Below are positions 1 through 32,000 of a stretch of 32,000 nucleotides of DNA, piece by piece. Every line of letters starts with the position of its first letter. Position 1 is the first letter of the stretch. Made by a program: the position numbers and the translations under genes. The stretch is from Nostoc sp. PCC 7120 = FACHB-418 (GTDB lineage Bacteria > Cyanobacteriota > Cyanobacteriia > Cyanobacteriales > Nostocaceae): contig NC_003272.1 of NCBI RefSeq assembly GCF_000009705.1, positions 4,560,001-4,592,000 of the forward strand, in the 5' to 3' direction. The notes under the pieces are model-generated. The model made no database searches, was not told the DNA's origin, and worked only from the letters and a program-made list of their open reading frames with translations.

Positions 1-50
1 ACACCGTAGTGGTAATCACCTTCAAATAAAGTACAAATAGCTGTGAGCAT
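1..50 (-). CDS. 5' end of a CDS continuing past the left window edge (product unknown)
   Basis: An ATG at 50..48 (minus) opens the frame MLTAICTLFEGDYHYGV, which is still open at position 1. Only 16 codons are visible, so the product cannot be assigned. Confidence 0.25.
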   Translation of the reverse strand, partial: MLTAICTLFEGDYHYG

Positions 51-469
51 GATGGGTTTAAAGGTATATGAACTTTATGATGAAGGAAAATATTCTCAGT
101 ATGTGATCTTGATGTGCTAGTCACACACTTTCTTAGTCAGATTTTAGATATAAGAGATAATGCTTTTAAAATACTCGGTAGACTGCGATAACAAAAGTTT
201 CAAGCTGGTTGATGTCCGTTAAAGATAACTTAGCAATTATTCGTTAAGTTGCCATTTTGGCAGATTTCTAAATAACAATTTTATCCGTATTTATTATTTA
301 CAATGTAGTTAATTCATTTAGTAAGAATATACACACAGATAACGGATAATTTAAACACCCGTGCAACTTAAAAAAACGGTAATAACTAATAAGTATATTG
401 TCTCTAAATTGTTTTTGATATGGTTTAACACCCTATTCCATTGCAGATAAAATTTTATAATGTATTTTA

Positions 470-493
470 CCAATTACCCATTACCCATTACTT
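470..493. repeat. STRR-type heptamer array (CCATTAC/ATTACCC units)
   Basis: Reads ccaattacccattacccattactt. The same heptamer family recurs at 3559..3590, 4126..4155 (opposite orientation) and 18084..18110. Confidence 0.7.
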
Positions 494-511
494 ATTCTCA
501 CAGAGAATAAG

Positions 512-2635
512 TTAATTGTCTTGCGGGGGATTAGTAAATTCTGGAGTAGGCATGACTGGGATAACTACAGGTTTTGGTGTTGCGGCTTGGAGTTGACGCT
601 GGGCTTCGTCACGGGCGTTAATTGCTTGGCTATAATCTGGTTTATGTTTAATGGCTTGCTCGTAGGATGCGATCGCTTCCTTATATTGTTTTAAACTAAA
701 TAAGGCATTTCCCCGACTATACCAACTTTCAATATGTTTTGGCCGGTAACGCACCGCTTTGTTATAAGATGCGATCGCCTCTTGATATTGCTGTAAAATG
801 TATTGGGAGTTACCTAAACTATACCAAATCTCATAATTACTAGGCTTAATTGTTGCCGCTTTCTTATAAGATTCTATTGCCTCTGCATAGCGTTGATTTT
901 GATGCTGTGACCAACCTCTGCCATACCATGCTTGATAATTATTAGGATTAAATTTTATGACTTGATTAAAAGATTCAAGGGCTTCGGGATAACGGCGTAA
1001 AATAATTAATACGTTACCTCTTGATAACCAAGCTATAGCATAATCTGTTTTATATTGTACTGCCTTATCATAAGCCTTAAAAGCATCTTCGTAACGGTTT
1101 AAATTAACTAATGAATTTCCTAAATTATACCAAGCTCTCTCATAATCTGATTTAATTTCAATGGCTTTATTATAGGCGTTTATGGCTTCATTATATTCTT
1201 TCATGCTTTGCAAAGCCAATCCCTTGTTATAAAAACTCTCATAAGCATCTGAGTTAAATTCAATGGCTTTATCATAAGATTTAATTGCTTGATCATACTG
1301 TTTTAAATTACTAAAAGCTTCCCCTCTAGCATTCCAGACTTCTGGATAATTTTCATTGAGTTGTAAAGCCTTATCAAAAGAGGCGATCGCTTCTGAATAA
1401 CGCTGTAAATTTTGCAAACTAAAACCCCTGCCACTCCAAGCTTCTACATAATCTGGTTGGATTTGAATCGCCTTATCATAAGCTGTCAATGCGTCTTGAT
1501 ATTGTTTGAGCCGAAATAAAGTTTTACCTTTGCCCTGCCAAGCAGGAGCATAATCTGGTCTGATATCAACCGCTTGTTCATAAGCAGATAACGCGTCTTT
1601 ATATCGTTGTAGTTCAAAAAAAGTATTACCTTTTTTCGCTAGGTCTGTAGCATTATTACTATTAATACTATTGACAACAAATACTGAAGCTATACCAGTT
1701 GCACTAGTTAATAAAATTGCTAATAATAGTTTGATGAATATACTTTTTTTAGTGTGATTAAATCTAAATTTGGCAGGTGGTAAAGTGGGAGTTATGGCGA
1801 TCGTATTAGAAGCAGGTTGTGTTAATTCTGTGAGTGCTTGTAATGCAGTCGTCGCCGCCGCATAGCGTTGGCGGAAATCATAACACACCATTTTGTCTAT
1901 AAATCTGGCAAACTCTGACGAGACTTGAGCATGATTTTGCCAGATAATTTCATGAGTATCGGCATCATGTTCTAGTTGATGGGGTAATAATCCCGTGAGT
2001 GCTTGAATTGCAACTATCCCCACAGCATAGATATCACTACTAAATTTGGGATTACCTTGCGCTTGTTCTCCGGGTATGTAACCTGGTGTACCAATAATCA
2101 CAGTAGATTTATTTTCACCAGTGGGGGTCACTATTTGGGTGGTGATTTGCTTCACTGCCCCAAAGTCGATGAGAATTAACTTACCATCCTGTCGCCTAAG
2201 CAAATTTCGCGGATTAATGTCACGGTGAATTACATTTTGCTGATGGACAAATTCCAAGATGGTCAGAATCTCTTGTAATAGTATTGTTACCTCATCTTGA
2301 GTAAAGACCTTTCCTGGCGTTAATTCTTTACTCAGGTCGTGACCAGGGATAAATTCTTGTACCAGATAGAACTCTGCATCTTCCTCAAAATAAGCCAAAA
2401 GCTGAGGAATGCGATCGCAACTTCCCAACTTATATAAAACTTGCGCCTCTGTATCAAATAATCGCCTGGCTATTTCCAACGTAGCCGGATCATTTGCTTG
2501 GGGTTGGAGTTTTTTCACTACGCACTTAGGTAACCCTGGTAGATGAGTATCACAAGCCACAAAAGTTTCACCAAATCCCCCTCCTCCCAAGTGGCTAATA
2601 ATTTGGTATCTTCCAACAAGTGTGTTTCCCAGCAT
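512..2635 (-). CDS. Hanks-type Ser/Thr protein kinase with one TM segment and about 10 C-terminal TPR repeats
   Basis: 707-aa ORF. Kinase motifs: Gly loop GGGGFGETF, VVKK lysine, catalytic loop HRDINPRN, DFG (IDFGAVK), GTPGYIPGE. Hydrophobic segment IFIKLLLAILLTSATGIASVFVV. It is followed by ten 34-aa TPR units (AWQGKGKTL.., AWSGRGFSL.., VWNARGEAF.., AWYNLGNSL.. etc.). Confidence 0.9.
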   Translation of the reverse strand: MLGNTLVGRYQIISHLGGGGFGETFVACDTHLPGLPKCVVKKLQPQANDPATLEIARRLFDTEAQVLYKLGSCDRIPQLLAYFEEDAEFYLVQEFIPGHDLSKELTPGKVFTQDEVTILLQEILTILEFVHQQNVIHRDINPRNLLRRQDGKLILIDFGAVKQITTQIVTPTGENKSTVIIGTPGYIPGEQAQGNPKFSSDIYAVGIVAIQALTGLLPHQLEHDADTHEIIWQNHAQVSSEFARFIDKMVCYDFRQRYAAATTALQALTELTQPASNTIAITPTLPPAKFRFNHTKKSIFIKLLLAILLTSATGIASVFVVNSINSNNATDLAKKGNTFFELQRYKDALSAYEQAVDIRPDYAPAWQGKGKTLFRLKQYQDALTAYDKAIQIQPDYVEAWSGRGFSLQNLQRYSEAIASFDKALQLNENYPEVWNARGEAFSNLKQYDQAIKSYDKAIEFNSDAYESFYNKGLALQSMKEYNEAINAYNKAIEIKSDYERAWYNLGNSLVNLNRYEDAFKAYDKAVQYKTDYAIAWLSRGNVLIILRRYPEALESFNQVIKFNPNNYQAWYGRGWSQHQNQRYAEAIESYKKAATIKPSNYEIWYSLGNSQYILQQYQEAIASYNKAVRYRPKHIESWYSRGNALFSLKQYKEAIASYEQAIKHKPDYSQAINARDEAQRQLQAATPKPVVIPVMPTPEFTNPPQDN

Positions 2636-2695
2636 CCAGTTTACCTACTTGAGTGCATTGTGTCTGATTCCAATCTTGCCACAGATTCTTTAAGG

Positions 2696-2755
2696 TGCGG
2701 GGAGAAGAAGTAGGGAGTATGGGGGAAGAACTAATAACAACTGACCACTAACAAA
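2696..2755 (+). repeat. Composite intergenic repeat: G-tract module (GGGGAAGA) followed by ACAACTG-type heptamers
   Basis: Reads gtgcggggagaagaagtagggagtatgggggaagaactaataacaactgaccactaacaaa. The same architecture and orientation occur at 11894..11937, 12146..12230, 29720..29823 and 31558..31620. Confidence 0.65.
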
Positions 2756-2759
2756 TTTA

Positions 2760-3455
2760 ATGATTCCTATTAGTGATAACTTACATTTTCGTGAACGTCC
2801 GATTATTAATTATTGGTTGATTGGTATTAATATTTTTATCTTCCTCTGGGAAATAAAACTAGAACTGAGTGGTGAATTAGGCTATTTCATTAACACTTGG
2901 GGTTTAGTTCCATCCCAAATTAGTACAGCGCTTCATAATGCACTGATAAATCCTGCGGCTTGGGTAGTAGTGTTTGGGCGTTTATTTTCTTTGTTGTTTG
3001 CCATATTTCTCCACGGCAGTTTTAGCCAAATATTGGGGAATATGTTATTTTTATGGGTGTTTGGTAAAGCAGTAGAGAATATTTTAGGACATAAGCATTA
3101 TTTAGGATTTTATCTGGTCGCTGGCGTTGTCACAGGGTTAGCACAGATTATCATTGAACCAAATTTGACTGTACCACTTGTTGGTGCAAATGGAGCGATC
3201 GCCGCAGTTTTGGGAGCGTATATAATCAAGTTTCCTAATGTTAAAATAGACACCATTTTACCGTTAATTCTTATTTATATTCCCATTGAATTACCTGCTT
3301 CTTTCTATTCATTATGGTGGTATATTCAACAGTTATTCTATGGCATTGGTAGTTTAAACATTCCACCAATGGGAGTCAATCAACCCAGCCTAGCCTACTG
3401 GATGCAGCTTGTAGCCATGACTATTGGCGCAGCCTATATCCGAAAAAAATTCTGA
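2760..3455 (+). CDS. Rhomboid-family membrane protein, predicted catalytically inactive (pseudoprotease)
   Basis: 231-aa polytopic ORF. The rhomboid TM2 motif is FLHGSFSQILGNMLFLWVFG (H-x4-H-x3-N, with the second H replaced by Q90). The GxSG motif reads GANGAI (Asn144 in place of the nucleophile Ser). The TM6 motif AYW-A-H-x-GG reads AYWMQLVAM (Gln216 in place of the catalytic His). Confidence 0.85.
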   Translation: MIPISDNLHFRERPIINYWLIGINIFIFLWEIKLELSGELGYFINTWGLVPSQISTALHNALINPAAWVVVFGRLFSLLFAIFLHGSFSQILGNMLFLWVFGKAVENILGHKHYLGFYLVAGVVTGLAQIIIEPNLTVPLVGANGAIAAVLGAYIIKFPNVKIDTILPLILIYIPIELPASFYSLWWYIQQLFYGIGSLNIPPMGVNQPSLAYWMQLVAMTIGAAYIRKKF

Positions 3456-3558
3456 AACACCTTTTCTGATAAACTCCGCCCTTGATACTCCCTGTCATCC
3501 GTATAAAAACATACGGTTATTGCTAAATACACTTTAGCAGTAGGTAATGGATAATAAT

Positions 3559-3590
3559 CCAATTACCAATTACCCATTACCTGTTACCAA
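3559..3590. repeat. STRR-type heptamer array (AATTACC/CATTACC units)
   Basis: Reads ccaattaccaattacccattacctgttaccaa, in the intergenic region upstream of the 3740 ORF. Confidence 0.7.
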
Positions 3591-3739
3591 AATCCCTATC
3601 CCTTTGTAGTCAAGCATTTCAATGAAATTTGCCCCCCACTAAAATCAGCATTTTTGTTTAAGGAATCTATAATTACTTACCGTTTTGCTACTTCGATATT
3701 ATAGGATGGACGGAGTGTTGTAAGGGGCTTGGGGCTATT

Positions 3740-4087
3740 ATGGCTCGCTATACGTGTTCATTTGTGATTTCTATCCGTTTCGACTATCTCCAGCAATTAC
3801 TTCTAGACTTGTTACAGGACTGTGATTTAGAAATTCAATACCACACACCTGATTACATTTTGGCCCGTGAGATTCCTGGGACTGTTCCTTTTCCTAAATT
3901 GGTAAAAGTGGAAGTACTGATTGATAAATCAACAGCTACCGAGACAGAAAGCCGGATGAGTATTGTGATTAAAAATGAAGAATTACCCCTCTACTTAGAT
4001 AATCACTGCCGGCAAATATTTGACCTTGTTAAGCAGTCCATTGAACGTAGTCGCCATTGGCATCTTCTCGAAAGTCTGGCTGGCTAA
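3740..4087 (+). CDS. Hypothetical protein (115 aa), no recognisable domain
   Basis: Clean ORF with an ATG start and non-repetitive composition, flanked by non-coding repeat DNA. I recognised no motif. Confidence 0.5.
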   Translation: MARYTCSFVISIRFDYLQQLLLDLLQDCDLEIQYHTPDYILAREIPGTVPFPKLVKVEVLIDKSTATETESRMSIVIKNEELPLYLDNHCRQIFDLVKQSIERSRHWHLLESLAG

Positions 4088-4125
4088 CATTGCGGCTCAA
4101 AATTAAAAATTGATATCTGTGGAGT

Positions 4126-4155
4126 TGGTAATTGGTAATTGGTAAAAACCAATTT
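4126..4155. repeat. STRR-type heptamer array (GGTAATT units) ending in a small hairpin aattggt-aaaa-accaatt
   Basis: Reads ttggtaattggtaattggtaaaaaccaatt, immediately downstream of the stop of the 3740..4087 ORF. Confidence 0.6.
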
Positions 4156-4165
4156 GAGCGTTGCC

Positions 4166-4201
4166 AAAATTTAAGTATCTGTAGGGTGGGCAGCGCCCAC
4201 C
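4166..4201 (+). repeat. 36-nt dispersed repeat containing a GC hairpin (ggtgggc-agc-gcccacc)
   Basis: aaaatttaagtatctgtagggtgggcagcgcccacc matches the reverse complement of 28529..28564 at 32 of 36 positions by my manual alignment. Confidence 0.7.
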
Positions 4202-4285
4202 ATATCACAATTTGGGTTGGTGAAACATTCCTTGTATCGCAAGGTAGGTAGAAGCCCCAGCGCCAGTTCTTTCAAGTCGAGAAAC

Positions 4286-4326
4286 CCGCCCACAAGACTA
4301 GCTCCCCCTTGTGGGTGGCTGTTTTT
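4286..4326 (+). terminator. Candidate intrinsic terminator
   Basis: An 11-bp stem (4286..4296 pairs with 4308..4318, including one G-U pair) encloses an 11-nt loop and is followed by ctgttttt. It lies between convergent genes. Confidence 0.45.
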
Positions 4327-4374
4327 AATGCGCGAATTTTGTAGCTTGCTTCCCGTAGGGTATTTTGAATTGAT

Positions 4375-4839
4375 TCATAGTTCTTCTACATCCTCAGTCA
4401 TACCAGGATTGATAAGTGTGATGTCATATTCACTAGCATCTGTTTGTCCTGAACGCTGAGTATTCTTTAACAAGTAGTAAATGGCACGTACTTTCGGGCC
4501 AAAAACTATCTCATCCTCGTTTTTTAAATCATGGGCTGGGAGTTTGCGGCCATTAATCATCAGACCGTTGGCGCTTGCTCTACCTTTACCATCACCATCG
4601 ACAATGCGGTAATAATAACTATTATTTTTTGGCAGTCGCACTAATGTAGCATGGCGACGAGAGACAAACTGCGACACTAAACGAATGTTGGACTCTTTGT
4701 CTCTGCCAATGGAGTATAAAGGCTGGTCTAAAGAAAATTCTTTACGACCTTGGTCGTCTTCAAGAATTAATAGATGACTTTCAAGAGTTTCTGCTGTCAT
4801 TGATACATCTTTGCCACAGTCAGTTGAAGTTGGACTCAT
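4375..4839 (-). CDS. FHA domain-containing protein
   Basis: 154-aa ORF carrying the FHA signature: YSIGRDKESNIRLVSQFVSRRHATL ... ANGLMINGRKL ... EDEIVFG (the G-R, S-x-x-H and N-G core residues). Confidence 0.85.
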   Translation of the reverse strand: MSPTSTDCGKDVSMTAETLESHLLILEDDQGRKEFSLDQPLYSIGRDKESNIRLVSQFVSRRHATLVRLPKNNSYYYRIVDGDGKGRASANGLMINGRKLPAHDLKNEDEIVFGPKVRAIYYLLKNTQRSGQTDASEYDITLINPGMTEDVEEL

Positions 4840-4996
4840 CCAAGTTGCTTTGATTTATCCTAGCTGATTTTTTCCACACCAGCGTTAGCATAGCTTACCG
4901 TGGGTATCGCCTGCATTGGAGCAAGCTAATTATACTCTGCACAATGACACTGATTAGCGATCGCTCCACTGGCCAGAACGCCAGCGCACTTAGATT

Positions 4997-5138
4997 TATA
5001 CTTCCAATAAAATCTCTCGACAAGTTACAGATTCAATCTGTCCGTTTCTTGCAAGTTCTAAACAACTATAAGGACTACCTCGCCAGCCTAACCTGAAAAG
5101 AGCGTATTTGTATCAAAAACAACTATATAAGATATCAT
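4997..5138 (-). pseudogene. Degraded PIN-family toxin gene (frameshift plus truncation)
   Basis: An ATG at 5138..5136 overlaps the TGA of the upstream ORF (ATGA coupling). Frame 0 reads MISYIVVFDTNTLFSG* (PIN N-terminal hhhDTN motif). The +1 frame continues LGWRGSPYSCLELARNGQIESVTCREILLEV*, which resembles the following segment of PIN toxins. The remainder of the domain is absent. Confidence 0.5.
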
Positions 5139-5377
5139 TCTGATTCGTGCGTCAAATCATCTATAAAGTCTTCTCGCTCTTGTTCGGTCATAATATCCCA
5201 ATTAAGCCCGCGTGACGAACTCAAAGAGCGCATCTGTAATTCTCCGTCATCAAGTCTACTTTGCCACCAAGCATCTTGTTCTGCTTTGATGGCTTGTAAT
5301 ATCATACGCTGTTCTGGAACTGCTAATTGCTTTACCAATGATATAACTTGCTCAATATTAAGTTGAAGTGTTGCCAT
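5135..5377 (-). CDS. Putative antitoxin-like small helical protein (80 aa)
   Basis: Intact ORF whose stop overlaps the start of the PIN remnant in the 4-nt ATGA arrangement typical of type II TA operons. The C-terminus is acidic. I recognised no named domain. Confidence 0.5.
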   Translation of the reverse strand: MATLQLNIEQVISLVKQLAVPEQRMILQAIKAEQDAWWQSRLDDGELQMRSLSSSRGLNWDIMTEQEREDFIDDLTHESE

Positions 5378-5497
5378 GTTTTTAGTACCTCAAGCTTCAA
5401 TAATAATGAGACATAGCACATTCTCATGAGATCATCATATCAAGGCGATCGCCACCTTTAACAGAGCGATCGCCGTCTAATTATCTCTGATTCATGA

Positions 5498-5689
5498 CTA
5501 TAGATTGGATTCTGAGGATTGTTTACTCTTTACATCCTGAAAATCTTGAATTTTGGCATATAAACTAGTAACTGTTTCTTGAGAAAACAGCTTTTCTTTC
5601 ACTTGTAAATAATCGCCTTCACTTAGTTTACAGGTTGCCCAAAACTTCATTACTTTAGATGGTTCTAAGTGAGTGAGTAAAACTTGCAT
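5498..5689 (-). CDS. Hypothetical small protein (63 aa)
   Basis: ORF 25 nt downstream of the truncated PIN ORF on the same strand. It has no motif, so it may be non-coding. Confidence 0.25.
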   Translation of the reverse strand: MQVLLTHLEPSKVMKFWATCKLSEGDYLQVKEKLFSQETVTSLYAKIQDFQDVKSKQSSESNL

Positions 5690-5714
5690 TACTTCTTATA
5701 AGTTTTCCTGTTCA

Positions 5715-6032
5715 TTAATTACTTTTATTGTCATTTTCTACCTCAAAAATAAAATTATTTGGATTGATGACTGTGATTGATAAATTCTGACCTCGGTTGA
5801 TTAGTCTCTTGTCGCAAGTGATAAAGTAATCGCTTTGAGAAGCTTCTGCACAAGCTACATGAAGTGCATCAATAGCTTTAACGCCTTCTTGTTCTAGCTG
5901 TTCTGCCCTGTTTCTAATATTTTCATCTACCAATACTCTCAAAGCAGCTATTTGTAAGTATCGATCCATTGATTGTTGATTGACCACAAAAGGGTTACGG
6001 CTATTTTCATATTCTAGAACTGAAGAACTCAC
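5715..6032 (-). CDS. PIN-domain protein fragment, N-terminally truncated (probable pseudogene)
   Basis: The 105-aa ORF keeps the C-terminal PIN motifs (YENSRNPF ... AIDALHVACAEASQSDYFITCDKRL). It lacks the N-terminal segment carrying the first acidic DT(S/C) motif. GC-hairpin repeat DNA (6048..6162) begins 16 nt upstream of its start. Confidence 0.55.
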   Translation of the reverse strand: MSSSVLEYENSRNPFVVNQQSMDRYLQIAALRVLVDENIRNRAEQLEQEGVKAIDALHVACAEASQSDYFITCDKRLINRGQNLSITVINPNNFIFEVENDNKSN

Positions 6033-6047
6033 TAATTCTATAAAAAA

Positions 6048-6162
6048 CCCCTCTCCAAACCTCTCCCCTCCAAGGAGAGAGGCTTCAAAACCTTCATTTT
6101 TCGTTTTGAGCTTTCAAGATATTTAAGCCCCTCTCCGCGTCGGAGAGGGGTTGGGGAGAGGT
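6048..6162 (+). repeat. GC-rich hairpin small dispersed repeats
   Basis: Two modules. One is cccctctccaaacctctcccctccaaggagagagg. The other is gcccctctcc-gcgtc-ggagaggggttggggagaggt, with a perfect 9-bp stem at 6128..6150. The same family occurs at 9255..9288. Confidence 0.75.
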
Positions 6163-6207
6163 CATCTAACTCACGTTTCACAACACCATCATTCGACCTC
6201 AGAACTA

Positions 6208-6354
6208 GAAGATTCTCCTTTGCAGCAAGAACATTCTCACTGGAAACAGGAAAGTTCTCGTTTGAAACAGAAACATTCTCGTTTGCAACACGAAAGTTCG
6301 GGTTCTGAACATGAAACTTTGAGTTCAAAACAGGAAACTTGGAGATAAAAGCTT
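6208..6354. repeat. Degenerate 21-nt tandem repeat, about 7 copies
   Basis: Units read gaagattctcctttgcagcaa / gaacattctcactggaaacag / gaaagttctcgtttgaaacag / aaacattctcgtttgcaacac / gaaagttcgggttctgaacat / gaaactttgagttcaaaacag / gaaacttggagataaaagctt. Confidence 0.7.
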
Positions 6355-6392
6355 GATTGATGCGGTTGGGAAGGTAAATTTTCGTGTTCTCG

Positions 6393-8579
6393 TTAGAGAG
6401 AATCGCGTAAATTTGCTAAATTCTCACGCACTCTCACAGTATTAGGATGATTCCCTCCTAAACTTCCCTCGAAAATAGTCAAAGCTTGAAGATAGAGAGG
6501 TTCGGCTTGGTCGTACTTTCCTTGGGAATCATAGAGCTTAGCCAAGTTGTTGAGGCTGATAGCGACTGAGGGATGATTGTCTCCTAGCAGGCGTTGTTTA
6601 AGTTCTAAAGCTTGGAGATACAGGGGTTCGGCTCGCTCGTAAATTCCTTGGGAATAGTAGAGATATGCCAAGTTGTTGAGGCTGGCTGCGACATCGGGAT
6701 GATTGTCTCCCAGCAGGCGTTGTCTGAGTTCTAAAGCTTGGAGATACAGGGGTTCGGCTTGGTCGTACTTTCCTTGGGAATCGTAGAGTCTTGCCAAGTT
6801 GTTGAGGCTGGTGGCGACATTGGGATGATTGTCTCCCAGCAGGTGTTGTCTGAGTTCTAAAGCTTGGAGATACAGGGGTTCGGCTTGGTCGTACTTTCCT
6901 TGGGTGCGGTAGAGATATGCCAAGTTGTTGAGGCTGGTGGCGACATCGGGATGATTGTCTCCCAGCAGGCGTTGTCTGAGTTCTAAAGCTTGGAGATACA
7001 GGGGTTCGGCTTGGTCGTACTTTCCTTGGGAATCGTAGAGTTCAGCCAAGTTGTTGAGGCTGGTGGCGACATCGGGATGATTGTCTCCCAGCAGGCGTTT
7101 ATGGAGTTCTAAAGCTTGGAGAAACAGAGGTTCGGCTTGGTCGTACTTTCCTTGGGAATCGTAGAGATATGCCAAGTTGTTGAGGCTGGTGGCGACATCG
7201 GGATGATTGTCTCCCAGCAGGCGTTTATGGAGTTCTAAAGCTTGGAGATACAGGGGTTCGGCTTGGTCGTACTTGCCTTGGAAATAGTAGAGTTCAGCCA
7301 AGTTGTTGAGGCTGGTGGCGACATCGGGATGATTGTCTCCCAAACGGTTTTGTACTGTTGATAAACACTGTGTTTTCCAAGGTTCGGCTTGGCTATATAG
7401 CCCTTGTCCTTGATAGAAGCTACCCAAGCCGACGAAAGGCAAAATGAAATTTTCATCACTGACGTATTGAATGAGATTGTTTGCTACTTCAGCTATGTGT
7501 GGTATGGCAAGGGAAACAGCGTTAATTTTTTCAAGGGTAGGAGTCTGAGGAATTTGTTTAGCAACTGCTACTATTACACCGCAAAATGATCGCCTAAATT
7601 CCTCCGCTTGCTCTAAACCTGTAAACTTAGATTGGAAAAATTCCCGCAGTAGGGGATGTAGTTGATAGATTCCTTCACCTTTGCGCTGGAGTAAATGCAG
7701 ATTCAATAATTTATCATCCCGAATTTCCTCTAACTCATCCTCATCTTTCTCTGGTAAGCACTGTTCTACTAAGTTCCAGGGTATGGGTGCGGCTGCAAAT
7801 AAACTAAGTACACAGCCTAATAACCTATCATCCTCTGCTAATTCCTGCCAACTCAACACAAAGGCGGCTTGCACTCCCCTTTGTGCTGTCATATCAGCAT
7901 CTGGCTTGACAAGTGCAGGTTGTTCTAATCGCTTTTTCTCCAAACGCTGCATCATTGCTGATAAGGATAAATCTGGTTTTCGCGCCAAATATCGCCCCAC
8001 CAACTCTAAACCCAAAGGCAAATACCCCAGCCATTCGCACAACTGTTTTGCTACATCTAATTCTCTCTCAATTCGCTCTGGTGTTTCTGCCAGCAAAGAC
8101 CGTAACAACTGCAACGCTGCATCTGGTTGTAATACATCTAAAGATAGTTGCTTGATGGCTGCACCCAACTTTTGGCGGGTAGTCATCAACACTTTAAATC
8201 TGGAAGATGCGCCCTGTAGGTAAGGTCTGATTTGCTGATAATCTGTAACATCATCCACCACTAGCAGCACATTACCCTCACGCCAATTCCGCCAGCAGTA
8301 TTGTACTTGTGCAGGTAAATCAAATTCTTCTGGTGGCTTTAAATCAAGCTGAGTTCTGGCAAACTGTACCACTTGCAAGCCCACATTCTCAGCTTTCGCC
8401 TGTAACCAGCACAGTCCACCTTTGTAGTTTTCGCGCTGAGTCATGGCATATTGCAAGGCGAGTTCTGTTTTACCCAGTCCACCCATTCCCAAAATAGCCG
8501 CAATCGCTACTTGGTTATTTTCCTGCAAAAGTTTATGGAGTTCTTGCAGTTCTTCATCGCGTCCCACAAATTTCACCAC
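6393..8579 (-). CDS. STAND NTPase: NB-ARC domain plus 7-8 TPR (42-aa, kinesin-light-chain type) repeats, NLR-like
   Basis: Walker A GMGGLGKTELA, Walker B LLVVDDV, MTTR motif, then 42-aa units NHPDVATSLNNLAxLYxxQGKYDQAEPLYLQALELxxRLLGD. The track start is a GTG at 8579. The first ATG is codon 32, inside the P-loop. See the finding on the in-frame TGA. Confidence 0.9.
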   Translation of the reverse strand: MVKFVGRDEELQELHKLLQENNQVAIAAILGMGGLGKTELALQYAMTQRENYKGGLCWLQAKAENVGLQVVQFARTQLDLKPPEEFDLPAQVQYCWRNWREGNVLLVVDDVTDYQQIRPYLQGASSRFKVLMTTRQKLGAAIKQLSLDVLQPDAALQLLRSLLAETPERIERELDVAKQLCEWLGYLPLGLELVGRYLARKPDLSLSAMMQRLEKKRLEQPALVKPDADMTAQRGVQAAFVLSWQELAEDDRLLGCVLSLFAAAPIPWNLVEQCLPEKDEDELEEIRDDKLLNLHLLQRKGEGIYQLHPLLREFFQSKFTGLEQAEEFRRSFCGVIVAVAKQIPQTPTLEKINAVSLAIPHIAEVANNLIQYVSDENFILPFVGLGSFYQGQGLYSQAEPWKTQCLSTVQNRLGDNHPDVATSLNNLAELYYFQGKYDQAEPLYLQALELHKRLLGDNHPDVATSLNNLAYLYDSQGKYDQAEPLFLQALELHKRLLGDNHPDVATSLNNLAELYDSQGKYDQAEPLYLQALELRQRLLGDNHPDVATSLNNLAYLYRTQGKYDQAEPLYLQALELRQHLLGDNHPNVATSLNNLARLYDSQGKYDQAEPLYLQALELRQRLLGDNHPDVAASLNNLAYLYYSQGIYERAEPLYLQALELKQRLLGDNHPSVAISLNNLAKLYDSQGKYDQAEPLYLQALTIFEGSLGGNHPNTVRVRENLANLRDSL
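6396..7340 (-). repeat. Array of near-identical 126-bp coding repeats (TPR units of the NLR-like gene)
   Basis: Long identical DNA stretches recur with a 126-nt period (ggttcggcttggtcgtactttccttgggaatcgtagag..gccaagttgttgaggctggtggcgacatcgggatgattgtctcccagcaggcgtt). Confidence 0.85.
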
Positions 8580-8648
8580 CCCACTCAGGGGTAAATTTTG
8601 CGGTATTTCAGGATTTAACCTTACCCGTTCCTGTTCGGGCGACTGTAG

Positions 8649-9107
8649 TCAGTTGTATGTGTTGTGCTGTTCCTGAATTGTGATTTGTTGGGCAACCATT
8701 GCCCCTTTTTCCGCTTGGATACTTTCTGCTAACTTGGCAAAGTTATTAACAATTGCTGGCTGCGCTTGAATTTCTGCGGATAATTTTTGAATTTCCTCAG
8801 CCTTGGGGGATTTATCTTGATTGATTGTGGCTTCTACTTCCCGCACTGATTGAGCAATTTCGGTGTCTTTATCGGCTGCGGCTTTCAACTCCAACACAGC
8901 TTGACCATAATCTAACGCCTGCTGTGTGTCTTCCTGTGACGTATTGGCTAACAAGGGCAGCTTATTTTTCTGGCGCAGCTTGGCGATTAACTCGTTACTT
9001 TTTTCTAATGCTGCTTCCCCCAGCTTTTCGCCTGTTTTTTCTAAAGCCTTAGTTAAAACTATAGTAGCGATCGCAGTTCCTACGGCTGTTAAGGTTACTG
9101 GTTCCAT
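8649..9107 (-). CDS. N-terminal helical domain ORF of the NLR-like locus (152 aa), hydrophobic N-terminal helix, possible membrane-targeting effector
   Basis: Same reading frame as 6393..8579. It starts MEPVTLTAVGTAIATIVLTKALEKTGE, continues with amphipathic helices, and ends ..QQITIQEQHNTYN at the TGA at 8651..8649. Confidence 0.6.
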   Translation of the reverse strand: MEPVTLTAVGTAIATIVLTKALEKTGEKLGEAALEKSNELIAKLRQKNKLPLLANTSQEDTQQALDYGQAVLELKAAADKDTEIAQSVREVEATINQDKSPKAEEIQKLSAEIQAQPAIVNNFAKLAESIQAEKGAMVAQQITIQEQHNTYN

Positions 9108-9191
9108 AACTTAACAATAATAATACGAGATTATACTTATGTTTCACAGTTTAGCGCATTAAGAAACGTCGAGTTTGGAACCTAACCCCAA

Positions 9192-9288
9192 CCCCTTCCC
9201 TACAAGGGAAGGGGCTAAAAGTGGAGAATTTAGTGAAAAAATAACGGTTTTAAGCCTCTCCCCGCGTCGGGGAGAGGTTGGAGAGGGG
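9192..9288 (+). repeat. GC-rich hairpin small dispersed repeats
   Basis: One perfect 10-bp stem, ccccttccct-aca-agggaagggg (9192..9214). One 9-bp stem, cctctcccc-gcgtc-ggggagagg (9255..9277), followed by ttggagagggg. Same family as 6128..6162. Confidence 0.75.
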
Positions 9289-9300
9289 TTCTTAATTTCG

Positions 9301-11748
9301 CTACCGATGAGCTAACCGACGCAATAACAGAGAGTTAGTCACTACACTAACTGAGCTGAATGCCATCAGTGCAGCTGCACCGGAAGGACTGAGGACAAAA
9401 CCCCAGTTGGGCAGCAGAACACCTGCGGCTAGAGGGATACCGATGGTGTTGTAGGCGAAAGCCCAGAATAGATTTTGGCGGATTTTGTTGAAGGTGGCGC
9501 GGCTGAGATGAATTGATTCCACGACATCACTAATGCGATCGCGCATCAAAACAATCTGTGCGGTTTCCATTGCTACATCTGTACCTGAGTGTAAGGCAAT
9601 ACCTACGTCTGCTTGAGATAACGCCGGGGCATCGTTGATACCATCGCCAACCATTGCCACTTTAGCGCCAGATTTTGTTTGTAGTTCTTGAATAAAGGCG
9701 GCTTTTTTGGCGGGAGGAACACCAGCCATCACATCAGCCCTATCTATACCTAGTTGTTGGGCTATGGCGTGCGCTGCTTCTGGGCGATCGCCACTTAGCA
9801 GTATTACCCTTAAACCCATCTGACGCAATTTGTCTACTGTAGTTTGGGCATCTGGTCTGGTAGTATCTTGTACACCAATCAATCCCGCCAAACTCTCCCC
9901 AATTGCCACACCAACGACGGTTTTACCTTGGGTGGCGAGCTTTTGCGCTTCCTGTTGAGCAGTTTCACTCCAAGTAATTCCATGCCAACTCAACCAATCC
10001 CCGTTACCTAACAGCACAGTTTGACCGTCAACGACAGCAGAAACACCCATTCCTGGTTCAGTATGGAAGTCTACAGCCTCTGGAATCGATAACTGTTGCT
10101 GTTGTGCAGCTTGCTGAATCGCTCTAGCTAAGGGGTGATGTGTGCCGCTTTCCACTGCGGCTGCTAGTTGTATGAGGGAATGAGAGGGGTGTAGGGGTGT
10201 GGGGAAAAGACTTCTTTCCTGTTTGGCTGTGAAACTTATTTCATCGGGACTGCCTTCTGCAAATACAAGACAATCGGTGACAACGGGATTACCTGTGGTG
10301 AGAGTGCCGGTTTTATCAAAAACTACGGTGTCTAGTTGATGGGCTTTTTCTAAAACATCGCCACCCTTGATTAATAAACCCCGTTCTGCACCTATACCTG
10401 TGCCTACCAGAATCGCTGTAGGTGTGGCTAGTCCCAAGGCACAGGGACAGGCGACGACCATGACGGCGATCGCTAGTTTTAAACTAATTAAGAGTGGGGA
10501 GTTGTTGGTAATATGAGCGGCGTGGTTCATCATCATTTCCATATCACCACCGGATACGGTGATATCTGGCCAGATGTGAGTGCCGAAGCAATACCAGAAG
10601 ATGAATGTTAATAAAGATGCTGTTAATATGCCGTAGGTAAAGTAACCTGCTACTGTATCGGCTAATTTTTGGATTGGGGCTTTGCGAGTTTGGGCTGCTT
10701 CTACCAAGGCGACGATGTGGGCGAGGGTGGTATCATTACCTGTGCGGGTGGCTTGGATAGCGATCGCCCCTGATTGGTTAATCGTTCCGGCTGTGACTAT
10801 ATCCCCTGGTTGCTTCATGACCGGCACAGCTTCCCCAGTCAACATCGACTCATCTAAAGTTGTCTGTCCAAAACGTACCTCCCCATCCACGGGGATTTTA
10901 TCACCCGGTAATACTTGCAACCATTCTCCCACCCTTACCTGTTCAGCCGGGATTTCTACAGTATTTGTTCCCAGCCCCATCTTCTCTAGGTCTGGGTTAG
11001 CAATCAATCGTGCTACTTGTGGTTGCAGTGCTAACAGTTGTCTAAATGCCGCCGCCGCCTTACCTCTGGCTTGTTGTTCTAAGGTTCTGCCCAACAAAAT
11101 AAACCCCAGCATCATCACTGGTTCATCAAAGAAGCACTCCCAACCCATTTGCGGAAACAGCAGCGCCACAACGCTGGCTGTGTAGGCTGTCAGCGTTCCC
11201 AATCCCACCAAGGTATTCATGTTAGGTGCATTCCGCCGCCAACCAAGCCACCCATCAACTAAAATAGGGCGACCGGGAATTAGTAAGGCAACTGTTGCTA
11301 GTCCAAAGTGGAACCAAATGTTATTTAATATGGGCAGAATTGAATTGCCAATGTTGCCCAAATGCCCGATCCCCGAAAAGACCAGCAGCACAGCAGCAAT
11401 CATTAACTGCCGGAATGCTGTCTGCATTTGTTGGCGTTGTCTTGCGGCTGAGTCTTCTATTGTTGATTCACTTGCCTTACTGTTGGCTTTTCGCGGTTGA
11501 GTAGGAAATCCAGCAGATGTCAATCGCTGTGCCAACATATCTGGATCTACCAGACCGACTTCCGACTCTACCACCGCTACCTCTGTAGCCAAATTCACAC
11601 AGGCGTTCTTCACACCTGAATATTGGGTGAGCTGTCGCTCTACTGCCTTTACACACCCAGCACACTTCATCCCTCCGACATCCAGAATAATTTTCTCTAG
11701 TGTGGGGGTGAGTTCTGGGTCAAGCTGAGTTTGTGGGACAAGTTGCAT
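9301..11748 (-). CDS. Heavy-metal (Cu+-type) translocating P1B-type ATPase, CtaA/PacS-like
   Basis: 815-aa ORF. N-terminal HMA domain GMKCAGCVKAVERQL, TM CPC motif (VVACPCALGLATP), phosphorylation site DKTGTLT, HP motif (THHPLA), hinge MVGDGINDAPAL. Confidence 0.95.
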   Translation of the reverse strand: MQLVPQTQLDPELTPTLEKIILDVGGMKCAGCVKAVERQLTQYSGVKNACVNLATEVAVVESEVGLVDPDMLAQRLTSAGFPTQPRKANSKASESTIEDSAARQRQQMQTAFRQLMIAAVLLVFSGIGHLGNIGNSILPILNNIWFHFGLATVALLIPGRPILVDGWLGWRRNAPNMNTLVGLGTLTAYTASVVALLFPQMGWECFFDEPVMMLGFILLGRTLEQQARGKAAAAFRQLLALQPQVARLIANPDLEKMGLGTNTVEIPAEQVRVGEWLQVLPGDKIPVDGEVRFGQTTLDESMLTGEAVPVMKQPGDIVTAGTINQSGAIAIQATRTGNDTTLAHIVALVEAAQTRKAPIQKLADTVAGYFTYGILTASLLTFIFWYCFGTHIWPDITVSGGDMEMMMNHAAHITNNSPLLISLKLAIAVMVVACPCALGLATPTAILVGTGIGAERGLLIKGGDVLEKAHQLDTVVFDKTGTLTTGNPVVTDCLVFAEGSPDEISFTAKQERSLFPTPLHPSHSLIQLAAAVESGTHHPLARAIQQAAQQQQLSIPEAVDFHTEPGMGVSAVVDGQTVLLGNGDWLSWHGITWSETAQQEAQKLATQGKTVVGVAIGESLAGLIGVQDTTRPDAQTTVDKLRQMGLRVILLSGDRPEAAHAIAQQLGIDRADVMAGVPPAKKAAFIQELQTKSGAKVAMVGDGINDAPALSQADVGIALHSGTDVAMETAQIVLMRDRISDVVESIHLSRATFNKIRQNLFWAFAYNTIGIPLAAGVLLPNWGFVLSPSGAAALMAFSSVSVVTNSLLLRRLAHR

Positions 11749-11893
11749 GGCAAGTGTTGAGATTCGCTACGAAGATTAGACACTTGATGATAAGCATCTC
11801 TACTTCGAGCGTAGGCGAAATTTTGAACTATGACTGATTGTCATTACCATTTATTTTATTAAGATATGGCACTCATCTCACGTTTTTGGGTCT

Positions 11894-11937
11894 GGGGATG
11901 GGGGAAGGCAGGGGAAGAACTAATGACCAATGACTAT
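11894..11937 (+). repeat. Composite G-tract/heptamer intergenic repeat
   Basis: Reads ggggatgggggaaggcaggggaagaactaatgaccaatgactat. Confidence 0.6.
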
Positions 11938-11946
11938 TGTTTGGTG

Positions 11947-12117
11947 TTAATTACGACTCCATTTTGTCGTTTTTACGTAGGCGATCGCTACCATTTGCAC
12001 TGGTATAAAGGCAATCAGGCTTTTCCAAAAATAGTGAATTTCTAAGTTAGACATAGCACTGAAATACCCCACACCCACCAACAAGCACATAGCCCAAATC
12101 ATGTGTTTCCGTTTCAT
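11947..12117 (-). CDS. Small hydrophobic protein (about 56 aa)
   Basis: The track ORF runs 11947..12222, but its first 35 codons are a translation of the composite repeat. The internal start MKRKHMIWAMCLLVGVGYF.. at 12117 is more plausible. Two hydrophobic segments. Confidence 0.35.
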   Translation of the reverse strand: MKRKHMIWAMCLLVGVGYFSAMSNLEIHYFWKSLIAFIPVQMVAIAYVKTTKWSRN

Positions 12118-12145
12118 TATCAGTATATTGATTGGGATGAAGAAA

Positions 12146-12230
12146 GCAGGGGAAGAACAATTCAAAAAAAGAGTGAGGAGCAGGGGAAGATTAATGATTA
12201 ATGACAACGGACAACTGACCACTGACTAAT
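12146..12230 (+). repeat. Composite G-tract/heptamer intergenic repeat
   Basis: Reads gcaggggaagaacaa ... gagcaggggaagattaatgattaatgacaacggacaactgaccactgactaat. Confidence 0.6.
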
Positions 12231-12506
12231 TTAAAACCAACTTTGTTTATTCACTAAATAAGTATTGACAAATTCTTCAGGGGTTTTGTTTAAGTAGATC
12301 ATGCCTTCAATTAATCCTACCAGTTGCATAATTAACAAAGTAATTCCGTAGGAAAAAGAACCACCAACTAAGGTGATCACTAACATAACGAACCCTTCGG
12401 CGGCATAGCCTAAAATGAATTTATGAATACCAAAGCCACCAAAAATAATGCCACAGTAACCAGCTAGTAATTGTTTGTTGGTTTGAGTAGGGTTAAGATT
12501 TGCCAT
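12231..12506 (-). CDS. TM2 domain-containing membrane protein
   Basis: 91-aa ORF with two TM helices and the TM2-type motif LLAGYCGIIFGGFGIHKFILG. Confidence 0.8.
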   Translation of the reverse strand: MANLNPTQTNKQLLAGYCGIIFGGFGIHKFILGYAAEGFVMLVITLVGGSFSYGITLLIMQLVGLIEGMIYLNKTPEEFVNTYLVNKQSWF

Positions 12507-12559
12507 AGGTAGGTTACTCCTAAAAAATAGTATAAAATTACAGTTTTTATTGCATTTGG

Positions 12560-12686
12560 AACTTACGCACCCAAGTTGTCTGTTGAGACTGGGTGTAAGG
12601 GTGTAAGGTTTTTAAACATTTACACGCCTATACCCTTGCCTAAACCCTTGTCCAAAGCCTTAAATTTTTATTTTCATGCGTAAGTT
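12560..12686. repeat. MITE-like element bounded by perfect 10-bp terminal inverted repeats
   Basis: aacttacgca (12560..12569) is the reverse complement of tgcgtaagtt (12677..12686). The 107-bp interior has no ORF. Confidence 0.4.
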
Positions 12687-12826
12687 ATAGTATTAATTTT
12701 TCAAAAACATACTCACCTAGTAAACATATTTTTACTTAGTTATTAGTTGGCTTTTTTACTATATAGCTGTCGCCAATAGTGTTAGGACATCAATAGATGA
12801 TACAACCTAGACACAAAAAGACTTTT

Positions 12827-12846
12827 CCCCCAGTCCCCAGTCCCTA
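12827..12846. repeat. STRR heptamer repeat CCCCAGT
   Basis: Reads ccccagtccccagtccctag. Confidence 0.6.
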
Positions 12847-13372
12847 GCTATATCGCCAGAAAACAGTCATCTGCCATAAACATAGGTGACATCTTTATGA
12901 TATGAGACATCGCCTGATTCTATAGTGTTCCTACATAGCTAGATATAATGCTAATTACATAAACTAAAACATAAGTATTACAGTATTTTGAGAAAAATTA
13001 ATCTTTCGAGAGAATTAATTCACATTAGTCAGTGAAAATGCCTGTAATATATCACTTTCTACAAGTACATCAGTGTTATCTCCGGATTTTTTGGAGACTG
13101 TTACAAGTAAGATGATAATCTCTCATAGAAATTACCTTTGTTTGGTATAGTATCAAATCAATGATTCAGCTAAAATTAAGTCATCTAACTACTTATGGGG
13201 AGAGATATAACTTAAATCTTTATTTAGTTGTCAGCTGCTGTAGGGTCAGGTGAGGATTGAATGGGTAAGTTAATGAATAACTATGTCTATTTATCTAAAT
13301 GATACTCAAAGTCCATCCAGAGTTTTGTAATCTATTTAACAATATGCGTAGTAATAGTTTTGTTACGCCATG

Positions 13373-13518
13373 TAGGGTGCGTCAGTAAGATAGAATCTGA
13401 CTATACTCAGACATTATTCATACTGACCAAAGAGGCAGGTGAGCAGGGGGAAGGGAACAGAGGAGAAGTCCCTACCCTTGTCTCACAGATCCCTGTTCCT
13501 CTTCTTTGACGCACCCTA
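13373..13518. repeat. MITE-like element bounded by perfect 12-bp terminal inverted repeats
   Basis: tagggtgcgtca (13373..13384) is the reverse complement of tgacgcacccta (13507..13518). The interior carries a G-tract module (gcagggggaagggaacagaggagaag). Confidence 0.45.
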
Positions 13519-13558
13519 GCAAACCATCTATTTCGGATAATTTATTTTTTGGTGTTGT

Positions 13559-15145
13559 CTAATTACTACTACCTAAGAGAAACAGACTGAGTAGTGTGCC
13601 ACTATTCCAGAGACTATGGAGAAGTATAGGAGCCAGGAGGTTACGCGATCGCGTGTATACTACTCCTAAAACGATACCTAAAGCTGTGAGTGGCAGTATT
13701 TCTGACAAACTGAGGTGGGCGACGGCAAACAATACAGCACTGGCTATGATTGCTCCCCAAACGGGTATGTAACGCGTCAAGGAAGGTAATAAGAATCCGC
13801 GAAACAGAACTTCTTCAAATAAAGGAGCAGCGATCGCAGCTGTCACGTAAAATATGCTCAATGCTGTAAAGTCTTGGCTTTCCAGTGCCAGTTGTAATAG
13901 AGGATTGCTACCACCCTGTCCTTGCCATAGCTGTTGATTAATCAAAGACACAATCACAACTATTGGTAAAGCTGCACAATAACCACCTAGTCCCCAGAGA
14001 AACCAATTATCTCGCAGGCGGAAACGAAACCAATATTGGGGTAACGGGAAAAAACGTTTAATTGAGAAATATAAGACTGATAGCGCGCCTGAGGCTACCA
14101 ATAGATAACTGATGAAGACGGAAATGGCTTGTAGTCGGACATCAACGATGGGGCGAGGTATGGGGAGTAGCACCAACAAGGAAGGAACAAAAATTTGCCC
14201 CATGAAGAAAAAGCCCACAACAAAAACCAAAAGAATTGTTTCTACATCCCAAGGTGTTGACCAAGCTAACTCAGCATTCTGTCCCAACAAGGCTTCTTTT
14301 CCCTTGATCAAACGTTGAGCAATTAAGAAAATTAACAGTATCGTTCCTACTAACGCTGCTAGGCTAGGAACAGTTGCGATCGCCGCTAATTTAAATACAG
14401 CTTGAGCCGCAGCCTCTTGCTGTGTCGATTGTACTTGTGTTAAAGCGTCTTGTCGTTGCTGGAGTTGGTAAAGCTGAATCAAAGCTGTGGAGCGAAACCA
14501 GCCTTCTAAATTATGCTGGATTAACTGTTGAGCATCGGGAAACAGTCGTGGGGGATCACTCCACAGTCCACTCAACACGGCCGCAGTTTGCTCAATTTCT
14601 GTGCTGAGTTCTAAAGTGTCTGAACGCTTTTGTAATTCGCTCCAAGTTTTGATGGCTGTTTCTATCTGTCCTTGCTTTGCCTGCAAAATTCCTAGTTTTA
14701 AGTCTAATTCAGCCGAAAATTTTTGCAGTTCCTGGAGAGATTTCTGCAATTGCTTTTCTTTGTCATTACGAGAAGTATTTGTGGTAGGAGGAACGTCTGG
14801 TAAGGGTTTAGGCGGTGCAGGATTTTGGGATGAAGAACGCAGTTGTGCAAGTTGGTTTTGAGTTTTCGTCAAATTGGTTTGCACAGATTGACGGGTTTTT
14901 TCATATTCCTTGGTAGCGTTTTCCAGAGGTTTTTCCCCCAAAATTGCCTCTTGAATTACTTGGGGGCTATCATCGTTGCTATCCTCTGGTTGCCAAGCTT
15001 GTGCTTGCAGGGCAATATTAGTTTGGTATAGTTCCAAACGACTTTGAAACTGTGGTTCTTGCAAACTACCAAATAAAGACGAAACTGCTAAAAAAGCCGC
15101 TATCGGCGTGAGTACAAAAAATAAAACCAACCGCTTGATGGTCAT
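13559..15145 (-). CDS. CPBP-family (CAAX/Abi) intramembrane glutamic endopeptidase with a long N-terminal coiled-coil extension
   Basis: 528-aa ORF. An N-terminal TM helix is followed by about 230 aa of Q/L-rich helical region and a polytopic C-terminal half. CPBP motifs present: EEVLFRGFLL, FAVAHL, HSLWN. Confidence 0.85.
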   Translation of the reverse strand: MTIKRLVLFFVLTPIAAFLAVSSLFGSLQEPQFQSRLELYQTNIALQAQAWQPEDSNDDSPQVIQEAILGEKPLENATKEYEKTRQSVQTNLTKTQNQLAQLRSSSQNPAPPKPLPDVPPTTNTSRNDKEKQLQKSLQELQKFSAELDLKLGILQAKQGQIETAIKTWSELQKRSDTLELSTEIEQTAAVLSGLWSDPPRLFPDAQQLIQHNLEGWFRSTALIQLYQLQQRQDALTQVQSTQQEAAAQAVFKLAAIATVPSLAALVGTILLIFLIAQRLIKGKEALLGQNAELAWSTPWDVETILLVFVVGFFFMGQIFVPSLLVLLPIPRPIVDVRLQAISVFISYLLVASGALSVLYFSIKRFFPLPQYWFRFRLRDNWFLWGLGGYCAALPIVVIVSLINQQLWQGQGGSNPLLQLALESQDFTALSIFYVTAAIAAPLFEEVLFRGFLLPSLTRYIPVWGAIIASAVLFAVAHLSLSEILPLTALGIVLGVVYTRSRNLLAPILLHSLWNSGTLLSLFLLGSSN

Positions 15146-15281
15146 CTATCCCCCTTTGACAAACCAGTAGGGAGCTGACTCCCCTTAGGAATTATCGCAA
15201 GAAAAAGTAATAGGTGGATAGATTCGCTCAATAAGATTGGCGTGAATAACTCTATGGATACATGAATTGACAAAGATCCTC

Positions 15282-16277
15282 TCAAGATTTGCCTAAAACT
15301 TTCGGATCTAACACGATTTGGGAACCAGATTGATTGACGTGATAAACCCAAGATTGATTCCCCACTCGTACCACCACTTCCCAACCTTGGACTGGTCTAT
15401 ATTCTTTGGTGCAGATTTCCCCAAAGTTAAACTCGCAGGGATTCCCAAAGGTTCTGCGTGTGACTTTGGTAATTTCTATGTTCCGTCTGGGTACACGAGA
15501 ACGTCTAGCTGCATCTGTGAGAATATTATTAGCGATCGCTCGCGGTAGTTGGCTATTTTCGCCTACATTAGCTTTAGGATCGAGGACTATTTGGGAGCCA
15601 GATTGATTGACGTGATAAATCCAAGATTGATTCCCCACTCGCACCACCACTTCCCAACCTTGAACTGGTCGATATTCTTTGGTGCAGATTTCCCCAAAGT
15701 TAAACTCACAGGGATTCCCAAAGGTTCTGCGTGTGACTTTGGTAATTTCTATGTTCCGTCTGGGTACACGAGAACGTCTAGCTGCATCTGTGAGAATATT
15801 ATTAGCGATCGCTCGCGGTAGTTGGCTATTTTCACCTACATTGGCTTTAGGATCGAGGACTATTTGGGAGCCAGATTGATTGACATGATAAACCCAAGAT
15901 TGATTCCCCACTCGTACCACCACTTCCCAACCTTGGACTGGTCGATATTCTTTGGTGCAGATTTCCCCAAAGTTAAACTCACAGGGGTTCCCAAAGGTTC
16001 TTCGTGTGGCTTGAGTGATTCTTAAATTAGTGATTCTGATTCCAGAACGTCGGGAAGCATCATTGAGTACTGCTCTAGCGACGTAACCAGGTAAGCGATT
16101 CTGAGAGTTTTGAGATAGTTCTATCGATTCTGTTGCTGGTGTAGCTGTAGCTCTATAGTCACCAGCCAAACTGAGTCCAGAAGATAGCAGGCTAGTTAAC
16201 GCCAGAGTCAAAACTAACTTTTTAGCGAACTGATGATGTCTGTTAATTACAGGGGGTAATTCAATGATGGGTTTCAT
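15282..16277 (-). CDS. Secreted protein made of three tandem 91-aa repeats of an uncharacterised two-Cys domain
   Basis: The ORF is open to 16328. The likely start is the ATG at 16277 (MKPIIELPP..), preceded by aagagg. Signal-like segment LVLTLALTSLLSSGLSLAG. Three units of LPxx..RRTFGNPCEFNFGEICTKEYRPVQGWEVVVRVGNQSWVYHVNQSGSQIVLDPK. Confidence 0.75.
   Translation of the reverse strand: MKPIIELPPVINRHHQFAKKLVLTLALTSLLSSGLSLAGDYRATATPATESIELSQNSQNRLPGYVARAVLNDASRRSGIRITNLRITQATRRTFGNPCEFNFGEICTKEYRPVQGWEVVVRVGNQSWVYHVNQSGSQIVLDPKANVGENSQLPRAIANNILTDAARRSRVPRRNIEITKVTRRTFGNPCEFNFGEICTKEYRPVQGWEVVVRVGNQSWIYHVNQSGSQIVLDPKANVGENSQLPRAIANNILTDAARRSRVPRRNIEITKVTRRTFGNPCEFNFGEICTKEYRPVQGWEVVVRVGNQSWVYHVNQSGSQIVLDPKVLGKS
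15285..16094 (-). repeat. 3 x 273-bp in-frame tandem repeat
   Basis: Unit boundaries are 16094..15822, 15821..15549 and 15548..15285. Units 2 and 3 share an identical run of about 125 nt. The plus-strand track ORFs at 15318, 15549 and 15822 mirror the periodicity. Confidence 0.9.
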
Positions 16278-16442
16278 AAAACCTCTTGATATGATTCGTA
16301 TCTTGACTAAAAGACGAATAATAAACACCTAATGGCTATCTAGTTTCATAAAAATCATCAATTATTGAAGACTTTTTGGACAAAGCACATTACCCGCTTG
16401 TTGCCTCCCCTACTTAAGATTGACTTTATGAATAGTCTCTAA

Positions 16443-17993
16443 CTATTTAGCCTGTTCATCATGTTCAACTACTTCCGATTTCTCTGTTAATGGTTTGACA
16501 ACTCGTGCGATCGCTTCCTGCACAAATGCTTTAATAAACTCATCCCGGCGATTCATTTGAAATTGCTTCTGCACTACCTCCGTCATCCCCCCATCGCCCC
16601 AATCTTGGTCATGACGAAAATATTCAATGAAACTTTTACCTGCAATTCTGGTTAAATAAGCGGCTGTTACCCCTTGAATGGCTTTGCCAATCACAAAAGT
16701 GGCAACATTTAGTTGTAAGGCTGTGGTTAGTAATTGAATTGCTCCCTTGACAATACCTAAACTAGCAATCGTCTTGGCTAAGGAAAGGGCTAATTCTCGT
16801 CCCCGTTCCATGTTCAATTCACAACCATAGACTCTACCAATTTCTACAACCATTTGGGCATTCACAGCCGCAGTTACCAGTAAATCTACTACAGGTAAAG
16901 GTGTAACTGATACCACACCCGCCCCAATCCACTGAAAACGCTCGACAATTTTATCAGCTTGGCGGCGACGTTGCGCGTCTATGAGTTTGCGGGCTTCTTC
17001 TCCTAAACGCAGAGATTGTAAAAGAATATTATCCGCCACCAAATCCTCACCCTCAGCCCGTAAAATCGCCGCCATCCGCCGCAATAAGGGGACAATATCT
17101 GGTTCTGGTTGGAATGGTTCCCCTGTTTCTAATTGTGCCGCTTCGGGGTTAGCTGCGATCGCTACGACATCATTTGTAGCAATAAATCCCAGCACTCGTT
17201 GGCGTAACCGTGCCAAAATCGCCTCTTTATCTTCATCTGTATACAAGTCGGTTTTGTTGAGAACTAGGAGCGATCGCTTACCAATTTCCGCTAAACTTTT
17301 CAAAGGCTCATATTCTGAGCGTCTTAAATCATTATCCACCACAAATAATAGTAAGTCTGCCTCTGTTGCCAATGCCCTGGCTAGTTGTTCCCGCTCTGTT
17401 CCCGCCACCCCAGCTTCTAAAATCCCTGGCGTATCTGTAATTAAAATCTTCCTTTCCAACCCCTTCAAGCGCAAACAGTAAGTTTCTCCTACTTGGGTTG
17501 TCCCCATTGGTGCATCTACCTTGCCTACCATTCGTCCCATAATTGCATTGACTAAGGAAGTTTTGCCAGCACTCCCTGTCCCAAACACCACTACTTGAAT
17601 TTCACCCCGTGCTAAGTTGGCTTCAATCTCTTTGGAACGACTTAATAAAGCTTGGCGCGCTACTTCATCTTGAATTTGCGACACCTGTTGCCGCACCGCC
17701 TGTAAAGTAGATGAAGCCGCATCAGATTTAGCAGCCGGGATTTGCGCTGCTGTCACGCGGCGACGGTTACGGCGGGAACGTTGTTCACCAGCCTGCAACA
17801 CCATCACATAATAGACAAAAGCCGCAACTAAGCAGCCGATGAGGACAATCAGCAGTAATAACAGCAAATTGCCCAGTAATGGGGAATAAGATAATTGCCA
17901 GTAAAGACGTGAGAGGGAATCAATCAGCCACAGGGCAAGTCCCAGTATGACAATTAAACCAACAATCAGCGTGACTATGCGCGACAGAGGCAT
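16443..17993 (-). CDS. Membrane-anchored GTPase with a C-terminal DUF697/YcjF-like domain
   Basis: 516-aa ORF. Two N-terminal TM helices, G1 GTGSAGKTS, G3 DTPG, G4 NKTD, and a hydrophobic C-terminal third typical of DUF697 proteins. Confidence 0.8.
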   Translation of the reverse strand: MPLSRIVTLIVGLIVILGLALWLIDSLSRLYWQLSYSPLLGNLLLLLLIVLIGCLVAAFVYYVMVLQAGEQRSRRNRRRVTAAQIPAAKSDAASSTLQAVRQQVSQIQDEVARQALLSRSKEIEANLARGEIQVVVFGTGSAGKTSLVNAIMGRMVGKVDAPMGTTQVGETYCLRLKGLERKILITDTPGILEAGVAGTEREQLARALATEADLLLFVVDNDLRRSEYEPLKSLAEIGKRSLLVLNKTDLYTDEDKEAILARLRQRVLGFIATNDVVAIAANPEAAQLETGEPFQPEPDIVPLLRRMAAILRAEGEDLVADNILLQSLRLGEEARKLIDAQRRRQADKIVERFQWIGAGVVSVTPLPVVDLLVTAAVNAQMVVEIGRVYGCELNMERGRELALSLAKTIASLGIVKGAIQLLTTALQLNVATFVIGKAIQGVTAAYLTRIAGKSFIEYFRHDQDWGDGGMTEVVQKQFQMNRRDEFIKAFVQEAIARVVKPLTEKSEVVEHDEQAK

Positions 17994-18083
17994 GGGTGAG
18001 GGCGGTAAAGATTAAATAGGCAGATGCTTCTGATCTTATAAGATGAGTTAAGACTGATATATCCTTCTCGCTAGAGATACAAT

Positions 18084-18110
18084 CCAATTACCCATTACCC
18101 ATTACCCATC
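18084..18110. repeat. STRR-type heptamer array (CCATTAC units)
   Basis: Reads ccaattacccattacccattacccatc. Confidence 0.7.
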
Positions 18111-18405
18111 TTCCCTGTAGGTGAGGATTTTAAAAGCAGTGTAAATAAAAGGGTTTAAGACCCTTACGTCTATACGTAGTGGCGTGTCTAGACTAAAATA
18201 GTGCATAAAAATAACTCTTGTGGTGTGAGCAAGATGCCAATTCCACAAGACAGTCGCTACATTTTGGATATTTTTTTATCTGGAAGTCCCTTATCGCAAT
18301 TATCAAAAAAGAAGATGTAAATAAACAGTCAAATTTTAAATAGCCACACCCTGATAGAAGTGTGTGAGTTAACTTTTTGATCAGGTAAACTCTTGCTTTC
18401 CCAGC

Positions 18406-19122
18406 TTAAATTGCTGTAGATTCTGGTATTTCAAACTTATAACCGTAACCGCGAACAGTTTTAATAAACTCCGGTATACTGGTATCAGATTCTAACTTCT
18501 TACGTAGTTGTCCGATGTGTACGTCAACCACCCGTCCATCTCCTACATAGTCACAACCCCAAATTTTTTGAATTAATTGAGGACGGCTCCAAGCTTGACC
18601 AGGATGACTAGCTAAGAAATGGAGAATATTAAACTCCAAAGCGGTGAGATTCAGAGGTTTATCGTTAAGAGTTACCTCTCTTCCTTCTGGGTTAATTGCT
18701 AACTGCTTAAATATCAAGCGTTGTGAAGGAGAAGGTTTAATAGAGCGGATACGTCTTAAAAGAGCTTGGACGCGAACTTCAATTTCAGCCAAACTAAATG
18801 GCTTCGTAATGAAGTCATCAGCACCAGCAGCCAGGATTCTAATTTTGTCAGCTTCCTCTGTTCTTCCAGTCAAGATCATCACCAAGACGTTATTACGGCT
18901 CTGCATTTCTTGGCAAAGACTGTAGCCACTGGTGTCTGGAAGATTCCAATCAAGAATCACCAAGGCTGGGTTAAATTGCTCAAACAATGACAAAGCTGTT
19001 TTACCATCTGCCGCAGACTCTATTTGATATTTGCGGCTTAAAAAGCGATATATGAGGTTACGGACTCCAAAATCGTCATCTACAACAAGAATTTTGGGGT
19101 TTGTAGCGGAAAGCATCACCAT
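18406..19122 (-). CDS. OmpR-family two-component response regulator (receiver plus winged-helix), orphan
   Basis: 238-aa ORF. Receiver residues: VVDDD, phospho-acceptor in VILDWNLPD, ILTG, ITKPF. C-terminal trans_reg_C motifs: LTALEFNILHFL, VDVHIGQLRKKL, TVRGYGYKF. No histidine kinase gene is adjacent. Confidence 0.9.
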   Translation of the reverse strand: MVMLSATNPKILVVDDDFGVRNLIYRFLSRKYQIESAADGKTALSLFEQFNPALVILDWNLPDTSGYSLCQEMQSRNNVLVMILTGRTEEADKIRILAAGADDFITKPFSLAEIEVRVQALLRRIRSIKPSPSQRLIFKQLAINPEGREVTLNDKPLNLTALEFNILHFLASHPGQAWSRPQLIQKIWGCDYVGDGRVVDVHIGQLRKKLESDTSIPEFIKTVRGYGYKFEIPESTAI

Positions 19123-19675
19123 ATTGTTTCAGCGATTGTTATGGCCTATTGTTTATCTAGCGTTTTGCTGTTTGTTATGCTCCTACACAAGAGACAGCCG
19201 TTAAGGTGATTGTGTTATGAGCGCTTCTAGTAAGGAGCGTTGGTTGAGGTCTACCTCTAGTGAATACGTAGACCAACAATATCTGACAGGAATACATTAT
19301 TTCTGTATTACTTAGCTACACTTAATTTTCCATTAAATTTCTGAAAAGTTCAGCCATGATTATGCAAACAAAATGTATGACTTTTGTATAACCTTGGTAT
19401 GTCTTTCTGCTTACGTGCTAAAATTACGAATCTTCACTGTTGAGAGAAGTCGATAGTTTTCAGTGTGTTTCCCGATTTGTAGAACTTCTCTAAATCAATC
19501 TAGTCGGCTTCAAAATCAAGCGACGAAACAATCCATTTAAAAAATCCGTAGTATAGTCTACTCTGATTTAACTCATGGAAAAACTACCTACGGGGAGATA
19601 TGAGTATTTGTCCGGAGTGTGTCTACGTGCAGCTACCAAAAAAATCGTATTTAATAACACATTTTAGCTGAGAGT

Positions 19676-21976
19676 ATGACCAGCCAAGGACTGAGAGCCT
19701 CGCCTGAAGGTATTAGAGCCGCGAAAACAGCCCTAACCGACAAAACCTTGACTCAACAAAAACTAGCAGCTGCGTTAGGGATTACACGCCAACCAGTCTC
19801 CAAGTTTTTCGCGGGAGAGCCGGTATCTCGCAGTTGTTTTGTGCAAATTTGCCAACAACTAGGACTATCCTGGCAAAAAGTTGTTGGTTTAGCGGAAGAA
19901 GCAATATCAGAGACTAAATTACAATCCCAAGGAATTGACCTTGATGCGTTGGTAAGGGAAGTACGCCAAAAGCGTCAGGAGAAAATTCAAGACCATTGCA
20001 GTACTCTGCAAATGTTAGATATTGCTCAGGCAATTCCCTTAAGTGAAATTTACACTCCTGTGAGTATTTTGGAGGAGATAACCAGTCAGCAATGGCGGGA
20101 AATTTCTGACCTGATGAATGATTGGTGTATTGAATCTAACTTTCAGGGGTTTGGGCAAGGAAAACATCAAAGAGCATTACCAGGGTTAGATGCTATATCG
20201 CGCTATTCAAAATTGATGCTTTTGGGTAAACCTGGGTCTGGGAAGACAACATTTTTACAGTATCTAGCAATGGAATGTAATTATGGTAAATTACGACCCA
20301 ATCAAGTACCTATCTTTATTAGGTTAAAGGAATTTGCTGAAGATACTCAACGTGAGAGTGAGTTAAATCTTTTACAGTACTTAGTTCAAGAATTTCGTTG
20401 CAATGGAGTTGAAGAAGAATCAACTTTAGCGGTGCTTACGGGAGGTAAAGCACTAATTTTACTTGATGCTTTAGATGAAGTGCCATTGAGTCATGTAGAT
20501 AAAGTTATTAGAGAAATCCGCAAGTTTATTCAGACATTTTATAAAAATCAATTTGTAATTACTTGCCGAGTTTCTGCCCAAAAATATAGGTTTCAAGGTT
20601 TCACTGAGGTGGAAATTGCAGATTTTCAAGAACAACAAAGAGATGTTTTTGTCAAGCAATGGTTTATGGCAGTGGCTCATCTGTCAAGCAAAGAAGGTGA
20701 ATCAACTTGCAATATATTTACCCAGCAACTGAACTTACCGGAAAATCAGCGCATCCGAGAATTAGCGAATACACCAATTTTATTGCATCTATTGTGTTTA
20801 ATATTTAAAGTTAAGATGCAATTTCCCTGTAAATCGGCAAATTTATACGAACAGGCACTGAATATTTTCCTGGCTAGATGGGATGAAACTAGAGGTATTA
20901 AAAGAGATGATTTTTATGCACATTTAAATTTAGCAGATAAAAAGAAGCTACTTTGCTATCTTGCCGTCAATACTTTTGTGAAAGGAGATTATTTCTTTAC
21001 TTCAGATAAAATTCAAGACTTAATATGTGATTATTTATCTAACCAATCAAATACCATTGATTTACAGCAACATAGTATAGATATTCTGCAAGGAATTGAA
21101 GCACAAGATGGTTTATTAGTAGAACGAGCTAGGGGGATTGATTCTTTTTCCCATTTGGCATTTCAAGAATATCTCACTGCAAAATATATTGTTGATGATG
21201 CTCAAAATTATAATTGGCAGTTGTTAATTAACCACATAGGCGAAGAGCGTTGGCATAACTTGTTCTTGTTAATCGTCAGTATGTTAGATAAACCTGACAA
21301 CATACTCCAATTAATGAAAGATAAAGTTGATGAGCTTGTAGCTGCTGATGAAAAGATTCAAAGTTATTTAGTTTGGCTGCATCAAAAAACTAATGAAGTT
21401 GTTAATTCAGGGCAAGTATTTGCTACTCGTGCCTTTTACATGATTTGTAGTTACTTTTTTGCCGATAGTGACAACAATGTGTTAGCAGGAGATTTATTTA
21501 ACGATATATCTTTTAATGCTGAATTAGCTCTGGATCAGTTGCTTTTTAGTACTCTGAACTGTGTGAGTGAGCTAGAAATTTGTTTTGAACAAAATCTTCA
21601 TCACGCTCATGCTTTTAATTATATCTACGCTCTCAACATTAATTTCGATGAAGCTATTAATATAGTTAGTGATGCCGAATTTAGAGAAGAATTACAAAAG
21701 CTCAAGAAAGGATTACCCAGTGCAGAAAGTAATTTTGAAAAATTAGTATCTTGGTGGGATGAAAATGGTAAGTCATGGAACCAACAATTGAGTATTAAGA
21801 TAATTAAATATCGTAACATTGGTCACAATTGGCAATTTGAGAAGCAACAAGTTAGGTTATTACAACAATATTTTAAAGCTAATAAATTACTAATGGATTG
21901 TCTAAGATATGCTTTGAATGATGGATTAAAACAAAAAATTGAGGATGAATTATTTCTAATCTACCAAAAGAGATAA
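19676..21976 (+). CDS. STAND NTPase: N-terminal HTH adaptor, NACHT domain, all-helical C-terminal domain (no repeat sensor)
   Basis: 766-aa ORF. N-terminal HTH-like segment LTQQKLAAALGITRQPVSKFFAG..CFVQICQQLGLSWQKV. NACHT Walker A GKPGSGKTTFLQYLA, Walker B ALILLDALDEV, VITCR. The C-terminus ends with NWQFEKQQVRLLQQYFKANKLLMDCL, a tail I recognise from cyanobacterial NACHT proteins. Confidence 0.85.
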   Translation: MTSQGLRASPEGIRAAKTALTDKTLTQQKLAAALGITRQPVSKFFAGEPVSRSCFVQICQQLGLSWQKVVGLAEEAISETKLQSQGIDLDALVREVRQKRQEKIQDHCSTLQMLDIAQAIPLSEIYTPVSILEEITSQQWREISDLMNDWCIESNFQGFGQGKHQRALPGLDAISRYSKLMLLGKPGSGKTTFLQYLAMECNYGKLRPNQVPIFIRLKEFAEDTQRESELNLLQYLVQEFRCNGVEEESTLAVLTGGKALILLDALDEVPLSHVDKVIREIRKFIQTFYKNQFVITCRVSAQKYRFQGFTEVEIADFQEQQRDVFVKQWFMAVAHLSSKEGESTCNIFTQQLNLPENQRIRELANTPILLHLLCLIFKVKMQFPCKSANLYEQALNIFLARWDETRGIKRDDFYAHLNLADKKKLLCYLAVNTFVKGDYFFTSDKIQDLICDYLSNQSNTIDLQQHSIDILQGIEAQDGLLVERARGIDSFSHLAFQEYLTAKYIVDDAQNYNWQLLINHIGEERWHNLFLLIVSMLDKPDNILQLMKDKVDELVAADEKIQSYLVWLHQKTNEVVNSGQVFATRAFYMICSYFFADSDNNVLAGDLFNDISFNAELALDQLLFSTLNCVSELEICFEQNLHHAHAFNYIYALNINFDEAINIVSDAEFREELQKLKKGLPSAESNFEKLVSWWDENGKSWNQQLSIKIIKYRNIGHNWQFEKQQVRLLQQYFKANKLLMDCLRYALNDGLKQKIEDELFLIYQKR

Positions 21977-22066
21977 ATAGACAATATTCATACCACAGCC
22001 AGAGAAAATAAACGGATAAACTTAGCTAAATTGCTATTAATTCCATTAGCAGTTAATAGTTAGGTT

Positions 22067-22522
22067 ATGACTAATAATCCATTAGGCCGTATTATTCCTC
22101 AGCAACCACCCATTGAACCACAGTCTGATGCTCATGTACTCAAGTCTCGTTTAGAGTGGGGCGAACCAGCTTTTACAATACTCGATGTACGCGATCGCTC
22201 TACCTATAATGATGGTCATATTATGGGTGCGATGGCAATGCCCATCGAGGACTTAGTAGACAGAGCCTCATCGTCCTTAGAAAAAAGCCGTGATATTTAT
22301 GTTTATGGCGCAGGTGATGAGCAAACCTCCCAAGCGGTAAATCTCCTGCGTTCGGCTGGTTTTGAACACGTCTCTGAACTCAAGGGTGGTTTAGCTGCAT
22401 GGAAGGCGATTGGCGGCCCTACCGAAGGAATCATTGAATCCAGAACTCCCGCAGGTGCGGATGACTACAACGTTGTTTCTCGAATGCAAAATCATTTAGA
22501 GAATCAGAAGAAGGAAGTTTAG
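22067..22522 (+). CDS. Rhodanese-homology domain protein lacking the active-site Cys
   Basis: 151-aa ORF with ILDVRDRSTYNDGHIMGA and GGLAAWK. The active-site loop position reads IYVYGAGDEQTSQA (Gly where the catalytic Cys is expected). Confidence 0.75.
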   Translation: MTNNPLGRIIPQQPPIEPQSDAHVLKSRLEWGEPAFTILDVRDRSTYNDGHIMGAMAMPIEDLVDRASSSLEKSRDIYVYGAGDEQTSQAVNLLRSAGFEHVSELKGGLAAWKAIGGPTEGIIESRTPAGADDYNVVSRMQNHLENQKKEV

Positions 22523-22543
22523 TAGTCATTGGTTTTTTGTTTG

Positions 22544-22595
22544 GACAGTTGACAGTTGACAGCTGACAGTTAACTGTTAACTGTTGGCTGTTGAC
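22544..22595. repeat. Heptamer (GACAGTT x4 then AACTGTT-type x3) array forming an imperfect long hairpin, a possible bidirectional terminator
   Basis: Reads gacagttgacagttgacagctgacagttaactgttaactgttggctgttgac. It sits exactly between convergent genes ending at 22522 (+) and 22607 (-). Confidence 0.55.
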
Positions 22596-22606
22596 TAACG
22601 ATTAGT

Positions 22607-23236
22607 TTAATGTTCAAACAAATCTTTGAACTGTAATAAGTCTAGGGAAACAATTGTTGGTAGGACTTGAAAGCATTGTTGTGCTAGTTCCCAGCGTTCT
22701 TCGCGTTTGAGCATAGCGACTAATTTTTGTTGGGCGCTAAGTAAATAGCGGACATCATTGGCGGCGTAACTGAGTTGTGCTTCAGTTAAATTCGCTGCGT
22801 TTCCCCAATCTGAACCTTGAGCGCTTTTATCTAGTTCTACTTGTTCTAACTCATGCACCAAATCTTTAAGTCCGTGGCGATTGGTGTAAGTGCGGGCTAA
22901 CTTACTGGCGATTTTGGTGCAGAAAATTGGCTGGACGTGAATATCTAGATGGTGAAGCAAGGTAGCAACATCAAACCGAGCGAAGTGAAAAACTTTGAGG
23001 ACGTTTGTTGCTTCTAGGAGTTTTTTGAGATTTGGGGCTGCGGTTTGTCCTTGGGCTATACGGATTGCAGTTACCTTCCCCTCTGGGTTGCATAGCTGAA
23101 TTAAGCACAGGCGATCGCGCTGGGGTAACAATCCCATCGTTTCTGTATCGACAGCGATCGCCTCGGATTGTAAATATTGGGCTACAGTCGCGTCACTAAG
23201 ATCGCGATCGCCAACTTGGAAATCTTGTAATGTCAT
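22607..23236 (-). CDS. DEDDy 3'-5' exonuclease domain protein (RNase D-like)
   Basis: 209-aa ORF. Exo I AVDTETMGL, Exo II VFHFARFDV, Exo III YAANDVRYL. Confidence 0.85.
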   Translation of the reverse strand: MTLQDFQVGDRDLSDATVAQYLQSEAIAVDTETMGLLPQRDRLCLIQLCNPEGKVTAIRIAQGQTAAPNLKKLLEATNVLKVFHFARFDVATLLHHLDIHVQPIFCTKIASKLARTYTNRHGLKDLVHELEQVELDKSAQGSDWGNAANLTEAQLSYAANDVRYLLSAQQKLVAMLKREERWELAQQCFQVLPTIVSLDLLQFKDLFEH

Positions 23237-23318
23237 GAATTACTCAATAATATATGCAGTATCTGCCGACGAGTCACCGACACTACACTATTATTGTCTA
23301 AAAAATCCACAATTCCAT

Positions 23319-23870
23319 CTATCTAGTACGCAAGAAAATTTGTGTTAGATAGACTTCCCCTTGGGCATTAGTGGCAACGCCAATACCAGTCATATTGAAA
23401 TTGCCTTTGATATTCTTTAAATGACCAGGACTATCTATCCAACCAATCACAGCTTCGTTTGCGGGATCGTCATATCCCCGATTAAAAGCCACATTTTCGG
23501 CAGCATTATTGTAGCGAAGAGGGATAGCATTAACCCGTTGCTCAAATCCTTGATGGCTAAACGGAATTCTACCTTTAGCCATGTTTCGACTGTGAACTCT
23601 TGCTTGCTGAGTGATCCTCGCATTTAAGGTCAACTTTGGTAGTCTTCTAGCTGTCCGATACCGATTAATCTGCTCAAATACTGATTTTTCCAAATCAGTA
23701 GTTTGAAAGGTTGTGGTAGTAGTTGTAGCAACCTGATGAGAAAAAATCGACAACGGTGAATCACCAGTGGCGTGTTTTGTAGAAGAGTGACCTGGTATTA
23801 GAGGAGCCATTAATCCTCCGGCAAGGACAAGCATACTTATAGCGATGCCAAAAGCAGGTTGTCGGGACAT
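23319..23870 (-). CDS. Secreted CAP/SCP/PR1-like domain protein
   Basis: 183-aa ORF with a signal peptide (AFGIAISMLVLAGGLMAP). CAP motifs: HSRNMAKGRIPFSHQGF, AENVAF, SPGHLKNI, GIGVA. Paralogue of 24277..24987. Confidence 0.8.
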   Translation of the reverse strand: MSRQPAFGIAISMLVLAGGLMAPLIPGHSSTKHATGDSPLSIFSHQVATTTTTTFQTTDLEKSVFEQINRYRTARRLPKLTLNARITQQARVHSRNMAKGRIPFSHQGFEQRVNAIPLRYNNAAENVAFNRGYDDPANEAVIGWIDSPGHLKNIKGNFNMTGIGVATNAQGEVYLTQIFLRTR

Positions 23871-24126
23871 GAAGAATTACTTTGTGTACATACTTATAAG
23901 ACCTATACTCTAACTTCTACTTTCTAAGTTATATAACAGGATACTTTTGCAGTTTAATCAGCCTTAAAATTGGGGACGAATTACTAAAAATACACACGCA
24001 GCTAACAATCTAACGATTTCGTTCGCTATTTGTAGCATAAAAAACTATATTATGGATAAATTTTTCTCAAAAAAGGTGAATTCGATGGAACCCTCTAGCT
24101 TGAAAGAGGGTATAGGGGTGTAGGGG

Positions 24127-24151
24127 GATTTTGAATTTTGAATTTTGAATT
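24127..24151. repeat. Heptamer tandem repeat (GAATTTT x3.5) adjoining other dispersed-repeat DNA
   Basis: Reads gattttgaattttgaattttgaatt. It is followed at about 24155..24240 by GC-rich repeat-like sequence (gagaggctgcgccaacgcttaacgcgtagcgtctc). Confidence 0.6.
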
Positions 24152-24276
24152 GGAGCGTAAAGCCTGCGGCATAGCTTCTCCTGTCGGAGAGGCTGCGCCA
24201 ACGCTTAACGCGTAGCGTCTCGTAGAGAAGCGACTTGACGGTGAAACTTGCTTCATCACCCCCCACCCTCAATGTT

Positions 24277-24987
24277 CTAAGAACGAATGAAAATTTGGGT
24301 TAAATAAACTACACCTTGACCATTGACGGCAACACCAATCCCGGTCAAGTTGGCACTACCTTTAATATTGGCTAGGTGTCCTGAGCTTTTGAGCCAGCTT
24401 TGTACTGCGCGTGTTGCTGGGTCTCTATCCTGGTTATAAGCAACGTTTTCACTTGCGGATTTGTTGGGCATATTCAGCGCTTTCACACGCTGATCAAATC
24501 CCTGGTGGCTAAAGGGAACTTGACCACTAGCCATGTTTTGGCTGTGAATCCTGGCTTGCTCGTCAATACTAGCGTTCCGGGTTAGTGCTGGTAAGTTCTG
24601 AGATTGTCTGTATTGATTAACTTGCGCGAAAACTGCCTGTTCTATAGAAGCTGAGTTGCTATCCGATTGTCCACCTGAGGGACTGGAAGGATTATTTTGT
24701 CCACCTGAAGGAGTTTGCGGGTTATTTTGTCCACCTGAGGGACTTTGAGGGTTGTTTTGCCCACCAGAGGGATTATAGGGTCTTTGGGGGGAAGATTGCC
24801 CAGGATATCTCATGGGACGACGATTATATTGTCTCGGAAAACTGTATTGTGCGAGAAGGCGATCGCTGGAAATAGATGAAGACTTGGGTGCAGGAGATTG
24901 AATTTGGAGAGAAACTGCACTCGCCCCACTGGTGAAGGCGAAAGTTCCTAACGCAACGGCGTAAATTGTTGTTTTAAGCATTTTCAA
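24277..24987 (-). CDS. Secreted CAP/SCP/PR1-like domain protein with a low-complexity PSGGQNNPQx linker
   Basis: 236-aa ORF with a signal peptide (AVALGTFAFTSGASA). The 10-aa unit PSGGQNNPQ(S/T) occurs 3.5 times (30-nt DNA repeat at 24667..24771). C-terminal CAP motifs: HSQNMASGQVPFSHQGF, SENVAY, SSGHLANI. Confidence 0.8.
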   Translation of the reverse strand: MKMLKTTIYAVALGTFAFTSGASAVSLQIQSPAPKSSSISSDRLLAQYSFPRQYNRRPMRYPGQSSPQRPYNPSGGQNNPQSPSGGQNNPQTPSGGQNNPSSPSGGQSDSNSASIEQAVFAQVNQYRQSQNLPALTRNASIDEQARIHSQNMASGQVPFSHQGFDQRVKALNMPNKSASENVAYNQDRDPATRAVQSWLKSSGHLANIKGSANLTGIGVAVNGQGVVYLTQIFIRS

Positions 24988-25140
24988 TCACAGACGTAGT
25001 TGCTGAGAGTAAACTTCCTGTTCATCTAAACAAACCGCCTGGATTTGAACAAATTTGCTGTGGCTTTGTATATCTTTGGTTATATCCCTATCCCTTTAAA
25101 TATTCTCTGATAACTTTTAAATCCATAGGTTTTCATAAAT

Positions 25141-25169
25141 GAGAAGGCGATCTGAGCGATCGCCTTCTC
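25141..25169 (-). terminator. Candidate terminator hairpin downstream of trpB (contains HIP1)
   Basis: A perfect 12-bp stem, gagaaggcgatc-tgagc-gatcgccttctc, lies about 100 nt downstream of the trpB stop. The following U-run on the minus strand is weak. Confidence 0.35.
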
Positions 25170-25268
25170 TCATTAGTCTGATTTTTCCCTAAATTTTCCC
25201 GAAAAATGCGGCAAAACAGCCTGTGTAAATTTATAAATCTTCGACAAAATATCTGTCTAAAGATAGAT

Positions 25269-26510
25269 TTATTGTGGGATTAAAAACTTAGCTACAGTTT
25301 GGACATCTTTATCACCACGTCCAGAGCAGTTGATCACAATGCGGGGGCTGCCGTCAAGTTGGGGACAGAGGGTTTCTAAGTAAGCGATCGCATGGGCTGT
25401 TTCCAGGGCTGGGATAATTCCTTCCAAGCGGGATAATCGCTGGAACGCAGCCAAAGCTTCCTCGTCCGTCACACTGTAATATTCTGCACGACCAACATCT
25501 TTCAAGTAGCTGTGTTCTGGCCCCACACCAGGGTAATCTAACCCCGCGCTAATCGAGTGCGCTTCAATTACCTGGCCATCCTCATCTTGCAGTAGATAAC
25601 TCATCGCCCCGTGCAATACACCAACTCGTCCTTTTGTCAAGGTGGCGGCGTGTTTTTCTGTGTTGACACCCTCTCCTGCTGCTTCTACTCCAATTAACTT
25701 AATGGATGACTCATTCACAAACTCGTAAAATAATCCCATCGCATTAGACCCGCCACCCACACAAGCTAAAAGAATGTCGGGTAAACCACCCCATTTTTCC
25801 AAAGCTTGAGCGCGAGTTTCTTGTCCAATGACTGCATGGAAATCCCGTACCATCATTGGGTAAGGATGAGGCCCGGCAACGGAACCCAAAATGTAGTGAG
25901 TAGTTTCCACATTCGTCACCCAATCCCGAATCGCCTCAGATGTAGCGTCCTTGAGAGTTCCCGTCCCAGCCGCCACCGGACGAACTTCAGCCCCCATCAG
26001 CCGCATTCTAAACACATTCAAAGCTTGGCGTTCCATATCGTGAACACCCATATAAATCACACATTCCAACCCAAACCGAGCGCAAACCGTGGCTGTTGCT
26101 ACACCATGTTGTCCGGCACCAGTTTCGGCAATAATGCGCTGCTTACCCATGCGCTTGGCTAATAATACTTGACCAAGGGCGTTATTGATTTTGTGAGCGC
26201 CTGTATGATTTAAATCTTCGCGTTTTAAATAAATTTGCGCTCCTGTACCATCTGGTCGGGCATAATGAGCGGTGAGGCGTTCAGCGAAATACAATGGTGT
26301 GGCGCGTCCTACATAGTCACGCAACAATTGTTGCAGTTCTGCTTGAAAACCGGGGTCATTGCGGTATTGTTGATAAGCTGTTTCTAGTTCAGCTAAAGCC
26401 GGCATCAAGGTTTCCGGCACATACTTACCGCCAAAGCGTCCAAAGCGTCCTTGGATATCGGGAACCTGAACATTTGAGGGGGTACTTGGAGAAAGGGGAG
26501 TGGTAGTCAC
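25269..26510 (-). CDS. trpB: Tryptophan synthase beta chain
   Basis: 413-aa ORF with near-canonical TrpB sequence: [31 protein letters not shown] (PLP lysine), [33 protein letters not shown]. Confidence 0.97.
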
Positions 26511-26705
26511 GGAATGATTTTTGATGATGGGATAGACTTAATTATTATAGGAAAGTCTGAGGCACAGAGAATGCAATGTGACTCCACAAGGAAAACATTA
26601 AACCAGTTCGTAATTTATAATTTCTAATCTGTAATAAATATATGGTGCAAGACCTCAAAACAACTGACCACTGACAAATCTAATTTCTCGTATTCAGTAA
26701 ATTTT

Positions 26706-27053
26706 ATGTCTTCTTCCAATTCCAAATCTTCTGACAAGCGCTTTATTTATCGTGAATTTGGCAACGACAACTCTGCCGCCTTAGAAAGACCAACTACCGA
26801 ATTACCACCACAACAACAAAATGTCAGAGTACAGGCTACCCGCGCCGGCCGCAAAGGAAAAACTGTCACGGTGATTACTGGGTTTCAAACTAAACCAGAA
26901 GTATTGGCAGATTTAGTAAAACAGTTGAAAACTCAATGTGGTACAGGTGGGACAGTTAAAGATAACGAAATTGAAATTCAAGGCGAACATAAACAGAAAA
27001 TTTTAGAGATTTTGATTAAGCTAGGCTACAAAGCCAAAATTAGTGGCGGTTAA
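26706..27053 (+). CDS. SUI1/eIF1-family translation initiation factor (YciH-like)
   Basis: 115-aa ORF with RAGRKGKTVTVITGF, LKTQCGTGGTVKDNEIEIQGEH and LGYKAK. Confidence 0.9.
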   Translation: MSSSNSKSSDKRFIYREFGNDNSAALERPTTELPPQQQNVRVQATRAGRKGKTVTVITGFQTKPEVLADLVKQLKTQCGTGGTVKDNEIEIQGEHKQKILEILIKLGYKAKISGG

Positions 27054-27198
27054 CTGGCTAGTTTTTATGCTTTGTAGTAAACACTCTAGTTTTGACAAAA
27101 CCCAGAACTAAAAGGCTTACTCCTGTACTTTGGTATTCAGATTTAAGGTTTAACTCTCAAAGCAAATTTCTTAAGTTTCCTTAATAAAGGTTAATTAC

Positions 27199-27205
27199 AA
27201 GGAGG
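27199..27205 (+). promoter_or_regulatory. Shine-Dalgarno sequence for the Pmp3/YqaE ORF
   Basis: aaggagg lies 5 nt upstream of the ATG at 27211. Confidence 0.6.
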
Positions 27206-27210
27206 TCAAT

Positions 27211-27369
27211 ATGGATTTAGTTCGGCTTTTATGTGCTATTTTCTTCCCACCTTTGGGAGTATTTTTACAAGTTGGGATAGGTAAGGATTTTTGGATTAAT
27301 ATACTTTTGACGCTTTTAGGTTACATTCCGGGAATTGTACACGCGGTGTGGGTCATCGCTAGGAAATAA
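27211..27369 (+). CDS. Pmp3/YqaE (UPF0057) family small membrane proteolipid, 52 aa (not in the ORF track)
   Basis: My manual translation gives MDLVRLLCAIFFPPLGVFLQVGIGKDFWINILLTLLGYIPGIVHAVWVIARK. The family signature is FFPPLGV...FWIN..LT.LGYIPG..HA. It has a strong SD and an intrinsic terminator downstream. Confidence 0.8.
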   Translation: MDLVRLLCAIFFPPLGVFLQVGIGKDFWINILLTLLGYIPGIVHAVWVIARK

Positions 27370-27444
27370 TTAGGGGATTTAATTACAGTAGATTTGTTTC
27401 CCCATGATATGGCAATTAGCCATACAAGACATTGAGATGATGAA

Positions 27445-27481
27445 CCCCCTTCAAAAATTAGTTTGAAGGGGGATTTTTTTA
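27445..27481 (+). terminator. Rho-independent terminator
   Basis: An 11-bp perfect stem, cccccttcaaa (27445..27455) with tttgaaggggg (27462..27472), encloses a 6-nt loop and is followed by attttttt. Confidence 0.75.
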
Positions 27482-27525
27482 CTAAAAGCTTAATTGTTAG
27501 CCAATAAATCCGAGCTATCTAAATT

Positions 27526-28311
27526 CTACAAGTCAGCAGGCAGAATCACTGTATCAATTACATGGATTACGCCATTAGAGGCTTTGATATCTGCCTGTGT
27601 TACTTTCGCATCGTTGACGCTGACACCTTGCGTATCAACTTTTACATTAATTGTGCCACCTTCGACGCTTTTCACTTCACCAGATTTCAAATCAGTGGAT
27701 AAAACATTACCTGGGACAACATGGTAAGTTAGCACCTTGAGTAATACTTCTTTATTATCTGGTTGTAATAATGCTTGTAAAGCATCTTGTGGCAATTTAG
27801 CAAATGCAGCGTCGGTGGGAGCAAAAATTGTTAGGTTATCTTTGCCTTTTAAAGTTTCTGTTAGTCCGGCTGCTTGTAATGCTTTGTTGAGAGTGGTGAA
27901 AGAGCTATTTGATTCCACCAATTCTAACAAATTTTTCGAGTCTGTGTTAGTTGTTTCTGCTGCTGGTGGTTTTGTTGTAGGTGTTTCTGTTGCGGGTTGG
28001 GTTTCTGGAGGAGTAACTGGAGTGGGTGAAGTACGGCTACCACGGTTATAGGGAGGCTCGTTAAAAATACTTGGTCTAGGATTAGTACGTCCTGTATTTT
28101 GTGCTATCTGTTTCTTGTTATTTTCTTTTGTTATCTGGTTAACATTTGCTTGAATCCGTTGACCACGACTATAGTGAGCTTCTTGGAAAATAGTTGGATT
28201 GGGATTTAATACTTCTCTTGCTCCCGATGGTAAGGTAATTGAGAGGCTAACGCCTGCTAACGTCACTACACCTACCAAATTGGTCAGCAGCTTGCTTTGA
28301 TTCACCCTCAT
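27526..28311 (-). CDS. Secreted fasciclin (FAS1) domain protein
   Basis: 261-aa ORF with a signal peptide. Its N-terminal half carries a duplicated motif NPxPxIFxExxYxRGxR and a P/T-rich linker. C-terminal FAS1 motifs: FTTLNKALQAAGL, LTIFAPTDAAFAKLP, VLTYHVVPG, NGVIHVIDTVILP. Confidence 0.9.
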   Translation of the reverse strand: MRVNQSKLLTNLVGVVTLAGVSLSITLPSGAREVLNPNPTIFQEAHYSRGQRIQANVNQITKENNKKQIAQNTGRTNPRPSIFNEPPYNRGSRTSPTPVTPPETQPATETPTTKPPAAETTNTDSKNLLELVESNSSFTTLNKALQAAGLTETLKGKDNLTIFAPTDAAFAKLPQDALQALLQPDNKEVLLKVLTYHVVPGNVLSTDLKSGEVKSVEGGTINVKVDTQGVSVNDAKVTQADIKASNGVIHVIDTVILPADL

Positions 28312-28528
28312 AATTTTTGTTTGTTTTGATTAGAATTAGGTTACATAAAGATTTATAACATTTTACAACCAACAAAATCTAACCATGGAAGTAAGATTTG
28401 TATTCAAAAATATGCTGTGTGTGGGAAAATCTCATAACTAATTTGTATTTAACACAGAAATAATATATAAAATTCATGCTGGATTTCTGAAATATGCCTA
28501 TGGGCATTGTCCATCGTATTACTTTTCT

Positions 28529-28564
28529 GGTGGGCAATGCCCAGCTTACAGATACTTAAATTTT
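28529..28564 (-). repeat. 36-nt dispersed repeat, inverted copy of 4166..4201
   Basis: The reverse complement, aaaatttaagtatctgtaagctgggcattgcccacc, matches 4166..4201 at 32 of 36 positions. An additional arm, tgggcattg, lies at 28501..28509. Confidence 0.7.
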
Positions 28565-28927
28565 TCAATAATCAAATAGGATTCGTGTATAGCAGTCTGC
28601 TTTGATTTTCATTCATGCAGCATAGCTTAATTACACTTTTTGAATTTAGGTAATAGATAAAGAAAACTATTTGATTTTTTCAGCACAAGCTGAGACTCTG
28701 CCAGCAAAAATAAAATATAAGCACCGTGCAAACGATTATTAAGTGCAAATAAGCGAGCAAAAAATAATATAGAACAAAAATTGATATTTGACAAAAATAA
28801 ATAGGAAAAAATAGAGTCTATCTAGCTGATAAATGAGGTGGGAAATTAATGATTTACACCGGAAATTTACTGAAAGTACAGTTACAATTAGGAAGTTGAT
28901 TGATTAATCCGTAAAAAGAGATAAATT

Positions 28928-29719
28928 ATGTTAAAATTATACCAATGGGAATTATCTCAATACTCAGAAAAAGTGCGGCTAATTCTCGATTACAAAGGAT
29001 TGGAATACCGCAAAATTGAGGTTACACCAGGAATTGGACAAGTAGAATTATTCAGGTTAACTGGACAAAAACAAGTACCAGTATTGAAAGATGGTAACAG
29101 ATATATTGCCGATTCGACAGCGATCGCCAAGTATTTAGACTTAGAATATCCAGACCGTCCCCTCATACCACAAGACCCCAAACAAAGGGGTTTAACTTTA
29201 TTAATAGAAGAATGGGCTGATGAGTCCATCGGTATTAAAGGGAGAAAAGCACTATTTTCTGCTATCAGTCAAGACCAAAGTTTCCGCAAAGCCTTATTAC
29301 CTACCTCAACACCAGACGTTCTTAAAACCTTAGTTGAAGGCGTACCCACCGATTTTCTGACAGTGTTGGGTTTTGGTGTTGGTTACAGTCCAGATGCGGT
29401 TAAGTCAGCGATCGCAGATTTAAAACAAGACCTAGAAGCACTTACACTATTGTTAGCAGACAGTCCTTATTTAACTGGAGACGAACCCACTCTAGCTGAT
29501 TTAGCCGTAGCTGGTTTATCAATACTGTTAAAATTCCCAGAGGGTTCTTATTTAGACCTACCCGCCAGTATTGCAGGTAAAGGTGTACCATCATTAGCCG
29601 ATAACCCTGATTATGCAGCCTTTTTTGCCTGGCGCGATCGCATCTACACCCAATTCCGCAAACCATTAATTGGTAAATCACCCATCGGTGGCGCGCCAAC
29701 CTCTATTCAAATTGATTAG
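28928..29719 (+). CDS. Glutathione S-transferase family protein
   Basis: 263-aa ORF. N-terminal thioredoxin-like fold (KLYQWELSQYSEKVRLIL, QVPVLKDGNRYIADSTAIAKYL) and a helical C-terminal GST domain (PTLADLAVAG). Confidence 0.85.
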   Translation: MLKLYQWELSQYSEKVRLILDYKGLEYRKIEVTPGIGQVELFRLTGQKQVPVLKDGNRYIADSTAIAKYLDLEYPDRPLIPQDPKQRGLTLLIEEWADESIGIKGRKALFSAISQDQSFRKALLPTSTPDVLKTLVEGVPTDFLTVLGFGVGYSPDAVKSAIADLKQDLEALTLLLADSPYLTGDEPTLADLAVAGLSILLKFPEGSYLDLPASIAGKGVPSLADNPDYAAFFAWRDRIYTQFRKPLIGKSPIGGAPTSIQID

Positions 29720-29823
29720 GTAGTGGGGAGGGAAGCAGGGGGTAGGGAGCAGGGGAAGCAGGGGAAGCAGGGGAAGACAACTTACTAATGACAACTGACA
29801 ACTGACTAATGACAACTGACAAT
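29720..29823 (+). repeat. Composite repeat: G-tract array (7 runs of at least 3 G) followed by ACAACTG heptamers, overlapping the start codon of the next gene
   Basis: Reads gtagtggggagggaagcagggggtagggagcaggggaagcaggggaagcaggggaagacaacttactaatgacaactgacaactgactaATGacaactgacaat. Confidence 0.8.
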
Positions 29824-31548
29824 CCACAACAACCATTAGGTTCAGTAATTCAAGGTTCTCTCACTGAGGGTTTGGAAGTGCGTTTACACCCGGATATCTC
29901 CGTTGAGGATATGCGGGTAGGTAAATTTTTGGTAGTCCAAGGGATGCGATCGCGCTTTTTCTGTATGCTGACAGATGTAGCCTTGGGAACTGCTAACGCG
30001 CGCATTATTGCTAGTCCCCCCAGTTGGGAGGACACTTTTTTACGGGACGTTTTAGCCGGGAGTGGGACTTACGGAACGATTAACCTCTCACCGATGCTGA
30101 TGTTCACTCCTGAATCTAATGAGTCTGTGACAACTACAGATAATAAATCTGTGAATCCTTTTGTTCCATCCTCCACAGGTTTGGCTTCTTTTCAACCCCA
30201 AACCAGTACGACAATGGAATTACTTCCTGTCAAAACTATCCCCAGCCACTTCAGCCAAGTTTATGAAGCCAGCGTGGATGATTTTCGGCGGGTATTTGGT
30301 TGGGAAGACGACATCCAACGGAAAAACTTTTCCATTGGTAAACCTTTAGATATGGATGTCCCTGTTTGTATTGATTTAAACCGTTTTGTTGAACGTAGTA
30401 ACGGGGTATTTGGTAAATCGGGTACGGGTAAATCTTTCCTTACACGCTTACTCTTAGCTGGGGTAATTCGCAAGAATGCGGCGGTTAACTTGATTTTTGA
30501 TATGCACTCCGAGTATGGCTGGGAAGCAGTAGCGGAAGGAAAAAACGTCAACACCGTTAAGGGACTCAAGCAACTGTTTCCGGGAAGAGTCGAAGTATAT
30601 ACCCTCGACCCGGAATCAAGCAAGCGCCGGGGTGTAAGAGATTCCCATGAACTATATTTGAGTTATGAGCAAATCGAAGTCGAAGATGTGAAATTATGTA
30701 GTCGAGATTTAGGCTTATCGGAAGCAGCCTTAGATAATGCCAACATTTTATATAGTGAGTTCGGCAAATCTTGGATTGTCCAATTGCTGAATATGACTAA
30801 TGAAGAAATTGAGATGTTTTGTGACGAGAAGCGGGGACACAAAGGCTCAATTATGGCGTTACAGCGTAAACTCTTACGCTTAGATGGTCTTAAGTATATG
30901 CGGGCAGTTTGCCCCCAAAATTATATTAATAACATTTTACAATCTTTAGAAGCCGGCAAAAATGTCGTTATAGAATTTGGTTCCCAGTCGAATATGCTCT
31001 CCTATATGCTGGTGACTAACATGATCACCAGACGGATTCATGAGCATTACGTCCGCAAAGCTGATAAGTTCCTACAAAGTAAAAATCCCAGCGATCGCCC
31101 AACGCCATTAATGATTACAATAGAAGAAGCGCATCGCTTCCTAGACCCAGCGATCGTTCAAAGCACTATATTCGGCACAATTGCCCGTGAACTGCGTAAA
31201 TATTTCGTAACCCTTTTGGTAGTTGATCAACGACCTTCAGGCATAGATAATGAAGTTATGTCCCAAATTGGGACACGCATCACCGCCCTACTGAATGACG
31301 ACAAAGACATTGATGCCATCTTCACCGGGGTATCAGGGGCTGGTGGTCTCAGATCAGTGTTAGCCAAGCTAGACTCCAAGCAACAAGCTTTGATTTTAGG
31401 TCATGCCGTACCTATGCCCGTGGTAGTCAGAACCCGTCCCTATGATTCAACCTTTTACGCAGAAATTGGTGATACAGCCTGGGAAGAAAAACCAGACGCA
31501 GAAGTATTCGCGGCTGCTGAACTAGCCAAAGCCGATTTGGGATTTTAG
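29809..31548 (+). CDS. HerA-like ATPase (N-terminal HAS-barrel plus FtsK/HerA-type P-loop domain, DUF87-like)
   Basis: 579-aa ORF. Barrel-like N-terminus GSVIQGSLTEGLEVRL..VGKFLVVQG..FFCMLTDV. Walker A GKSGTGKSFLTRLL, Walker B/DEAH-like ITIEEAHRFL, LLVVDQRPSGID. Confidence 0.85.
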   Translation: MTTDNPQQPLGSVIQGSLTEGLEVRLHPDISVEDMRVGKFLVVQGMRSRFFCMLTDVALGTANARIIASPPSWEDTFLRDVLAGSGTYGTINLSPMLMFTPESNESVTTTDNKSVNPFVPSSTGLASFQPQTSTTMELLPVKTIPSHFSQVYEASVDDFRRVFGWEDDIQRKNFSIGKPLDMDVPVCIDLNRFVERSNGVFGKSGTGKSFLTRLLLAGVIRKNAAVNLIFDMHSEYGWEAVAEGKNVNTVKGLKQLFPGRVEVYTLDPESSKRRGVRDSHELYLSYEQIEVEDVKLCSRDLGLSEAALDNANILYSEFGKSWIVQLLNMTNEEIEMFCDEKRGHKGSIMALQRKLLRLDGLKYMRAVCPQNYINNILQSLEAGKNVVIEFGSQSNMLSYMLVTNMITRRIHEHYVRKADKFLQSKNPSDRPTPLMITIEEAHRFLDPAIVQSTIFGTIARELRKYFVTLLVVDQRPSGIDNEVMSQIGTRITALLNDDKDIDAIFTGVSGAGGLRSVLAKLDSKQQALILGHAVPMPVVVRTRPYDSTFYAEIGDTAWEEKPDAEVFAAAELAKADLGF

Positions 31549-31557
31549 TGTGAGAAG

Positions 31558-31620
31558 TAGGGAGCAGGGATGCAGGGGGTGCAGGGGAAGACAACTAACA
31601 ACTGACAACCGACAACTAAC
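31558..31620 (+). repeat. Composite G-tract/heptamer repeat, direct copy of the element at 29720..29823
   Basis: Reads gtagggagcagggatgcagggggtgcaggggaagacaactaacaactgacaaccgacaactaac. Confidence 0.8.
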
Positions 31621-32000
31621 TACGTAAGTAGTAAAGTCTTACCCCATACAGTTCGGTTATCTCCCTACTGGCAGGCAACAGAAGAGGGAGTTTTCGCGTC
31701 ACTATAGGTATAGTTAGCTTTTCTAAGGAACTTAAAAATCTTTTTATAAAAAAAGCAATTTTACACTATAATCCATATCCTTCTTTTGGCTACTTTACTA
31801 TCCACCTGATTTGTCTTAATATAAAACTAAGTGGAACTCATGCTGACTTCGTATTGAACAGTTGCTGCCAGTAACTGAAATAGAGAAAGAATTCTGGAAA
31901 ATCAACCACTGTGCTTGTAAGACATTAAAACATTGTCGGATGGTAGGGGAACCTATCTCAAGGCAGCGCCTTCTAGAAAACGGATACATAACATTGTTTA

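Follow-up and report, generated by a model that had tools for sequence, protein, structure and literature searches.

An in-frame UGA-C between a Bell-like small protein and an NB-ARC-TPR protein of Nostoc sp. PCC 7120: a candidate case of structure-assisted readthrough

On the minus strand of the 32,000-nucleotide stretch of Nostoc sp. PCC 7120 DNA analysed here (the window), a small open reading frame is followed, in the same frame, by a gene for an NLR-type protein, and the two are divided by a single TGA. What does this stop codon do? A first-pass annotation made from the letters of the window offered three readings: a receptor inactivated by a nonsense mutation, a full-length protein made through readthrough of a weak UGA-C stop, and a two-part effector/sensor system. 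We compared the junction among related loci and weighed these readings, together with others that the comparison brought up.

One reading frame divided by TGA

The ATG at 9107 opens a 152-aa ORF (9107..8652, minus strand), which is closed by the TGA at 8651..8649. Past this codon, the same frame runs through 23 sense codons (LQSPEQERVRLNPEIPQNLPLSG) to a GTG at 8579 and then as a 728-aa ORF that ends at 6393 (TAA, 6393..6395, from the ORF translation). The whole frame from 9107 to 6393 comprises 2715 nt, or 905 codons, confirming the same-frame pair, split by TGA plus 23 codons, that the first-pass annotation had described. A consensus scan placed a candidate sigma-70-like promoter (GTGAAA-16-TATTAT, 9120..9147, minus strand) just upstream of the small ORF, a weak piece of evidence (1 site, 3.4 expected); between the two ORFs, the scan showed no promoter-like or terminator-like site on the minus strand.

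Judged by its domains, the downstream ORF is an NLR/STAND NTPase of the NB-ARC-TPR class, with both an NB-ARC domain and a repeat array. The NB-ARC domain (PF00931, E 1.1e-16, 61.3 bits against a cut-off of 23.5) covers residues 31-242 of the post-stop translation (7923..8558, minus strand) and includes the Walker A motif GMGGLGKT (8466..8489). Pfam models place about eight TPR_12/TPR_10 units, which make up the sensor array, at 6408..7436 (TPR_12, E 6.5e-133 in 8 stretches; TPR_10, E 1.5e-109), and its 126-nt coding repeats are 91% identical over 6481..7342. The annotated NLR ORF begins directly at NB-ARC; an N-terminal effector domain would be joined to it only by UGA readthrough. As had been claimed, no ATG occurs in the downstream ORF before codon 32, which lies within the P-loop sequence GMGGLGKT. 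GTG 8579 is not the sole possible start, as in-frame GTG or TTG codons also occur at linker codons 23, 24, 27, 40 and 52. The decayed toxin-antitoxin genes described as neighbours came down to one weak PIN match.

A lone in-frame stop within a continuous 905-codon frame looks like a fresh nonsense mutation. On this reading, the NLR would once have been fused, the TGA would stem from a nonsense mutation or a sequencing error, and what lies beyond it would be a pseudogene. However, the 2715 nt were identical to the window in three independent assemblies (a draft genome, the complete genome CP183817.1 and a JGI metagenome contig), so an assembly error at the TGA can be dismissed; the 152-aa protein is present on 36 contigs. 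In all 78 intact loci from related genomes, the small ORF was closed by TGA and the frame beyond it stayed open for 131-1308 further codons; the body that followed was NB-ARC-TPR at about 55 loci and NACHT at about 23. Four distant metagenome relatives with less than 50% identity kept the TGA-ended small ORF and the open frame. Decayed bodies do exist at some loci (L051, L075, L078, L079, L086 and L090); L086, the fifth distant metagenome relative, has a stop about 68 codons past the TGA. Against this, more than 130 diverged loci share the frame relation, the TGA with its 3' context, and an unbroken frame downstream; TGA is present in every one of them, while the flanking protein has diverged to below 50% identity, and the downstream ORF is under purifying selection (see below). 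The conserved TGA, the purifying selection and the identical assemblies thus refuted the pseudogene or artefact reading, to which we give a negligible probability.

The stop context, the linker and the RNA downstream

In the genome set, TGA occupied the junction in 74 of 74 unique sequences, with C at +4 in 73 and T at +5 in 71; the CG at +10/+11 was invariant. The conserved context reads TGA CTR NAN YCG YCY (here TGACTACAGTCGCCC, 8637..8651, minus strand), and the third-position G of YCG never varied. The TGACTRNANYCGYCY pattern matched once in the window, with 0.00 matches expected. Stops at the 3' ends of the NLR genes of the same loci were of another kind (TAA 34, TAG 16, TGA 10; TGAC 1 of 60), and TGAC made up 3.5% of stops (13 of 370) in background ORFs. 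Weak termination at UGA with C at +4 is well documented in bacteria (PMC5289835). Conservation of nucleotides at the junction was greater than the amino acids require.

The Pro-rich linker of 23 codons (8580..8648, minus strand) would be translated only if ribosomes pass the UGA. Among loci, the spacing from TGA to Walker A was 52, 53, 54, 55, 61 or 64 codons; all indels are multiples of three, and therefore every one of them is in frame. The dN/dS ratio (NG86) was 0.36 for linker codons 10-24 versus 0.33 for NB-ARC. By this substitution pattern, the downstream same-frame ORF is under purifying selection and the linker is under coding constraint.

These data bear on the possibility that the stop is always obeyed and two proteins are made separately, the NLR being started at GTG 8579, from a non-canonical codon, or through reinitiation by the ribosome that has just terminated. 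Under reinitiation, the RNA structure described below would serve to retain the ribosome or to expose a start site, not to promote readthrough. Annotation pipelines do call two genes, the close homologues of the small protein (the best 120 listed per search) all carry stand-alone annotations, and termination-reinitiation coupling is common in bacteria. GTG GTG stands just ahead of FVGR in the window and in many NB-ARC-type loci, and in the window translation from GTG at linker codon 23, 24 or 27 could give an NB-ARC protein with a bare N-terminus; the NLR starts chosen by gene callers were inconsistent (728, 724 and 727 aa). However, separate synthesis leaves the shared frame in every locus, with its indels in multiples of three, without a reason, and some 20 codons ahead of any possible start are under protein-level constraint. 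The first 19 linker codons contained no start codon in any locus except L048, where a TTG directly follows a TGA-T stop. Four loci (L031, L054, L059 and L070) had no ATG, GTG or TTG at all between TGA and Walker A and yet kept ORFs of 662-1195 codons. The codon after the stop is CUR, which is not a start, with no ATGA- or TGATG-type overlap, and an ordinary terminator need not be TGA-C. Separate initiation of the two proteins is accordingly unlikely in our estimate, though it deserves more weight than the other alternatives considered here. The two-part system of the first-pass annotation fared unevenly: two products are indeed expected, but conserved, separately initiated two-gene orthologues were not found among the loci compared.

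A hairpin follows the stop after an 8-nt spacer. Its stem (stem 1, 8623..8640, minus strand) consists of 5 bp formed by GCCCG (8640..8636) and CGGGU (8627..8623) around the loop AACAGGAA; RNAalifold predicted it independently. In the alignment, 97% of stem 1 cells were paired (7-46% in slid controls), 3 of the 5 pairs covaried with CG<->UA and GC<->CG exchanges, and none of 500 shuffles matched this. Double-change cells numbered 47 versus 15±4 in shuffles; as the covariation lies in coding sequence of related loci, independent compensatory events are fewer than these cell counts suggest. Metagenome cassettes were collected with a pattern that left the 3' arm unconstrained, and all 5 pairs were present in 55 of 56 true cassettes, with 13 arm combinations. 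Twelve true chance matches to the pattern formed 0-4 of the pairs; five other low-context matches were decayed real cassettes in which all 5 formed. G-U pairs, which are A-C mismatches on the other strand, were frequent, so the structure is specific to the sense strand.

Part of the loop can pair further downstream. The proposed stem 2 (8609..8633, minus strand) joins CAGGA (8633..8629) to UCCUG (8613..8609) across a 9-nt, A-rich loop 3 (AAGGUUAAA, 8622..8614). Its inner 4 pairs were formed in most sequences, with covarying variants that include CAGGA/UCCUG, GGGA/UCCC, CGGA/UCCG and GGCA/UGCC, and the mean was 3.70 pairs versus 3.50±0.03 after shuffling. Stem 2 did not vary within the NACHT group, and in the NB-ARC group the outermost of its pairs was weak. 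The comparison thus lends moderate support to a second stem that would make the hairpin an H-type pseudoknot. At 5 bp and 4-5 bp, both stems are short, and the regional folding energy is unexceptional (z = -0.94).

A conserved hairpin a few nucleotides past an in-frame UGA is also the layout of a bacterial SECIS element, as in fdhF. The UGA might then be decoded efficiently as selenocysteine, or by a dedicated UGA-suppressor tRNA, with mainly the fusion being made. No Rfam family, SECIS families included, matched the junction even at E<=10, and the window contains no tRNA gene. The junction is a linker rather than a redox site; P0244, a relative without the stop, has Ser-Lys at this position, not Cys; and UGA-C is the hallmark of weak RF2 termination. 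The selenocysteine trait is reported not to have been detected in Cyanobacteria (PMC1794560). We regard efficient decoding of this kind as very improbable.

The small protein and its tail

The short product (BAB75480.1; 8652..9107, minus strand) was characterized by homologue searches and an AF2 model. The model (pLDDT 68.6) is all-helical, with six helices and a disordered tail. The N-terminus reads MEPVTLTAVGTAIATIV, within a hydrophobic first helix (MEPVTLTAVGTAIATIVLT, 9033..9107). Compared by eye, MEPVTLT resembles the MEPIS N-terminal motif described for Bab, Bell, Hell and some antiphage NLRs (bioRxiv 10.1101/2024.11.07.622273), and M1, L6, T7, A8, A12, I13 and A14 were at least 90% conserved in 100 homologues. 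A profile search returned 698 homologues. The best 120 listed in each of two homologue searches were all stand-alone proteins of 89-199 aa; lengths above 300 aa occurred in only 4 of the 150 best representative clusters, and fused forms are almost absent. The 152-aa ORF had no Pfam, NCBIfam or PADLOC match and its protein no PDB sequence match; Foldseek of the model against PDB gave nothing below E 2.7, with weak BCL-2/BAK-like matches (TM 0.23-0.27). The Bell assignment is partly supported, by the N-terminal motif and the context. Of the pore-forming Bell/HeLo-type effector proposed earlier, the MEPVTLT start, the helical prediction and the effector position stood, but a sequence or fold match to a solved Bell/HeLo protein did not appear.

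Residues 133-152 (8652..8711, minus strand) form an N/Q-rich tail modelled with low confidence (pLDDT <50). Tails across loci, among them AEKGAMVAQQITIQEQHNTYN, NVFQGNTFTGTNIF and NIGVLNQNTTIENQNITQNL, are rich in N, Q and G, a composition that fits that reported for BASS-type motifs (Q, N, G, V, I; ~20-25 aa). No copy of the tail was found in the post-stop sequence of any locus, where the Pro-rich linker stands instead. The tails are modular: classes A and B were each found with both NB-ARC and NACHT bodies. ORFs for TIR_2 (E 3.8e-16) and alpha/beta-hydrolase domains were joined to NLR bodies by the same cassette, and the 152-aa protein holds the same position as these effectors. Of 81 matches to the cassette pattern, 59 were flanked on both sides by long ORFs in a single frame.

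That tail classes, and Bell-like, TIR and hydrolase effectors, join different NLR bodies exactly here could mean that the junction serves chiefly for recombination or cassette exchange at the DNA level, by which effectors are shuffled onto NLR bodies and the stop is left as a by-product. The nucleotide conservation beyond amino-acid need would suit such a site. However, covariation that preserves pairing, with frequent G-U, indicates a sense-strand RNA structure, and recombination leaves the TGA-C requirement and the kept frame unexplained. Shuffling is moreover compatible with readthrough as an added property, and is not a true alternative to it. As the main role of the junction, we consider it quite improbable.

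The readthrough model and its relation to known systems

The comparative data favoured readthrough of the weak UGA-C, the second of the earlier readings, and this reading was strengthened by the covarying hairpin/pseudoknot, the constrained linker and the loci without a possible start. From sequence comparison, programmed UGA readthrough that yields an abundant effector and a rare effector-NLR fusion is therefore the probable explanation. Two proteins would come from one transcription and translation unit, owing to programmed readthrough at a weak but conserved stop. The majority of ribosomes would end at the UGA-C (8651..8649) and free the 152-aa Bell-like protein, in which a helical bundle would enclose the hydrophobic MEPVT helix and a short tail rich in N, Q and G would follow. 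The remaining few would decode the UGA, most likely via near-cognate tRNA-Trp, assisted by the CUR-NAN-YCG context and by the hairpin/pseudoknot, which 8 nt past the stop would lie at the mRNA entry channel. These ribosomes would cross the Pro-rich linker into NB-ARC and TPR and make a rare fusion of ~905 aa, a complete effector-NOD-sensor NLR. We infer from the conserved sequence that readthrough occurs, at a low rate, and that the RNA structure stimulates it; we know of no demonstration that a downstream structure stimulates readthrough by bacterial ribosomes.

What the two products might do together is more tentative. On sensing a ligand, the fusion would oligomerise through its NOD and cluster its N-terminal effector-plus-tail modules. 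By analogy with amyloid/BASS signalling, these clusters may use the identical tail to recruit or template free copies of the short protein, leading to membrane attack and cell death; we hold this sequence of events to be possible, at somewhat less than an even chance. The templating step, argued from tail composition, tail modularity and analogy, is put forward with the same reserve. The receptor-side and effector-side tails would be identical by construction, because both products come from one ORF, and this would explain an NLR without its own motif copy and the free shuffling of tails and bodies.

Bell domains and NLRs are reported to be abundant in Nostocaceae (bioRxiv 10.1101/2020.01.06.895854; 10.1101/2024.11.07.622273). 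Like the Bell/BASS-NLR pairs (Dyrka et al. 2020, bioRxiv 10.1101/2020.01.06.895854) and the amyloid antiphage system Bab/Agp (Ibarlosa et al. 2024, 10.1101/2024.11.07.622273), the locus encodes a small helical protein that begins with a hydrophobic MEP.. helix and ends in ~20 residues enriched in N, Q and G. As in the Bell/BASS pairs, the small gene lies immediately upstream of an NB-ARC-TPR or NACHT NLR, and the same tails also occur on TIR and alpha/beta-hydrolase effectors. In contrast, the described NLRs carry their own N-terminal motif copy and the Nostoc NLR has none; the described genes are separately initiated (with a 4-bp overlap in Saccharothrix, for example), whereas the Nostoc parts share one frame split by a conserved UGA-C and a proposed RNA pseudoknot. 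Stop codons and readthrough are not mentioned in 10.1101/2020.01.06.895854 or 10.1101/2024.11.07.622273. All-in-one NLRs (fungal HeLo/HELL-NLRs, plant CC-NLRs, Avs2, MEPIS bNACHT) have the architecture predicted for the long product here, with an execution domain of helices at the N-terminus, then a NOD, then sensor repeats. Those are ordinary single ORFs, whereas here the fusion would need readthrough and the effector alone would be the default.

Among known recoding signals, MuLV gag-pol (PMC4178896) likewise yields a short product in abundance and, beyond an in-frame stop, a fusion that is rare; there too, an 8-nt spacer is followed by a compact two-stem pseudoknot. The MuLV signal is viral and involves UAG, eukaryotic ribosomes, eRF1, longer stems and an 18-nt loop 3, whereas the cyanobacterial UGA-C, in a cellular gene, is read by RF2 and followed by stems of 5 bp and 4-5 bp with a 9-nt A-rich loop 3. 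UGA-C, a notoriously weak RF2 signal (PMC5289835), also stands at the recoding site of prfB (RF2), but prfB uses +1 frameshifting and not in-frame readthrough. In phage Q-beta, bacterial ribosomes occasionally pass a leaky UGA and so make the minor, extended read-through protein A1, as is proposed for the Nostoc locus; Q-beta, however, belongs to the phages, and no structured stimulator is known for it.

We found no prior description of this stop, frame and pseudoknot arrangement in the literature. The chances seem to us evenly balanced that it represents a widespread, undescribed class of immune-type receptors in cyanobacteria. In this class, a leaky UGA assisted by a pseudoknot would fix how much free death effector (Bell-like, TIR or hydrolase, each ending in a prion-like tail) is made relative to the fusion, and the tail of the fusion would nucleate the free effector. 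The stop may also act as a sensor: any influence that makes RF2 termination weaker or brings in UGA suppression, for instance phage suppressor tRNAs, stop-codon-recoding phages or translation stress, may raise the level of the fusion and so arm or trigger the system. If the class is real, it would provide the first readthrough signal of the pseudoknot type that is both cellular and conserved in bacteria; confirmed readthrough would provide a conserved chromosomal case there of structure-assisted readthrough, so far known mainly from viruses and eukaryotes. Hundreds of cyanobacterial pairs of a hypothetical protein and a TPR or NACHT protein would then each be one recoded gene with two products, and the single ORF would answer how the amyloid motifs of NLR and effector stay matched while they diversify. 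Stoichiometry would be set by an RNA element of ~45 nt that can be mutated synonymously, and confirmation would thus offer a testable handle on cell death and antiphage defence in multicellular cyanobacteria.

A two-ORF locus interrupted by a single TGA

On the minus strand, the small ORF (152 codons, protein BAB75480.1) extends from ATG 9107 to TGA 8651..8649. It is followed, in the same frame and with no further stop, by a linker of 23 sense codons (LQSPEQERVRLNPEIPQNLPLSG) from the TGA to GTG 8579 and then by the NLR ORF (GTG 8579 to 6393, 728 codons), which encodes an NB-ARC domain (PF00931, E 1.1e-16) and about eight TPR_12/TPR_10 units. These coordinates confirmed the layout described in the first-pass annotation: 9107-6393 (2715 nt) represents 905 codons in one frame, the TGA excepted. 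A fusion peptide across the UGA would read GAMVAQQITIQEQHNTYN-W-LQSPEQER, with Trp expected at the stop. The 2715 nt are identical in three independent assemblies, all with the TGA at 8651..8649, so the stop is real and the assembly error considered at first pass is excluded. GTG 8579 had also been named as the only possible start of the NLR; however, in-frame GTG/TTG codons are present at linker positions 23, 24, 27, 40 and 52, all before the P-loop. Gene callers placed the NLR start at three different positions on identical DNA. A promoter-like site was found directly 5' of the small ORF, and no promoter-like or terminator-like site was found on the coding strand between the two ORFs (weak evidence in both cases).

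The TPR-coding region contains a 126-nt tandem array (6481-7342, 6.8 copies, 91% identity), which suggests ongoing homogenisation or shuffling of repeats in the sensor part. In AP018216.1 (locus L082), the same array causes a 502-N assembly gap, and no NLR gene is called there. In the spacer 3' of the NLR stop (6243-6344), there are two adjacent 21-nt tandem arrays of about 2.7 copies each, with 77-78% matches; a similar repeat-rich spacer lies 3' of the NLR of locus L063. Hairpins with a GC-rich, perfectly paired 10-bp stem and a 3-nt loop bracket the two-ORF unit at 6128-6150, 9192-9214 and 9255-9277 (CCCCTCTCCG/CGGAGAGGGG and relatives); they may act as terminators or belong to a small repeat family dispersed in Nostoc. 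Also 3' of the NLR are a 105-aa ORF (5715-6032) and two small ORFs (5498-5689 and 5135-5377), all on the minus strand. These had been described as decayed toxin-antitoxin genes, a description that retains a weak PIN match in the 105-aa ORF only. The 5' neighbor (9301-11748, minus strand) encodes a copper-type P1B ATPase (HMA, E1-E2_ATPase, Hydrolase) and is apparently unrelated to the finding.

A candidate effector family and its conserved junction

The 152-aa protein showed no significant match in Pfam, NCBIfam, PADLOC, a PDB profile search or two Foldseek runs. Its N-terminus, MEPVTLTAVGTAIATIV, resembles the 'MEPIS' region of Bab/Bell-type proteins. An AlphaFold2 model from 100 sequences (mean pLDDT 68.6) predicted six helices at residues 6-25, 31-46, 67-80, 82-97, 101-114 and 117-139 and a low-confidence tail; an earlier model from 40 sequences was poor (pLDDT 56). 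Family members share a conserved core of roughly 130 aa, to which interchangeable C-terminal tails are attached (such as ...EKGAMVAQQITIQEQHNTYN, ...NVFQGNTFTGTNIF, ...GGIAGQSINIGTYNN and ...NLNQAQNITINQTNTF), and the tail classes occur with NB-ARC and NACHT bodies alike. The matching motif at the NLR N-terminus that characterizes BASS (amyloid signalling) pairs was absent. A direct link with the published Bell example of Nostoc punctiforme, RCJ33357.1, was rejected, the family member in that genome being RCJ37669.1. The HeLo/HELL/Bell-type effector proposed at first pass is retained in part: the N-terminal motif, predicted helices and position before an NLR argue for it, and the sequence and fold searches tied it to no solved Bell or HeLo structure. 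The label Bell-like is used here for its motif, architecture and context, as a putative family assignment.

Sequence search identified 191 homologues, and a profile built from 40 of them identified 698. Each of the best 120 in either set stands alone, at 89-199 aa, and most come from Nostocales. When 1.84 billion representative proteins were scanned with HMMER, 351 clusters were found, and only 4 of the best 150 exceeded 300 aa. P0257 carries the same N-terminal domain fused to a dynamin-like GTPase. The one stop-less relative with a NACHT fusion, P0244 (L197, metagenome), has Bell-like core, tail and NACHT in one ORF (...TFNF-S-KEPP...). It has ATC where the usual ATG stands ahead of helix 1, so it was not accepted as clean evidence for a functional fusion; helix 1 may be untranslated and P0244 decayed. 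The family is multi-copy, several genomes contributing more than one locus. Scytonema hofmanni UTEX 2349 (L063, at 2218 and 7186) has two Bell-like/TGA/NLR cassettes about 5 kb apart, as does L090.

There are cassettes at no fewer than 376 genome loci and 108 metagenome stretches. For the junction itself, 79 genome loci were fetched, of which 78 were intact. The first-pass annotation had raised conservation of the stop in related loci, and the small ORF ends at TGA in 78/78, with the frame past the TGA open for 131-1308 further codons in every case. A pseudogene, or a receptor inactivated by a nonsense mutation as suggested earlier, is excluded by this conservation. The body after the TGA is NB-ARC-TPR in about 55 loci and a NACHT NTPase in about 23. 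Walker A lies 52, 53, 54, 55, 61 or 64 codons past the TGA in NB-ARC loci and 109-125 past it in NACHT loci; the distance varies by whole codons, and every indel has therefore preserved the frame. In five much more distant metagenome members, TGA again ends the small ORF (5/5). Four of them keep the same frame open into a body of NLR or P-loop type; the body of the fifth (L086) has decayed and reaches a stop roughly 68 codons past the TGA.

The 74 unique junctions have the consensus TGA CTR NAN YCG YCY. All 74 have TGA as the stop; C stands at +4 in 73 and T at +5 in 71, and G never varies at the third position of the third codon. By comparison, the 3' stops of the NLRs at the same loci are TAA (34), TAG (16) or TGA (10), with TGAC once, and background ORFs of at least 200 codons end in TGAC in 13 of 370 cases. 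UGA followed by C is well documented as an inefficient terminator in bacteria and is the basis of RF2 autoregulation (PMC5289835). By these counts, the junction stop is selected as a weak stop.

Within the first 19 codons past the stop, in-frame ATG, GTG and TTG are absent from every locus except one TGA-TTG variant. Loci L031, L054, L059 and L070 lack all three before Walker A, yet their ORFs extend for 662-1195 codons. For linker codons 10-24, Nei-Gojobori dN/dS comes to 0.36, matching that of the first 100 NB-ARC codons (0.33). At codons 0-9 synonymous change is depressed (dN/dS 0.86), as expected if an RNA-level constraint overlaps them. Values for the upstream domain were unreliable and discarded, because fixed offsets misalign proteins of unequal length. 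The codon patterns argue that the linker is translated, often without a possible independent start. Independent initiation of the NLR, or termination-reinitiation, would place translation of the body under a start of its own; neither can explain the conservation of frame or the loci with no start before Walker A. Translational bypass ('stop hop') was also rejected, since take-off and landing codons are unmatched: CUR follows the UGA, and before it the final sense codon may be AAC, TTC, TTT or ACT.

Predicted RNA structure past the stop

RNAalifold, applied to 61 unique sequences, predicted a 5-bp hairpin (stem 1) after an 8-nt spacer, with arms at 8640..8636 and 8627..8623. In the same alignment 97% of cells are paired, and CG-UA and GC-CG exchanges occur at 3 of the 5 pairs. 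Cells with double changes numbered 47 versus 15±4 after shuffling (0 of 500 shuffles reached 47), a count that overstates independent compensatory events because the loci are related. When partners were slid by 1-3 columns, pairing fell to 7-46%. Frequent G-U pairs indicate that stem 1 is specific to the sense strand. As an independent test, metagenome contigs were searched with a pattern of the fixed stop context and downstream AAAGTYAA, leaving the 3' arm free. All five pairs form in 55 of 56 unique matches in true ORF context, with 13 arm combinations, compared with 0-4 pairs in the 12 true chance matches. A further five matches in low context are real cassettes that have decayed, and all five pairs form in each. 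We regard the predicted stem 1 as solid.

The 3' part of the loop can pair with a segment nine nt past stem 1 (CAGGA 8633..8629 with UCCUG 8613..8609), and this stem 2 would complete an H-type pseudoknot. The pooled pseudoknot alignment (A3) put gaps into stem 1, and NB-ARC-type and NACHT-type cassettes were hence analyzed separately. In the former, the inner four pairs of stem 2 are kept and two covary; in the latter, GGGAG/CUCCC is 99% paired and invariant. In the metagenome set all four pairs form in 41 of 54 sequences, with variants including CGGA/UCCG and GGCA/UGCC, and the mean is 3.70 pairs versus 3.50±0.03 after shuffling (0 of 2000 shuffles reached 3.70). Stem 2 is probable on this evidence. 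An outer stem over the stop itself (UGACU/AGUYA) is 98% paired but essentially invariant and thus uninformative, and was left out of the model. Both stems are short, and the thermodynamic stability of the element is unremarkable (z = -0.94). A Shine-Dalgarno-like GGGGAGGAUGGG with an AUG out of frame, which opens an ORF of 4 codons, lies in the pseudoknot loop of some NACHT-type cassettes (e.g. L054, 6406-6450); it is conserved in a single subgroup.

The readthrough signal of MuLV gag-pol has the same layout, an 8-nt spacer and then a compact pseudoknot (PMC4178896). Decoding of the UGA as selenocysteine, which would also carry ribosomes into the NLR frame, is unlikely: the UGA lies in the linker, the RNA element matches no Rfam family, and the literature reports no detection of the Sec trait among Cyanobacteria (PMC1794560). 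The junction might instead serve mainly as a site of DNA-level recombination; such a role could coexist with readthrough, but leaves the RNA-type covariation unexplained.

Other effectors on the cassette and a readthrough model

Long ORFs lie in one frame on both sides of the TGA in 59 of the 81 metagenome pattern matches. The upstream ORF of these is Bell-like in 46, alpha/beta-hydrolase-like (Abhydrolase_6 / DUF676) in 7 and TIR_2 in 1 (E 3.8e-16); in 5 it is cut by the contig end. In L101, L103, L124, L127, L130, L149, L155 and L166, an alpha/beta-hydrolase or TIR ORF is followed by the TGA cassette and an in-frame NLR body. Some of these ORFs have N/Q-rich tails like those of Bell-like proteins (NIGVLNQNTTIENQNITQNL in a hydrolase, KIGNVNQNTTIENQTFNQEF in a Bell-like protein). 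TIR and alpha/beta-hydrolase domains have been reported as effector types with BASS motifs beside bacterial NLRs. The comparisons indicate that the cassette is a general effector-NLR junction.

The weak UGA-C readthrough proposed at first pass fits the TGA-C context, the frame, the linker constraint and the RNA stems, on a wholly comparative basis. In this model one frame has two outcomes. Ribosomes that terminate at the weak UGA-C would release the free effector; those that occasionally read through it, plausibly helped by the stop context and by a pseudoknot lying at the mRNA entrance, would produce effector-tail-linker-NOD-sensor. Readthrough would account for several observations at once: TGA-C is absolutely conserved and the frame strictly kept, a linker with no start codon is under coding constraint, stop-less fusions are nearly absent from >240 close homologues, the receptor side has no tail, and tails, effectors and NLR bodies are freely shuffled at the junction. 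More tentatively, by analogy with HET-S/NWD2 and Bab/Agp, the clustered long form might template the short form in an amyloid-like manner.

Full-text searches turned up no description of readthrough or recoding at such effector-NLR junctions; the Bell/BASS papers mention neither stop codons nor readthrough, and the matching passages of a broad recoding review (PMC5009743) hold no comparable bacterial case. NLRs, Bell-like effectors and pseudoknot-assisted readthrough are each already known; what appears to be new is that a conserved bacterial gene family combines them. The NLR ORF at 6393-8579 is probably all3780, and given that identity, it would be tied to the heterocyst-differentiation regulon.
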